A stretch of 12,694 bases of DNA from a virus. Lineage: Duplodnaviria; Heunggongvirae; Uroviricota; Caudoviricetes. Both the position numbers and the translations under genes were made by a program. The notes beneath the pieces were generated by a model. The model was not told the origin of the DNA. It was given only the letters and a program-made list of their open reading frames with translations, and did no database searches. The number at the start of each line of letters is the position of its first letter. Positions within the stretch are counted from its first letter, which is position 1. Shown piece by piece: positions 1 to 12,694 of this stretch. The DNA lies in the IMG/VR virus record IMGVR_UViG_2529293249_000016, positions 1 to 12,694 of that record; one strand, 5' to 3'.

Positions 1-69
1 CACGCACTGTTTAACGAACCGCTGCAGGGCGAATCCGCCAATGCCAGCAATATTGTGGAGATTTTTTGA
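1..69 (+). CDS. 3' end of upstream gene, probably the terminase large subunit (P-like); partial, start lies outside the window
   Basis: Frame 1 is open from base 1 to a TGA at 67-69 that overlaps the portal ATG at 69-71 (TGATG). P2-family gene order places the terminase ATPase gene directly upstream of the portal gene. Frame 2 is also open to 80-82, so the frame choice is not certain. Confidence 0.35.
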   Translation, partial: HALFNEPLQGESANASNIVEIF

Positions 70-1094
70 TGGGAAAGAGTAAGAAGAACCGCGCTGCGGC
101 GACGAATCAGATCCAGCTTAAAAGTCAAACTACAGCCGAAGCATTCAGCTTCGGCGATCCCGTTCCTGTTCTGGACCGCCGAGAATTACTGGACTATGTG
201 GAATGCGTACAGATGGACCGTTGGTATGAGCCGCCCGTCAGCTTTGACGGACTGGCGCGCACCTTCCGCGCTGCCGTGCATCACAGTTCCCCGATTGCAG
301 TAAAGTGCAACATTCTGACCAGTACCTATATCCCTCACCCGCTGCTCAGCCAGCAGGCTTTTTCACGTTTTGTGCAGGACTACCTGGTATTTGGTAACGC
401 CTACCTGGAGAAACGCACGAACCGCTTCGGTGAAGTTATCGCCCTTGAGCCTGCGCTGGCAAAATACACCCGACGCGGGTTAGACCTGGATACCTACTGG
501 TTTGTGCAATACGGTATGACAACCCAGCCGTATCAGTTCACGAAAGGCAGCATTTTTCATCTGATGGAACCTGACATCAACCAGGAGATCTACGGCCTAC
601 CAGGTTATCTTTCTGCCATTCCGTCAGCCCTGCTCAACGAGTCCGCCACGCTGTTCCGCCGGAAGTATTACATTAACGGCAGCCATGCAGGCTTCATCAT
701 GTACATGACCGATGCCGCGCAGAACCAGGAGGATGTGAACAACCTCCGCAATGCGATGAAAAGCGCCAAAGGCCCTGGCAACTTCCGCAACCTGTTTATG
801 TACTCGCCTAACGGCAAAAAGGACGGGCTTCAGATCATCCCGTTGTCAGAAGTCGCGGCGAAGGATGAATTTCTGAACATCAAGAACGTCAGCCGTGATG
901 ACATGATGGCGGCACACCGCGTACCGCCTCAGATGATGGGAATTTTGCCGAATAATGTTGGGGGTTTTGGTGATGTGGAGAAGGCGAGCTGCGTCTTCGT
1001 AAGAAATGAACTATTACCACTTCAAAAAAGATTCATGGAAATAAACAGATGGCTTGGTCATGAAATTATAAATTTTGAAATATATACATTATAA
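69..1094 (+). CDS. Q: Phage portal protein, P2 gpQ-like
   Basis: ORF track 66..1094; the track start is a TTG, the first ATG is at 69 (MGKSKKNR...). Length of about 341 aa matches P2-family portal proteins and the position is next to the cos region. The last roughly 30 codons are conspicuously AT-rich compared with the rest of the gene. TAA stop at 1092-1094. Confidence 0.8.
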   Translation: MGKSKKNRAAATNQIQLKSQTTAEAFSFGDPVPVLDRRELLDYVECVQMDRWYEPPVSFDGLARTFRAAVHHSSPIAVKCNILTSTYIPHPLLSQQAFSRFVQDYLVFGNAYLEKRTNRFGEVIALEPALAKYTRRGLDLDTYWFVQYGMTTQPYQFTKGSIFHLMEPDINQEIYGLPGYLSAIPSALLNESATLFRRKYYINGSHAGFIMYMTDAAQNQEDVNNLRNAMKSAKGPGNFRNLFMYSPNGKKDGLQIIPLSEVAAKDEFLNIKNVSRDDMMAAHRVPPQMMGILPNNVGGFGDVEKASCVFVRNELLPLQKRFMEINRWLGHEIINFEIYTL

Positions 1095-1131
1095 AACCCA
1101 ACGGCATCACAATGATGCCGTTATGAACGAA

Positions 1132-2193
1132 TTAATATTCAAAATTATTTTCTTCAATAGAGAACTCAATCCCTCGGGATAACTTATCAATATTCACATC
1201 AAATGCGATATCTGTTAATTCACCATCCTCGATTTCATACATAACTTCAATTTCAATATCGAAACTAATCTCTTGAACTTCAGTTCGTGTGGTTGTCTCC
1301 ATTGGAATCATTACTTTATCTTCGCTATCCCAATACCCATTATTAAAGTCTGGACCAGAAACAGTAACTTCAAAATCTACAGAAACAGAGAAGGTCGCTA
1401 GACAATAATTATTGTCAATCTTAATTATTGATGGTTCAAAGTCATCAATATTGACGACTTCAAATGAATCCAATTCAGCGTCTTCCCAAGTTGAAACGTT
1501 ATATCCATCGGCATCATTGAGTTGGGCAATTACGTCCGCTCTTATGTCTTCACGTTTGCTTTCGATAAACTGCATCAATTTATTACTTAATTCGTTTGTA
1601 TGCGTATTGTATTCACCTAGAAACTTATCAAGTGAATCAATTTGATGAAGATTGTTTTTACCATCACAATAATTTTTTAAGTCACTATCCTCAGAAATGA
1701 TATACACATCTTCATCATTAACAAATCGCTCTACCGCAGCTAAATTGATTGCATCAGGAAACTCACTTTTTTTCTTATTTTGCCCAAATGGTGGTTCTTT
1801 GCCAAAGTATTTATCTAAAACCTCATTAAGATCTATCACTTCTATTGTAGCTAATTTGGCGTGACATCCTTTCAAAAAATCATCAAAAACTTTTTGTGCT
1901 GCTTCGTGAATTTCATGTTCGTTAAATTGCTGAAAAAAACCATGGAGCGGTCCATTATCAATACTATTCAAAAGCCTAGCTTTTCTTTGTACTGTGTTTA
2001 TAGCCTGCAGAGCATCCTTTATTGATTCCTCTATTTTACCTTTTACTTCTCTCTCTACAACTGTAGTTGTAATTAAGACTAAATCACCTTTCGCACATAA
2101 TTCATGGAAAGCTTTAAATGCTACCCCCTCAAAATGAAGACCAGCCTTTACGTACGTTTGTGTGTCAATAAATACCTTATTTGTTTTAAGCAT
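1132..2193 (-). CDS. AT-rich cargo protein of 353 aa with an N-terminal PIN-like domain (VFIDTQ start) and a very acidic C-terminal half; candidate anti-phage or toxin nuclease
   Basis: ATG at 2193 with AGGA about 7 nt upstream. N-terminus MLKTNKVFIDTQTYVKAGLHFEGVAFKAFHELCAKGDLVLITTTVVEREV resembles PIN-like nuclease folds (DUF4935-type); the C-terminus is D/E-rich. Strongly AT-rich and convergent with the portal gene, lying between portal and cos. Confidence 0.7.
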   Translation of the reverse strand: MLKTNKVFIDTQTYVKAGLHFEGVAFKAFHELCAKGDLVLITTTVVEREVKGKIEESIKDALQAINTVQRKARLLNSIDNGPLHGFFQQFNEHEIHEAAQKVFDDFLKGCHAKLATIEVIDLNEVLDKYFGKEPPFGQNKKKSEFPDAINLAAVERFVNDEDVYIISEDSDLKNYCDGKNNLHQIDSLDKFLGEYNTHTNELSNKLMQFIESKREDIRADVIAQLNDADGYNVSTWEDAELDSFEVVNIDDFEPSIIKIDNNYCLATFSVSVDFEVTVSGPDFNNGYWDSEDKVMIPMETTTRTEVQEISFDIEIEVMYEIEDGELTDIAFDVNIDKLSRGIEFSIEENNFEY

Positions 2194-2317
2194 ACTAATC
2201 CTAATAAGTTTTAAGATCCGCTACAATTGTTTATGTTTATTTTTTATCAATAATCATACGTAGTTAAGATTATCCATGTCGAAAAATTAAATCAACTTCA
2301 ATTTATCCTTAAGCGCG

Positions 2318-2339
2318 CGCTCGTATCCCCGCCACGCCT
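2318..2339 (-). other. Candidate cos cohesive-end site
   Basis: The reverse complement of 2318-2339 reads GGCGTGGCGGGGATACGAG..., which matches the first 13 nt of the P2/186-type 19-nt cohesive end (GGCGAGGCGGGGAAAGCAC in P2) as I recall it. The location next to the portal/terminase genes fits. Confidence 0.45.
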
Positions 2340-2387
2340 GCCCGCTTTATGTAGTGGTTTTCATGCAGGTGCATGATCTACGCAAAA

Positions 2388-2407
2388 GCCCGCCAGTTCT
2401 GGCGGGC
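2388..2407 (-). terminator. GC-rich hairpin (GCCCGCCAG / CTGGCGGGC) followed by TTTT on the - strand; possible terminator or cos-region structure
   Basis: Inverted repeat gcccgccagttctggcgggc; on the - strand it is followed by TTTTGCG. Confidence 0.3.
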
Positions 2408-2680
2408 CTTAGCAAAAACGATCCTCAAACGATCATGCAATCTCATGCAGCATAGACATGCACAGACGAGTAAAGCGAATCGGACCTTACGCAAGGTGAA
2501 CTCCTCAGCGGGCATAATCAGTATGTCGGAAGATCTCTAAAAATAAATAATTCGGTTAACAGGTATGCTTACAAAAGCATATATTTGATTAAAAATCATG
2601 TAAGGGGGAGGATCTCAAACTGAATCGCCACGGGTTTTACAAATTTCGATAGTCTCTCTAACGTTTCGGCTGAGGTCAAA

Positions 2681-3106
2681 ATGAAAAGCTTTTACGTATT
2701 AATTTTAATTCTGGTTGCAAGCTTTGTTAGCGTCCCAGTTCAGGCGGTAACAGCTAAAAACTATGAGAAAGGAACTAAAGCTCAACAGAAATCAATATCT
2801 TACCTTTCATGTGCATTCTATGGCAGTAGCACACAATTAGATCCTAGCTACACGGAGCAAGTACCTACAGCCGATATCAAGATATTACAGAAAGCAGCTT
2901 ACCACGCTTACAACGATGCGCTCTCATACTTTGGCTATGAGGAACCAGATCACGAACAACGCATAATTGATTATGCTGAATTTGTGGCGTCGCAAGAAGC
3001 TGTGTTATGGGATAAGCCGGGAATGAATGGAAAGCAGGTAACACTAATTGCTCGTTCTCTCTACAATGAGAGTAACTGTAACTTGTTACTGGACTCAATT
3101 AAGTAG
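2681..3106 (+). CDS. Small secreted or periplasmic protein (141 aa) with an N-terminal signal peptide; AT-rich moron of unknown function
   Basis: ATG at 2681 with GAGG 5-8 nt upstream. N-terminus MKSFYVLILILVASFVSVPVQA-VTAK has a hydrophobic core and an AXA-like cleavage site. AT-rich and located between cos and the tum-like operon. Confidence 0.65.
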   Translation: MKSFYVLILILVASFVSVPVQAVTAKNYEKGTKAQQKSISYLSCAFYGSSTQLDPSYTEQVPTADIKILQKAAYHAYNDALSYFGYEEPDHEQRIIDYAEFVASQEAVLWDKPGMNGKQVTLIARSLYNESNCNLLLDSIK

Positions 3107-3265
3107 GAAAAAGATGGTATTTTGCCCGTAGTTTCAACCTTAATCTCCGAACCTGTCGCAGAACGGGCGTTCACTCATCAAATAAACGCCACACCTAACG
3201 CCTCACTGTACTCGTTGTTCAACCTTGCTGACGCCAGAACCAAGTTCAGACGCCAGCAACTTTTC

Positions 3266-3499
3266 TTAATGCAGCCAGCTGTCGTCTTCCCACACCTTCT
3301 GCATAATCTTCATCACTTGTTTTCTTTCTTCGTCCAGTTGCAGTCCGGTCAGTTCCACACCGTTAGAGCTACCTTTGCGGATGCGAATTACCATTTTGGG
3401 ATACAGGGGGCGCAGATTGCGGTAAAGCTCGGATTCAAGGGCGTCCAGGGTAGACTGGCTAATCTTCTGCTCTTTATCGATCATTATTTCAATGCGCAT
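3266..3499 (-). CDS. DinI-family protein (77 aa), SOS-regulated; corresponds to the DinI-like C-terminal part of 186 Tum
   Basis: Internal ATG at 3499 gives MRIEIMIDKEQ...WEDDSWLH, which follows the DinI pattern (MRIEV...WE..D.W). GAGGTG lies about 8 nt upstream and overlaps the stop of the preceding ORF. Confidence 0.7.
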   Translation of the reverse strand: MRIEIMIDKEQKISQSTLDALESELYRNLRPLYPKMVIRIRKGSSNGVELTGLQLDEERKQVMKIMQKVWEDDSWLH

Positions 3500-3509
3500 A
3501 AAGGTCACC

Positions 3510-3698
3510 TCAGCTGATGACATCCATTGAGCGGTTGTATTCGTGGGTTCTGATTTTTGCCATGAGTTCATCAGTCAATTCAGAAACCCACTGCAGAGCC
3601 AGCCCCTTCTCTTCATCACTACACTCACTAGCCGCTACAAGCTTAAGAAAAAAATCAATGCGCTGGAGCTTCAAAGACTCCAAAAAATAGTCCTGCAT
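3510..3698 (-). CDS. Small protein (62 aa), first gene after the LexA box; candidate Tum-like antirepressor N-terminal module
   Basis: ATG at 3698 with a perfect AGGAGG 5-6 nt upstream. It lies about 43 bp downstream of a CTGT-N8-ACAG LexA box and directly upstream of the DinI-like ORF in a different frame. Confidence 0.55.
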   Translation of the reverse strand: MQDYFLESLKLQRIDFFLKLVAASECSDEEKGLALQWVSELTDELMAKIRTHEYNRSMDVIS

Positions 3699-3740
3699 CT
3701 TTCCTCCTATGACACCAAAGTAATACTGTATATATAACCA

Positions 3741-3756
3741 CTGTTTATATTTACAG
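3741..3756 (-). promoter_or_regulatory. LexA (SOS) box CTGT-N8-ACAG in the promoter region of the tum-like/DinI-like operon
   Basis: + strand ctgtttatatttacag (3741-3756) fits the LexA consensus CTGT-(AT-rich)8-ACAG; an adjacent half-site TACTGTATATATAA sits at 3724-3737. A candidate TTTACA -35 lies upstream on the - strand. Confidence 0.6.
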
Positions 3757-3771
3757 TATATAATAATCTTA

Positions 3772-3800
3772 CTGATGTAAAACGTTTTTTTACGTTCATC
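3772..3800 (-). terminator. Imperfect hairpin downstream of the A gene; possible early-operon terminator
   Basis: CTGATG...CATCAG inverted repeat enclosing AAAACGTTTTTTT, about 50 nt beyond the A stop codon. Weak call. Confidence 0.25.
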
Positions 3801-3850
3801 AGCCTGAAATGCCTGGTATTATTAAGAGCACGAATTGTTAACCCGCGTAA

Positions 3851-6265
3851 TTAATACAGGTTCCGCCACTTATCATCTTCCTGCAAACGCTGGTTCCGAT
3901 AGAAGATACGCAGGCCTGCTCCTGACGGAATACTGCCGCCGCGAAGGAGTAAATCGACCTCTTTCTCGCTGCCATCAAATCCTCTGGACTTCAGTTCATA
4001 GACGAGCTGCTGTCGCTGATGGTCTGTAATTCGCTGTTTGTAGTCTTTACGCCGTTTCGGTTTCACCAGGCGTAACCTTGCAGCCAGTTCCCGGCGCTCT
4101 TTTTTGCTCATACTGTGCAGGTATTCGTGCAACTCCTTGTCATCCATGCGGGTAATGTCCGTTCTGGTATCCCCATCAGCTGATTTGTCTTTCCCTTGTT
4201 GGTTCAAATTTTCAGCAAGGGGACAGTTATTGCCACGAGTCCAAGGGGCGCAAGCGCCCTGGTCGGCTGCCGCCTCCTGAACGTCAACGGCTTTACGAAC
4301 CATTTTCCACTTTACTGCATGAGTGCAGATCTTGCCCTCTGCAATGGGTGACCAGATGCCATAAATACGAATGCCGTGATCGCCATAGGCGGTCGGCTCT
4401 TCGTTGATTTCATAAGCGGTTCTGATGAGGTGATATTTACGGGGAACCAGTACGCCGCCCTGCTTCATGATGTAGGTGGCAAAACAACCAGCATCAGCAG
4501 CAGCCAGAATGGCATCAAGACGCGGGTTATCCAGTACCGGCGCACCTGCTTTTTTGTCACCCTGTTGCCTTGCCGCCTGACCAGCCAGCAAGCGAAGTTC
4601 ACGGTAAGCCTGACGCCCCGGAATACCAAAGAAGCGGAATTGCTGAACACGATGCAGAGACGCCCAGGCATTCACGTATTCAGCGTTATCACGCAGAGAT
4701 TTACCCGTTTCCTTGCTGATCTCGCCAGCCAGACCACGACCGTCAATGTTCTTACTGATATATTTCGCGATGTAGCTTGTCGGCGTTCCTTTGCGCGGGT
4801 TAATCAACTCAGACTTAAAGCGCGGCCCAGTGTTATTGCCCAGCTCCTCGCGGTCTTCACGGATGGCAAATTTACGCAGTAATGCAGTGATGGCACGGCG
4901 GTCTTTTTTGCGCATGAAACACAACAGGTGCCAGTGAACTGTGCCATCATGATGCGGCTCAGCCACCCGCACGCCATACCAGCGCAACCCGGCTTTGTGC
5001 ATCGCCTTACGAAATGCAGCAAACATGCCGACCAGATAATTGCTGCTTTGTCTTACCGTCGCGTTTGTCCAGGTCGGGTTTGGTCTGCCGTTATTTAGCG
5101 TGGAATGGAAACGCGACGGACAGGTGATAGTGTAGAAAACGGCGCAGTCACCGCGCATTTCCGCGATAAGCTCCAGACCTTTAACACAGGCCATCATCTC
5201 ATTGCGGCGATGCGCAGGGTTGCTGCTGCTGGCGTTTACCACATCCTCCATGTCCAGCGTGTCGCCGTCTTCGTTCACCAGTTCATGAGAACGGAAAAAC
5301 TCCAGCGACTTACGGCGCTGCTCACGTTTATGCATCACGGCTTCATAGCTGACATAAGGAGATGCTTTTTTGCTGACCAGGCAAACAGCGCGCAACTGCT
5401 CTTCCCGCCATTCGCAACGCATCTTCCATAATTTCCGATACCACCAGTCGGCGCACAACATACGCGCCAGCGAACCCGGAATGAGTTCATAGGGCACGGG
5501 TTTACGGCGGTTTCTTTTCCGACGGAGTTGCTCAAACGCAGGTGGGATGACATCCAGACGCAGGGTTTCCGCTGCCACCTTTTCCCATGTCTTGCGGATT
5601 TCTTCTGGCTTAACGTCATCGGTGGCATACAAATCACCACAAGCTGCATCAAGGCACATACTCATATGCGCAGCTACCAGGGTGGACAGGCGTTTCACCT
5701 GATCCTGACTCATTTCAGGCAGGATCAGCAGGCCGTCCAGCCCTTCATGGCTTGCCATAAAGCGAAAAGATGCAGATAGCTGACTGTCGCGTACATGCTC
5801 CAGTCGTTCCAGACATGGCTTAATCGTCTCACGTAAATAGCGGGAATAAGCCTTTGGCCTGCCCAGGCTGCTGAAGTATTCAATACGTTGCATCAGCGGC
5901 TTGCTGATATGGGAAGGCTGGGCGTTGACGTCCGCCAGAATGACCATGTCTGAATTAAAACGCTGCTGCTCATGCGCCAGCTTTGCCCGGCTAATGAGCT
6001 TATCCTGCTCCATTTCGCGCTGGACAGGATCACGTGATTCATTAAAGAAATAACGCTCCCAGACCTGATCACTCAGTGCCTCGCGGCGCAACTGTTCCTG
6101 CTCGTTATCGGCAGCGTACAGAGTGATCAGGTTTGAAAGCGTAGAAACCGGCGCAACTTCCGCCGGGTCCAGATAAGGGTTAATGGCCTTTTTCGGGCTG
6201 TTCCATGAGAATGCTGCGGCAGCCTCGTTAAAGCCGCAGCAGTTGTTCATATCGGCATGACTCAT
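3851..6265 (-). CDS. A: Rolling-circle replication initiation endonuclease, P2/186 gpA family (804 aa)
   Basis: Large ORF at the expected position in the early operon. Contains the tyrosine-rich active-site-like motif [11 protein letters not shown] characteristic of A-type initiators. Its ATG (6263-6265) overlaps the Dam stop (ATGA). Confidence 0.85.
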
Positions 6266-7119
6266 GCACGTACTCCGTACACGGCAGAACTATCCACGCC
6301 ACGCGAATAATCAAATCCCATCCAGCAGCGCGGCCCGGAAACAGCAATGATTTCTGTTGCTGATTTACCCTCGCCAGCTGCCACACCGATGCTGCGTTTT
6401 ACCTTGATATAGTGGTGAGTAAAATTGCGATACAGCGAACGGATCAGGGATGTGTCACTGTTAGAAACAATGACCGGATGTCCTTCTGATGACCGATGTT
6501 CAAGAACGGATGCCAGGTGATACTGGTCATCTTCAGTGAAACCATCAGTGTGATAGCCGGAAAACGTACCGTCATATGGCGGATCGCAATACACCACATC
6601 TCCCGCCTTCAACATCGCCAGCGTTTCATCAAAGCTGGCGCAGATAAACGTTGCTCGCTGGGCTTTTTCTGCAAATGTGCGAAGTTCTTTTTCAGGGAAA
6701 TACGGATTTTTATAATTACCGTAGGGAATGTTGAAATGCCCGCTCTTGTTATAGCGACATAAACCACGGTAACCGTGACGATTGAGATACAGGAAATATA
6801 CCGCTTTCATGAAATCAGTAATTTCAGTTGAGCAGTTAAACTCCTGCCTTATGTTGTAATAAGCCACCTCCCTGTTTGCGATCTCAAATAAAACTCTGGC
6901 GCGAGATATAAACGATTCACAATCAGCGGCAACCTTTTTATAGAGGTTGATTAAATCAGGATTAATATCCGCAACCAGATAGCTGTGATAATCCGTTTCC
7001 ATCATCACAGCACAGGAACCCGCGAAAGGTTCAACCAGTCGCGGGCCAGCAGGAAGGTATTTTTTCAGTTCTGGCATAATGGCGGTTTTATTTCCCGCCC
7101 ATTTCAGGATGGTGCTCAT
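6262..7119 (-). CDS. dam: DNA adenine methyltransferase, Dam-like (D12 class N6-MTase)
   Basis: Internal ATG at 7119 ([11 protein letters not shown]...) preceded by GGAGG. Motifs EPFAGS (AdoMet binding) and DPPY (catalytic) are present. The track ORF extends upstream from a non-optimal start; I place the start at 7119. Confidence 0.8.
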
Positions 7120-7343
7120 ACAGCACCTCCGTTGTAATGTTTGCCTTTCAGTTCTGCGATTTCCTGACAGGTAATGCAAAGCTGCACTCCCGGAATGGCG
7201 CGGCGTCGTGCTGGCGGAATTGGCGCTTCACATTCAATGCAAAGTACGCGTGACACGCCCGGTGATTTGGCACGGGCTGCACGGATATGGCGCTGGCGTT
7301 CTTCTTCAACGCGCTGCTGTACGAGATCCATTGCATCAGCCAT
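7116..7343 (-). CDS. TraR/DksA-family C4 zinc-finger protein (75 aa)
   Basis: CIEC-x17-CITC zinc-finger spacing typical of the TraR/DksA family. Stop overlaps the dam start (ATGA) and start overlaps the upstream stop (TAATG), indicating translational coupling. Confidence 0.7.
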   Translation of the reverse strand: MADAMDLVQQRVEEERQRHIRAARAKSPGVSRVLCIECEAPIPPARRRAIPGVQLCITCQEIAELKGKHYNGGAV

Positions 7344-7576
7344 TAGTGGATCTCCTGCGCTTCGTTCTGGATTGCTTCAGCAGTCACGCGCAGCAGTTCT
7401 GCCGCTTCCACGTGGTTTAGCTGGCGGGATGAGATATGACACGCCAGGCTATCAAGGCGAGCAGCCATTGCTTCAGCCCTTGCCCGGCGTTCTTCCAGAC
7501 GAGCCTCTGTCAGTAAAATATTAAGCCCTGCGTCATCCGGTCCGGTTTTAGTCGTGAGGGTTTCAATATTACGCAT
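7343..7576 (-). CDS. Hypothetical early-operon protein (about 77 aa)
   Basis: The track start at 7582 is a TTG; the first ATG is at 7576 with AGGAG about 9 nt upstream. No recognisable motif. Confidence 0.5.
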   Translation of the reverse strand: MRNIETLTTKTGPDDAGLNILLTEARLEERRARAEAMAARLDSLACHISSRQLNHVEAAELLRVTAEAIQNEAQEIH

Positions 7577-7643
7577 AATCAATTCTCCTGAATTTAGATA
7601 AAGGGATGCCCGGCGGGTTTACGCCATTAATTTCATTAGTTGG

Positions 7644-7985
7644 TTAATTCGGCATGGTTAGCCGTCTGGGAAATAAGCTCACCACTGCACGAAAATGATT
7701 CATTGCTTTAATCAGCTCCCGCTTTTCGTCAGTGGTCAGCTCATTAATGCTGATGCTATGACGTTCAGCTGGAATTTTTGCCATAAAGAATATGGCAGCC
7801 AGTGCCCGTTTATTTTGTTCATTATTGATATCCCGTGGATCACGCATATCTTTAATAAACCGCTCAAGCTCTGACTCAATATTCAGGCCAAAAACTTTCG
7901 CCCTTAACTCCGCAATGTGATTAAGTCCATTCAGGCGTTCACCGGGGCTTAATGGAACAGTTGCTGCAGCGCCATTAATTGCCAT
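7644..7985 (-). CDS. Hypothetical early-operon protein (113 aa)
   Basis: ATG at 7985 with GGGGGA about 9 nt upstream. Same strand and operon context as neighbours. Confidence 0.5.
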   Translation of the reverse strand: MAINGAAATVPLSPGERLNGLNHIAELRAKVFGLNIESELERFIKDMRDPRDINNEQNKRALAAIFFMAKIPAERHSISINELTTDEKRELIKAMNHFRAVVSLFPRRLTMPN

Positions 7986-8007
7986 ACTTCATATCCCCCA
8001 AACGCAG

Positions 8008-8232
8008 CTATCGTTCTTTGTTCTTACGGTAACGCTCAAGAGGAGATACATTTTTTCGTATCGTCTCTTTAACCTGCTCTCCCCGTAAAAACGTCCCATC
8101 CTTTAACGTGAAAAAGTAACTGCCATCGCCCGACAATGACGGATAGCAACAGAGCAAATCATCTTCAGGTACTGAATAACTCTCCCCTCTGTAACGAAAC
8201 TGATAAACCACTTCACTTTCTGCCGCATACAT
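8008..8232 (-). CDS. Hypothetical small protein (74 aa)
   Basis: ATG at 8232 with GGAG about 9 nt upstream. Overlaps the 3' part of the neighbouring ORF by about 130 nt in another frame, so one of the two may be over-extended. Confidence 0.45.
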   Translation of the reverse strand: MYAAESEVVYQFRYRGESYSVPEDDLLCCYPSLSGDGSYFFTLKDGTFLRGEQVKETIRKNVSPLERYRKNKER

Positions 8233-8399
8233 TTGGACTTTCTCCGTTTCCTCGTGGTCAATTCAGACAGCAATTCATCTTGTGAATGACATGGATGCCA
8301 GCGTTTTCCATCCTCACCCGTGATCCAGCCGTGACCGTAGTGCATTGCCGGGCTTTGTTTTACCAGCAGCGATGCAAATGATGGTTCTTTCGTCAGCAT
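8103..8399 (-). CDS. Hypothetical small protein directly downstream of cII (possibly Fil-like); true 3' end uncertain
   Basis: ATG at 8399 with GAGGTG overlapping the cII stop. Position corresponds to the fil/dhr region of 186. The track ORF starts further upstream (8432), which I reject as the start. Confidence 0.4.
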   Translation of the reverse strand: MLTKEPSFASLLVKQSPAMHYGHGWITGEDGKRWHPCHSQDELLSELTTRKRRKSKCMRQKVKWFISFVTEGRVIQYLKMICSVAIRHCRAMAVTFSR

Positions 8400-8406
8400 A
8401 AACACC

Positions 8407-8916
8407 TCACAGCAAACCGAATGAAGCACCAAGGCCAGTCATGGTATCAACTGCACTCGCCATCGCAGGATTAGCCTGTAAACGGGCTTGCAATGAAACA
8501 GCAGCCAGCGCCATCAGTCGTGTTACAGAGTTAATGCTGCTGATAGCATCACGACGACCGGCACTAGTTTTTACATCACCAGATACCGCACCTGCTGCAA
8601 CACGCCCGATCTCTGCAGTTGCGCTCATGACGTAATGCGGCAGTTTCTCTTTTGCTACCTCATTAATCGGTACACATGGCAGACAATGAATCTGTGCCAG
8701 AAAACCATCTACCAACGTTGAATCTTCAGTCAGATCGGTAAGCAGCCAGATTTCTGGTGCGGTTAATAAATGAGGTTGAGCTGGATTCAGCTTGTTCCGC
8801 AGAATCTGCACATTCATGCCCGCACGTTCTGCCAGTTGCACCAGATTGTGGCGCAGTGCGAATGCACGACAGGCTTCATCAAAATGTGGATGTTTGGAAA
8901 CTTGGTAATCAAACAT
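8407..8916 (-). CDS. cII: Phage CII-like transcriptional activator, 186 type (169 aa)
   Basis: Internal ATG at 8916 ([19 protein letters not shown]...) with GAGG about 9 nt upstream gives 169 aa, matching the length of 186 CII as I recall it. Sits directly after the apl-like gene in the lytic operon. Confidence 0.75.
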
Positions 8917-8948
8917 GGTCGACACCTCTGATGTATCCCAAAATGGAA

Positions 8949-9170
8949 CTAGTTGAATACAACATTGCAATCAGTAAGTGCATCAACGGTAAGAGCAGCA
9001 AGGTTGATCATTACCTTTTCTCTTTTCTTGTCTTTACGAAGACGATGCCGAGGAATGCGACCATCCGCCAACATATCGTTGATTGTGTCGATTGAAAGAC
9101 CAGTAAGTTCGCTATAACGCTCGATTGTGACGTGTGGCGTATTCAGAGTTATTGAAATGTTAGGGGTCAT
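8949..9170 (-). CDS. Apl/Cox-like excisionase and transcriptional regulator with an AlpA/Xis-type helix-turn-helix (73 aa)
   Basis: ATG at 9170 with AGGAG about 11 nt upstream. [26 protein letters not shown] is a typical AlpA/excisionase HTH. First gene of the rightward operon, divergent from cI. Confidence 0.6.
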
Positions 9171-9220
9171 GATGCAACATCTCCTATTGGCTTGTGGTGA
9201 GCCTGTAGTAATCGTGACAA

Positions 9221-9236
9221 GTACCCAATTGGGTAC
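9221..9236. promoter_or_regulatory. Perfect 16-bp palindrome GTACCCAATTGGGTAC in the cI/apl switch region; candidate operator
   Basis: Lies in the roughly 95-bp interval between the apl-like and cI starts. A direct copy of AAGTACCCAA recurs at 9278-9287, inside the cI 5' end. Confidence 0.4.
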
Positions 9237-9265
9237 AAAACTGATACTAGGATCGCAAAAGAGAT

Positions 9266-9862
9266 ATGTCAACATCAAAGTACCCAAGTGAGATCAAAAT
9301 AAATCCCAATAAAGGTGGTAAGGCTGCGATTGAGCGATTAGTCGAAGCCTATGGCTTTACGACACGACAGGCTTTAGCTGATCACTTGGAAGTATCAAAA
9401 AGCACACTAGCGAACAGGTATTTGCGGGATACATTTCCTGCTGACTGGATAATCCAATGTGCTCTTGAAACAGGAACCTCCCTCAAATGGTTAACTACCG
9501 GACAAGGCCTTAAGCAAAGCTCGCTGACAGCAGCTACAGAAGAGCTTGTTAAGTTTCGCCTTGCCGCAGGCAAAATGATTGAAGACGGTTCATATGTCTT
9601 CGATTCATCATTTCTTCCTGCAAACCTTTCATCACCAATTGTTGTTCAGGATGGACTCGTCACATACATTTGTGATCAAAAATTTTCTGAAGTACTTGAT
9701 GGAAACTGGTTAATCAATATCGACGGAACCTATTCCATTCGAAAAATCACAAGGCTTCCTAAAGGAATGATTAAAATTACAACAGCAGAGAATAGCTTTG
9801 AATGTGCATTTTCTGATATTGAAGTGGTTGCTTGTATAAGAAGTACAATAGTCTCGAATTAA
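9266..9862 (+). CDS. cI: Immunity repressor, 186 CI type (198 aa)
   Basis: ATG at 9266. N-terminal HTH region (RLVEAYGFTTRQALADHLEVSKSTLANRY...WLTTGQG) and a size close to the 192 aa of 186 CI. Divergent from the apl/cII operon and upstream of int. Confidence 0.75.
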   Translation: MSTSKYPSEIKINPNKGGKAAIERLVEAYGFTTRQALADHLEVSKSTLANRYLRDTFPADWIIQCALETGTSLKWLTTGQGLKQSSLTAATEELVKFRLAAGKMIEDGSYVFDSSFLPANLSSPIVVQDGLVTYICDQKFSEVLDGNWLINIDGTYSIRKITRLPKGMIKITTAENSFECAFSDIEVVACIRSTIVSN

Positions 9863-9882
9863 TATAGTAAAAGGATTTTAAA

Positions 9883-11559
9883 ATGAATTCATTTGCCATC
9901 GTTATACTCTTATTAGCATTTCTCGCCCCTGTTCTAGCTGTAATATTATTTAAACAAAGTAAAAAACACAAAGCGGCTATAGATAACCTGACAGCTAACA
10001 ACATAGCCCTTTCTAACCAACTGATTGAAAATCAAGAAAAACTAGCACAGACCGCACGAGAATTATCAGAGCTTGAAGGGCGAGCAGCACCATTGTGGCA
10101 ATACGAAGAATTGCACAGCGCAGTAATGGATGCAGAGAATAAGATAAAAAATGCGGACTCAATAGCCAAGCAAAAAATAGATGAAGCCCAAATTAAGGCG
10201 GCTAAAACAGTAAACGAAGCAAATTATCAAGCTCAGATGACAATAAGCAACGCTAATAGCGAAGCTATAGCAATCACCAAAGACGCTCGCGATGCACGCC
10301 TGAAAGCCAAAGAACGTCTTGATAATGCTAATAATAAAGCAAATGAGCTAATCTCAAATGCTAATGACAATGCAGTAAAAATTATTTCTGATGCAGAAGA
10401 AAGAGCAAAGGAGATTGCTGGTTCAGCATATGAAGCTAAAGAGTTTGCAGAAAAATATGAAGCAGTTGCAAAATCAATGAAAAATAAAATTGAAGGTTAT
10501 GGTGATGAATGGATCATCCCTAACCGTAGTGTACTTGATGAGCTGGCAGAAAATTATGAATTTACAGATGCAGGCAAGGAATTACAAAAAGCCAGAGAGT
10601 TAACCAAATCATTAATAAAAACTAATAAAGCTGCTTCGTGTGATTATGTTGAGCAAAACAGGCGTAATACTGCCATAAACTTTGTTTTGGATGCCTTCAA
10701 TGGAAGAGTTGACAGTATTTTATCAAAAGTCAAACACAACAATTTTGGAAAACTTTCCCAAGAAATAAAAGATGCATTTCAACTAGTAAATTACAATGGC
10801 TCTGCCTTTAGGTCCGCAAAAATAAGTGACATCTATCTTCAGGCAAGACTCAACGAGCTAAAATGGGGTGTAGCAGTTAATGAAATTATGCTCGAAGAAA
10901 AAGAAGAGCAAAGAAGGATTAAAGAACAGCTTCGTGAAGAGGAAAGAGCTCGTAGAGAATATGAAAAAGCGATAAAAGAAGCTGAAAAAGAAGAAAAAGC
11001 TATTCAGCAAGCTATAAATAAAGCAACGAAAGAACTTATGCTTGCAAATGAAGAACAACGCTTAGCTTTAGAGCAAAAAATAGCTGAACTACAGTTAAAA
11101 TATGAAGAAGCTGAAGCTAAAAATCAACGAGCTATTTCTATGGCTCAACAAACCAGATCAGGCCACGTCTATATCATTAGTAATATTGGTTCATTTGGCG
11201 AAGATGTATATAAAATTGGAATGACACGCCGCCTTGAACCACTTGATCGTGTTCGTGAACTCGGAGATGCTAGTGTTCCTTTTTCGTTCGATGTTCATGC
11301 GATGATTTATAGTGATGATGCACCATCATTAGAAAACCATCTGCATAAAGTTTTCAACGAAAAGCAGGTCAATAAAATTAACTCACGAAAAGAGTTTTTT
11401 AACGTAAATTTAAAAGAAATCAAATCAGTTATTGAAGACATGAACATCAACGCCCACTGGACAATGTTTGCAGAGGCGAAAGAATATAGAGAGTCTCTAT
11501 CTATTGAGCAGGAGCGCAAAGCAGCCACTTCCGCCAACGATGAACTACATGTTGCTTAG
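9883..11559 (+). CDS. AT-rich cargo protein of 558 aa: N-terminal transmembrane anchor, long K/E/A-rich coiled coil, C-terminal T5orf172 (GIY-YIG-like) domain; candidate anti-phage defence protein
   Basis: ATG at 9883 with AAGGA 7 nt upstream, 20 nt after the cI stop. Hydrophobic N-terminus FAIVILLLAFLAPVLAVILF. C-terminus GHVYIISN...YKIGMTRR...PFSF...RKEFFNV matches the T5orf172/Mug113 pattern. Inserted between cI and int, which are normally adjacent. Confidence 0.75.
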   Translation: MNSFAIVILLLAFLAPVLAVILFKQSKKHKAAIDNLTANNIALSNQLIENQEKLAQTARELSELEGRAAPLWQYEELHSAVMDAENKIKNADSIAKQKIDEAQIKAAKTVNEANYQAQMTISNANSEAIAITKDARDARLKAKERLDNANNKANELISNANDNAVKIISDAEERAKEIAGSAYEAKEFAEKYEAVAKSMKNKIEGYGDEWIIPNRSVLDELAENYEFTDAGKELQKARELTKSLIKTNKAASCDYVEQNRRNTAINFVLDAFNGRVDSILSKVKHNNFGKLSQEIKDAFQLVNYNGSAFRSAKISDIYLQARLNELKWGVAVNEIMLEEKEEQRRIKEQLREEERARREYEKAIKEAEKEEKAIQQAINKATKELMLANEEQRLALEQKIAELQLKYEEAEAKNQRAISMAQQTRSGHVYIISNIGSFGEDVYKIGMTRRLEPLDRVRELGDASVPFSFDVHAMIYSDDAPSLENHLHKVFNEKQVNKINSRKEFFNVNLKEIKSVIEDMNINAHWTMFAEAKEYRESLSIEQERKAATSANDELHVA

Positions 11560-11617
11560 CAATGTATGTTTCATAGTAATCACACATTGATTACTGGTTA
11601 CATATACAGTTAAATTT

Positions 11618-11641
11618 AGCCCTCTGATATGAGGGCTTTTT
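11618..11641 (+). terminator. Rho-independent terminator directly abutting the int start codon
   Basis: AGCCCTC-tgatat-GAGGGCT stem-loop followed by TTTTT, then the int ATG at 11642. Confidence 0.6.
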
Positions 11642-12694
11642 ATGGCAGTACGAAAACTAACCACAGGGAAATGGCTTTGCGAATGTTACCCCGCCGGACG
11701 AAGTGGGCGTCGTGTGCGTAAACAATTCGCTACCAAAGGCGAAGCACTGGCTTTTGAGCGCCACACGATGGAAGAAACCGAAGCAAAGCCCTGGCTGGGT
11801 GAATCAGTGGATCGTCGAACACTGAAAGACGTGGTTGAGCTATGGTTCAAACTACATGGTAAATCTCTGACAGCTGGGCAGCATGTCTATGACAAATTGC
11901 TGTTGATGGTTGACGCTCTGGGCAATCCTCTTGCAACCGATCTCACCTCTAAAATGTTTGCCCACTATCGAGATAAACGCCTGACAGGCGAGATCTACTT
12001 CAGCGAGAAATGGAAGAAAGGAGCAAGCCCGGTCACCATTAACCTGGAGCAAAGCTATCTAAGTAGTGTTTTTAGCGAACTATCCCGTCTGGGCGAATGG
12101 TCGTATCCGAACCCACTGGAGAACATGCGAAAATTCACCATCGCAGAAAAAGAGATGGCATGGCTTACCCATGAGCAGATTGTTGAATTGCTGGCTGATT
12201 GCAAACGTCAGGACCCAATTCTGGCACTGGTAGTTAAGATATGCTTAAGCACAGGCGCACGCTGGCGTGAAGCCGTAAATCTTACCCGCTCACAGGTGAC
12301 CAAATACCGAATTACCTTTGTCAGAACGAAGGGGAAGAAAAACAGAAGCATCCCTATCAGTAAAGAGCTTTACGAAGAGATCATGGCGCTTGATGGGTTC
12401 AATTTCTTCACAGACTGCTATTTTCAATTTTTATCCGTGATGGAAAAAACGTCTATCGTGCTCCCTCGCGGTCAACTCACACACGTTCTGCGCCATACGT
12501 TTGCGGCGCACTTCATGATGTCGGGTGGAAACATTCTGGCCTTACAAAAAATTCTCGGACACCACGATATAAAAATGACTATGCGTTACGCACATCTGGC
12601 ACCGGATCATCTAGAAACGGCGCTCCGTTTCAATCCTCTGGCAACGCTGCCAAGTGGCGACAAAGTGGCGGCAGCGGTTGGCATTACCCCGTAA
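11642..12694 (+). CDS. int: Tyrosine integrase, P2/186 Int family (350 aa)
   Basis: Catalytic-domain signature (ARWREA..., HVLRHTFAAHF, LGHHDIKMTMRYAHL carrying the R, H-x-x-R and Y residues). Position next to cI at the prophage end. TAA stop at the window end. Confidence 0.9.
   Translation: MAVRKLTTGKWLCECYPAGRSGRRVRKQFATKGEALAFERHTMEETEAKPWLGESVDRRTLKDVVELWFKLHGKSLTAGQHVYDKLLLMVDALGNPLATDLTSKMFAHYRDKRLTGEIYFSEKWKKGASPVTINLEQSYLSSVFSELSRLGEWSYPNPLENMRKFTIAEKEMAWLTHEQIVELLADCKRQDPILALVVKICLSTGARWREAVNLTRSQVTKYRITFVRTKGKKNRSIPISKELYEEIMALDGFNFFTDCYFQFLSVMEKTSIVLPRGQLTHVLRHTFAAHFMMSGGNILALQKILGHHDIKMTMRYAHLAPDHLETALRFNPLATLPSGDKVAAAVGITP

Follow-up and report, generated by a model that had tools for sequence, protein, structure and literature searches.

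A composition break inside the portal gene Q at the gpA-gpQ hotspot of an Escherichia coli P2/186-type prophage

In P2-like phages, the DNA that separates the portal gene gpQ from the replication gene gpA is a published hotspot, with a cos-proximal position and a rapid turnover of its genes (Rousset et al. 2022, PMC9122126; Nucleic Acids Res 2026, PMC13586616). Completely different defences are often found in elements whose core genes are identical, by a mechanism that was left open (Nucleic Acids Res 2026, PMC13586616), and an exchange route combining the cos ends with a second homologous event has been proposed without sequence evidence (Rousset et al. 2022, PMC9122126). How defence genes swap so fast at the P2/P4 cos-proximal hotspots is an open question in these two main papers.

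The window, that is, the whole stretch of 12,694 nucleotides analysed here, is a P2/186-type prophage of E. coli, read across the cos site. Related prophages were found by megablast in 1372 of 5426 complete E. coli genomes, with full coverage of the window in none. An AT-rich block lies between gpQ and gpA, as placed by Pfam and in agreement with the RefSeq annotation of matching prophages; it ends at 2312, 8 nt before a cohesive-end sequence (2320-2338), and at least nine other cargos occur on backbones 96-99% identical to the window. The locus is the same as that of the published hotspot: cargo sits between the portal and replication genes, beside cos, and is swapped among near-identical prophages. 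The features that we refer to are the following.

69 to 1094, plus strand: portal gene Q (gpQ), 341 codons and a stop codon; Pfam Phage_portal PF04860, E=1.2e-16
69 to 998, plus strand: GC-normal portal body, GC 0.53, GC3 0.65, common to many E. coli P2/186-type prophages
914 to 995, plus strand: shoulder zone, GC-normal, with conserved protein HRVPPQMMG..GGFGDVEKAS; about 18% diverged from the closest backbone, mostly at third codon positions
999 to 1094, plus strand: AT-rich portal tail, the last 31 codons and the stop codon, GC 0.25, GC3 0.13; encodes ..VRNELLPLQKRFMEINRWLGHEIINFEIYTL
1099 to 1123, minus strand: hairpin terminator of the convergent PIN gene, an 11-pair stem with 5 G-C pairs (terminator scan and sequence reading)
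1132 to 2193, minus strand: cargo gene, a 353-aa PIN_12-domain protein, GC 0.34, GC3 0.25; Pfam PF16289, E=1.1e-25
2194 to 2311, minus strand: AT-rich stretch upstream of the PIN gene, containing a promoter-like site (2282->2253) that has 10/12 hexamer matches, a consensus match only
2312 to 2463, no strand: conserved cos island, its limits set by similarity and composition
2464 to 3194, no strand: second variable segment on the far side of cos, in the position of old/tin in P2, with a probable IS-end remnant and a 141-aa ORF
3851 to 6265, minus strand: replication gene gpA; Pfam Phage_GPA

Q is named phage portal protein in the records of matching E. coli prophages; the mechanical ORF list gives it a TTG start at 66, and we took the gene as 69-1094. 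Pfam identified further genes in the window for a DinI-like protein, a Dam-type methylase, CII, a CI repressor, a DUF4041/T5orf172 protein and an integrase. The 558-aa protein at 9883-11559 (plus strand, GC 0.37), which has DUF4041 and T5orf172/MUG113 domains and a PADLOC match to PD-Lambda-1 (E=2.8e-120), lies between the CI repressor and the integrase. Since this is another of the reported P2 hotspots, the protein counts as a second AT-rich defence cargo.

The composition break in Q and the AT-rich block

An earlier note on this DNA had described the last roughly 30 codons of Q as AT-rich and the remainder of the gene as GC-balanced, and our measurements bear this out, with 31 codons lying beyond a break at 999. 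Counted in 50-nt windows, GC is 0.52 at 944-993, 0.28 at 994-1043 and 0.22 at 1044-1093. A likelihood analysis over the 341 codons placed a GC3 change-point at window position 999 (2-log-likelihood support 996-1005), with GC3 at 0.65 before and 0.13 after it and a logLR of 16.8 against a maximum of 11.7 in 2000 shuffles (P<1/2000), which rules out uniform GC across the gene. In the window this change in GC3 is a step and not a gradient: seven successive codons ahead of the break end in G or C, and then only 4 of 31.

When all bases from 69 to 2193 were considered, the change-point fell at 1000, with GC at 0.534 before and 0.332 after. The opposite limit is equally sharp, with a composition change-point at 2313, so that the block runs from 1000 to 2312 and takes in the Q tail, the terminator, the PIN_12-domain gene and its upstream region. 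The interval 1000-1131 given in the earlier note is accurate, coding tail extending to 1094 and an intergenic terminator region from 1095 to 1131, and the continuity that it proposed between tail and AT-rich cargo is confirmed by the single block that runs to a sharp edge at 2312/2313 beside cos. Amino-acid content alone is insufficient for the drop in GC, since the tail peptide FVRNELLPLQKRFMEINRWLGHEIINFEIYTL is expected to have a GC of 0.40 +/- 0.03 from the codon usage of the window's other genes while the observed value is 0.25, which was reached in 0 of 20000 codon-usage draws. The codon usage of the neighbouring PIN gene gives an expectation of 0.30 +/- 0.03.

The T-run of the terminator (minus strand GGTTTTATAA, 1098-1089) overlaps both the stop codon of Q and the sense codon before it, and because of this overlap Q and the convergent PIN gene share their ends physically. 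At the other end, the cohesive-end sequence at 2320-2338 places the PIN gene between Q and cos. The cargo protein belongs to PIN_12 (PF16289) with 91.4 bits against a gathering cut-off of 32, over residues 7-171, and is called 'PIN domain-containing protein' in RefSeq; PADLOC gave no match for it.

The portal tail and its cargo in related prophages

We compared the window with nine E. coli P2/186-type prophages that carry other cargo (TIR, DprA, OLD-like nuclease, ABC-3C, retron Ec67, DUF262, AAA ATPase, TIGR02391 and an unnamed 557-aa protein), using alignment and register-checked mismatch listings. Their Q bodies are 0.3-8% diverged from that of the window, and the divergence then rises to 26-49%. 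A two-rate change-point analysis placed the jump at 977-989 in six prophages and at 890-914 in the three closest, that is, abruptly and within one reading frame. The proposal in the earlier note that the cargo was gained by recombination, with a junction in the 3′ end of Q, is thus supported, near-identical backbones with other cargo losing their similarity to the window at 890-989 within the gene.

The closest backbone, L086 with a TIR cargo, has 2 mismatches in 336-913 (2/578) and 15 in 914-998, almost all of them at third positions, while about 40% of its tail positions differ from the window. In the closest backbones the divergence sets in at about 870-914, ahead of the composition break at 999, and the shoulder zone at 914-995 is likely the crossover zone. 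The identity of the tail DNA to other alleles is about 0.60 irrespective of the identity of the bodies. The Q body is itself mosaic, 66-335 and about 870-995 diverging separately from 336-870. The 5′ quarter of the gene (66-335) differs from other E. coli backbones at 5-33 positions, and these differences do not follow the divergence of 336-900. Q is followed by other genes in four further phage genomes, namely by a two-gene system, an AIPR protein, a DUF4145 protein or a retron-type reverse transcriptase, and each of the four has its own Q tail, AT-rich to a varying degree.

The tail is inherited with the cargo and apart from the remainder of the gene. L107, which has the same PIN gene, shows 33 mismatches in 1-335 and a different cargo beyond cos, and has zero mismatches over 878-1091; an identical tail beside the same PIN gene on a different backbone lends further support to a junction inside Q. 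In both collections that we searched, neither of the two occurs without the other: every one of the 36 E. coli genomes with a match to 960-2330 matches over the full length, at 99% or more, and 9/9 IMG/VR contigs with the PIN gene at at least 97% identity carry this tail, counts which overstate independence because these copies are at least 97% identical and may descend from few transfers. A degenerate KRFMEINRWLG pattern retrieved exactly the nine PIN-gene contigs and nothing else from IMG/VR, and from metagenomes one more copy of the same cassette together with one 89%-identical copy, L118. Likewise, three distant PIN homologues, at 52-54% identity, directly follow a Q gene with an AT-rich tail, at 0.31-0.37 against 0.57 for the body.

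In L118, a metagenome contig, positions 1-1633 hold the 89%-identical tail, the PIN gene and cos, on a backbone that shares only 77-78% identity with the window. The equivalent of window position 1004, at the composition break, is interrupted by an IS3-family end, and the genes from gpA to those near CI are missing; L118 is a degraded prophage. We had considered it as a unit of tail and PIN gene without a portal body, and rejected this because of the IS3-family end at window-equivalent 1004; it is no free cassette.

Towards cos, the nine compared phages all become similar to the window again at 2292-2313, and stay so at 90-97% identity to about 2463. The 19-nt cohesive-end sequence in this stretch, CTCGTATCCCCGCCACGCC, is identical at 14/19 positions to the complement of P2 cosL, and the equivalent cos position is annotated in the Cartapus record. 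Past it, the segment 2464-3194 has no similarity to L086-L089, and similarity is back at 3153-3195. Since similarity is regained at 2292-2463 and lost until about 3153-3195, the hotspot consists of two variable segments around a 150-bp cos island. About 110 nt beside this island (2464-2576) resemble the left end of an IS3-family element, with its terminal repeat, leader and first six or so orfA codons, and are 78% identical to positions 89-188 of L118, which precede an orfA-like start (MRKARFTEHQ...) on the minus strand; from this resemblance, the stretch is probably a remnant of an old IS insertion beside cos. The same segment has a 141-aa ORF (2681-3106, plus strand) with a signal-peptide-like N-terminus (MKSFYVLILILVASFVSVPVQA). 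It gave no match in Pfam or PADLOC and corresponds to WP_000834899.1, which is annotated in several related prophages.

At the protein level, F310, N313, E314, N326 and Y339 are invariant in 117 portals, with conservation of at least 90% at a further 12 positions of the tail; the alleles are all in frame, with these 17 positions kept. Because about half of its residues are at least 90% conserved, the tail is a homologous in-frame replacement and no novel C-terminus. The four phage genomes with other genes after Q all have the pattern VFVRNEL.PLQ....N.W....I.F..Y.L. The AlphaFold model built from 117 close homologues is poor overall (mean pLDDT 41), and we used from it only the local C-terminal helix, in which residues 301-329 are predicted to form one long helix with a local pLDDT of 68-91. 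A PDB sequence search found no solved relative of the portal. Across the 117 portal proteins, identity of the body to the window and identity of the tail to it show no positive relation (rho -0.33). The tail is thus a still working part of the portal that has been replaced homologously. The earlier note had reasoned that the C-terminal sequence should not be conserved in portals of phages without this cargo, and this stands for the DNA but only in part for the protein, where the conserved residues are kept.

The tail follows its cargo throughout the family. In a sample of 80 loci from species-representative genomes, retrieved by portal protein, the GC of the tail is correlated with that of the next 1 kb at a Spearman coefficient of 0.85 (n=65) against 0.22 for the GC of the body, and among 70 unique tails of Enterobacterales-type loci the corresponding values are 0.77 and 0.14, with P-values that are optimistic because the locus sets are made up of related sequences. 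In these 70 loci mean GC is 0.54 for bodies, 0.39 for tails and 0.39 downstream, and the tail lies more than 10 GC points below the body in 73%. Five loci without cargo, where cos follows the Q stop by only 148-167 nt (P2, L011, L026, L028 and L029), have GC-normal tails of 0.50-0.58; loci with 600-3500 nt between the two have tails of 0.24-0.53. Compared singly, P2, which has no gene between Q and cos, gave a distance of 186 nt and a GC-normal tail of 0.46-0.58.

Among pairs with bodies at least 95% identical, a related first downstream protein goes with a tail DNA identity of 0.995 (n=46) and an unrelated one with 0.60 (n=89), which equals the value for pairs with bodies only 60-80% identical. 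Where the bodies are at least 95% identical and the cargo is unrelated, the 35 codons that precede the tail have an identity of 0.81 against 0.60 for the tail. A significant drop in GC3 was found in 39 of 73 unique loci. Counted in codons from the F of FVRNE, it falls between -28 and +27, clustering at -19..-10 and at -5..+2, and that of the window is at +1; part of the first cluster is a GC3 dip that is also present in GC-normal tails. The left junction is not a single point across these 39 loci. Whatever the cargo, the ORF next after Q runs convergent to it in 78 of 81 loci (L006-L085 and others), and the gap between the two stops is usually about 0-60 nt. An AT-rich tail that tracks its cargo is therefore a family-wide property of the Q-cos site and no peculiarity of this prophage.

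Origin of the AT-rich block

We consider it probable that 1000-2312 is one exchangeable cassette of the cos-proximal gpA-gpQ hotspot, gained by recombination with another P2-like element. What was observed is the composition step, the position of the divergence step, the linkage of tail and cargo across backbones and the family-wide correlation; the enzymology (RecA-type crossover and joining of cos ends) and the reason for an AT-rich pool of cassettes we infer. Such a cassette would comprise the last 31 codons of Q, the terminator, the PIN-domain gene and the promoter region of that gene. Its right joint would fall at the conserved cos island, either by a crossover there or by annealing of the cohesive ends of two different genomes (Rousset et al.), and its left joint would be a crossover in the patch of Q that encodes HRVPPQMMG..GGFGDVEKA..VFVRNE, the last one with good conservation at the nucleotide level. 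As tail alleles of about 60% identity would be too diverged for homologous crossovers, the tail may be locked to its cargo and share its AT-rich history; AT drift over a long time in such a non-recombining segment is a possible origin of the AT-rich allele. The portal still works, since every allele retains the helical pattern and about half of the residues.

The same composition could in principle have evolved in place, a weakly constrained C-terminus beside non-recombining DNA diverging fast and becoming AT-rich by AT-biased mutation without GC-restoring recombination. The two termini are indeed the most variable parts of the portal, with an entropy of 1.3-1.8 bits at residues 321-340 and 1.5-2.2 at residues 1-20 against at most 0.67 elsewhere, and mean GC3 over low-GC loci falls gradually towards the stop (0.39, 0.35, 0.30 and 0.27). 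Searches for an AT-rich donor also favour this view: QKRFMEIN in genome contigs and degenerate KRFMEINRWLG in IMG/VR and metagenomes returned only the same cassette and L118, and no AT-rich P2-like donor with a low-GC Q body was found. A tail-only protein search (41 aa, in a large protein collection) gave just 24 short fragments and no full-length portals, and so bears on donors in neither direction. The nearest relatives of the tail, at about 77% amino-acid identity, are on GC-normal portals of Klebsiella, Yersinia and Salmonella phages. However, mutation cannot outrun the synonymous rate of adjoining codons, and in-place mutation thus fails as the sole cause where the window and L086 pass from 2 differences in 578 positions to about 40% of those in the tail. 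The stepwise change of GC3 in the window and the identical tail on the different backbone of L107 likewise speak against it, and we regard it as unlikely, while AT drift of the tail allele inside a cassette lineage could be compatible with the recombination reading. An element that integrates site-specifically at the 3′ end of Q and brings a replacement for it would leave a similar signature, a diverged and functional in-frame gene end that matches the inserted DNA in composition. We consider this most improbable, because the cassette has no integrase or recombinase (PIN_12 is the only ORF with a family match in 1095-2311), the junctions are spread over about 55 codons among loci, and no direct or inverted repeat common to both ends (860-1020 against 2250-2345) is longer than 5-6 nt, where shuffled sequences give a mean of 6.4, so that no att-like repeated core was found at both ends.

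Portal proteins trigger some defence systems, such as Avs4, and selection could hold tail and cargo together if the cargo needed a matching portal C-terminus in order to avoid self-triggering or attack. The similarity of tails does rise with that of the cargo in related-cargo pairs (Spearman 0.88), and tail identity is 0.66 against 0.61 after removal of duplicates (P=2e-5). Physical linkage alone predicts the same pattern, however, and the effect is seen with cargo of every functional class, the PIN protein is no recognised defence protein in PADLOC, and the Klebsiella phage Kp4845-2 has a related tail (75% amino-acid identity) beside an unrelated cargo, all of which makes functional coupling very unlikely as the explanation. 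The related claim that the C-terminal 31 or so residues of the portal are a cargo-matched module, for example against self-triggering at prophage induction, appears to us quite doubtful; if true, it would mean that defence swapping is coupled to the remodelling of an essential virion protein. In a milder form of it, cos-end joining plus a crossover in the last 70 or so codons of Q would be the general route by which P2-like phages exchange defences, and the type of the Q tail would predict the cargo. A chance fluctuation or an assembly artefact is hardly credible, given a change-point statistic above that of all 2000 shuffles and the identical sequence in 36 complete E. coli genomes and 9 IMG/VR contigs.

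Comparison with known systems

The two papers on the gpA-gpQ hotspot use gpQ as a conserved flanking marker, whereas here the boundary lies inside gpQ and the tail varies with the cargo; the hotspot is moreover resolved here into two variable segments around the 150-bp cos island. A boundary inside gpQ or a cargo-linked tail is unmentioned in PMC9122126 and PMC13586616, to which the comparison was confined, and the words 'breakpoint' and 'C-terminal' are absent from the text of the latter (Nucleic Acids Res 2026, PMC13586616). The model of cos ends and a homologous event predicts one sharp and one diffuse boundary, and therefore matches the boundaries seen in this locus. The footprint consists of a boundary fixed at cos, another spread over the last few dozen portal codons, and a tail that moves with the cargo; it is what cohesive-end joining with a homologous crossover would predict, and it opens this model to tests by crosses. 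In practice, pipelines that anchor on gpQ would place the edge of the hotspot about 100 nt too far out, and portal phylogenies and protein clusters would be disturbed by the tail.

Phage 21 and e14 at icd, and the islands at tRNA genes, are integrating elements that replace the 3′ end of their target gene. The likeness is that a gene end is replaced in frame by a diverged, functional copy with the composition of the incoming DNA; the cassette described here differs in having no integrase and no repeated core at its ends, and in its variable junctions. At gnd, beside the O-antigen cluster, the divergence of a flanking core gene is raised near a locus under diversifying selection. There, as in Q, divergence is highest next to the variable locus and falls off further away, as the flank hitch-hikes along with the cassette, but in Q the flank is tens of codons of an essential phage structural gene, which also adopts the base composition of the cargo. 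Finally, the phage morons of Hendrix and colleagues were described as located between genes. The PIN gene resembles them in being an extra gene, AT-rich and equipped with a promoter-like site and a terminator of its own, between two phage functional units, and differs in that the block takes in the end of the neighbouring essential gene. Set beside these systems, the finding is of an ordinary kind, a recombination junction that falls within a core gene at the flank of a well-known locus, and the detail that it adds is modestly new.

Follow-up and report, generated by a model that had tools for sequence, protein, structure and literature searches.

The locus

The window, i.e. the whole 12,694-nucleotide stretch of DNA analysed here (positions 1 to 12,694 of the IMG/VR record IMGVR_UViG_2529293249_000016), corresponds to that end of a P2-like prophage which carries the early genes and the cargo. 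What matters for the discussion below is the following.

66..1094, plus strand: 3' part of the portal gene Q (Pfam Phage_portal), left border of the insert
1099..1123: GC-rich inverted repeat with an 11-bp stem and a T-rich tail, terminator-like on the minus strand
1132..2193, minus strand: complete open reading frame of 353 amino acids, PIN_12/DUF4935 family (ATG start, translation)
1135..1638, minus strand: C-terminal acidic alpha+beta domain of this protein, residues 186-353
1639..2193, minus strand: N-terminal PIN domain of this protein, residues 1-185
2253..2282, minus strand: sigma-70-like promoter match TCGACA-18-TATGAT, 60 nt 5' of the ATG (consensus match only)
2313..2366: P2-like cos core, right border of the cargo insert (alignment, Cartapus annotation)
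2681..3106, plus strand: 141-aa protein without assigned function
between the 141-aa gene and gene A: a DinI-like gene and a small conserved ORF
3851..6265, minus strand: replication gene A, encoding gpA (Pfam Phage_GPA, E=2.5e-127)
9883..11559, plus strand: PD-Lambda-1 protein, 558 aa

Past gene A, a Dam-type methylase, the early operon and a C-type repressor follow in that order; the integrase comes after the PD-Lambda-1 gene.

A first-pass annotation of this DNA had described a strongly AT-rich gene for a 353-residue protein on the minus strand at 1132..2193, located between the portal gene and cos and oriented opposite to the late genes. We find the same reading frame and the same protein sequence, with Q at its left and the cos core at its right, and the gene converges on Q, with which it shares the hairpin at 1099..1123. 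The GC content is 0.336 in the ORF and 0.330 in the whole insert (1095..2312), versus 0.505 in Q and 0.529 in the gene of gpA. The PIN gene is thus an AT-rich insert of approximately 1.2 kb that extends from the Q stop codon to cos. The left edge is defined as the stop codon of Q, since the 3' ends of Q diverge among lineages and the alignment gave no edge.

The cos site was located by reading the sequence and by aligning other P2-like phages; a search of the window for the exact 19-mer of P2 cos, with up to three mismatches allowed, gave no match. The window shares the 54-nt block 2313..2366, letter for letter, with phages Cartapus and vB_EcoM-813R9 and with a prophage of E. coli 09-02E; when these four P2-like elements are aligned, the sequence to the left of the block changes with the cargo of each element. 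In phage Cartapus, whose linear genome ends there, the block lies within an annotated 'putative cos site'. The 19-nt cohesive-end sequence, GGCGTGGCGGGGATACGAG (reverse strand, 2320..2338), agrees with the P2/P4 cohesive-end consensus of P4-type cos regions, printed in Table S2 of Rousset 2022 (PMC9122126).

No ORF in the same orientation as the PIN gene is found in the approximately 120 nt between its ATG and the cos core, nor in the 37 nt between its stop codon and Q, and there is no adjacent, co-transcribed small antitoxin gene of the VapBC type. By its layout, the PIN gene is therefore monocistronic and forms its own transcription unit, which bears out the earlier description of a single gene, here an insert in the cos-proximal hotspot of P2. 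The promoter match is by itself not significant: 9 promoter-like sites were counted in the region, for 6.9 expected from shuffled sequences.

The interval between gpA and gpQ, adjacent to cos, is a hotspot of anti-phage genes in P2-like phages (Rousset 2022, PMC9122126). Table S5 of that study lists WP_063106696, WP_000920990 and WP_000920989 as system 97, 'PIN_12', with 33 loci; system 97 is missing from its tables of tested systems. The product of the 353-aa ORF is the same as, or almost the same as, WP_063106696 and WP_000920989, the former being a 'PIN domain-containing protein' of E. coli LR-25 in RefSeq, and this strain has a region that agrees with the window at 99.8% over 2.9 kb. Our literature search found no mention of the RefSeq accessions of the PIN protein. 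The exact protein is therefore already catalogued in the P2 hotspot, and what is new is that it represents a divergent subfamily of a known kind of PIN_12 defence protein. The gene has the attributes of hotspot cargo: it is variable, it lies between gpA and gpQ, next to cos, and the element is P2-like.

The first-pass annotation had also identified the interval between Q and A with the variable locus that houses old and tin. This agrees with the hotspot described above, which as published covers the whole interval from A to Q; within it, old and tin of phage P2 are on the A side of cos, and the PIN gene is on the Q side. Old is an ATPase-TOPRIM nuclease and Tin is a poison of single-stranded-DNA-binding protein; the PIN protein is unrelated to either. 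What the PIN gene has in common with old and tin, and with the cargo of the P2 hotspot, is the niche beside cos between gpA and gpQ and the AT-rich, foreign composition. Like old and tin, it is likely to be an exclusion gene expressed in the lysogen.

Occurrence and relatives

The PIN gene is present in 36 of 5426 complete E. coli genomes, each time as a single chromosomal copy with at least 99.6% identity. In all six of the prophages that we opened among these 36, it occupies the same slot between Q and cos, whereas the neighbour on the far side of cos varies: nothing, the 141-aa protein, a DUF2971 protein, an HNH endonuclease or a DUF6236 protein. That the gene keeps changing neighbours shows that it travels as an independent unit. 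In other P2-like phages the slot itself holds another lone gene that reads in the same direction (DUF4145 in Cartapus, Hypoth_Ymh in 813R9).

Relatives numbered 158 in a search of 5.8 billion proteins. Those listed are full-length, mostly 352-358 aa long and 38-56% identical to the protein, and they come from Pantoea, Salmonella, Serratia, Vibrio, Photobacterium, Aeromonas, Pseudomonas, Halomonas, Pseudoalteromonas and one Desulfobacterota genome. The following contexts were found.

54% identity, Pantoea P2/186-like prophage: adjacent to the portal gene in the same slot, with an RmrA-type gene alongside
41% identity, Enterobacter phage ENT4: orf30 cargo slot between gpS and gpV
44% identity, Vibrio coralliirubri: island interrupting thyA, adjoining Gabija (GajA E=1e-261, GajB E=4e-209)
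41% identity, Salmonella integrative and conjugative element: near Septu (PtuA E=3e-138, PtuB E=1e-70)
41% identity, Vibrio splendidus: serine-recombinase island with an HEPN_AbiU2 protein and gop-beta-cII components
43-44% identity, Pseudomonas: mobilisable island
25% identity, IncF/IncC-type plasmids: PIN_12 gene abutting an AbiH gene

Of the 86 plasmids that match the PIN_12 family, 57 are conjugative. This spread is what is expected of a defence gene that moves among the cargo slots of mobile elements and defence islands. PADLOC v2 gives no match for the 353-aa ORF, but it also misses the validated PIN_12 protein Cosus, so that this result is uninformative.

The N-terminal PIN domain

The first-pass annotation, which called the N-terminus PIN-like, had proposed a profile search that included DUF4935. 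The protein indeed belongs to the PIN_12/DUF4935 family: it matches PF16289 (PIN_12) with E=1.1e-25 and 91.4 bits, the cutoff being 32, over residues 7-171 and model positions 1-171 of 172. Searches of NCBIfam and PHROGs gave no significant match for the ORF, the sequence-profile search of the PDB gave only chance matches to kinases (E>0.2), and among the viral structures of BFVD the sole match is one full-length look-alike from a metagenomic siphovirus.

The AF2 model (pLDDT 88, pTM 0.79) shows the three-layer alpha/beta/alpha fold with a central parallel sheet that characterises the PIN superfamily. The sequence KVFI forms strand 1 and is followed by D10, while LVLIT forms strand 2. An alignment of 83 homologs that are 39-56% identical shows strict or at least 90% conservation of D10, T11, E49, the KKKxEFPD147A motif, S167, D169 and D171. 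The acidic active-site residues of PIN domains, whose alignment had also been suggested, are thus recognisable by conservation as D10, E49, D147 and D169, plus D171, and each stands at a strand end or at a helix start in the model. We regard D10, T11, E49, D147, S167, D169 and D171 as candidate catalytic residues.

The nearest solved folds are all VapC toxins of toxin–antitoxin systems, such as VapC21 from M. tuberculosis (PDB 5sv2). The resemblance is structural: sequence identity to these toxins is only 10-18%, and no PDB chain is matched at the sequence level. Unlike VapC toxins, the protein has long helical inserts (residues 44-109) and an extra C-terminal domain of 170 residues, and its gene is not accompanied by a gene for a VapB antitoxin. 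This organisation is typical of the family: according to Matelska 2017 (PMC5499597), DUF4935 proteins are approximately 350 aa long, belong to the VapC group of PIN domains, have 4-5 conserved active-site residues, are usually monocistronic, and carry a less well conserved C-terminal alpha/beta region that has no known homolog; their function was then not known. The 353-aa protein has this very layout, with its N-terminal PIN domain, its alpha/beta C-terminal region and its monocistronic gene.

The C-terminal acidic domain

In the model, residues 186-353 form two helices packed on a long, curved antiparallel sheet, a fold of the NTF2/cystatin type. The description of this half as unusually acidic is accurate: it contains 42 aspartates and glutamates for 10 lysines and arginines, with a net charge of -32 and a pI of 4.05. 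Its motifs are YNxSxWED (231-238), GPDFNNG (280-286), D289, E291, E314, GI (341-342) and EE (347-348). Invariant or at least 90% conserved in the 83 homologs are N232, S234, W236, E237, D238, G280-P281-D282, N285, D289, E291, E314, G341-I342 and E347-E348. We considered an EF-hand-like reading of the GPDFNNGxxDxED sequence and rejected it, the spacing being off that of the canonical loop.

A profile of the domain searched against 1.84 billion representative proteins gave 261 matches with E<=1e-3. Among the 150 matches listed, nearly all the full-length ones have approximately 350 aa, with the C-terminal domain at about 187-355. In the matches listed, the domain is therefore found only behind PIN_12 and has not been shuffled to other effectors. 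The shorter matches among those listed resemble gene fragments.

The conservation of this domain bears on whether the gene has any function at all in E. coli. It could be inert or decaying cargo, encoding a PIN-fold nucleic-acid binder that hitch-hikes in a recombination-prone slot and has no selected function in this host; the gene is rare (36 of 5426 genomes), and inactive PIN-like binders such as Utp23 and SMG5 exist (Matelska 2017, PMC5499597). We consider this very improbable. The reading frame is intact, all the candidate catalytic residues and about 20 residues of the C-terminal domain are invariant or nearly so, and the protein is conserved over its full length, at 39-56% identity, in Enterobacterales, Vibrio, Pseudomonas, Aeromonas, Halomonas and a Desulfobacterota genome, which implies purifying selection on both domains.

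Comparison with Cosus and DS-5

Two PIN_12 proteins are known to protect bacteria against phages. Cosus (Brc24) is a single PIN_12 protein, encoded in a mobile integron, which makes cells completely resistant to T7 (bioRxiv 10.1101/2024.07.02.601719). The substitutions T12A, D14A and D96A lower the protection by more than 1e5-fold; these three, out of 11 point mutants, are the ones for which a strong defect is reported, and a protection of approximately 100-fold remains in them. No loss is reported in the text for D153A and D177A. An escape mutation lies in the tail protein gp12, and the authors suggest that Cosus has a second activity, linked to injection (bioRxiv 10.1101/2024.07.02.601719). 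A purely PIN-catalytic mechanism is therefore not established, even for Cosus.

The gene of Brc24 is located on plasmid pKAZ2 (KR827391; ALG87191.1, 382 aa). A BLASTP comparison with the 353-aa protein gives 30% identity over 235 aligned residues (residues 2-216 of the latter) with E=4e-18, and in this alignment D14 of Brc24 corresponds to D10, D153 (in EFPDA) to D147 and D177 (in SQD) to D169. The profile comparison with hhalign reaches a probability of 99% over residues 3-300, a span that takes in the WED and G-x-DF motifs in the C-terminal domain; used alone, the profile of this domain gives a probability of 58% and E=1e-4 against Cosus, which is suggestive at most.

Like Cosus, the protein encoded in the window is a single polypeptide (382 aa for Cosus vs 353) with an N-terminal PIN_12 domain (Pfam E=2e-36 vs 1e-25), the KKxEFPDA and S-x-D motifs and an alpha/beta C-terminal half that has a WED motif; both are cargo of mobile elements and neither has a partner gene. 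They differ in that Cosus lies in a cassette of a class 1 integron, with attC, and the PIN gene in a prophage slot. The 353-aa protein also belongs to a separate subfamily with a far more acidic C-terminal half: the Cosus clade, whose members are 72-100% identical among the best 120 matches, does not include it. Some members of that clade have a cold-shock domain at the N-terminus, an indication that the target is a single-stranded nucleic acid. For Cosus itself, a hexameric state has been suggested. Phage protection is a reported phenotype of Brc24, whereas the PIN gene is known here from its sequence.

DS-5, identified with DefensePredictor (Science 2026, PMC13092281), is a validated system of two genes, WP_021513008 and WP_021513009. 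The latter is a PIN_12 protein of 376 aa whose catalytic mutants lose defence, and the system also needs the DUF5830/AcrIF4-like partner; it was explicitly judged not to act as a toxin–antitoxin pair (PMC13092281). The pair sits in the same P2 hotspot between A and Q (Rousset 2022, Table S5A, PMC9122126). The PIN_12 protein of DS-5 is 23% identical to the 353-aa protein over 200 aa, and the hhalign comparison reaches a probability of 94%, for the N-terminal domain only; the alignment ends near residue 230, and the C-terminal domains have no detectable kinship. While DS-5 consists of two genes and requires the partner, the neighbours of the PIN gene are Q and cos, and a tblastn search of the window with WP_021513008 found no homolog (best E=0.46). 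P0377, which represents the Cosus clade in E. coli, was considered as the PIN protein of DS-5 and discarded: its context is not that of P2, and it is a different protein.

Cosus (bioRxiv 10.1101/2024.07.02.601719) and DS-5 (PMC13092281) show that PIN_12 proteins can act as anti-phage defence. They also bear on a second interpretation of the PIN gene, namely that it is an addiction or toxin module in which a VapC-like PIN toxin is fused to an acidic antitoxin acting in cis, and which stabilises the prophage or mobile element, with no dedicated anti-phage role. Such a module would operate by post-segregational killing or by stress-induced growth arrest. The closest solved folds, all VapC toxins, are consistent with it, and so is the presence of the family on plasmids (57 of 86 conjugative), integrative and conjugative elements and mobilisable islands. 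Cosus, when strongly expressed, has a fitness cost of 11%, and it was hard to establish in P. aeruginosa (bioRxiv 10.1101/2024.07.02.601719). We nevertheless find this interpretation unlikely. Post-segregational killing normally needs a separate, labile antitoxin gene, which is absent, and a fused inhibitor cannot decay differentially. Moreover, the two PIN_12 proteins that have been tested both protect from phage, DS-5 was judged not to be a toxin–antitoxin pair, and the PIN gene lies in slots where validated defence genes alternate.

Proposed function

The interpretation that we favour, and hold to be probably correct, is that the PIN gene is a self-contained prophage moron, obtained by horizontal transfer, whose product, a PIN_12/DUF4935 protein distantly related to Cosus (Brc24), acts alone in anti-phage defence. 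All the checkable elements of the earlier proposal of a single-gene candidate defence or toxin nuclease held, and that proposal is supported. The defence function of this subfamily is itself inferred from its relatives, and each of the alternatives that we discuss is less well supported than defence.

We propose the following mechanism. The promoter-like site, the ORF and the terminator hairpin are laid out as a transcription unit that reads against the direction of the late operon; if the P2 genes old, tin and fun are a guide, it would be expressed in the lysogen. The N-terminal domain, given its fold and its conserved residues, would be a VapC-type, metal-dependent PIN nuclease. Since there is no antitoxin or partner gene, the nuclease would have to be restrained in cis, and the acidic C-terminal domain, which is specific to the family, may serve this purpose as an autoinhibitory, sensing or oligomerisation module. 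Judging from Cosus and DS-5, infection by a competing phage may relieve the restraint. The freed nuclease would then cut RNA (tRNA, rRNA or mRNA, in the manner of VapC) or the nucleic acid of the phage, and this cutting would block the multiplication of the phage and so protect the lysogen and its prophage. This catalytic model appears to be the best available one, but it is not secure.

The acidity of the C-terminal half could also be taken as a sign that the protein serves the P2-like phage itself, during its own infection or induction, as an offensive or counter-defence factor. It would then either degrade the RNA of the host or of a competitor, or use its acidic domain as a mimic of nucleic acids against the DNA-binding defences of the host. 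Anti-restriction proteins of the Ocr and ArdA types are such mimics, and a net charge of -32 with a pI of 4.05 is in the range of known DNA-mimic proteins. The gene also lies beside cos, at the left end of the packaged genome. Furthermore, hotspots in mobile elements are known to mix defence and anti-defence genes (PMC12629846). On the contrary, the gene points against the late operon, leads away from the early one and has its own terminator, as in morons that are expressed in the lysogen; homologs occur in defence islands on chromosomes, at a distance from any phage; the PIN acidic residues are invariant, for which a pure mimic would have no use; the curved sheet of the NTF2/cystatin type is not a known DNA-mimic fold; and Cosus and DS-5 protect cells when they are expressed alone. 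An offensive role is, in our opinion, quite unlikely.

Within the defence reading, a more specific role can be imagined for the C-terminal domain. It may be a built-in immune switch, that is, a plug which mimics a nucleic acid and closes the active site of the PIN domain until a phage removes it; the release could be triggered by a nucleic-acid-binding protein of the phage or by the end of the injected genome. We think it rather doubtful that this particular mechanism operates. If it did, sensor and effector would be combined in one polypeptide, with no antitoxin, and this would explain why the escape from Cosus occurs in the tail protein gp12 and not in a replication protein.

Significance

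The family to which the PIN gene belongs, made of proteins of approximately 355 aa, is spread over the mobile elements of gammaproteobacteria. If the PIN gene is protective, it would add a third and quite divergent branch of PIN_12/DUF4935 proteins to the known defence nucleases. The short slot between Q and cos would then be a swap site for single-gene immunity cargo, working together with a second defence gene of the same prophage, that of PD-Lambda-1. The practical gain is modest: the gene should be added to the profiles used for the annotation of defence systems, since the models of PADLOC v2 miss both this gene and Cosus.

Single-protein defence systems, which include Cosus and DS-3, are a growing class. 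Because it works without a partner, the PIN protein would be a compact model of a VapC-type nuclease that is silenced and triggered in cis. The point of interest is the C-terminal domain, and how it may control a VapC-type nuclease without an antitoxin.

Cargo slots on either side of cos

The cargo of the short slot between the portal gene Q and cos, which in this prophage holds the gene of the PIN_12 (DUF4935) protein under study, varies between P2-like phages, with one gene in each and an unchanged orientation. Two such phages are (positions in the phage records):

2013..2711, phage Cartapus, DUF4145 gene
2056..3207, phage vB_EcoM-813R9, Hypoth_Ymh gene

The Q-to-cos slot appears to be a separate site of cargo exchange, apart from the flank of cos where old and tin lie.

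The window also has a gene on the A side of cos, with a GC content of 0.40:

2681..3106, + strand, 141-aa protein of phrog_7437 (function unknown), E=4e-99

The N-terminus of this protein is signal-peptide-like (MKSFYVLILILVASFVSVPVQA), and neither Pfam, NCBIfam nor PADLOC gave a match. In other prophages its place is either empty or taken by DUF2971, HNH or DUF6236 genes.

Other genes of the prophage

Two further genes of the window have GC contents of 0.46, which is below that of gpA, and 0.37, respectively:

6262..7179, − strand, DNA adenine methylase, in the early operon, overlapping the end of gpA
9883..11559, + strand, 558-aa protein, domains DUF4041 and T5orf172/MUG113 (GIY-YIG-type)

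The 558-aa protein matches the PADLOC PD-Lambda-1 models (E=3e-120), and its gene has the C-type repressor gene (9266..9862) before it and the integrase gene (11642 onwards) after it; the second cargo locus of the PIN_12-bearing prophage is thus occupied by a recognised defence gene, PD-Lambda-1.

The closest genomic match to the window is E. coli LR-25, whose copy of the prophage is probably defective. There, the terminase and portal genes are separated by a transposase gene of ISVsa5 (IS4 family), at 802..2010 of that record; the window itself begins within Q.

PIN_12 relatives in other contexts

Relatives of the protein under study are encoded elsewhere (positions in the respective records):

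4995..6059, Enterobacter phage ENT4, PIN_12 homolog, 41% identical
4995..6095, plasmid pSC138, distant PIN_12 gene, 25% identity
6097..7056, plasmid pSC138, AbiH-family gene (Pfam, E=9e-65)

On many IncF/IncC-type plasmids, from E. coli, Salmonella, Shigella, Klebsiella and Proteus, the AbiH-family gene starts 1 nt after the distant PIN_12 gene, and the two could form a two-gene unit.

Some proteins of the subfamily of the phage-defence protein Cosus (P0365, P0369, P0375 and P0382, 462-467 aa) have an N-terminal cold-shock domain (PF00313), which hints that the family acts on single-stranded RNA or DNA.

The ENT4 homolog is placed between the tail genes S and V, in the direction opposite to both, a position that corresponds to the orf30 slot of P2. 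Since this homolog sits in the orf30 slot and the gene under study in the Q-to-cos slot, a single gene family has been captured in two distinct cargo slots of P2-like phages.

Follow-up and report, generated by a model that had tools for sequence, protein, structure and literature searches.

Gene context of the locus

The window (the whole stretch of 12,694 nucleotides analysed here) represents a P2-family prophage whose map runs opposite to that of P2. Its positions 1-68 are the 3' end of the gene for the terminase ATPase, intact and matching that of phage 813R9, and the small terminase gene M and the rest of terminase gene P lie beyond the window edge. The 3' end of P stands just upstream of the portal gene Q (69-1094, plus strand; 66-1094 for the Pfam hit), which is assigned from the Pfam family Phage_portal, from the PGAP annotation of a near-identical E. 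coli locus and from the layout of P2 and 186. The hotspot between cos and Q contains a cargo gene of 353 aa with a PIN_12 domain (1132-2193, minus strand; Pfam E = 1.1e-25). The replication gene A (3851-6265, minus strand; Pfam Phage_GPA, E = 2.5e-127) is found on the right-end side of cos, and beyond it Pfam identifies a Dam-class methylase (6262-7179, minus strand), CII (8407-8970, minus strand) and the CI repressor (9266-9862, plus strand). The order across the region of interest reads A, a DinI-like gene, cargo, cos, cargo and Q.

Escherichia phage vB_EcoM-813R9 is the closest phage record, with 99% identity across 84% of the window; Klebsiella P2-like phages come next. The chromosome of E. 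coli LR-25 has a near-identical A-to-Q interval, with an IS element in place of the terminase gene. An origin of the window from this disrupted prophage can be rejected, given that positions 1-68 correspond to uninterrupted terminase sequence. At LR-25, PGAP annotates a DinI-like gene and a 62-aa gene, both on the minus strand, where the window has a 131-aa plus-strand ORF that is probably spurious.

The cargo beside cos comprises in the window the PIN_12 gene and a 141-aa secreted-looking ORF, and in the relatives Hypoth_Ymh, AIPR, a retron St85 effector with its polymerase, a Cas2-annotated gene and, for Fels-2, a 565-aa hypothetical protein. For the cos-adjacent hotspot of P2/P4, Dodd and Egan 1996 is an earlier reference. 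The arrangement in the window resembles the defence hotspot that Rousset et al. 2022 (PMC9122126) described next to cos in P2 and P4, with variable cargo placed on both sides of cos between gpA and gpQ, so that the PIN_12 gene and the 141-aa ORF can be assigned to a known cargo hotspot. It differs in that the defence hotspot concerns the neighbourhood of cos and not cos itself, and in that the PIN_12 protein of the window gave no match with PADLOC, nor with NCBIfam.

A conserved block with sharp boundaries

Within this variable surrounding lies a block of 151 bp (2313-2463) that was delimited from BLAST and from information content. It is read on the minus strand, which is the orientation of the P2 map, and extends from -125 to +25 relative to the inferred top-strand nick. 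BLAST similarity to the relatives (Fels-2 and P2-like phages of Klebsiella, Salmonella, Yersinia and E. coli) spans only about 2292-2463, and for most of them 2313-2463, with differing cargo on the flanks. Across 31 dereplicated cos sites, the information content drops to 0.14 bits/position past -125 and to 0.28 bits/position past +25. Of 5426 complete E. coli genomes, 1251 (about 23%) contain the block with a coverage of 80% or more; it is unannotated in them, and copies of 100% identity are present among E. coli chromosomes. An isolated phage that infects Yersinia, and also SEN8, carry the same cos. A structured RNA was likewise considered, for which Rfam gave no match anywhere in the window at gathering thresholds.

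Cohesive end and predicted nick sites

The cohesive end is the 19-mer GGCGTGGCGGGGATACGAG at 2320-2338 on the minus strand, as judged from column-for-column alignment with the ends annotated for P2 and 186, and from its identity to the published SEN8 cos. It is flanked on its right by AAAGCGGGCA (2339-2348, minus strand; -10 to -1), near-invariant in the alignments, and on its left by CGCGCGC (2313-2319, minus strand; +19 to +25). The latter appears as YGCGCGC in 14/14 cos sites that were collected without YGCGCGC as a search criterion. Read on the minus strand the order is AAAGCGGGCA, GGCGTGGCGGGGATACGAG and CGCGCGC, and the plus strand of 2313-2348 is accordingly GCGCGCG followed by CTCGTATCCCCGCCACGCC and TGCCCGCTTT. 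The preliminary description had seen the start of a P2/186-type cohesive end in the reverse complement of 2318-2339. The sequence match stands, whereas the start was misplaced by one base: that reverse complement is AGGCGTGGCGGGGATACGAGCG and so begins with AGGCG, and the end proper, GGCGTGGCGGGGA, starts from 2338 and not from 2339. The 19-mer reads toward Q, as it does in P2, and the placement between the A side and Q is shared with P2, 186, Fels-2 and the loci found in genomes.

By homology, the minus strand would be nicked between 2339 and 2338 and the plus strand between 2319 and 2320, giving 5' overhangs. The sequence records of SEN8 and of Erwinia EtG terminate exactly at the position homologous to 2339 of the window, which is the inferred nick. 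Direct reading of the heptamers immediately 5' of the inferred nicks gives GCGGGCA for the top strand and, read on its own strand, GCGCGCG for the bottom strand. The two look like symmetric half-sites for a nicking enzyme. The nick site of the window has partial twofold symmetry (GCG-GC-), the same as in P2, and this would be what a symmetric nicking enzyme needs. For annotation, the left end of the prophage can be placed from 2338, reading toward Q, and its right end at 2339.

Homology with the ends of P2, 186 and P4

We joined the record ends of P2, 186 and P4 to recreate their circular junctions and aligned these with the window and ten other phages. The cosL/cos features are annotated in the P2 and 186 records as 19-nt 5' cohesive ends; that of P4 was taken from the record ends. 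All elements align without a gap; going from right to left in phage orientation, TGCATNAAAAC (-29) is succeeded by AAGCGGGCR (-9), by the 19-mer and by YGCGCGC (+19). The window has each of these at the matching offset, and its G+C-rich end of 19 nt is homologous to GGCG(A/T)GGCGGGG followed by 7 nt. The claim of a P2/186-type cos site thereby receives strong support, position for position against the ends annotated for P2 and 186 and the record ends of P4, and from its A...cos...Q context, a layout also found in at least 29 of 38 genome loci with the exact 26-mer.

The 19-mer of the window, GGCGTGGCGGGGATACGAG, matches that of 186 (GGCGTGGCGGGGAAAGCAT) at 15/19 positions, with differences at 14, 16, 17 and 19, and that of P2 and P4 (GGCGAGGCGGGGAAAGCAC) at 14/19 positions, where position 5 differs in addition to those four. 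P4 and 186 differ from each other at two positions (5 and 19). Like the P2/186/P4 sites, that of the window is located between the A side and Q, and it shares with them the first 13 nt of the end (with T at position 5, as in 186), the flanks AAGCGGGCR and YGCGCGC, and the TGCAT boxes at -124, -111, -101 and -29. It differs from them at positions 14, 16, 17 and 19 of the end, in the box at -29, which is TGCATGAAAACC in the window and TGCATTAAAACC in P2, 186 and P4, and in the GATC sites at -96 and -85, which P2, 186 and P4 lack. P2 furthermore differs from the window in having neither the dyad nor the box at -36.

The preliminary description was right that the end departs from P2 and 186 at its distal positions, but this variant had already been published for SEN8. 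The identical 19-mer occurs in Fels-2, 813R9, several Klebsiella prophages and Yersinia phage MLG42, and the genome announcement of Salmonella phage SEN8 (PMC5427200) gives it as the cos of that phage. Other published variants are GGCGAGGCGGGGGAACGAG in SEN4 and SEN5 and GGCGTGGCGGGGAGACGAG in Smp131. The seemingly divergent end is understood as a known and common variant, because it is identical in SEN8, Fels-2 and many prophages and is present in about 23% of complete E. coli genomes. With the sites of Fels-2/SEN8 type the window shares the identical 19-mer, the CGCGCGC that follows it and the layout of boxes and dyad. The block is 94-97% identical to those of Fels-2 and E. coli phage 813R9, and the only differences from the Fels-2 type are in the flanking cargo and in a few spacer bases; in 813R9, boxes 2 and 3 are CGCAT as opposed to TGCAT in the window.

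TGCAT boxes at fixed offsets

Five hexamers TGCATG/CATGCA had been reported within the 130 bp next to the cohesive end, and all are present where they were placed. Their offsets are counted from the first G of the 19-mer and their conservation is given as mean bits/position over the 31 dereplicated cos sites. Two of them form a proximal pair: the TGCATG at 2362-2367 (minus strand, -29), whose TGCAT is found in 14/14 diverse cos sites (2.00 bits/position), and an inverted box at 2370-2375 (plus strand; CATGCA in phage orientation, with the ATGCA core from -36; 1.24 bits/position). The three distal boxes are direct and on the minus strand, namely box 3 at 2434-2439 (-101; 1.73 bits/position) and box 2 at 2444-2449 (-111; 1.59 bits/position), both at the same offset in P2, 186 and P4, and box 1 at 2457-2462 (-124; 1.21 bits/position), which is found within one base of that offset in these three elements and marks the outer edge of the conserved block. 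The spacers between the boxes have 0.47-0.84 bits/position, compared to 1.21-2.00 in the boxes. While the conservation of the 19-mer and of GCGCGC is partly circular, the loci having been selected with that pattern, so that their scores are inflated in the 38-locus and 31-site sets, the boxes were part of no search pattern.

Over the whole window the hexamer shows no enrichment (8 found compared to 12.9 expected; for TGCAT, 42 compared to 49), and the signal therefore consists in clustering: five of the eight TGCATG/CATGCA sites of the 12.7-kb window fall in the cos cluster. When the sequence was shuffled with its dinucleotides preserved, five non-overlapping hexamers within 101 bp were obtained in 1 of 10,000 shuffles; with overlapping sites also counted, which is less strict, they were obtained in 23 of 5,000.

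A possibility raised at the outset was that the repeats might not be conserved in related phages. The comparison speaks clearly to the contrary, with positions kept in P2, 186, P4 and dozens of elements. All five boxes are at the window offsets in 186, and the three distal boxes together with the -29 box are so in P2 and P4 (box 1 of P2 being one base off). The -36 box has the same offset in 186, in Fels-2-type sites, in ENT90 and in Ralstonia; P4 has a degenerate form of it (GTGCAA) and P2 has none. In Ralstonia phage YO139_2 the boxes are found at -110, -100, -36 and -29, and box 3 is shifted by one base in the sites of ENT90 and Ralstonia. The 38 genome loci, selected for the exact 26-mer and distributed over many Enterobacterales plus the betaproteobacterium Chitinimonas, show YGCAT(G/A) at the box positions of the window (for box 3, in most of them) with varying spacers, and the same combination of kept boxes and varying spacers is seen in 67 cos sites of P4-like satellites found via Psu homologues. 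In Aeromonas phage LPM4, three AGGATC repeats take the place of the distal TGCAT boxes, all three of which are missing. Since the box positions are conserved while the spacers vary, a role in terminase recognition is a reasonable reading, and the comparisons lend good support to the predicted binding of terminase to the TGCAT boxes. Among the papers that our literature search covered, none describes the TGCAT boxes or gpM binding at the P2 cos.

Ziermann and Calendar reportedly dissected the cos of P2/P4 in 1990 and arrived at a core of 55 bp. By our own count from the P2/P4 alignment, this core extends from the -29 box, which forms its outer edge, to the GCGCGC at +25, and the three distal boxes therefore fall outside it. 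The attribution of the 55-bp core to Ziermann and Calendar 1990 is found in passages of PMC5694545, PMC3931495 and PMC9594776.

A covarying dyad between the box groups and the question of transcription

Midway between the distal and the proximal boxes, the inverted-repeat search located a GC-rich dyad or hairpin at 2387-2408 on the minus strand, composed of GGCCCGCCAG, AA and CTGGCGGGC and followed by TTTT. Folded as RNA it has -25.1 kcal/mol (z = -4.98). In 52 distinct cos sites that align almost without gaps, 77.7% of the cells of the 10-pair dyad are complementary, compared to 28-44% after the partner has been shifted by 1-3 columns. Two of the pairs switch between GC and CG in roughly equal numbers and the inner CGCC...GGCG is nearly invariant. 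As judged from this alignment, most P2-type cos sites have conserved the dyad, though not all of them; P2 itself has neither the dyad nor the -36 box, and neither is therefore universally required. One may envisage the dyad as a bend, as a cruciform or as a dimer-binding site, and it may bring the box groups together or stop transcription across cos.

Given a hairpin of this kind, the boxes and the dyad might be taken for transcription signals (promoter, operator, terminator) that serve the cargo genes beside cos. The idea draws on the strong hairpin preceding TTTT on the minus strand of the window, on promoter-like hexamers that diverge from cos at 2282-2253 (minus) and 2556-2585 (plus), and on P2, whose annotated old-tin mRNA starts lie some 150 bp from the right end, which means that this promoter must overlap the distal boxes. 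The terminator scan, however, did not call the dyad, and the window has only UUUU after its strong covarying stem. The T-run is missing in the sites of 186, P4 and Chitinimonas, and because it is not conserved and P2 lacks the dyad, a terminator role would be lineage-specific at best. The promoter-like sites fall beyond the edges of the conserved block, with a frequency no higher than in shuffled sequence (10 found compared to 9.1 expected). The boxes hold their offsets from the nick regardless of the neighbouring genes or the orientation of these, and they persist in P4-like satellites, whose sole homology to P2 is cos (PMC9122126). On these grounds transcription is improbable as the main role of the boxes and dyad, and the overlap in P2 of the old-tin promoter with the distal boxes makes a dual use possible in some lineages.

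Discussion

Based on the collective evidence, the stretch 2313-2463 is best understood as the cos (DNA-packaging) site of a Fels-2-type E. coli prophage of the P2 family (Peduoviridae), which terminase would cut and in which the TGCAT boxes would be the recognition elements. We assign to this reading a probability of roughly 0.88. The identity as cos is based on homology, position, conservation of the boxes, block boundaries, covariation in the dyad and gene context.

It is very improbable that the block is a non-functional relic, in which the similarity would stem from recent ancestry or from recombination at a hotspot and the TGCAT cluster would have no function. P2-family prophages do decay, the closest E. 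coli chromosome (LR-25) having an IS element at the terminase gene, and cos-adjacent regions are known recombination hotspots. Against this, the conservation is punctate, in the boxes and not in the spacers, and it persists from Enterobacterales to Betaproteobacteria and from phage to satellite, in lineages with unalignable flanks. The dyad has been kept through compensatory changes, the window has an intact 3' end of terminase gene P that matches a sequenced phage, and the same cos is shared with SEN8 and with the isolated Yersinia-infecting phage. That the conserved stretch encodes a small protein, as a 55-aa ORF of the window (2373-2540, plus strand) and the hypothetical proteins (some of 48-50 aa) annotated over cos in several phage records might suggest, can be rejected as highly improbable, considering that any given frame, on whichever strand, is open in at most 9 of the 31 dereplicated blocks, that the ORF overshoots the conserved block by 77 nt and that the annotated ORFs of the relatives are on the strand opposite to that of the window ORF.

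Returning to the assignment as a cos site, a plausible course of events can be outlined. The phage genome would circularise and replicate, and the terminase, formed by homologues of P2 gpM and gpP, would recognise the block 2313-2463 and introduce two nicks 19 nt apart, at 2339/2338 on the minus and at 2319/2320 on the plus strand. The mature linear genome would then have the 5' overhang GGCGTGGCGGGGATACGAG at its left (Q-side) end and the complement at its right (A-side) end, and a unit genome would be packaged that starts at 2338 toward Q and finishes at 2339 on the A side. The TGCAT boxes on the right-end side, consisting of three direct distal boxes and the pair of an inverted and a direct box, are most likely the recognition elements of the small terminase.

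There exist analogies with the cos of phage lambda (cosN; cosB with R3-I1-R2-R1; cosQ). Both have a nicking site with partial twofold symmetry, and both have short repeats on one side, arranged as a proximal and a distal group split by a spacer. The two sites differ in that they have no sequence homology, in the overhang of 12 nt in lambda compared to 19 nt here, in the location of the repeats, which in the window are on the right-end (A) side of the mature genome, and in that P2 packages from monomeric circles, not from concatemers. The likeness to cosB, suggested in the preliminary description, appears reasonable and is to be taken as an analogy only, because sequence homology is absent.

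Regarding the end variants, the 67 Psu-linked cos sites of P4-like satellites comprise 53 with a 19-mer ending in AAAGCAC, 11 in AGAGCAT, two in GGAGCAT and one in AAAGCAT, and none of them has the ATACGAG of the window. Conversely, 113 of 119 viral-contig loci with the ATACGAG 26-mer are P2-like and none of the 119 has psu, sid or alpha; their only matches to P4 proteins are weak matches to delta in five P2-like loci, which are taken to be Ogr-like zinc fingers. The single P4-like case with an ATACGAG end is element L048 of Chitinimonas taiwanensis, the genes of which include a fragment of a P4-alpha-like primase, an AlpA-like gene, cargo genes and a P4-type integrase. From these counts the end variants partition by lineage. 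The partition is compatible with the effect on P4 cross-compatibility that had been supposed earlier, though it neither demonstrates this effect nor counts as evidence of incompatibility. Phage 186 can serve as a helper of P4 in spite of the two differing positions of their ends (5 and 19), and the two ends of a genome need only complement each other.

The cos block of the window contains three GATC sites, and those at -96 (2431-2434) and -85 (2420-2423) are kept in 13/31 dereplicated sites, all of enterobacterial Fels-2 type; the phage of the window encodes a Dam-class methylase. One may conceive from this a more far-reaching scenario, which we consider unlikely. In it, the 55-bp core would be only part of the signal and the full site would be a tripartite module of 151 bp, made up of the three distal TGCAT boxes, the covarying dyad, and the proximal pair with the nick region, and conserved among enterobacterial and betaproteobacterial P2-like phages and their satellites. 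The Dam-encoding Fels-2 lineage would have gained two phased GATC sites (-96 and -85), whereby packaging would possibly be sensitive to methylation as at the pac site of P1, and the distal 6 nt of the end would represent a possible lineage barrier between helper and satellite.

Lastly, the feature is an ordinary one that has already been described, and the comparative anatomy worked out here is a useful map and no discovery. With its conserved box offsets, covarying dyad and sharp block edges, it provides a mutagenesis map for the P2-type cos. The map could help in the design of P2/P4 cosmids and in studies of the specificity between helper and satellite, while knowledge of these phages is unchanged by it.

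Cargo and accessory genes

The defence hotspot between cos and the portal gene Q is occupied by a minus-strand gene for a 353-aa PIN_12-domain protein (1132-2193), noted together with a promoter-like site on the same strand (2282-2253). The protein, which PGAP names 'PIN domain-containing protein', had no match in PADLOC or NCBIfam, and its gene is regarded as a candidate for an uncharacterised anti-phage gene. A terminator-like hairpin (1099-1123, minus strand) separates the portal and PIN_12 genes where their ends converge. It is the positional counterpart of tQ in P2 and tW in 186, the position that Dodd and Egan named as the boundary for cargo replacement. The prophage has a second cargo or defence locus, a plus-strand gene for a 558-aa protein (9883-11559) that is flanked by the CI repressor and integrase genes. 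The protein combines DUF4041 with T5orf172/MUG113 domains (Pfam) and matches the PD-Lambda-1 anti-phage defence family in PADLOC (E = 2.8e-120).

On the side of cos facing the replication gene A, a plus-strand ORF of 141 aa (2681-3106) was noted together with a promoter-like site (2556-2585, plus strand). Annotated by PGAP as hypothetical (WP_000834899.1), its product shows a Sec-signal-like N-terminus, MKSFYVLILILVASFVSVPVQA, and lacks a match in Pfam, PADLOC and NCBIfam. The following plus-strand ORF of 131 aa (3122-3517) is probably spurious. It competes with minus-strand calls at 3266-3499 and 3510-3698, and at a near-identical E. coli locus RefSeq replaces it with such minus-strand genes, one DinI-like and one of 62 aa, in an arrangement resembling 186 tum and the DinI region of Fels-2.

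The closest chromosomal relative, a prophage of E. coli LR-25 (locus L134; NZ_AP027500.1, 1-475), is a defective copy, having an IS4-family ISVsa5 transposase in place of the terminase gene directly upstream of the portal gene; in the window itself, the terminase sequence is intact at this position.

Variation of the cos site, and satellites

Two GATC sites spaced by 11 bp lie inside the cos block, at 2420-2423 (-85 from the nick) and 2431-2434 (-96), and a further one is located at 2375-2378. The -85/-96 pair is retained in 13 of the 31 dereplicated cos sites, all of them enterobacterial and of Fels-2 type; the P2, 186, P4 and Chitinimonas sites lack it. This phage also has a gene for a Dam-class methylase (6262-7179), and methylation could possibly be linked to packaging. 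In the Aeromonas phage vB_AsaM_LPM4 (L013), three AGGATC repeats occupy roughly positions -130 to -90 relative to the cos nick. Because these stand where other P2-type cos sites have three distal TGCAT boxes, a swap of the recognition element in the LPM4 lineage is suggested.

The exact enterobacterial-type 26-mer cos core occurs in 4-5 copies per genome in the betaproteobacterial Chitinimonas sp. BJB300 and C. taiwanensis (loci L017-L020, L023, L037, L040 and L048). A VgrG-like gene adjoins cos in L017, and L048, comprising a primase fragment, an AlpA-like gene, cargo and a P4-type integrase, looks like a P4-like satellite. Two single viral contigs, IMGVR_UViG_2558860442_000001 (L129/L185) and IMGVR_UViG_2778261630_000008 (L104/L213), each contain two cos types: a psu-adjacent, P4-like satellite cos ending in AGAGCAT or AAAGCAC, and a Fels-2-type cos ending in ATACGAG. 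A satellite thus lies near a P2-like prophage whose end variant differs from its own.

Follow-up and report, generated by a model that had tools for sequence, protein, structure and literature searches.

A predicted exported protein encoded by a stand-alone cassette beside cos in a 186-like Escherichia coli prophage

Introduction

What does a small gene of foreign composition do beside the cos site of an Escherichia coli prophage? The gene, here called ORF141, lies in the cos-proximal locus between gpA and gpQ that has been described as the anti-phage hotspot of P2 (Rousset et al. 2022, PMC9122126), and more than one-third of all P4- and P2-hotspot systems cloned in that work conferred phage resistance. 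Table S5A of that study contains its product, WP_000834899, in at least 32 entries, annotated "hypothetical" and with partners that vary and include HIRAN and DUF262/DUF1524 proteins; our literature search for this accession found it in that supplementary table and in no paper text.

An initial annotation, made from the sequence alone, described ORF141 as an AT-rich moron for a secreted protein with no recognisable family, and suggested lysogenic conversion or envelope-level superinfection exclusion as its role. Here, we follow up this description computationally. The stretch of DNA analysed (12.7 kb; 12,694 nucleotides; hereafter the window) covers that end of a 186/P2-like E. coli prophage (Peduoviridae) at which the regulatory and replication genes lie, and the features discussed below are collected in Table 1.

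Table 1. Features of the prophage window and of the ORF141 cassette
Feature	Position	Strand	Remarks
Portal gpQ	66-1094	+	
PIN_12 protein, 353 aa	1132-2193	-	AT-rich (33.6% GC); Pfam E 1e-25; gpQ-cos slot
cos cohesive-end sequence GGCGTGGCGGGGATACGAG	about 2321-2339	-	Right end of the packaged genome
Stable hairpin followed by UUUUGCGU (U-run)	2382-2413	-	-26.2 kcal/mol; z -4.8; 0/200 shuffles as stable
ORF141 moron cassette	2464-3194	+	731 bp in place of 7 bp of vB_EcoM-813R9
Candidate sigma-70-like promoter TTAACA-18-TATATT	2556-2585	+	10/12 match; 95 nt upstream of ATG
Decayed 3′ remnant of partner gene	2574-2680	+	Last ~26 codons, with stops; blastn and tblastn
Shine-Dalgarno GAGG of ORF141	2670-2673	+	5 nt before ATG, TCAAA between; read from sequence
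ORF141 (WP_000834899.1, "hypothetical protein")	2681-3106	+	ATG start; 141-aa precursor; TAA stop
Predicted signal-peptide coding part (MKSFYVLILILVASFVSVPVQA)	2681-2746	+	Residues 1-22; predicted SPase I cut after VQA
62-aa ORF (PHROG 698) and DinI-like/tum-like ORF	3266-3698	-	Convergent neighbour; LexA box upstream
Perfect LexA box CTGTTTATATTTACAG	3741-3756		Overlaps promoter region of the 62-aa/DinI-like operon (-)
Replication endonuclease gpA	3851-6265	-	
Dam methylase, TraR/DksA-like protein, Fil, CII	between gpA and CI		In window order
CI	9266-9862	+	
PD-Lambda-1 homologue, 558 aa	9883-11559	+	37% GC; PADLOC E 2.8e-120; Pfam DUF4041/SNIPE and T5orf172/MUG113
Integrase	from 11642		

Results

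ORF141 is carried by a single-gene cassette in a variable slot

The two flanks of the ORF141 region (2313-2463 and 3195-3599) are 97% identical to phage vB_EcoM-813R9 (ON470620.1), in which they adjoin at a distance of 7 bp; the 731 bp between them in the window are therefore an inserted cassette. It lies between a conserved cos-proximal block on one side and the DinI-like gene on the other. The position of cos was assigned from the sequence GGCGTGGCGGGGATACGAG on the minus strand and is supported by the ends of linear phage records, with the end of Salmonella phage SEN8 mapping to window position 2339 and that of Midge to 2330, and ORF141 lies 342 bp away. The GC content of ORF141 is 40.4% (38.7% at third codon positions), compared with 50-53% for Q and gpA. 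The initial annotation is thus upheld in placing an AT-rich moron with its own ribosome-binding site beside cos in the variable Q-A interval, oriented against the tum operon (here the DinI-like/62-aa operon, read from 3698 to 3266). We therefore regard ORF141 as a moron, an accessory gene that stands alone in its 186-like prophage and moves as a single-gene cassette.

Comparison with related phages separates two independent variable slots within the Q-A interval, one between gpQ and cos and one between cos and the tum-like operon. The first of these holds the PIN_12 gene in the window, Hypoth_Ymh in 813R9 and DUF6953 in E. coli 300709; in the Klebsiella phages its content is AIPR, nSTAND1 or DUF4325. 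The second holds ORF141 here; it contains unrelated genes in sister phages, and closely related phages lack ORF141. Because ORF141 occurs in combination with each of these slot-1 genes, it is independent of any one of them.

The PIN_12 protein of slot 1, for which PADLOC returned no match, is likely a defence or toxin candidate, and the PD-Lambda-1 homologue between cI and int marks a second defence slot of the prophage. The DinI-like gene is itself variable cargo at the slot, since it is absent from the cassette versions of Klebsiella 186-like prophages (our loci L010-L014, 8001-8767), where ORF141 abuts the 62-aa ORF. In another carrier, E. coli 300709 (L001, 20174-21931), the prophage is degraded, with truncated tape-measure and scaffold pseudogenes beside ssrA, and its integrase has a gene for an anti-phage dCTP deaminase as a neighbour.

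ORF141 is under purifying selection

Pairwise dN/dS between ORF141 and four orthologues (from Klebsiella, Hafnia and a lambdoid prophage) ranges from 0.18 to 0.27, and orthologues are present in Klebsiella, Hafnia and Enterobacter. Based on these ratios and on conservation across genera, ORF141 is a real gene under purifying selection and not a chance open reading frame. For the E. coli and Klebsiella versions, both of which are without the partner gene described below, the ratio is 0.19. An antisense open reading frame at 2877-3098 (minus strand) was rejected, as the pattern of substitutions matches the plus-strand frame. Among 5426 complete E. coli genomes, 101 (1.9%) carry a 601-bp query covering positions 2550-3150 at ≥99% identity; the carriers, gut Enterobacterales, came from human, cattle, poultry and swine sources.

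Expression signals of the cassette and of its convergent neighbour

At the position of the ribosome-binding site, relatives of ORF141 carry GAGG in the Klebsiella cassettes, AAGG in the Hafnia locus and GAAA in the lambdoid locus. Further upstream, the promoter-like sequence at 2556-2585 is largely retained in the Klebsiella cassette, as CTAACA...TATGTT. Because sites of this kind are no more frequent in the region than in shuffled sequence, we treat it as a candidate promoter of ORF141 only, and an unproven one. No convincing terminator was found after the ORF141 stop codon. The Hafnia orthologue is followed by a GGGGC-UUU-GCCCC hairpin that is degenerate in the window, and on the plus strand only a weak hairpin, at 3222-3259 with CUUUUCUU after it, was seen.

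On the minus strand, the stable hairpin at 2382-2413 falls within the conserved cos-proximal block and is likely the intrinsic terminator of the leftward tum-like operon. The cassette now separates this operon by 731 bp from its putative terminator, and since ORF141 therefore sits between the two, SOS-induced transcription of the tum-like operon could run antisense through it. The LexA box itself indicates a 186-type SOS-inducible antirepressor arrangement. An Rfam scan of the window returned no RNA family match.

The protein is predicted to be an exported helical bundle with two invariant cysteines

The N-terminus of ORF141 reads MK / SFYVLILILVASFVSVPV / VQA|VT, where the vertical bar denotes the predicted cleavage position. 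We assessed it heuristically, by the layout of its n-, h- and c-regions, the residues at -3 and -1, and the presence of a lipobox. By this assessment the sequence has the hallmarks of a Sec/SPase I substrate: a charged n-region (+1), an h-region of 18 residues, within the 7-20 expected (mean Kyte-Doolittle 2.4), a proline at -4, valine at -3 and alanine at -1, and no lipobox. Despite their sequence divergence, the 14 family members that were aligned all share this layout, in agreement with the clear signal peptide and VQA cleavage site proposed by the initial annotation. In none of the 14 does a lipobox ([LVI][ASTVI][GAS]C) occur at the end of the signal peptide; an LSAC motif was seen only in a truncated Enterobacter sequence (P0005).

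Cleavage after VQA would release a mature protein of 119 aa (13.4 kDa, pI 5.1) that is helical and contains Cys44 and Cys133. Both cysteines are invariant in the family, as are W110, Y128 and N132. The AlphaFold2 model (mean pLDDT 82.5, pTM 0.73) is a compact five-helix bundle, with helices at residues 25-50, 63-84, 91-109, 117-130 and 133-140. Residues 21-141 are modelled confidently (block means 78-95), while residues 1-20 have pLDDT of 44-49 and are unstructured relative to the domain. The conserved layout in 14 of 14 members and the modelled disorder of residues 1-20 are two independent lines of support for Sec export of the precursor, which we consider almost certain, with predicted cleavage after VQA. 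A Cys44-Cys133 disulfide formed in the periplasm would fit the invariance of the two cysteines.

The modelled shape also bears on a spanin or other lysis-cassette role, which we rejected: the domain is a compact bundle and not an extended coiled coil, and family members never occur in a lysis cassette.

ORF141 belongs to a very small family confined to temperate elements

A word-indexed search of 5.8 billion proteins recovered 7 relatives of ORF141, and HMMER, run exhaustively over 1.84 billion cluster representatives (50% identity), recovered 13 family clusters; a profile search for further members found none outside that set. Members with a named source are all from Enterobacterales (Escherichia, Klebsiella, Enterobacter, Hafnia and Salmonella), and those of Scandinavium and Citrobacter came from separate locus and plasmid searches.

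The initial annotation recognised no family, and profile and structure searches bear this out. The only library match is to PHROG 7437 (E 4.3e-99, residues 1-141 of a 141-position profile), to which two distant relatives align as well (P0009, E 3e-25; P0016, E 2e-14); this PHROG is of "unknown function", so that membership is uninformative in this respect. Scans of ORF141 against Pfam, NCBIfam and PADLOC gave nothing meaningful. Extending the Pfam scan to all 14 family members at E ≤ 10 produced just four unrelated single-member matches, and PADLOC matched neither ORF141 nor its relatives P0009, P0016 and P0017. No match to PDB sequences was found with phmmer or the family profile, and Foldseek of the ORF141 model against PDB and BFVD gave nothing with E < 0.7. 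By tblastn against 50,697 phage records, no match was found for ORF141, P0009 or the membrane partner described below. We regard it as solid that ORF141 belongs to a very small family that is specific to temperate elements and whose fold is uninformative.

Relatives occupy accessory positions, often beside defence genes

All of the genomic contexts examined are accessory positions, distributed over at least six different temperate elements and often next to defence genes. In addition to the cos slot of 186-like phages of E. coli and Klebsiella, an orthologue occupies the slot between gpS and gpV in a P2-like prophage of Hafnia alvei (L016). Immediately downstream of this orthologue (8624-9640) is a gene for a 338-aa NucS/Cas4-like nuclease that matches the PADLOC candidate defence system PDC-S11 (E 8e-110), and because of this nuclease we regard the S-V slot of the Hafnia phage as a cargo and defence slot as well. 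In a lambdoid prophage beside the trp operon, the orthologue is the last gene after the tail spike. A relative directly follows the integrase in K. quasipneumoniae. Others are found on a ParA/ParG phage-plasmid-like contig, on IncFIB non-mobilisable plasmids of ~105-115 kb that carry phage genes, and near a resolvase on a Salmonella contig.

In K. aerogenes, the relative is part of a five-gene run of exported or membrane proteins between the integrase and terminase genes. The five co-directional genes, found both there (L006, 7267-9635) and in Scandinavium lactucae (L004), encode proteins of 219, 131, 116, 157 and 141 aa, each with a signal peptide or N-terminal transmembrane helix and none with a family match; no endolysin or holin match was found in the K. 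aerogenes cluster. A C-terminal LY..NC.LL motif is common to the 157-aa protein and the ORF141 family (E 0.001 by hhalign and 8e-4 by hmmsearch).

The cassette has lost a membrane-protein partner

Immediately upstream of ORF141, positions 2574-2686 align with the Hafnia alvei P2-like prophage at 75% identity over 114 nt (blastn E 3e-16). On the Hafnia side, the aligned segment begins in the final ~80 nt of a gene for a 215-aa protein, crosses the spacer and runs into the first codons of the ORF141 orthologue, and by tblastn the segment 2574-2680 aligns with residues 190-215 of the 215-aa protein, which has two N-terminal transmembrane helices. Intact partner genes lie upstream of ORF141 orthologues in Hafnia (L016, 7333-7980; 215 aa) and in K. 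aerogenes (L006, 7267-7926; 219 aa). The 215-aa Hafnia protein and the 219-aa K. aerogenes/Scandinavium protein are homologous (29% identity, E 3e-18) and occupy the same position. From the remnant and the intact partners, we conclude that the E. coli/Klebsiella cassette descends from a two-gene unit, encoding a membrane and a periplasmic protein, of which the first gene was lost.

An obligatory two-gene system was rejected, as the E. coli and Klebsiella cassettes have either no partner gene or a decayed one, and in another contig (L022) the partner is followed by an unrelated gene. The partner is dispensable, given that it is rarer than ORF141, that a different gene can follow it, and that ORF141 on its own is under purifying selection.

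Discussion

Comparison with known exclusion proteins

ORF141 shares its slot, between gpA and gpQ beside cos, with the old, tin and fun genes of P2, which are exclusion genes expressed in the lysogen. Like old, it is a single-gene cassette of foreign composition that lies against the early operon and is interchangeable with many cargo genes. The likeness does not extend to the proteins: Old and Tin are cytoplasmic (a nuclease/ATPase and a poison of the single-stranded DNA-binding protein, respectively), whereas ORF141 is predicted to be exported and has no sequence similarity to them.

Precedents for the predicted location are Sim of phage P1, a processed periplasmic exclusion protein, and Ltp of Streptococcus phage TP-J34, an extracytoplasmic, all-helical exclusion lipoprotein. 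Both are prophage-encoded, have an N-terminal export signal and act outside the cytoplasmic membrane, as proposed for ORF141. However, neither shows detectable sequence or structural homology to it, and Ltp is a lipoprotein while ORF141 has no lipobox. The same difference separates ORF141 from Cor (phages phi80, N15 and HK022) and Llp of T5, which are likewise small exported phage proteins. The cor gene lies downstream of tail spike or fibre genes at the prophage end, as the lambdoid orthologue of ORF141 does. Cor and Llp are receptor-blocking lipoproteins of the outer membrane, and ORF141 has an SPase I-type site and no homology to either.

Candidate functions of ORF141

The suggestion of the initial annotation, lysogenic conversion or envelope-level exclusion, is a reasonable one: it fits the location in the P2 defence hotspot, the restriction of the family to accessory slots and the frequent defence-gene neighbours, and with regard to function we infer from such context. 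Our tentative first choice, preferred to each rival although in itself somewhat less likely than not, is that ORF141 protects the lysogen by envelope-level phage exclusion. We rank this reading first because of the hotspot, the repeated proximity of defence genes, the positions adjacent to tail-fibre and integrase genes, where exclusion genes are typically found, and the precedents for exported exclusion proteins; in the window, the defence-type neighbours are PD-Lambda-1 and the PIN_12 protein. Under such a mechanism, ORF141 would probably have a promoter of its own that is active in the lysogen and, as for P2 old, directs transcription away from the cos end into the prophage, and the precursor would be exported by Sec and cleaved after VQA. 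The 119 mature residues would then fold in the periplasm into the five-helix bundle, probably pinned by the Cys44-Cys133 disulfide. The product would most likely be a soluble periplasmic binder, whose target may be a part of the host envelope through which phage genomes enter (TonB/Tol, an inner-membrane transporter or the periplasmic face of an outer-membrane receptor) or else a protein that the incoming phage ejects. Binding either of these could protect the lysogen from other phages.

Several observations weigh against envelope-level exclusion. Neither PADLOC nor tblastn against the phage collection linked the ORF141 family by homology to a known or candidate defence protein. A hotspot position amounts to guilt by association only, because hotspots hold non-defence cargo too. 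The promoter candidate occurs at chance frequency, and there is no clear terminator after the gene. Known exclusion proteins that block receptors, Cor and Llp among them, are lipoproteins, and ORF141 lacks a lipobox. A broader version of the exclusion reading, in which ORF141 is the founding member of a new anti-phage family of single-protein blockers of DNA entry, soluble and periplasmic, that hops between accessory slots of unrelated Enterobacterales temperate phages and phage-plasmids, was once paired with an inner-membrane partner, is able to work alone and has a fold absent from solved structures, appears to us somewhat unlikely when taken as a whole.

ORF141 could instead be an orphan immunity protein that protects its host in interbacterial warfare by neutralising a periplasm-acting toxin, be it a T6SS peptidoglycan amidase, muramidase or lipase, or a colicin- or pesticin-like bacteriocin of competing Enterobacterales. 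Its general build is suited to such a role, as is the array of exported proteins in K. aerogenes. Yet toxin context and family match are both absent: no T6SS, Rhs, CDI or bacteriocin genes were found in the contexts examined and no member lies beside a toxin gene, nor did nine contexts of the family contain a cognate effector or T6SS locus. The T6SS amidase immunity proteins Tai4 and Rap resemble the ORF141 model within the noise expected among helical bundles, with no Pfam Tai4 match and no specific structural match. We consider immunity of this kind quite unlikely.

Of similarly low probability, in our judgement, is lysogenic conversion in another sense, directed at the animal host or at stress, through periplasmic inhibition of lysozyme or protease from the animal, an HdeA/Spy-like chaperone or stress function in the periplasm, or modification of the outer membrane that affects colonisation. 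In favour of this are the features of ORF141 as a moron for an exported protein, AT-rich and foreign in composition, equipped with expression signals and carried by gut Enterobacterales of human and livestock origin (cattle, poultry, swine); on an IncFIB phage-plasmid, moreover, a few kb separate one distant member from a gene for a lysozyme inhibitor of the LprI family. ORF141 nevertheless has no sequence or structural likeness to Ivy, MliC/PliC, LprI/DUF1311, HdeA, Spy or ecotin, is not associated with virulence islands and is present in just 1.9% of complete E. coli genomes.

The least likely of the four explanations, and a very improbable one, is a role in the phage cycle (an antiholin-like regulator of lysis timing such as T4 RI, or the phage's own DNA entry or release) or a passenger decaying after loss of its partner: the partner gene is indeed cut to a ~100-bp remnant, so that an ancestral two-gene unit is broken here, and the hairpin retained after the Hafnia orthologue has degenerated, but the reading frame is intact, the 601-bp query is ≥99% identical in 101 genomes and selection is purifying (dN/dS 0.19), ORF141 is absent from lysis cassettes and from closely related phages, and its orientation and composition mark it as cargo.

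Significance

At present, ORF141 is one among many uncharacterised hotspot genes, and there is nothing unusual in a prophage carrying a moron whose product is exported. It should be easy to test, being small, stand-alone, carried by ~2% of complete E. coli genomes and also found in Klebsiella prophages. To our knowledge, almost all characterised defence systems of the P2 and P4 hotspots act in the cytoplasm. If envelope-level exclusion is correct and soluble periplasmic ORF141 blocks infection, the hotspot catalogue would gain an envelope-level mechanism and a new fold; if ORF141 neutralises periplasmic toxins instead, these hotspots would also carry cargo for interbacterial competition.

Follow-up and report, generated by a model that had tools for sequence, protein, structure and literature searches.

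The DNA analyzed here is a stretch of 12,694 nucleotides (nts) from a virus (IMGVR_UViG_2529293249_000016), referred to below as the window. It is part of a Fels-2/186-like prophage of the Peduoviridae, and its gene context is that of such a prophage: a portal gene, a variable cargo region, a gene for a DinI-like protein, a gene for a protein of 62 amino acids (aa), and a P2/186-type replication gene A (gpA, 804 aa, 6265 to 3851). Further encoded in the window are a Dam-type methylase, a TraR/DksA zinc-finger protein, CII (PF06892), an Apl/Cox-like open reading frame (ORF), a CI repressor, a PD-Lambda-1 defence gene, and an integrase. The locus next to gpA is the DNA damage switch of the prophage and consists of a LexA-repressed antirepressor gene and a separate DinI-like gene. 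The antirepressor gene, which we call tumA-like, is the first gene of a LexA-boxed operon directly downstream of gpA; the corresponding gene holds the same place in 186, PSP3, Fels-2, and DuoHS.

The operon is on the minus strand. Its order is a putative −35 hexamer, a putative −10 hexamer together with LexA boxes, an AGGAGG sequence, the 62-aa ORF, an overlap of the stop codon of this ORF with a second Shine-Dalgarno sequence, and a 77-aa DinI-like ORF. The putative −35 hexamer, TTTACA, was read in the sequence at 3776 to 3781 and is kept in all 10 of the aligned relatives. It is separated by 17 nts from the putative −10 hexamer, TACTGT (3753 to 3758), which is also kept in the relatives and is the same as the annotated −10 of promoter p95 of phage 186; as annotated, p95 has TTCACA, a spacer of 18 nts, and TACTGT. 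Because a generic sigma-70 scan of positions 3050 to 3900 called no promoter, the assignment of this putative p95-like SOS promoter is based on its analogy to annotated 186 p95.

The −10 hexamer is overlapped by LexA box 1 (CTGTAAATATAAACAG, 3741 to 3756), as it is in 186 p95. A pattern search showed that this box is the sole exact match to CTGT-N8-ACAG in the window. It matches the 20-nt LexA consensus, TACTGTATATATATACAGTA, with 3 mismatches, which none of 200 shuffled sequences achieved, and it is kept in the relatives. Abutting box 1, and having one base in common with it, is a degenerate box 2 (GTGGTTATATATACAG, 3726 to 3741), which was absent from an earlier reading of the window made from the sequence alone (the sequence-only reading). 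The combined pattern, CTGT-N8-NCAGTGG-N8-ACAG, occurs once in the window (3726 to 3756) and in none of 200 shuffles.

The Shine-Dalgarno sequence of the tumA-like gene, AGGAGG (3703 to 3708), is invariant in the aligned relatives and ends 4 nts ahead of the ATG at 3698. The gene itself extends from 3698 to 3510, including its TGA stop codon (3512 to 3510), and its product is a predicted antirepressor. After a 10-nt spacer and a change of frame, the DinI-like gene, equivalent to tumB of PSP3, begins with the ATG at 3499 (MRIEIM…) and ends with the TAA at 3266, encoding 77 aa. Its start is preceded by a Shine-Dalgarno-like GAGGTG (3506 to 3511) that overlaps the tumA stop codon. The sequence-only reading had described a good LexA box, a 62-aa ORF with an AGGAGG, and a DinI-like ORF in another frame with its own ribosome-binding site, and each of these is where and what it was said to be, with the start of the DinI-like ORF now placed at 3499. 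A longer candidate for the DinI-like gene, the 101-aa ORF from 3571 to 3266, was rejected as an artefact of a first-ATG rule: its upstream frame is lost in relatives with spacers of 11 to 13 nts, and every annotation begins at MRIEIM.

The assignment of the second ORF to the DinI family is unambiguous in Pfam (PF06183, E = 5.4e-23, 81.5 bits versus a cut-off of 24.2). In the phrog_189 profile, which has 151 positions, the ORF aligns to positions 71 to 148. E. coli DinI (PDB 1GHH) is matched with an E value of 4e-6 over residues 1 to 75, and residues 71 to 145 of 186 Tum are 40% identical to the ORF (E = 2e-23). Judging by its family, the protein probably modulates RecA filaments; its equivalent in the 186 record carries the annotation "modulates SOS induction."

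Directly 3′ of the DinI-like stop codon, at 3225 to 3259, RNA folding gave a hairpin with an 11+4-bp stem, the z-score of the folded region being only −1.6. No U-run follows the stem, and a scan of 3050 to 3900 called no terminator there and no canonical terminator elsewhere 3′ of the operon; the hairpin is possibly a weak or partial terminator.

The presumed target of the antirepressor is the 186-type immunity repressor CI, encoded on the plus strand at 9266 to 9862. Its N-terminal part matches PF07022 (Phage_CI_repr, E = 8e-32) and its C-terminal part matches PF16452 (Phage_CI_C, E = 3.5e-27). Across both domains it is 32% identical to 186 CI (E = 3e-34), and its identity to Fels-2 CI is about 42% (41.5% by tblastn and 43% in an alignment).

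Two genes or one broken tum

The window is not of the fused 186 type, since the antirepressor and DinI-like parts are in separate reading frames. From 3698 to 3266 there are 433 nts, or 144.3 codons, which agrees with the 144 or so given in the sequence-only reading, and 186 Tum is indeed a protein of 146 aa with a DinI-like C terminus, as stated there. The closeness of these two lengths and the difference in frame are what favors one of the two alternatives then put forward, namely, that the locus is a frameshifted or otherwise broken descendant of a 186-like tum gene of ∼146 codons, either a pseudogene or a sequencing error; in that case the prophage would be noninducible or abnormally inducible. 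The other alternative was a genuinely bipartite arrangement of an antirepressor and a DinI-like protein.

A 661-nt stretch containing the locus is present in 56 phage records; wherever these are annotated, two genes are shown. The same stretch is carried by 1,126 of 5,426 complete E. coli genomes; in six independent complete genomes it is 100% identical to the window. NCBI's PGAP pipeline annotates the two genes as "hypothetical protein" and "DinI-like family protein." We then compared ten relatives, drawn from the genera Escherichia, Salmonella, Klebsiella, and Yersinia. All of them have 62 codons in the first ORF, whereas the gap between its stop codon and the following ATG is 10, 11, 12, or 13 nts; therefore, the relative frame of the two ORFs is not conserved. 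The stop codon, a purine-rich Shine-Dalgarno sequence (GGTGA, AGGGA, GGGGA, or AAGGA), and the ATG are kept although the spacer varies. In pairwise Nei-Gojobori comparisons with the window, in which dS was as high as ∼1 to 2, dN/dS was 0.06 to 0.08 for the 62-aa ORF and 0.05 to 0.10 for the DinI-like ORF, values that indicate strong purifying selection on both.

Because the arrangement recurs in so many genomes, the gap is variable, and dN/dS is low, a sequencing error or a pseudogene is excluded. Two further points weigh against a broken tum: the stand-alone protein of ∼60 to 70 aa predominates over 156 sequence clusters, with a DinI fusion in only 3 of the 150 proteins listed (see below), and the orthologous prophage DuoHS is induced by mitomycin C by way of the same gene. 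We regard the chance that the window holds a broken tum as negligible. The homologous prophages have the same two ORFs with conserved independent starts, which is what the sequence-only reading had named as the sign of a native split, and the comparisons show that the two-gene layout is native and widespread.

The layout of tum and dinI as two genes is already known, both from the literature and from database annotation. Lemire et al. (2011, PMC3121763) state that tum of Fels-2 and of PSP3 is split by a stop codon, citing Bunny et al. (2002) for the split, and that the upstream gene of PSP3 is the antirepressor; the latter assignment is given there second-hand, as a personal communication. The PSP3 record describes tumA as "similar to 5′ end 186 tum; UV induction of prophage" and tumB as "similar to dinI and 3′ end of 186 tum." Searching the literature for TumA/TumB gave nothing, and the papers retrieved with the operator sequence string were all irrelevant.

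In Fels-2, STM2728 is identical to the 62-aa ORF at 61 of 62 positions and STM2726.1 to the DinI-like ORF at 76 of 77, with the same 10-nt spacer and the same double LexA box; after the DinI-like gene, Fels-2 has the additional 243-aa STM2726, whereas the window has a convergent 141-aa ORF. PSP3 resembles the window in that, downstream of gene A and a LexA box, it encodes first TumA (60 aa) and then the DinI-like TumB (77 aa). PSP3 TumB, compared by eye, closely resembles the second ORF of the window, but TumA is only marginally similar to the first (E = 0.003 with a hidden Markov model [HMM], one comparison), the LexA box is single, and the gap between the genes is 3 nts.

Another close relative is DuoHS, a P2-like prophage of E. 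coli HS. Its tum gene (ECHS_RS04495) encodes a protein identical to the 62-aa protein at 61 positions, and it has the same gene order (gpA, tum, and DinI-like gene ECHS_RS04500), the same promoter, and the same double LexA box. It differs from the window in its CI, which is 55% identical, and in the other cargo genes downstream of the DinI-like gene. In the Phollow study (PMC12055606), when this tum was deleted in frame, mitomycin C no longer brought about lysis or the assembly of DuoHS virions, and the same was true of a lexA(Ind−) mutant. Thus, the function of the 62-aa gene is supported by experiment in a near-identical orthologue. The deletion establishes that the gene is necessary for induction; sufficiency and mechanism are outside its reach. 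The second alternative of the sequence-only reading, an antirepressor gene plus a dinI gene, is the one that the evidence upholds, with precedents in PSP3 tumA/tumB, in Fels-2, and in the tum deletion of DuoHS.

These results settle a question of annotation: what lies between gpA and the DinI-like gene, a small "hypothetical protein" in the records, is TumA and not the debris of a tum gene. About one in five complete E. coli genomes has the gene, as do many prophages of Salmonella and Klebsiella. In public records the gene often goes unnamed, is called "levan regulatory protein," or is extended in the upstream direction across its own promoter, all of which can be corrected.

The 62-aa protein and 186 Tum

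The 62-aa protein matches phrog_698, a 63-position family of unknown function, from end to end (E = 3.6e-38). It belongs to no family in a Pfam search, and it had no match among PDB sequences at an E value of ≤10. The AlphaFold2 model is a helical hairpin (helices at residues 2 to 23 and 28 to 61, pLDDT 88.8), and Foldseek comparison of the model to the PDB yielded no match at an E value of ≤0.001, the matches obtained being of a generic two-helix kind; the predicted fold is thus uninformative. At an E value of ≤0.01, 484 database proteins match the ORF. Among the 120 of these matches that were listed, a length of 62 aa is much the most frequent and a DinI domain is absent throughout; entries of greater length result from gene callers having extended the ORF upstream, across the promoter.

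Aligning the two ORFs to 186 Tum, as the sequence-only reading had proposed, gave results of different strength. The DinI-like ORF aligns directly, as described above. A direct BLASTP comparison of the 62-aa ORF with 186 Tum gave no match, and profiles and an intermediate sequence were required to link the two. An HMM of the 62-aa family matches 186 Tum at residues 7 to 48 in the same register, with 16.8 bits and an E value of 3e-7 (one comparison), and none of 5,000 shuffles of the Tum N-terminal half attained the real score. Alignment of the two family alignments with hhalign gave the same register with an E value of 1.6e-4, the probability being only 50%; identity between the 62-aa protein and the N-terminal half of Tum is 21%. 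By BLASTP, the 62-aa ORF is connected to a Yersinia "tum protein" (9e-8), and this in turn to the N-terminal half of 186 Tum (2e-10). On the strength of these comparisons, we consider the homology of the 62-aa protein to the N-terminal half of 186 Tum to be remote but real. The description of the locus in the sequence-only reading as tum-like and LexA controlled was correct.

Phage 186 is also like the window in that tum follows gene A, in that a LexA box lies over a TACTGT −10, and in its type of CI. It differs in having both parts in one polypeptide, in having a single LexA box, and in having orf97 next after tum. In 186, what used to be the Shine-Dalgarno sequence is now translated as part of the linker (codons for KEG): AAGGAGGG, which encodes the linker …FAKEGK…, lies ahead of the retained internal GTG annotated as the start of a 77-aa DinI-like product. 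Such an arrangement is consistent with the 186 fusion having arisen when a stop codon was lost.

When 1.84 billion representative sequences were searched with a profile, 156 clusters were returned, including intermediates between the two types. The median length was 66 aa, and an in-frame DinI-like continuation was present in 3 of the 150 proteins listed. Because of these values, the stand-alone TumA of ∼60 to 70 aa is the common form and the fused Tum of 186 the rare exception. The textbook Tum is an unusual form of the protein, and the DinI-like gene is an optional passenger.

A model for SOS induction

Our preferred interpretation, which we hold with high confidence, is that the operon serves for SOS induction of the Fels-2/186-like prophage, that its two-gene form is native, and that the 62-aa product is the induction antirepressor TumA/Tum and the DinI-like protein an accessory. 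In an undamaged lysogen, LexA would occupy both boxes of the operator, over the −10 and the start region, and keep the operon off. DNA damage would activate RecA, LexA would cleave itself, and the operon would be transcribed. The helical-hairpin TumA would then inactivate the 186-type CI without cleaving it, probably by binding to it directly, and with CI inactivated the lytic promoter would fire and the prophage would be induced. The 77-aa DinI homologue (TumB), translated separately, may modulate the RecA filament and the SOS response and would stand outside the antirepressor. The prophage should therefore be inducible by the SOS response via LexA and not via cleavage of its repressor.

The model takes its central step from 186, in which Tum binds CI and blocks its binding to the operator without cleavage (Shearwin et al. 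1998, as cited in PMC3121763). Because the similarity of the N-terminal halves is weak, we infer, rather than observe, that this mechanism carries over to the window protein. The dinI-gfoA and dinI-gftA operons of the Gifsy prophages (PMC3121763) are alike in design: they are LexA repressed, the small antirepressor has a DinI homologue as its partner in the operon, and inactivation leaves the repressor uncleaved. The Gifsy operons differ in that dinI comes first, the phages are lambdoid, and the antirepressors and repressors are of unrelated families. Nonpolar deletions of dinI in the Gifsy prophages were without effect (PMC3121763).

The 62-aa and DinI-like proteins might instead act jointly, as the two subunits of one antirepressor, with both genes needed for induction. 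All 10 of the Fels-2-type loci examined have the two genes next to each other, with probable translational coupling; in 186 the two products are a single polypeptide, and the deletion in DuoHS covered the first gene only. However, several P2-like phages have a LexA-boxed TumA homologue and no DinI gene at all. These are Yersinia 06.16-2, ESSI2_ev040, and Cronobacter ESSI-2; in addition, certain Salmonella contigs have a LexA-boxed 186-type Tum of 63 aa, again with no DinI gene. Because such TumA-only loci with LexA boxes exist, the DinI gene is dispensable for the module. Moreover, the antirepressor activity of PSP3 was ascribed to the upstream gene alone, and 186 also makes its DinI-like part separately, from the internal GTG, as an annotated modulator. 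We consider a two-subunit antirepressor to be unlikely.

We give slightly less credence still to the idea that the 62-aa protein is needed for induction without binding CI, acting as an activator of the lytic promoter, via Apl or CII, or on some other host or phage target. The remoteness of the homology to Tum leaves some room for such a role, as do the lack of an informative match in the structure search and the fact that CI binding in the Fels-2-type TumA clade is deduced. Near-identical TumA proteins are, furthermore, linked to CI proteins with highly divergent C-terminal domains. Yet in its position, its LexA control, its size, and its conserved core motif, the 62-aa protein is like 186 Tum, a published CI binder. 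The CI of the window is of the 186 type, and the N-terminal domain of CI is conserved among the prophages that share TumA.

Operator architecture and conservation of TumA relative to CI

New biology at this locus is limited to modest side points, one on how the operator is built and the other on how well TumA is conserved in comparison with CI.

The tum promoter carries a colicin-type double LexA box at 3726 to 3756, identified by sequence match and constituting a putative operator. Nine of the 10 Fels-2-type loci that were examined share the double-box architecture; only one box is present in 186, in PSP3, and in the phages with TumA alone. An overlapping two-box operator of the same design, CTGT-N8-NCAG/TGG-N8-ACAG, is found at position 5063 of ColE1, at the colicin E1 gene cea, and ColE1 box 2 is identical to box 2 of the window at 15 of 16 positions. 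The difference is in what is controlled: the ColE1 operator controls a colicin, and that of the window, as predicted from its sequence, controls a prophage antirepressor. Overlapping boxes of the colicin type bind two LexA dimers and give very tight and heterogeneous expression (PMC2994835).

TumA is 98 to 100% identical across prophages in which CI is only 36 to 59% identical overall. Among the CI proteins linked to the near-invariant TumA, the median identity of the N-terminal DNA-binding domain is 70%, and that of the C-terminal oligomerization domain is 35%. This pattern suggests that TumA recognizes the N-terminal domain of CI and that it could act across prophages. We considered describing the prophages that share TumA as heteroimmune and rejected the label: the recognition-helix region of CI is conserved, and a difference in immunity is unsupported.

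We put forward tentatively, as a conjecture that is more doubtful than the model itself, that a TumA of broad specificity cross-induces P2-like prophages in trans, and that the double operator restricts its expression to severe or prolonged SOS induction and to few cells. Neither such cross-prophage action of TumA nor such gating by a double operator was found stated in the literature examined; the double box and the near-invariance of TumA are the two observations that led us to it.

Architectures and annotation of the tumA-DinI module

The module takes three architectures among the loci that we compared (186 tum, L001, 4083 to 4523; L019, 1501 to 1692; and L004, L005, and L006). TumA and DinI are fused in 186; they are separate in PSP3, Fels-2, DuoHS, and the window; and in the third architecture TumA stands alone, with a LexA box. 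The linker of the 186 protein, ...AKEGK..., is the translation of a Shine-Dalgarno sequence, AAGGAGGG, that lies 5' of a retained internal GTG start. Because the linker is a translated Shine-Dalgarno sequence and the internal start has been kept, comparison of the sequences suggests that the 186 fusion was derived from a split ancestor through loss of a stop codon.

In many database entries (among proteins P0001 to P0120, matches to the 62-aa ORF) this ORF is extended too far upstream, through its own ribosome-binding site, the LexA boxes, and the promoter. These versions, which are 84 to 109 aa long and end ...IGGKMQDY..., are annotation artifacts. Some sources call the 62-aa protein "levan regulatory protein," a name for which no support was found. 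Klebsiella phage ST11-OXA245phi3.1 and protein cluster P0018 are among the entries with one or other of these annotation problems. In Escherichia phage 500465-1 (L015, NC_049342.1), both genes have apparent indel errors (locus positions 701 to 1231). Its ORF1, the tumA-like gene, reads ...EERGWLCSGVSEL..., and its DinI-like ORF has a stop after MRIE and is annotated in a different, longer frame. These disruptions are probably an assembly or sequencing artifact of record NC_049342.1, not of the window.

Operator and 3' end of the operon

In the tumA promoter of the window, two predicted LexA boxes overlap by a single base (CTGTAAATATAAACAG/GTGGTTATATATACAG; 3726 to 3756, minus strand). This is also the architecture of the colicin E1 promoter of ColE1. 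The double box is also present in 9 of 10 Fels-2-type relatives; only one box is found in 186, in PSP3, and in the phages with TumA alone. Compared with 186 p95, the double box would be predicted to give tighter repression and later induction. Directly 3' of the DinI-like stop codon is a hairpin with an 11+4-bp stem (3225 to 3259, minus strand), which has no U-tract and was not called in the terminator scan; its position is that of the partial terminator t95a in 186.

Conservation of TumA and CI

TumA (3510 to 3698) is 98 to 100% identical among prophages whose CI repressors (9266 to 9862 in the window) are only 36 to 59% identical overall (loci L018 and L021 to L024). Among these TumA-sharing prophages the N-terminal DNA-binding domain of CI is kept (median identity, 70%); the linker and C-terminal domain have diverged (median identity, 31 to 35%), and some of the CI proteins have an 18-aa insertion. 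Given this pattern of conservation, it is possible that the CI N-terminal domain is the target of TumA and that the effect of TumA could extend in trans to other P2-like prophages.

Cargo genes

Between cI and int lies a 558-aa ORF (9883 to 11559, plus strand) with DUF4041 and T5orf172/MUG113 domains, which PADLOC matched to the anti-phage defense protein PD-Lambda-1 (E value, 2.8e-120). By its sequence, this ORF is a predicted defense cargo gene in an immunity-region hotspot. The variable region between the portal gene and the DinI-like gene holds two ORFs: one encodes a 353-aa PIN_12-domain protein without a PADLOC match (1132 to 2193, minus strand), and the other, which is convergent, encodes 141 aa that seem to include a signal peptide and gave no match in Pfam (2681 to 3106, plus strand). 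The cargo at this position differs in relatives, examples being a Ymh-domain protein, a TIR-domain protein, and STM2726.

Follow-up and report, generated by a model that had tools for sequence, protein, structure and literature searches.

The window, which is the whole 12,694-nucleotide stretch of DNA analysed here (IMG/VR record IMGVR_UViG_2529293249_000016), carries the early lytic operon of an Escherichia coli prophage of P2/186-like (Peduoviridae) type. The operon genes are all encoded on the minus strand, in the order cII, fil, ORF2, DUF5347, DUF2732, a TraR/DksA zinc finger gene and Dam, while the CI repressor ORF is on the plus strand. An apl/cox-like gene is also found among the genes around fil and ORF2. 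The fil ATG (8397-8399) lies 7 nt beyond the cII stop codon, and DUF5347 has a separate start of its own, 22 nt past ORF2, with a fresh ribosome-binding site (RBS). The features discussed here are the following, with positions counted along the window.

9266-9862, plus strand: CI repressor ORF, from the CI annotation in identical records.
8407-8916, minus strand: cII, the 186-type CII lysogeny activator (Pfam PF06892 Phage_CP76, E=3.2e-42; RefSeq 'phage regulatory CII family protein').
8403-8408, minus strand: Shine-Dalgarno-like GAGGTG 5' of fil, by sequence inspection.
8103-8399, minus strand: fil ORF, 98 aa (MLTKEPSF...), in an open frame of 8103-8432 with its first ATG at 8399 and its stop codon TAA at 8103-8105.
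8241-8399, minus strand: conserved part of fil (codons 1-53), with the Fil domain (Pfam PF10893 Phage_186_Fil) at aa 5-53.
8242-8245, minus strand: RBS of ORF2 (GGAG), within fil, by sequence inspection.
8103-8240, minus strand: unconserved C-terminal tail of fil (codons 54-98 and TAA), out of frame over ORF2 from 8232 downwards.
8103-8232, minus strand: overlap of fil and ORF2, in different frames.
8008-8232, minus strand: ORF2, 74 aa, ATG at 8230-8232 and stop codon TAG at 8008-8010.
7644-7985, minus strand: DUF5347 gene (Pfam PF17282, E=3.7e-33).

Beside cI on the plus strand (9883-11559) is a gene for a 558-aa protein, which is probably a defence gene borne by the prophage. Its product hits the PADLOC model PD-Lambda-1 for anti-phage defence (E=2.8e-120) and contains DUF4041 and T5orf172/MUG113 domains; in phage vB_EcoM-813R9 it is labelled 'chromosome segregation ATPase'.

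The original prediction was that fil and ORF2 overlap by about 130 nt in different frames and that each has a credible ATG and RBS. Its coordinates are correct; the overlap is exactly 130 nt, and the frame of ORF2 is +2 with respect to that of fil, with its start at an offset of 167 nt. The two ribosome-binding sites are the GAGGTG motif for fil and the GGAG motif for ORF2, which is separated from its ATG by a 9-nt spacer. Three explanations were offered for the overlap: an indel in one gene, genuinely overprinted genes, or one spurious ORF.

A frameshift might have artificially extended fil or split one longer gene. The gene is flagged as 'frameshifted' or 'incomplete' in some GenBank and RefSeq records, and rare fusion products exist, such as a 129-aa Fil-ORF2 protein (P0017). 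However, Escherichia phage vB_EcoM-813R9 and several independent complete E. coli chromosomes carry the 601 nt surrounding the site at 100% identity; these nucleotides are found at 99% identity or more in 215 RefSeq records, and at least 80% of their length is found in 593 of 5,426 complete E. coli genomes. Identical sequence in many independent genomes excludes a sequencing or assembly indel. The same two-ORF layout is also present in relatives whose ORF2 is only 67-80% identical, and ORF2 is free-standing elsewhere, so the indel option falls away. Pseudogene flags come about when Fil is compared with proteins whose tails differ in length. We consider it extremely improbable that a frameshift explains this locus.

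ORF2 is recognised here as a genuine, independently mobile gene. It matches the phrog_4312 family over its full length (residues 1-74 of 74, E=3.7e-53) and contains the motif of that family, C-[CF]-[YF]-P-S-x-S-G-D-G-S-Y-F-F-T-L-K-D-G. An identical ORF, the 'hypothetical protein' WP_001374083.1, is annotated by PGAP in E. coli LR-50. Homologues with 47-99% identity are found in Escherichia, Klebsiella, Kluyvera, Pantoea, Edwardsiella and metagenomes, and a profile search of 1.8 billion representative proteins gave further distant relatives of 65-76 aa. An alignment of 11 sequences has 22 invariant positions around C-C-Y-P-S-x-S-G-D-G-S-Y-F-F-T-L-K-D-G-T-F-x-R-G-E. The AlphaFold2 model (pLDDT 84.8) consists of five beta strands and a C-terminal helix, with the variable residues 1-8 outside the predicted fold. 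When the alignment served as query for a second scan of genome contigs, the six loci of the first scan came back and no others. The scan of viral contigs returned near-identical copies only, which were used only for population polymorphism.

The position of ORF2 is not tied to that of fil. Two Pantoea genomes have the order cII, ORF2, a convergent 83-aa ORF, fil and DUF5347, and fil there has its usual 37-nt overlap into DUF5347. In Edwardsiella the order is cII, fil (62 aa), a 130-aa ORF, ORF2 and DUF2732. A convergent ORF of 82-85 aa (MLNEKEIERFELLEK...) is found 3' of the ORF2 homologue in most diverged relatives and is missing from the window. It occupies positions 1683-1934 (minus strand) in locus L015 and 1683-1940 (minus strand) in L016, it is also present in L097, L099, L100 and L104, and it has no Pfam or PADLOC hit. 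ORF2 may travel with this convergent ORF as a two-gene cassette.

Most RefSeq annotations imply a reading in which ORF2 is spurious and the 98-aa Fil alone is a real gene. PGAP calls only the 98-aa Fil-family protein in most genomes, and searches for an ORF2 family in Pfam, NCBIfam and PADLOC found none; the sole NCBIfam hit, LA_3334, scored 16 bits where the cut-off is 200. This reading is contradicted by homologues that are 47-60% identical across genera and share the 22 invariant positions, by the occurrence of ORF2 apart from fil, by its pN/pS ratio of 0.15-0.37, and by the phrog_4312 match and the confident fold. Since ORF2 is conserved and under purifying selection, and the first 50 or so residues of Fil are conserved too, neither ORF can be dismissed as wholly spurious, and we give this reading hardly any credence.

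Comparisons of ORF2 with the protein families above and with known sequences and structures assigned it no function. The sequence profile matches in the PDB were all weak, the best being to a TCR alpha chain (E=0.005), and a Foldseek search of the model against the PDB and BFVD found no match at E<=0.001. A group of large repetitive proteins (P0038, P0040, P0048 and others) came up as candidate homologues in the search of representative proteins; these share only a short, beta-hairpin-like 'DGSYFFT' motif, which lies within Ig-like or low-complexity repeats, and they were rejected. A tblastn search of ORF2 against 50,697 phage records returned only copies of at least 95% identity, and 186 was not among them.

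The Fil protein of the window belongs to the family of the 186 Fil protein. It scores 80.5 bits against the Pfam family PF10893 (Phage_186_Fil/DUF2724), for which the cut-off is 25, and it matches phrog_32377 over its full length (E=2e-68) and phrog_816 over aa 1-58 (E=7.7e-32). The gene lies directly 3' of a 186-type cII, as it does in 186, PSP3, RE2010 and others. In an alignment of 18 diverse members the invariant columns end at L47 and the last near-invariant position is T49; the tails beyond are unrelated. We conclude from this alignment that conservation of Fil is limited to about residues 1-50. A search of 5.8 billion proteins gave 66 aa as the modal Fil length, and there are minor classes at 75, 81, 87, 98 and 109-112 aa. 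Natural E. coli variants of Fil (61, 74, 81 and 102 aa) have altered or truncated tails and an intact N-terminal domain. The evidence places the likely functional unit of Fil in its first 50 or so residues. According to the annotation of the 186 GenBank record (U32222), overexpression of Fil blocks cell division; a search of one library of papers for 186 fil and dhr found nothing relevant.

The tails of Fil have some features in common. They are strongly basic, with a net charge of +6 to +13, whatever gene they overlap, and most of them have a Trp followed by hydrophobic and basic residues just past the embedded ATG. The Fil protein of Edwardsiella, the only one that does not overlap the next gene, also has Trp and hydrophobic residues (...RRRRPWWFRLMGLRG). 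Fil proteins of the window type have Cys in place of the conserved Trp (AAA-TGT-ATG). An AlphaFold2 model of the 98-aa Fil has the tail as one long helix of moderate pLDDT, within an overall model that is too poor (pLDDT 65.9, pTM 0.29) to be informative.

We compared how fil ends in the annotated junctions of 186, PSP3, Salmonella phage RE2010, SEN8, Yersinia phage MLG42, Klebsiella ST15-OXA48phi14.1 and Erwinia EtG. With one exception, the relatives examined lack a stop codon in the fil frame ahead of the RBS and ATG of the next gene; the exception is the Edwardsiella prophage, in which fil terminates before that gene. The 66-aa fil has a constant 37-nt overlap into DUF5347 in RE2010, SEN8, MLG42, ST15-OXA48phi14.1, EtG and Pantoea, and in PSP3 a fil of the same length has a 37-nt overlap into an unannotated DUF5347-like ORF. 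In this common arrangement the DUF5347 ATG is at fil offset 164 and the tail of Fil is KWLLKALRRLFH. Apart from 186 and Edwardsiella, all the relatives compared have a purine-rich site equivalent to the GGAG of ORF2 before the ATG of the downstream gene, at the same offset in fil (158-167 nt). In most relatives the embedded ATG is read in the fil frame as xxA-TGG, which gives the Trp codon. Taken together, these junctions identify an out-of-frame end within the next gene as the rule for fil and not a peculiarity of the window.

Where the next gene is an ORF2 homologue, the fil stop lies 79 nt into it in Kluyvera (L014), 130 nt in the window, L097 and L099, and 172 nt in L100 and L101. None of the five diverged fil-ORF2 loci, which are not independent of one another, has a fil stop earlier than 79 nt into ORF2. 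We examined whether an open frame of this length would be expected by chance. When the ORF2 codons were redrawn synonymously using the window's own codon usage, the fil frame stayed open for a median of 42 codons, the observed value also being 42 (P=0.15 for 43 or more). Shuffling the order of the ORF2 codons gave P=0.08 for an open fil frame of at least 43 codons. The 130-nt overlap is therefore no longer than expected by chance, given the ORF2 protein.

Nei-Gojobori counts were made for all 10 pairs of the five diverged fil-ORF2 loci. Within the overlap pN/pS is 0.15-0.37 for the ORF2 frame and 1.27-1.81 for the Fil frame; in the rest of ORF2 it is 0.24-0.59. Nine of the 10 pairs have an ORF2 pS of 0.58-1.06 in the overlap, no lower than the 0.47-0.78 of the rest of the gene. 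The exception is the window and L097, with an overlap pS of 0.15, which is low because the 5' segment was recently exchanged by recombination. Among the polymorphisms in the overlap of 40 close haplotypes from 85 loci, the ratio of nonsynonymous to synonymous changes is 11:5 when they are read in the Fil frame and 6:10 when they are read in that of ORF2. These values assign the purifying selection in the overlap to the ORF2 frame, and the pattern in the Fil frame is the one expected for an unselected alternative frame of a constrained gene. The original prediction had proposed aligning homologous prophage regions to see which frame is conserved, and took an unconserved second frame as its refutation; within the overlap one frame, that of ORF2, is conserved and the other, that of Fil, is not.

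The exceptional pair is also informative about the history of ORF2. Between ORF2 of the window (8008-8232) and that of L097 (1201-1425) synonymous divergence rises from 0.15 over the 43 codons at the 5' end to 0.78 over the 3' part, which points to mosaicism, with a putative recombination breakpoint inside ORF2.

The overlap could be genuinely dual coding, with the long Fil tail, or its first 10-20 residues, serving as a functional basic or amphipathic extension over the poorly conserved N-terminus of ORF2; alternatively, translation of fil through the ORF2 start could regulate ORF2 by coupling or occlusion. The uniformly basic tails, many of which begin with K, S or P followed by W and then hydrophobic and basic residues, would fit such a role, as would the high helical hydrophobic moment (0.84) of the canonical 12-aa tail KWLLKALRRLFH. 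The variability of ORF2 residues 1-8 leaves room for a constraint in the other frame, and the embedded-start architecture is kept across the Fil family. However, in this small sample of five diverged loci neither purifying selection in both frames nor a lowered synonymous rate in ORF2 was found, pN/pS in the Fil frame exceeds 1, and neither the overlap length nor the stop position is conserved. Furthermore, the conserved Trp has become Cys in the window type, the tails of the window, L099, L014 and L100 share little besides what the YQF motif of ORF2 forces on them, and natural variants carry other tails. We regard this explanation as unlikely, and of the overprinting that the original prediction had allowed for, the part that would be functional dual coding does not hold.

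The overlap is real, and we propose instead that it is nothing more than a by-product of the exchange of modules at the start of a gene, through which Fil gains an unconserved tail. We consider this explanation probable. The RBS and ATG of the next gene are embedded in the 3' end of fil, and Fil would terminate wherever the following gene, read out of frame, happens to have its first stop codon. In the lineage of the window the extra small gene ORF2 has been inserted, like a cassette, in the slot where DUF5347 commonly starts. The first stop codon in the fil frame is then 130 nt into ORF2, which yields the 98-aa Fil, and the last 43 or so residues would be an unselected, basic read-through tail. 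Fil would act through its N-terminal 50 or so residues. From the ATG codons, the Shine-Dalgarno sites and conservation we infer that Fil and ORF2 are both translated, and both would be made from the pR early transcript.

A narrower form of constraint on the tail deserves consideration. Fil could have two parts, the conserved N-terminal domain and a short, basic, Trp-containing segment encoded across the start of the next gene. The embedded start would then be a conserved translational-coupling device, and each cassette (DUF5347, dhr or ORF2) would have been selected for an alternative frame that gives Fil a basic or amphipathic tail. If so, the first 30-40 nt or so of the overlap would be dual coding and expression of the accessory gene would be tied to translation of fil. 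The composition of the first 10-15 or so tail residues may be under a functional constraint, and a short basic C-terminal segment may matter for Fil; pN/pS calculated over the whole overlap of five sequences does not resolve a short constrained segment at the start of the tail. The full two-part proposal seems to us quite unlikely.

At the start of DUF5347 in the window (7947-7985) the frame of the canonical Fil tail can still be made out as a relic, WQLMALQQLFH* compared with WLLKALRRLFH*. In the window and at the same site in L001-L096 the Arg codons of the relic have become Gln codons at synonymous Ala sites of DUF5347. These changes are weakly consistent with a constraint on the Fil frame that might have been lost after ORF2 was interposed.

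The main value of these results is for annotation, which at this locus (L001, L002, L105 and L106) is inconsistent. One version has the 98-aa Fil and omits ORF2, a second has ORF2 (WP_001374083.1) and a Fil pseudogene described as 'missing C-terminus', and a third starts ORF2 from an internal GTG at Val8 and gives it a read-through C-terminus (WP_348270521.1). In GenBank CP019275 fil is flagged as frameshifted. The evidence supports calling both genes, and a Fil that varies in length from prophage to prophage should not be taken as pseudogenisation.

Rearranged forms of these genes are found among public proteins (labelled P0017, P0021, P0003 and P0079). The in-frame Fil-ORF2 fusion of 129 aa has 12 member sequences, and its junction fits the loss of 2 nt at a G-run at about 8182-8189 of the window (GAGGGGAG, minus strand). 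A cII-ORF2 fusion of 122 aa is present in 19 contigs, and a 61-aa Fil that is frame-shifted just upstream of the ORF2 ATG is present in 67. An ORF2-Dam fusion is also found among the natural variants.

The locus is a combination of the known fil family and the catalogued, uncharacterised small-protein family phrog_4312. Compared with that family and with WP_001374083.1, ORF2 of the window is a typical member and differs in nothing. The phrog_4312 family is a small, widespread early-operon family at a point of cassette exchange beside the host-directed genes fil and dhr, and on this ground it is a reasonable candidate for a role in host takeover or for an accessory one. By analogy with these neighbours ORF2 is probably an accessory early gene that is host-directed.

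In 186 (U32222), fil (23952-24179) likewise follows cII directly after a 7-nt spacer, and the N-terminal domains of the two Fil proteins are homologous (73% identity over 55 aa). The 75-aa fil of 186 also ends out of frame in the next gene, as the window fil does. However, the overlap in 186 is 14 nt into dhr (24166-24366), as opposed to 130 nt into an ORF2 that is unrelated to dhr, and the downstream start is at fil offset 214 in 186 as opposed to 167 in the window. The original prediction had noted that this position holds fil and dhr in 186. For fil the Pfam match bears out the analogy. For dhr it extends to position only; ORF2, like dhr, directly follows fil and starts inside its 3' end, but BLASTP found no alignment between ORF2 and 186 Dhr at E<=100.

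Another close comparison is with RE2010, in which the first 52 residues of Fil are 88% identical to those of the window and are encoded by near-identical DNA. In phages of the fil-DUF5347 type (RE2010, SEN8 and ST15-OXA48phi14.1) the RBS and ATG of the next gene are at the same position in fil and in the same +2 frame relation. These phages have the constant 37-nt overlap and the conserved tail KWLLKALRRLFH, whereas in the window ORF2 is interposed and there are 43 unrelated tail residues. In a pairwise alignment RE2010 and the window are nearly identical through fil until the embedded ATG, where the window has about 250 extra bases, which comprise ORF2, the 22-nt spacer and the new RBS for DUF5347. 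The start of ORF2, at offset 167, differs by 3 nt from the usual DUF5347 start at 164, and the frame relation to fil is kept.

Follow-up and report, generated by a model that had tools for sequence, protein, structure and literature searches.

A perfect 16-bp palindrome, GTACCCAATTGGGTAC, lies at positions 9221-9236 of the 12,694-nt stretch of DNA analysed here (hereafter the window), in the gap between two divergent genes. From its sequence and setting we consider it quite probable that this palindrome is the primary operator (O1) of a 186-type CI repressor, placed on the start point of the lytic promoter, with a second site (O2) in the first codons of cI and possibly a weak site between the two. 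The sequence features, the gene identities, the segregation of the palindrome with CI among related phages and the pattern of conservation on which this reading is built are direct observations. The predicted sites very likely represent CI operators of a new immunity type within the known class of 186-type switches; this is the expected control element in the expected place and not a new kind of system.

The window belongs to a P2/186-like (Peduoviridae) prophage of E. coli, whose switch region occurs unchanged (100% identity) in many E. coli chromosomes and with 99.9% identity in phage vB_EcoM-813R9. On the plus strand, cI (9266-9862) encodes a 198-aa repressor of the 186 type, in which Pfam identifies an N-terminal HTH domain (PF07022, E 8e-32) and a C-terminal domain (PF16452, E 4e-27). 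The protein shares 32% identity with 186 CI, whose structure (PDB 2FJR) it matches with an E value of 7e-27; its C-terminal oligomerisation domain is assigned by homology only (PF16452; 2FKD, E 2e-8). On the minus strand, a gene for a 73-aa Cox/Apl-like excisionase and repressor (8949-9170; phrog_575, E 1e-31), with weak similarity to 186 Apl itself, is followed by that of a 169-aa cII-like establishment activator (8407-8916; PF06892, E 3e-42) and then by fil, the Dam methylase gene and replication gene A. The first lytic gene is the divergent Cox/Apl-like one, with cII after it, as is typical of 186-type switches, and the order int-cI followed by divergent apl-cII is the same as in 186, as is the combination of PF07022 and PF16452 in CI. 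With apl starting at 9170 and cI at 9266, the gap measures 95 bp, and the same gene calls are found in GenBank ON470620 and RefSeq. An earlier note on this DNA had placed the palindrome between divergent apl-like and cI genes, and the sequence, the coordinates and the gene calls all agree with that placement.

Repeated sites and predicted promoters in the switch region

A search of the window for GTACCCAATTGGGTAC with up to three mismatches returned this single match (0.01 expected). Perfect 16-bp palindromes as such are not rare in 12.7 kb, 0.26 being expected by chance per window; within the given 95-bp interval about 0.0012 are expected, and the occurrence there is a rare one. A second perfect 16-bp palindrome, GACAATAATTATTGTC, is present at 1401-1416 within an ORF with a PIN_12 domain (1132-2193, minus strand), which is probably an accessory gene and adjoins the portal gene.

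The half-site had also been reported to recur in the first codons of cI, and it does so as part of a repeat that is longer than the motif first described. AAGTACCCAA occurs exactly twice in the window, at 9219-9228 and 9278-9287, with no third copy when one mismatch is allowed, and the match extends over 22 nt (9219-9240 and 9278-9299), of which 18 are identical at a spacing of 59 bp. In 300 Markov simulations of the 140-nt region the top score was 17, and 18/22 was reached in none of them. The second copy, O2 (9278-9299, AAGTACCCAAGTGAGATCAAAA), is a degenerate version of O1 and its flanks that occupies cI codons 5-12, just upstream of the −35 element of the lytic promoter. A candidate weak middle operator, Om (9251-9267, GATCGCAAAAGAGATAT), is centred at about 9258.5-9259; it contains GATC, would lie in the spacer of the same promoter, and has a symmetry of only 4/7 in the window.

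Searches of the whole window for further operator copies, with the 16-mer, 10-mer and 8-mer, with the family consensus and with a CCCA-N2-3-TGGG core, brought out O1 and O2 alone. Outside them the bare 8-mer half-site shows no enrichment in the window, and the family consensus, at up to three mismatches, has no additional match there that could serve as a distal copy of the FL/FR or pB type. The operator sequences had no match in the literature searched. An element at 8933-8949, GTATCCCAAAATGGAAC, reaches about 11/16 against the family O1 consensus in an ungapped hand count, a score that is not significant alone. This element adjoins the apl stop codon, which is the position of the distal CI site FR in 186, and CAAAATGGAAC there is conserved in relatives but could equally represent cII expression signals.

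Of the face-to-face promoters expected in the earlier note, a consensus scan of positions 8900-9500 on both strands recovered pR as its one promoter, on the minus strand with 10 of 12 consensus matches, and none on the plus strand. The pR-like lytic promoter (9244-9272) consists of a −35 TTGACA (9272-9267) that overlaps the cI ATG, a spacer of 17 nt and a −10 TAGTAT (9249-9244). Because its predicted start falls at about 9235-9237, O1, which begins about 8 bp downstream of the −10, would cover approximately +1 to +16 of the transcript. About 30 CI-family loci have the same TTGAC(A)-17-TAnnnT skeleton in their switch regions, and a strong pR directed away from cI, with predicted operators over it, is at the sequence level what characterizes a 186-type switch.

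The lysogenic promoter was located by homology. A pL-like candidate on the plus strand (9152-9180; −35 TTGAAA at 9152-9157, 17 nt, −10 CAACAT at 9175-9180) has its −35 inside apl and the apl ATG within its spacer, and it aligns without gaps to the annotated pL of 186 (TTGCGA-17-CATGAT), with CCTATT(A/G)GC coming next in both phages. Positional homology puts its predicted start at about 9186-9187; the distance between the face-to-face promoters would therefore be about 50 bp (62 bp in 186), and their predicted transcripts would overlap by about 50 nt. In P2-like phages such promoters are typically 40-60 bp apart (PMC7498355). That the consensus scan missed pL would fit a weak promoter. A further pL candidate in the gap, AGTAAT at 9207-9212, lacks a usable −35, and the gap-free homology to 186 pL was preferred over it. 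With the −35 of pR over the cI ATG and that of pL predicted inside apl, the predicted promoters and operators overlap the coding starts, which is what the shortness of the interval had led the earlier note to expect.

The pR −10 is immediately preceded by a GATC (9251-9254), and a D12 Dam methylase is among the proteins encoded by the phage (6262-7179). This GATC is kept in most heteroimmune CI-family switches examined (the anchor was found in 20 of 25 tested), and Dam methylation might affect pR or the middle operator.

In the proposed mechanism, a CI dimer would set its two HTH domains on the symmetric GTnCCCAA half-sites of O1. O1 would coincide with the start of pR, which is predicted to read leftward into apl, cII and the replication genes; CI bound there would block lytic transcription, and the weak pL that faces pR and would transcribe cI would be freed from interference. 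O2, half-degenerate and 59 bp from O1, would lie upstream of the pR −35 in the first cI codons, and a weak third site may sit in the pR spacer. Together, O1, O2 and the weak site probably let a CI multimer bracket the promoter cooperatively, in the manner of the 186 CI wheel. CI binding, promoter activity, cooperativity and wrapping are what we infer in this scheme, and we count against it the weakness of the middle site, the absence of distal copies in the window, a 59-bp spacing unlike that of 186 and the failure of pL in the scan.

Conservation and alleles of the palindrome

Conservation was analysed in 18 loci that have essentially the same CI N-terminal domain and come from at least eight genera. 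Across cI codons 13-80, between 28 and 39 of the 68 third positions differ from the window in most pairs, and 57 of 68 are variable overall; the 95-bp gap shows 6-11 differences in those same pairs, with 24 of its 95 positions variable (Fisher p ~5e-14). Divergence this deep means that the loci are old, and the contrast with the gap speaks for purifying selection on it. Within cI codons 1-12, which contain the pR −35 and O2, no third position is variable (0/12, versus 57/68 in the later codons; p = 2e-8), and O2 is invariant except at 9288. Because third positions do not vary here and O2 is nearly invariant, O2 appears to be constrained as DNA or RNA beyond the requirements of its K-Y-P codons. 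The conservation of O2 could also stem from the −35-proximal promoter region or from translation initiation.

Ten of the 16 positions of O1 are invariant, namely G9221, CCCAA at 9224-9228, GGG at 9231-9233 and C9236. Positions 2 and 15 are nearly invariant, and positions 3 and 14 are hypervariable, with four states at 9223 and three at 9234. Such a pattern is close to two-fold symmetric, as expected of contacts made by a dimeric protein. O1 is at the same time the most variable part of the gap, and this we count against its being a CI operator.

The O1 of relatives is imperfect (GTnCCCAAATGGGnAC), and the perfect palindrome is confined to one E. coli lineage. The switch is present in 172 of 5426 complete E. 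coli genomes (~3%), 100 of which are identical over 115 bp; the remaining carriers differ mainly at 9229, 9230 and 9234, which gives AAATGGGG, AAACGGGG or AAATGGGA. Two substitutions, 9229 A to T and 9234 G to T, separate the nearest allele from the perfect one, and both raise the symmetry; GTACCCAAATGGGGAC is the imperfect counterpart of the perfect allele GTACCCAATTGGGTAC. Judged from this distribution, perfect symmetry is a derived state that belongs to E. coli, and the consensus of the family is imperfect. A derived operator-up variant would fit these data, and clonal sampling offers an alternative account of them.

The same observations bear on whether the palindrome is present in the spacer by chance or as a neutral feature, with the real CI operators elsewhere, for example in the GATC element of the pR spacer or in O2. 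One could point to the concentration of the most variable positions of the gap in O1, to the restriction of perfect symmetry to a single lineage and to the second 16-bp palindrome in the window, which apparently arose by chance. Yet 10 of 16 positions are invariant in a mirror-symmetric arrangement, against near-saturated synonymous divergence in cI, the element persists amid diverged flanking DNA in the Serratia prophage described below, and only about 0.001 such palindromes are expected in the interval. We regard a neutral origin as extremely unlikely.

Selection might also act on RNA structure, through a hairpin that would lie in the cI leader and at the 5′ end of the lytic transcript, with a role in mRNA stability or antisense pairing. 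A 28-nt segment does fold on both strands, with −9.4 to −9.7 kcal/mol and a z of about −3, and it would lie at the very start of the pR transcript. The one variable pair, 3/14, is however broken in 4 of 11 variants, covariation does not rise above that of shuffles, two of three relatives folded reach only −5.6 and −7.5 kcal/mol (z −0.6), and Rfam gives no match. A hairpin would furthermore leave unexplained the O2 copy and the equivalent non-palindromic repeats of relatives. This makes RNA folding a very improbable target of selection, and we favour recognition of O1 as DNA by CI.

CI or Apl as the protein that binds the palindrome

The interval had been put forward as the site of both CI and Apl operators. 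A comparison of recombinant modules favours CI as the binder of the palindrome and speaks against Apl in that role. Klebsiella phage 4LV2017 and numerous relatives match the window at about 96% through cII, apl and the part of the gap that ends at 9218, and diverge beyond it. The Apl of 4LV2017 is 100% identical to that of the window and its CI is a different protein of 313 aa; its switch is without the CCCA..TGGG element and has TTCACA-type repeats instead. The reciprocal case is a Serratia prophage (L059), in which Apl is 41% identical to that of the window, the CI N-terminal domain is 79% identical, and the presumed recognition helix, SKSTLANRY, is the same as in the window. This prophage retains GTACCCATTTTGGGAC at the O1 position, though 36 of 95 gap positions differ from the window. 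On the strength of these two recombinants, it is the CI DNA-binding domain, and not Apl, that the palindrome accompanies.

The 313-aa CI of 4LV2017 (locus L002, 3357-4298) carries two tandem copies of the CI HTH, at residues 22-86 and about 118-190, a layout that is probably shared by many CI homologues of 290-330 aa.

Binding of the palindrome by the Cox/Apl-like protein, as between the face-to-face promoters of P2-like phages, would suit its location, since it lies between the predicted pL and pR starts, in the region of the Apl sites of 186. It is nevertheless at odds with the phages that have an identical Apl and no palindrome, as well as with the one that keeps the palindrome next to an Apl of 41% identity. 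Moreover, the sites recognized by recombination directionality factors, Apl among them, are direct repeats with a period of one helical turn and not inverted repeats (PMC7498355). We therefore judge it very unlikely that Apl is what the palindrome serves, and assign the palindrome to CI. Apl sites would most likely be found between the predicted pL start and O1 (9187-9218), a near-invariant segment that is about 96% shared with heteroimmune phages of identical Apl and contains possible YYGTRR boxes at about 9192, 9203 and 9212, which may be bound by Apl.

Downstream of int in vB_EcoM-813R9 (locus L003, 7296-7352), an att arm contains AACCTAACTTATTGTTTT twice with a period of 19 bp and, on the other strand, TGGTGGT twice with a period of 10 bp; these could be Int arm-type or Apl sites. 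Derivation of Apl boxes from this int-proximal arm was dropped, the repeats resembling the Int arm-type consensus quoted in PMC3448106.

Another dimeric regulator might in principle occupy the site, whether a host factor or a second phage protein linked to an antirepressor or encoded by the cargo, and the variable cargo that adjoins cI lends this idea some plausibility. The palindrome, however, co-occurs with the CI N-terminal domain whatever cargo sits between cI and int, and it resembles a proven operator of 186 CI; we accordingly give a third regulator little credence and retain CI as the candidate. The cargo itself occupies the cI-int interval (9883-11559) and in the window encodes a 558-aa protein with DUF4041 and T5orf172/MUG113, which one genome annotates as 'SNIPE associated'. 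In its place, relatives that share the switch (among L053, L055, L057, L059 and L061) have a 664-aa SMC_N/AAA_15 protein or unrelated proteins of 282-360 aa. The start codon (9883) of the next gene after cI lies within a 14-bp perfect palindrome, AAATGAATTCATTT (9881-9894).

Operator architecture in relation to phage 186 and other switches

The comparison with the 186 pR/pL region, using operator sequences taken from the coordinates annotated in NC_001317, revealed shared elements in a different spacing. The central CI operator at 186 pR is ATCTCTCAATTGGGAGAT, and its CAATTGGG core is common to the window palindrome. Further sites, predicted in the case of the window, lie around the −35 next to the cI start in both phages, and the hexamers of the pL candidate align gap-free with those of 186 pL. 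The HTH segments are also similar (SKSTLANRY in the window CI and SSSLSNRY in 186 CI); we take them to be the recognition helices from the usual HTH pattern. Because the outer operator bases differ (GTAC in the window versus TCTC in 186), the immunity is predicted to differ from that of 186. The A-type sites of 186 at FL, FR and pB, ATTCAC-N5-GTGAAT, were not found in the window.

The geometry departs from 186 in several respects. The strong palindrome is at +1 to +16 of the predicted pR, whereas in 186 the central operator is in the pR spacer. About 59 bp separate the outer operators (some 30 plus 29 with the weak middle site), against 40 bp (20 plus 20) in 186, so that the arrangement of three pR operators about 20-21 bp, or two turns, apart is absent here and the outer sites stand about one helical turn further out. 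The intergenic gap measures 95 bp here and 129 bp in 186, and, unlike in 186, the upstream operator and the −35 are inside or on the start of the cI coding sequence. In switches of the 186 type, Apl direct repeats with a spacing of 10-11 bp are situated between pL and pR and also at att, and the distal CI sites FL and FR about 300 bp to either side.

This spacing is found in other members of the CI family. The argument was drawn from loci with exact repeats only, since an automated three-copy motif finder was noisy at weakly repetitive loci. The heteroimmune Enterobacterales switches L015, L018 and L030 have the same promoter skeleton and three repeat positions about 30 bp apart, each group with its own repeat sequence, which is often non-palindromic. 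With repeat centres counted from the G in the GTCAA that identifies the pR −35, the three exact copies of GCTTTTGGAATC in Brenneria (L015) are at −38, −8 and +20, the CATTTTGAAATC-type repeats in Kluyvera (L018) at −37, −7 and +23, and the GTAAACGTTTCG-type repeats in Serratia (L030) at −40, −6 and +19; L013 and L017 behave in the same way. O1, the weak candidate and O2 of the window are centred at −39.5, −9.5 and +19.5, and the mapped pR operators of 186 at −29, −10.5 and +11. The middle candidate of the window is ATCGCAAAAGAGAT, and its equivalent in L059 is the much better ATCCCAATTGAGAT. The window appears to follow a common family plan, with sites on the start point, in the spacer and upstream of the −35. 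In most heteroimmune relatives cI starts about 30 bp further downstream and the upstream operator is non-coding; the earlier start of cI in the group of the window, by about 30 bp, brings this operator inside codons.

These positions suggest that 186, with its two-turn spacing, may be atypical of its family, which would bear on the model of wrapping around the CI wheel. The 186 CI forms a 14-mer wheel that wraps DNA. It also binds sites 32 bp apart at pB, and three-turn phasing would account for the ~180 bp of DNA wrapped in AFM of 186 CI (PMC3675496). Mild novelty lies only in the approximately three-turn spacing in most relatives and in the derived perfect-palindrome allele. A combined reading may be ventured, although we hold it to be somewhat doubtful as a whole: an array of CI sites with about three-turn spacing (~30 plus 29 bp) here and in most CI-family switches sampled, built from GTnCCCAA half-sites and a GAGAT-type arm (in O2 and Om), and a perfect allele (100 of 172 E. 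coli carriers) that is an operator-up variant fixed by selection for tighter repression. If this reading were true, natural relatives would bear on why 186 CI wheels occupy about 180 and not about 147 bp, and on three-turn phasing as a native binding mode (PMC3675496).

In practical terms, the analysis provides a concrete, predicted map of operators and promoters for an immunity group of 186-like prophages whose hosts are E. coli, Klebsiella, Enterobacter, Citrobacter, Raoultella and Serratia, and which carry variable defence-type cargo beside cI. The perfect and imperfect alleles form a natural pair for examining how operator symmetry tunes a switch based on transcriptional interference.

Two other kinds of switch were considered and rejected. 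In P2, W-phi and P2 Hy dis, the convergent promoters Pe and Pc are accompanied by two direct C-repressor repeats that flank the early promoter Pe; convergent promoters, and repeats that bracket the lytic one, belong to P2-type switches (PMC1904268, PMC1904263) and are predicted in the window as well. P2 and the window also have in common a Cox-type protein as the first lytic gene product. The P2 C protein, a small repressor that binds non-palindromic direct repeats (PMC2995052), is unrelated to the CI of the window, which has a two-domain 186-type repressor, an inverted repeat as its main site, and cII. The repressor type and the inverted-repeat main site rule out a P2-type C/Cox switch. A lambdoid OR combines back-to-back PR and PRM with three operators of 17 bp, and its repressor contains an S24 peptidase domain; it is ruled out by the convergent predicted promoters, by PF16452 in CI and by the lack of an S24 match in that protein.

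Residues 1-80 of CI are near-invariant across homologues (P0088, P0093, P0094 and P0105), with a strongly diverged C-terminal domain and an overall identity of 56%, a pattern that suggests exchange of DNA-binding and oligomerisation modules between homologues. In E. coli 13E0725 (L065), cI is a pseudogene with an internal stop and the pR −10 has changed from TAGTAT to TGGTAT; this switch looks to be decaying.

Follow-up and report, generated by a model that had tools for sequence, protein, structure and literature searches.

The stretch of DNA analysed here (the window, 12,694 nucleotides of the IMG/VR record IMGVR_UViG_2529293249_000016) contains an open reading frame of 558 amino acids at 9883..11559 on the plus strand, located between a cI repressor gene and an int gene in the ORF list. 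The gene and the elements surrounding it are, from left to right:

9266..9862, plus strand: 186-type cI repressor gene, directly upstream of the cargo gene and on the same strand (Pfam Phage_CI_repr 8e-32, Phage_CI_C 3.5e-27)
9519..11579, plus strand: block with a GC content of 0.37 replacing the cI C-terminal domain and a 63-aa ORF of the commonest relatives (blastn against L002, L005 and L006)
9871..9875, plus strand: Shine-Dalgarno-like AAGGA, 7 nt ahead of the ATG, read from the sequence
9883..11559, plus strand: SNIPE/PD-lambda-1 family gene, 558 aa plus stop (PADLOC, PHROG, identity to the SNIPE reference)
9892..9951, plus strand: transmembrane helix predicted at the N-terminus (aa 4-23), with the basic residues KQSKKHK after it (Kyte-Doolittle 19-mer maximum 3.16)
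9952..10491, plus strand: variable N-terminal helical stalk (aa 24-203), rich in A, K, E and N (AF2 helices 2-71 and 78-203)
10492..10887, plus strand: DUF4041 or "SNIPE" domain region (aa 204-335), compact and helical (Pfam PF13250 at aa 267-322; PADLOC alignment; AF2 pLDDT 85-96 over aa 217-306)
10888..11157, plus strand: long charged linker helix (aa 336-425; AF2 helices 316-387 and 390-422), aligning with the "downstream alpha-helix" of SNIPE
11158..11457, plus strand: GIY-YIG (T5orf172/MUG113) nuclease domain (aa 426-525; Pfam and Foldseek), with the E484 codon at 11332-11334
11618..11641, plus strand: GC-rich hairpin with a T-run, terminator-like and abutting the int start codon (terminator scan)
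11642..12694, plus strand: P2/186-type tyrosine integrase gene (Pfam Int_N 3e-32, Phage_integrase 7e-22)

The cI stop codon (TAA, 9860-9862) is followed after 20 nt by the ATG of the cargo gene at 9883, and the ribosome binding site of the cargo gene, AAAAGGATTT, is kept at the Klebsiella, Citrobacter and Salmonella loci. The GC content of the gene is 0.37, lower than that of int (0.49) or of the window as a whole (0.45). A first-pass annotation, made from the letters of the window, had described an AT-rich gene situated between cI and int on the same strand, 20 nt after cI and with its own ribosome binding site, and the coordinates, the AAGGA and the base composition all agree with that description. 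It had also pointed to the adjacency of cI and int in phage 186; the two genes do abut in 186, and likewise in the Eganvirus BIS20. The cargo is a stand-alone gene with cI and int as its sole neighbours, here as at the orthologous loci of three other genera.

The record of phage 186 describes cI and int as a single lysogenic operon under the control of pL/pE, and a scan of the interval between cI and the cargo gene revealed no promoter-like site. Given the 20-nt gap, the ribosome binding site, the lack of an intervening promoter-like site and the operon annotation in 186, expression in the lysogen is plausible, and the simplest reading is that the cargo gene would be co-transcribed with cI, as the first-pass annotation had considered probable. 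Downstream of the gene, the RNA fold of the region 11560-11660 has a z of -5.2, and in L014, L018 and L022 the stem of the hairpin is invariant and its loop variable. The hairpin belongs to the conserved int leader and lies outside the cargo. It might terminate or attenuate the transcript past the cargo gene.

Among 5,426 complete E. coli genomes, 164 have the gene, without exception on the chromosome. Two Peduoviridae records, vB_EcoM-813R9 and Klebsiella phage KP12, contain it as well, under the incorrect label "chromosome segregation ATPase", and orthologues with 82-85% identity occur in Citrobacter, Salmonella, Klebsiella, Enterobacter, Raoultella and other genera. Contigs of Klebsiella, Citrobacter and Salmonella reproduce the layout to the exact nucleotide: a cI of 198 aa is separated by 20 nt from the 558-aa gene, which in turn lies 82 nt ahead of int. 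Between genera the identities are 81-85% for cI, 84-85% for the cargo and 90-93% for int. Since the layout is identical and the three genes have diverged to a similar extent, we take the cI-cargo-int arrangement to be old in the prophage lineage and not the result of a recent insertion. The conservation of this layout across four genera is a modest new detail.

Other prophages fill the same interval differently. A related int was found in 1,135 E. coli genomes, with the window-type cI plus cargo present in only 163. At this same chromosomal site, beside rcdA, related prophages have another cI allele followed by either a 63-aa ORF (649 genomes) or a KAP-family NTPase (12 genomes), the latter matching the PADLOC candidate system PDC-S20 (4e-82). 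In Klebsiella phage 4LV2017, with an int of 99% identity, the slot holds a 349-aa protein of unknown family; neither this protein nor the 63-aa ORF gave a match in Pfam or PADLOC. The slot is empty in phages 186, BIS20 and ESSI2_ev040. The idea that the interval is a variable cargo slot, for which a comparison of cI-int intervals had been proposed, is thus borne out, the contents being nothing, the 63-aa ORF, the KAP NTPase, the 349-aa protein or the SNIPE-family gene.

The picture of a gene inserted between cI and int holds for its position but not for a clean insertion, because the non-homologous block opens inside cI, at 9519. By blastn, homology to the commonest relatives reaches as far as 9518, past the HTH domain of cI but short of its C-terminal domain, and picks up again at 11580. 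Relative to these prophages the N-terminal domain of cI is conserved and the C-terminal domain has diverged, and relative to the KAP-bearing prophage the entire cI differs. The exchange takes in either the C-terminal domain of cI or all of cI, so the cargo is tied to the immunity type. That the swapped block begins inside cI is again a modest new detail.

Turning to the protein, the Kyte-Doolittle 19-mer profile has no second strongly hydrophobic segment anywhere along its length, the N-terminal segment is helical in the AF2 model (pLDDT 82-88), and 94 of 105 diverse relatives have such a hydrophobic N-terminal segment. By the positive-inside rule the protein is predicted to be anchored at its N-terminus with its bulk in the cytoplasm. 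The AF2 model as a whole (mean pLDDT 86.0) has the order transmembrane helix, long helix, DUF4041, long helix and alpha/beta domain, which is the layout published for SNIPE (PMC13190303), and the domain architecture is as first described. The best compact Foldseek matches were to the Slx1 GIY-YIG nuclease, with weak E-values of 0.09-0.17 and probabilities of 0.87-0.97. The residues Y430, G446, R449, R450, E484 and N497 are invariant across the 105 diverse relatives, and conservation among relatives falls in the order nuclease, linker, DUF4041 and N-terminus. The stalk is the fastest-evolving part (73-77% identity between genera), and with 203 residues before the DUF4041 region it is longer than the median of 164 in relatives. 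Its only matches are below threshold (Pfam DivIVA 0.006, ATP-synt_B 0.02), and the best PDB profile match of the N-terminal region, ATP synthase subunit b, is likewise below significance (E 1.5).

Profile searches place the protein in a family. The PADLOC PD-Lambda-1 models PDLC03976 and PDLC03977 match at 2.8e-120 (400 bits) and 2e-116, respectively, and the alignment to PDLC03976 is continuous from aa 114 to 550, against model positions 35-481 of 491; the SNIPE reference protein itself scores 658 bits with the PADLOC PD-Lambda-1 model. PHROG 1847 matches at 1e-132. In the HMM search suggested by the first-pass annotation, DUF4041 (PF13250) was found at aa 267-322 (3e-12, 46.6 bits against a cut-off of 27), T5orf172 at aa 427-520 (3e-17) and MUG113 at aa 443-520 (4e-20), all above their Pfam gathering scores, and the motifs that had been quoted lie at 427-434 (GHVYIISN), 443-450 (YKIGMTRR), 466-469 (PFSF) and 503-508 (KEFFNV). 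The same annotation had been unable to place the architecture in a named defence family; this did not survive the PADLOC run, which assigns the protein to PD-Lambda-1, that is, SNIPE. The current Pfam label for PF13250 is "SNIPE", and the RefSeq product name of identical copies is "DUF4041 domain-containing protein", or "SNIPE associated domain-containing protein" in newer records. It is close to certain, then, that the window protein belongs to SNIPE (formerly PD-lambda-1), a family of anti-phage systems that each consist of a single protein. The family is already known: it is named, its mechanism has been characterised, standard defence-annotation tools recognise it and it appears in RefSeq product names. 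The gene is a prophage-borne copy of this known family, and the finding is real but not new.

PD-lambda-1 originates in the functional selection by Vassallo et al. 2022 (PMC9519451) and was renamed SNIPE when its mechanism was solved by the Laub laboratory (Saxton et al., Nature 2026, PMC13190303). As the SNIPE reference sequence we used the 500-aa CDS annotated "PD-lambda-1" in the lambdoid phage PhiR26_1. Because this protein has all nine SNIPE mutagenesis residues at the stated positions (E223, N250, L253, W257, E264, K305, I308, T319 and E414), it is either SNIPE or almost identical to it. Against the CHARACTERISED protein, the PhiR26_1 copy, the window protein aligns over 278 aa with 51% identity (E 2e-76). 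The alignment spans window residues 265-541 against SNIPE 196-472 with an almost identical nuclease core, and window E484 aligns with the catalytic E414, the residue whose change to alanine abolishes SNIPE defence (PMC13190303). The DUF4041 domain (267-322) aligns with SNIPE 197-252, the site where Vassallo et al. had located DUF4041 by HHpred (PMC9519451). At the tape-measure interface of SNIPE the positions differ, with W257 replaced by K327, E223 by S292 and N250 by Q320. The natural lysine K327 stands at the position where a W257R change boosted SNIPE against Bas14 (PMC13190303).

SNIPE is an inner-membrane nuclease with an N-out/C-in anchor that cuts phage DNA during injection and not after it, and it associates with the ManYZ permease, the entry route of lambda (PMC13190303). 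Its defence is direct and non-abortive, as infected cells grow on at high multiplicity of infection, unlike those with the abortive-infection control PD-lambda-3 (PMC13190303). By homology, the window gene most likely encodes a SNIPE-like membrane-held nuclease, carried as lysogenic-operon cargo of a 186-like (Peduoviridae) prophage and providing direct defence. [quoted passage not shown] Both the defence activity and this mechanism are extrapolated from a relative that shares 51% identity with the functional half of the protein. Since the defence role rests on family membership it goes beyond guesswork. Homology does not, however, guarantee the phenotype, since two S. thermophilus PD-Lambda-1 homologues with 98.5% identity differ completely in activity, one being strong and the other having none. 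The BASEL myoviruses and podoviruses were unaffected by SNIPE (PMC13190303), and a 186-like myovirus carrying a SNIPE-family gene would therefore plausibly exclude siphoviruses and not its own kin.

The first-pass annotation had proposed a role in either abortive infection or superinfection exclusion. The second option, an exclusion-like role at entry, comes close to the SNIPE mechanism. An abortive-infection toxin, in which infection frees or activates the nuclease against the host chromosome so that the infected cell dies, is very unlikely: SNIPE deprived of its transmembrane helix is indeed toxic and cuts the chromosome, giving double-strand breaks in host DNA, so the nuclease is able to kill, but full-length SNIPE cleaves the injected phage DNA and lets the cells grow at high multiplicity (PMC13190303), and the window protein retains both the transmembrane anchor and the entire architecture. 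Somewhat less improbable, though still unlikely, is that the gene is an intact family member whose defence is not measurable, or has a very narrow range, for host-relevant phages, making it effectively neutral hitch-hiking cargo. The span from strong to no activity among the near-identical S. thermophilus homologues speaks for this reading, as does one E. coli copy (H1) that is broken by an IS4-like element. Against it, prophages of Escherichia, Klebsiella, Citrobacter and Salmonella keep the gene at full length, at 82-85% identity, in one and the same arrangement and without change in the catalytic residues, a pattern that we take as evidence for purifying selection on function.

Barely credible, finally, is the absence of any defence role, with the gene encoding a selfish endonuclease of the GIY-YIG homing type, or else a structural protein of the "chromosome segregation ATPase" or V-ATPase type. 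T5orf172/GIY-YIG domains do occur in homing endonucleases too. A membrane anchor is, however, unfitting for a homing enzyme, and the gene sits at a constant position in an operon and not within a target gene. The structural reading draws on the labels, "chromosome segregation ATPase" in the phage records and "vacuolar-type H+-ATPase subunit H" at JGI, but the NCBIfam SMC, DivIVA and V-ATPase E matches reach 16-23 bits against cut-offs of 260-729, and the strong matches are those to the PD-Lambda-1 defence family in PADLOC. The SMC model TIGR02169, tried as a candidate in its own right, gave 15.7 bits against a cut-off of 729, and Pfam returned no ATPase family. As the SMC, DivIVA and V-ATPase E scores fall so far below their cut-offs, the SMC/ATPase label reflects coiled-coil composition only.

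Within the SNIPE-like reading, which we prefer, a more specific version can be put forward tentatively, and we would hesitate to bet on it: that the 186-type protein is a functionally distinct SNIPE subtype with another partner, other targets and other phages, and that cI and the nuclease form one co-inherited module. As the N-terminal ~260 aa of the window protein have no detectable similarity to SNIPE in pairwise alignment, association with ManYZ cannot be assumed. If the subtype is distinct, the longer stalk, of ATP-synthase-b/DivIVA-like type, would attach to a partner in the inner membrane that is not ManYZ, the changed surface of DUF4041 would be directed at other tape measure proteins, and the set of phages blocked would differ accordingly. 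The co-inherited module is suggested by the inclusion of the cI C-terminal domain in the exchange block and by the layout fixed across four genera, and the repressor and the entry nuclease would then make up an "immunity plus exclusion" unit with its expression set by pL.

In practical terms, the labels "chromosome segregation ATPase" and "V-ATPase subunit H" should be corrected to a SNIPE/PD-lambda-1 family defence nuclease. Among complete E. coli genomes, about 3% have a SNIPE-type nuclease gene in the immunity operon of a 186-like prophage, as do many genomes of Klebsiella, Citrobacter and Salmonella. This prevalence is relevant to the prediction of phage host range and to the choice of siphoviruses for therapy. 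The protein is a natural variant whose N-terminal adaptor and DUF4041 surface both differ from those of SNIPE, and it would lend itself well to testing the published proposal that phage specificity is determined by these two regions. The residual interest lies in the divergent adaptor regions and in the linkage of cargo to immunity type, and no new question is opened.

Variable cargo between cI and int is not new, as hotspots of this kind are described in passages of two published studies: a defence hotspot between cI and int of the P2-related K139-like phages of Vibrionaceae (Rousset 2022, PMC9122126), and the stretch from integrase to primase, in which 8% of P2 defence systems are located (NAR 2026 survey, PMC13586616). 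As those passages describe them, the P2-related hotspots resemble the slot in the window in having variable cargo between a conserved repressor and integrase on the lysogenic strand, cargo that in the published hotspots is often related to defence. The window slot differs in belonging to enterobacterial 186-like prophages integrated beside rcdA, and in an exchange block that takes in the cI C-terminal domain or the whole of cI, a feature that does not appear in the passages of PMC9122126 and PMC13586616.

At the level of concept, Zorya and Kiwa are also comparable, as both are defences localised to the inner membrane that act on entering DNA, but they are unrelated multi-protein systems sensing membrane perturbation, and the window protein has no sequence match to either. 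The literature searched held no experiments on the window protein or on its 558-aa orthologue group, and the accession of the protein does not occur in the text part of the supplement of Saxton et al. with its list of 474 homologues. Supplementary Table 3 of PMC13190303 does include SNIPE homologues in which a transmembrane helix is combined with an "ATP synthase subunit b"-like or DivIVA-like N-terminus, and this class is the second most frequent among the TM-bearing homologues there (66 + 4 hits). The N-terminus of the window protein weakly resembles that class, all its matches being below significance.

The closest known system is SNIPE itself. Both are single-gene systems with an N-terminal transmembrane helix, a helical stalk, DUF4041, a linker helix, a GIY-YIG domain and a short C-terminal helix, and in both the transmembrane helix is followed by a basic stretch, KQSKKHK in the window protein and MTQTPLLLAIIFLLVVLVLYIAAIKRIKK in SNIPE. 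The gradient of conservation reported above for the relatives of the window protein is the same as that published for the SNIPE homologues, among which the N-terminal and tape-measure-contacting regions diversify (PMC13190303). Both are also prophage-borne, the SNIPE reference copy by a lambdoid phage and the window gene by a 186-like prophage. The window protein differs from SNIPE in its length of 558 aa compared with 500, in its longer stalk and in the dissimilar N-terminal region described above, and its carrier differs in being a 186-like myovirus prophage with the gene placed in the cI-int operon slot.

Relative to the commonest related prophages, the recombination breakpoint in the window lies at 9518/9519, inside the cI repressor gene at approximately codon 84, where it separates the HTH domain from the C-terminal domain. 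The C-terminal domain, which has a GC content of 0.38, has therefore been exchanged along with the cargo between cI and int. At the other end of cI a good promoter spans the start of the gene and is directed away from it:

9244-9272, minus strand, sigma-70-like promoter, TTGACA-17-TAGTAT

This is the position where the lytic promoter pR of a 186-type switch would be expected. On the far side of the cargo, a GC-rich hairpin adjoins the int start codon (ATG at 11642):

11618-11641, hairpin AGCCCTC-6 nt-GAGGGCT followed by a T-run

The hairpin falls within the block common to prophages without the cargo, and among Klebsiella, Citrobacter and Salmonella loci its stem is invariant while the loop varies. 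It could serve in termination or attenuation of the lysogenic transcript ahead of int, or in control of int translation.

The cI-int slot has other occupants in related elements, two of which are:

L003:3050-4501, 483-aa KAP-family P-loop NTPase in E. coli W, KO11FL and a DH5alpha record
L011:811-2804, repressor-int region of Klebsiella phage 4LV2017

The KAP NTPase version of the slot is found in 12 complete E. coli genomes. In PADLOC the protein hits the candidate system PDC-S20 at 4e-82 and, less strongly, PifA. In phage 4LV2017, where int is 99% identical to that of the window, the repressor has 313 aa and contains two HTH stretches of the Phage_CI_repr type. Next comes a protein of 349 aa that matches nothing in Pfam or PADLOC, and approximately 770 nt of apparently non-coding DNA separate it from int.

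Another AT-rich island of cargo in the window, with a GC content of 0.33, occupies the classical P2 hotspot with the portal gene (gpQ) on one side and the replication genes (gpA) on the other:

1132-2193, minus strand, 353-aa PIN_12-domain protein
2681-3106, plus strand, 141-aa protein (phrog_7437), N-terminus signal-like

A PADLOC search with the PIN_12-domain protein gave no match. In strain EC11, whose cI-int region is identical to that of the window, a TIGR02391 protein replaces this cargo. Among complete E. coli genomes, LR-25 alone was found to have the full combination.

The copy of the 558-aa cargo gene in E. coli DETEC-S560 (NZ_CP116094.1 1542550-1545564, H1) is split by the IS4-like element ISVsa5. 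Public records (ON470620.1, OM835953.1, KP836356.2 and JGI names) give members of this family names such as "vacuolar-type H+-ATPase subunit H" and "chromosome segregation ATPase". Because no ATPase model matched, these names are misannotations stemming from the coiled-coil composition. Homologues in phages of very distant hosts, Synechococcus phage Ssp-JY37 (L010:3408-5075) and Marinitoga viruses MCV2 and MPV1, are 52-55% identical. The similarity spans 73-89% of the length and takes in much of the N-terminal stalk, and over the full length E. coli SNIPE is more distant from the window protein than they are.

Relatives carry further variable cargo between int and the chromosomal junction:

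L004:5799-6551, DUF2971 protein
L005:5746-6974, Panacea-domain protein and partner
L014:6910-7770, pentapeptide-repeat protein
L012:4743-6798, "abortive infection family protein" and serine acetyltransferase

Their location agrees with a minor hotspot between int and att that the 2026 NAR survey of defence systems in P2-related prophages (PMC13586616) reports.

Follow-up and report, generated by a model that had tools for sequence, protein, structure and literature searches.

A conserved hairpin upstream of int in 186-like prophages as part of a candidate integrase control module

In phage lambda, int has a dedicated CII-activated promoter, pI, and its fate depends on the origin of the transcript, the discrimination being made by a downstream site (sib, RNase III, N antitermination). 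For IS10/Tn10, Davis, Simons and Kleckner are said to have described in 1985 a fold-back inhibition in which transcription from the promoter of the element begins within the stem, so that its own mRNA escapes. The left end of IS200 carries a terminator and a Shine-Dalgarno hairpin (PMC4513863), and lambda CII is known to activate int (PMC7708051). In phage 186 the lysogenic operon drives int expression (PMC8538670), and the CII half-sites are located at -38 and -58 of pE (PMC6593788). The 186 pE promoter serves cI and int alike, there is no second CII site directly before int, and LexA acts on tum only, not on int.

The window analysed here (the whole stretch of DNA under study, 12,694 nucleotides) lacks the 186-type operonic arrangement, in which int begins right at the end of cI or overlaps it. 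In true 186-type relatives the cI-int gap amounts to -1 to 3 nt, whereas in the window it spans 1779 nt and holds a cargo gene, a promoter-like module and a hairpin (Table 1). The cI gene, annotated as repressor cI in ON470620, is followed after 20 nt by the start of the cargo gene, with which it is presumably co-transcribed; RefSeq labels the cargo protein as DUF4041 or SNIPE-associated. The int start codon is indeed the ATG at 11642, as shown by the alignment of MAVRKL with the N-termini of 186-type integrases. In ON470620 the host gene rcdA comes next after int. The product of cII is presumed to act as activator at both the pE-type site and the int-upstream site, and the two overlapping LexA boxes on the minus strand represent the analogue of 186 p95-tum, which shows that this phage is wired to the SOS response.

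Table 1. Annotated and predicted features of the window (positions are those of the window)
Feature	Position	Strand	Remarks
Two overlapping LexA boxes	3724..3758	-	5' of a 62-aa ORF and a DinI-like ORF
cII	8407..8916	-	Pfam Phage_CP76 4e-42; PHROG CII-like activator 9e-57
pE-type CII site ATGTTTG-N13-CAAACAT	8890..8916		start of cII; reference for the int-upstream repeat
cI repressor gene	9266..9862	+	Pfam Phage_CI_repr 8e-32, Phage_CI_C 3.5e-27; first gene of the lysogenic (pL/pE) operon
Cargo, PD-Lambda-1-type defence protein	9883..11559	+	Pfam DUF4041 plus T5orf172/MUG113; PADLOC PD-Lambda-1 2.8e-120
Promoter-distal CII-type half-site ATGTATG	11562..11568		predicted position -58
Promoter-proximal half-site CACACAT	11581..11587		predicted position -38; shares one base with the -35
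-35 TTGATT	11587..11592	+	TTGACA or TTGACC in relatives
LexA (SOS) box TACTGGTTACATATACAGTT	11592..11611		CTG-N10-CAG match; fills the -35/-10 spacer
-10 TTAAAT (17-nt spacer) or TAAATT (18-nt spacer)	11610..11616	+	position relative to half-site as CAAAAT at pE
RNA stem-loop AGCCCTC-tgatat-GAGGGCT	11618-11637	+	5' arm 11618-11624, loop 11625-11630, 3' arm 11631-11637
int Shine-Dalgarno GAGGG	11631-11635	+	within 3' arm, 6 nt 5' of ATG
T-run (U-tract)	11637-11641	+	also the spacer between Shine-Dalgarno and ATG
int, tyrosine integrase, 350 aa	11642..12694	+	Pfam Int_N, Phage_integrase

The stem-loop and T-run abutting the int ATG, which an earlier note on this DNA had pointed out, are indeed present. 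The stem comprises 7 bp with G-C in five of the seven pairs, the loop TGATAT has 6 nt, and the run consists of five T, the first of which is the closing base of the stem (tail TTTT(A)T); the int ATG follows directly 3' of it. The hairpin appears in a consensus terminator scan of the window and folds with a free energy of -13.3 kcal/mol, whereas shuffled sequences average -4.2 (z -4.1; one of 200 shuffles folds equally well). Since the enrichment of terminator-like patterns over the entire window is only moderate (22 versus 12.4 +/- 3.9 expected), the pattern match alone is weak evidence. It is conservation that lifts the hairpin above chance. A hairpin is predicted at the same place in 68 of 69 distinct related int-upstream sequences, in 60 of them at -9 kcal/mol or below, and the folding z-scores go down to -6.4 across diverse hairpin versions.

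In a MAFFT alignment of 28 hairpin regions the stem types fell out of structural register; support was therefore drawn from per-sequence folds, z-scores and an arm-swap test. The two arms co-vary: native arm pairs reached a mean of -12.0 kcal/mol versus -7.2 for chimeras, and one version (L139) shows a compensatory change from C-G to U-A. These data bear on the idea that the inverted repeat is not an RNA structure at all but a DNA operator for a phage protein, for example in Int autoregulation or for Apl. The palindrome does adjoin the promoter, and repression of int promoters by an RDF or by Int has been described for P4 and KplE1 (PMC7498355). However, the arms differ widely (AGCCCTC/GAGGGCT versus ATGCTCTCT/GGAGGGCAT) even though the Int proteins are 99-100% identical, and several versions pair solely via U.G pairs, which occur on the plus strand only and turn into A.C mismatches on the opposite strand. 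Moreover, the loop length varies from 3 to 13 nt, whereas the 3' arm is always the Shine-Dalgarno sequence, which is embedded in the stem in at least 60 module versions. We thus regard an operator function of the repeat as extremely unlikely.

While the hairpin is general, the T-run is confined to one subclade. The nearest relatives have a run of 6-7 T, but several versions (L004, L025, L028, L032-42 and L079) have retained the hairpin without it, and the run is missing in the Serratia, Yersinia, Rahnella and ev040 versions. The U-tract of the window is short: five U, then A, then U. That the T-run is absent in much of the clade also speaks against the notion that the 3' UTR of the cargo mRNA gives rise to a small RNA, made up of the 82 nt from the cargo stop to the T-run and ending in an Hfq-type terminator. 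Such a molecule would have the terminator with a U-tail that is seen here, and an Rfam search gave a weak RyhB match at 11576-11644 (28.5 bits, E 0.0024). Yet this value is far under the RyhB gathering score of 55, the Rfam matches were all sub-threshold, and we take the RyhB match as a terminator-shape artefact. As the conserved positions are accounted for by promoter, LexA and CII elements and not by a seed region, a small RNA is exceedingly improbable.

With a canonical Rho-independent terminator the structure shares the G+C-rich 7-bp stem, the 6-nt loop, the adjoining U-run and the co-oriented upstream gene. Unlike the canonical type, it has a short U-tract that also separates Shine-Dalgarno and ATG, the Shine-Dalgarno of the next gene lies inside the stem, the 5' arm overlaps the promoter discriminator and start region, and much of the clade keeps the hairpin without any U-tract. 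The hairpin is predicted to serve both as terminator stem and as anti-Shine-Dalgarno structure.

The earlier note had placed the hairpin at the end of the cargo gene. Taken to its conclusion, this reading would make it the cargo's own intrinsic terminator that arrived with the cargo; int would be cut off from pL/pE as its only promoters and under-expressed, and integration or excision would be impaired. The hairpin and T-run do follow the cargo in the same orientation, and the premise that 186-type int comes from the lysogenic operon is borne out by the literature and by the close cI-int junctions of the 186-type relatives. Nevertheless, the cargo ORF stops at 11559 and the hairpin begins 58 nt further on. 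The space of 80 bp that separates this stop from int corresponds to a module (11562-11641) of which 69 distinct versions are found upstream of related integrases; these integrases are 55-100% identical, and the order of the elements is the same in all versions. The hairpin position and the promoter-like elements recur with at least 20 different cargo genes, many unrelated ORFs among them, and the homology with phages of other cargo spans the entire 80-bp region. One version (L004) occurs without any cargo, and in a Rahnella version (L042) the module and int are located not behind cI, but behind gpD-ogr and a separate terminator. Since no cI-operon transcript can reach int in the latter case, the module must supply a promoter. 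Furthermore, 1121 of 5426 complete E. coli genomes (~20%) contain the module, and so do isolated, plaque-forming or inducible phages, which is hard to square with a crippling defect. An origin of the hairpin from the cargo is therefore very unlikely.

From this comparison it appears that the hairpin belongs to a conserved int control module rather than to the cargo gene. Module-bearing phages nearly always have variable cargo between cI and int, with 385-3286 nt at the module loci, whereas cI and int overlap or abut in module-less 186-type loci. Only a part of the insulation that had been proposed for this locus can be upheld: a terminator-like hairpin is located between cI/cargo and int, and plausibly insulates int from pL/pE, but it is not the cargo's own terminator. 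Nor does int seem to be starved of expression. The earlier note had raised this concern but had itself allowed for an unrecognised int promoter, and the 80 bp upstream hold a conserved predicted promoter that comprises a LexA box and a CII site of the pE type. Comparative sequence evidence thus points to an independent int promoter upstream of 11642, which the earlier note had named as counter-evidence to its own reading.

The candidate int promoter matches the geometry of pE. The pE-type site at the start of cII, which is also found in 186-type loci, is the sole perfect match in the window (0.01 expected). In the repeat upstream of int the half-sites are 19 bp apart from centre to centre, compared with 19 (37 versions) or 20 bp (21 versions) in the relatives, and the proximal half-site has one mismatch to CAWACAT. 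Across the module loci, the distal half-site lies at -78 to -86 from the int ATG. The distance from the proximal half-site to the -10 is 22 nt both at pE (CAAAAT, 8939-8944) and at the int promoter (TTAAAT, 11610-11615). When 1.0 Mb of loci were searched for the strict repeat ATGTWTG-N12-13-CAWACAW, its occurrences were confined to pE, to positions -70 to -95 relative to int and, in Rahnella, to the stretch before ogr. Shared with 186 pE are a 7-bp inverted repeat of identical consensus (ATGTTTG...CAAACAT) whose halves lie some two helical turns apart, the 22-nt distance, and a cII gene in the same genome. Unlike pE, this copy stands directly before int and not before cI, spacings of 19 and 20 bp are equally frequent, the spacer carries a LexA box, and the -35 is near-consensus (TTGACA) in most relatives. 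Taken together, the repeat, its spacing and the cII gene have the features of a pE-type CII-dependent promoter, from which we infer that CII activates int. The core promoter of the window is weak, with 8 of 12 consensus matches, and was absent from the list returned by a simple promoter scan of the window; the scan of a relative (L013) lists TTGACC-18-TAAATT.

The spacer of this promoter is filled by the LexA box TACTGGTTACATATACAGTT. With a position weight matrix built from E. coli sites (training sites 12.1-25.3 bits), the box scores 22.6 bits and shares the top rank in the window with the tum-like promoter box; none of the shuffles reached the top three LexA scores of the window. A LexA box is present in all 69 module versions (15.7-26.2 bits), while non-module loci score 6.3 at most. 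Among 41 distinct boxes the CTG and CAG never change, while the interior varies. We have also considered the box as a CI operator and dismissed this option: the cI proteins of module phages diverge (39-86% identical), whereas the LexA box is retained. By its palindromic sequence with an A/T-rich centre, its conservation and its overlap with the promoter, TACTGGTTACATATACAGTT qualifies as a putative LexA operator, to which LexA would be predicted to bind. Such an arrangement, a LexA box over the promoter of an SOS-switch or recombination gene, is also seen in 186 p95-tum and in integron intI, although intI belongs to a recombinase family context that differs from phage int. With LexA seated in the spacer, however, expression driven by CII would presumably be impeded as well when the infected cell is undamaged, which complicates the proposed logic for integration. 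In our literature search we found neither a LexA box nor an own promoter described for P2/186-type int, and Nilsson 2011 mentions neither of them at int; the search likewise returned no measured transcription starts, LexA/CII binding or termination for this phage group.

From the pE geometry, the int transcript is predicted to start at about 11622, within the 5' arm of the hairpin, with an accuracy of about +/-2 nt. In 66 of 68 versions the predicted +1 precedes the last base of the 5' arm by no more than 3 nt (0-3 nt). An RNA that begins at 11622 has no significant structure (z +0.9). The probability that the Shine-Dalgarno is unpaired is 0.00 if the RNA starts at or before 11620, and 0.4-0.74 if it starts at or after 11623; only starts at or after 11622 free it. 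The outcome hinges on the start site to within 2 nt, so that the exact start is decisive. None of the preferred start positions is a purine.

This sensitivity leads to another scenario, in which the int promoter is real but its transcript begins no later than the 5' arm (11617-11620). In that case int's own mRNA would include the hairpin, either as an attenuator that also curbs translation or as a stem that stabilises the 5' end. Int would then always be low, and transcripts would not be told apart by their origin. The limited accuracy of the start prediction leaves room for this, as a start at 11620 retains a stem of -8.2 kcal/mol with a fully paired Shine-Dalgarno. In the Rahnella versions the predicted start still leaves 5-6 bp, and the hairpin is kept there despite the separate upstream terminator; furthermore, the IS200 transposase mRNA has its own Shine-Dalgarno-sequestering stem (PMC4513863). 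On the other hand, the -10 ends at 11615/11616, and a start at 11619 or earlier would be only 3-4 nt away, which is unusually close. In addition, the 5' arm ends no more than 3 nt from the pE-geometry start in all but two of the 68 versions, and, where a T-run is present, it would be wasteful for a promoter to terminate its own transcript after 20 nt. Altogether, we consider a hairpin within the int mRNA rather unlikely.

Instead, the hairpin and T-run probably form the 3' end of an autonomous control module that uncouples int from the cI operon in this 186-like prophage. Transcripts from pL in the lysogen, or from pE after infection, would cross cI and the cargo gene and carry both hairpin arms. 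They would be terminated at the U-tract, and in any read-through RNA the GAGGG Shine-Dalgarno would be locked in the stem. By contrast, int would be transcribed from the promoter of its own module, composed of the CII site at about -58/-38, the -35, the LexA operator in the spacer and the -10. Because a start inside the 5' arm leaves the stem out, the resulting mRNA would be free of the anti-Shine-Dalgarno/terminator stem, and translatable. In the lysogen int would be silent, with LexA bound, CII absent and read-through blocked. After infection Int would be made through CII, and upon SOS induction via LexA cleavage plus CII from derepressed pR; this combination of CII and LexA control is a prediction.

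The proposed module resembles lambda pI with tI/sib in having its own CII-type int promoter and, as predicted here, origin-dependent int expression. However, lambda CII is unrelated to 186 CII, pI is without LexA control, and the discriminating structure is here upstream and overlaps the promoter. With IS10 and IS200 it would share the protection of a recombinase gene against incoming transcription, through a terminator and/or a stem in which the ribosome-binding site is hidden. The differences are that a single hairpin would be both terminator and anti-Shine-Dalgarno structure, and that the gene is a phage integrase whose promoter has predicted CII and LexA regulation. Moreover, escape of the own mRNA is known for IS10, but is a prediction for the module.

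In evolutionary terms, we tentatively propose, with slightly less than even confidence, that a large clade of 186-like prophages swapped operonic int expression for an 80-bp switch, a single segment of which unites the roles of promoter discriminator, terminator stem and anti-Shine-Dalgarno. In this view Int comes solely from a CII-activated, LexA-repressed promoter and not from read-through of lysogenic or late transcripts. The insulation would have made the cI-int junction a free slot for defence genes like PD-Lambda-1, which travel on the repressor transcript and leave integration and excision undisturbed. If this is true, int control in a very common group of P2/186-like prophages differs from the current view, excision is tied to SOS at the int promoter on top of the Tum antirepressor, and the lysogen does without integrase production. 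It would also provide a mechanism by which the cI-int junction tolerates diverse defence genes that are expressed with the repressor. In practical terms, the hairpin should then not be annotated as a defect, and any deletion or relocation of the cargo must spare 11562-11641.

Two minor points concern the CII-type inverted repeat. We rejected it as a candidate RNA terminator of the cargo, as it lacks a subsequent U-tract and, in most cases, self-complementarity between the half-sites. In the Rahnella phages the same repeat is found before ogr, a location that fits poorly with a purely pro-lysogenic role of CII.

The window belongs to a prophage of the 186/P2-like type (Peduoviridae), and Escherichia phage vB_EcoM-813R9 is 100% identical to it across 9200-12694. 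Since the cargo gene, named 'SNIPE associated domain' in some RefSeq genomes, starts 20 nt 3' of the cI stop, it is probably expressed together with the repressor in lysogens.

Window features relevant to the control of int
Feature	Position	Strand	Remarks
gpA, Dam-type methylase gene, gpB-like gene, cII, Cox/Apl-like gene		-	
pE-type site	8890-8916		perfect ATGTWTG-N13-CAWACAT at the cII start codon; only one in the window, 0.01 expected
cI	9266-9862	+	repressor gene
Cargo gene	9883-11559	+	558 aa; PD-Lambda-1-type defence protein; DUF4041 + T5orf172; PADLOC 2.8e-120
CII-type inverted repeat	11562-11568, 11581-11587		ATGTATG, CACACAT; upstream of int
LexA box	11592-11611		TACTGGTTACATATACAGTT; fills the -35/-10 spacer of the predicted int promoter
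int	11642-12694	+	integrase gene

A hairpin with the arms AGCCCTC (5', 11618-11624) and GAGGGCT (3', 11631-11637) and the loop TGATAT is followed by TTTT and then the int ATG at 11642. The earlier note had reported a stem-loop plus T-run at this place, and the sequence, a terminator scan and the fold (-13.3 kcal/mol, z -4.1) agree. Terminator-like patterns in the whole window exceed shuffles by only about 2.5 sd, and the hairpin pattern alone is therefore unconvincing. The further claim, that the cargo gene ends in this structure and owns the terminator, does not hold: the stem lies 58 nt downstream of the cargo stop, and similar hairpins accompany other genes or no cargo at all. In Klebsiella phage 4LV2017 two unrelated genes separate cI from int, and int is preceded by ATGCTCTCC-act-GGAGGGCAT-TTTTTT-ATG and, before that, a similar 80-bp stretch. 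In phage ESSI2_ev040, which is without any cargo, the same kind of 78-bp stretch directly follows the repressor stop; its hairpin is ATACCCCT...AGGGGTAT, and the T-run is absent. Absent from the earlier note is that the 3' arm includes GAGGG, which is the Shine-Dalgarno sequence of int and lies 6 nt from its ATG.

A comparison of the 100 nt 5' of int in 157 loci encoding related integrases, giving 107 distinct sequences, revealed one ordered module (CII-type repeat, -35, LexA box, -10, hairpin) common to 69 of them. The 38 sequences without it include the true 186-type phages (Eganvirus, SopEPhi, many enterobacterial prophages), in which cI and int overlap or abut (gap -1 to 3 nt). This one-operon adjacency to cI is the defining feature of 186-type int expression and is lacking at the window's int. 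Module loci hold 385-3286 nt between the cI stop and int, occupied by highly varied ORFs that range from 63 aa to 662 aa and are often two genes; only locus L004 has none. The stop codons of these ORFs lie at -72 to -92 relative to the int ATG, exactly where the distal half-site is. In the few module-less loci with an inserted ORF (L005, L040, L044) it lies 6-28 nt from int, so int stays operonic there. Of 5426 complete E. coli genomes, 1121 contain the stretch of the module that begins at the proximal half-site and runs into int. The commonest cargo in the fetched loci is a 63-aa ORF (L008 3121-3312, about 30 IMG/VR loci) with a signal-peptide-like N-terminus and several cysteines.

The hairpin is present in 68 of the 69 module versions, 60 of them at -9 kcal/mol or better, and ends 0-8 nt before the int ATG; z-scores of diverse versions range from -1.1 to -6.4, mostly below -3. 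The arm sequences differ widely yet remain complementary (AGCCCTC/GAGGGCT, ATGCTCTCC/GGAGGGCAT, ATACCCCT/AGGGGTAT, CACATTCTC/GAGAATGTG, CTCTCCTAA/TTAGGAGAG, ACCCCCTT/AAGGGGGT), with a double compensatory change in L139 (AGTCCTCA/TGAGGACT). Native pairs fold at a mean of -12.0 kcal/mol, versus -7.2 for arms exchanged between versions. Several versions contain U.G pairs, which are possible on the + strand only, and the Shine-Dalgarno sequence is always carried by the 3' arm. Judged from these sequences, the hairpin functions as RNA, in a role that is conserved. The T-run occurs only in Escherichia/Klebsiella/Enterobacter-type versions, whereas those of Serratia, Yersinia, Rahnella, Brenneria and ev040 keep the stem and lack the T-run. 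Therefore, the predicted masking of the Shine-Dalgarno sequence is the general feature; predicted termination is an addition in the window's subclade.

The upstream elements of the module resemble pE, the CII-activated promoter of 186, where CII binds an inverted repeat with half-sites at -38 and -58, a spacing of two helical turns (PMC6593788). The window's pE-type site is where 186 pE lies, and every 186-type locus has the same repeat at the same place. Across 1.0 Mb of loci, matches to the strict motif are confined to pE, to positions -70 to -95 from int and, in Rahnella phages, to the region before ogr. At pE (-10 CAAAAT) and likewise at the int site (TTAAAT), 22 nt separate the proximal half-site from the -10. 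The predicted int promoter has the -10 element TTAAAT/TAAATT and the -35 element TTGATT, most relatives having TTGACA or TTGACC; in the relative L013 a consensus scan finds TTGACC-18-TAAATT with the hairpin directly after. In Rahnella-type prophages int lies not behind cI but behind gpU, gpD, a glyoxalase gene, ogr and a strong terminator, and the full module is still there, which is independent support for a promoter within it. In these prophages a strict repeat (ATGTATG-N13-CATACAA, L042 3076-3102; also L032, L034, L035, L037, L039) lies about 50 nt 5' of the gene for the ogr-like late activator, with a -10-like TTATAT at comparable spacing; a CII that promotes lysogeny would not be expected to act at this place.

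Scored with a matrix of 27 E. coli SOS boxes, the int-upstream LexA box reaches 22.6 bits and ties for the window's best site. The tied-best and third-best sites are two overlapping boxes in the arrangement known from colicin promoters (3724-3758, - strand; 19.2 and 22.6 bits), 5' of a 62-aa ORF (3698..3510, phrog_698, function unknown) and a DinI-like ORF (3571..3266). Together they are the counterpart of the LexA-controlled p95-tum of 186 (PMC7708051) and look like a split version of it. The LexA box scores 15.7-26.2 bits in all 69 modules and at most 6.3 bits in non-module int upstreams; CTG and CAG are invariant across 41 distinct boxes, and the centre is variable. The predicted box is retained in phages with cI proteins of only 39-86% identity to that of the window, which favours a host factor over CI as the protein acting on it. 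A 12-bit LexA-like site (1990-2009) lies within a gene at 1132-2193 (-) for a PIN_12-domain protein, in the gpA-portal hotspot next to unannotated ORFs (2681-3106, 3122-3517); this protein has no match in PADLOC.

The pE geometry, with the proximal half-site centred at -38, puts the predicted int transcript start at 11622, and a distance of 7 nt from the -10 leads to 11622-11623. In 66 of 68 versions the 5' arm, whose length ranges over 5-13 nt, has its final base 0-3 nt downstream of the predicted start. An RNA that begins at 11622 shows no significant structure (z +0.9). The Shine-Dalgarno sequence is completely paired when the RNA begins at 11620 or earlier, and is 40-74% unpaired when it begins at 11623 or later. 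With the predicted start inside the 5' arm, this pairing suggests that cI/cargo-derived transcripts can form the stem and that int's own transcript probably cannot. The start site is the least secure step of the argument, as a 2-nt error leaves a -8 kcal/mol stem, and the preferred start positions hold no purine.

From sequence comparison, then, the conserved hairpin would insulate int in two ways and forms part of a predicted promoter that belongs to int itself and probably responds to SOS and CII. The earlier interpretation is partly supported: that the hairpin shields int from upstream transcripts is plausible; the assignment of the hairpin to the cargo gene fails because it belongs to the module with int's predicted promoter. 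We infer binding, start site and efficiencies in the following mechanism. In the lysogen, pL (the lysogenic promoter of the cI operon in 186) would transcribe cI and the cargo gene, this RNA would end at the hairpin and U-tract, and leaked RNA would be untranslatable; with LexA on the int promoter and CII absent, no Int would be made. Upon DNA damage, the tum-like gene would be freed by LexA cleavage, and so would the int promoter; CI inactivation would then turn on pR, yielding Apl and CII, and excision would be carried out by Int and Apl. In newly infected cells, the int promoter would be switched on by CII in the way pE is; alternatively, Int for integration may come from leaky read-through from strongly activated pE.

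The arrangement is a variant of known regulatory kinds and easy to test. Like lambda pI, it would combine CII-activated int with expression dependent on transcript origin, and it would resemble LexA-controlled recombinase promoters in mode of control. IS10 fold-back inhibition shields a recombinase from outside transcription. The IS200 left end does the same (PMC4513863), and the hairpin would be similar to both in this respect. In the literature covered, in which older P2/186 papers are poorly represented, we found neither a LexA box nor a CII site described at an int of P2/186 type.

Only the lineage with this cargo has a perfect 7-bp inverted repeat, GTAATCA-cacat-TGATTAC (11577-11595), which overlaps the proximal CII half-site, the -35 and the LexA box start, and gives a second hairpin in read-through RNA. 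A weak Rfam RyhB match (11576-11644; 28.5 bits, gathering score 55, E 0.0024) is probably driven by terminator shape. The T-run counts 5 T in the window and 6 identical loci and 6-7 T in the nearest same-cargo relatives (L003, L010, L116, L128), a difference that alters both the U-tract and the Shine-Dalgarno-to-ATG spacing. L003 (OM835953, Klebsiella phage KP12) is recorded as Vequintavirinae, yet the region clearly comes from a P2/186-like prophage, with 96% identity to the window.
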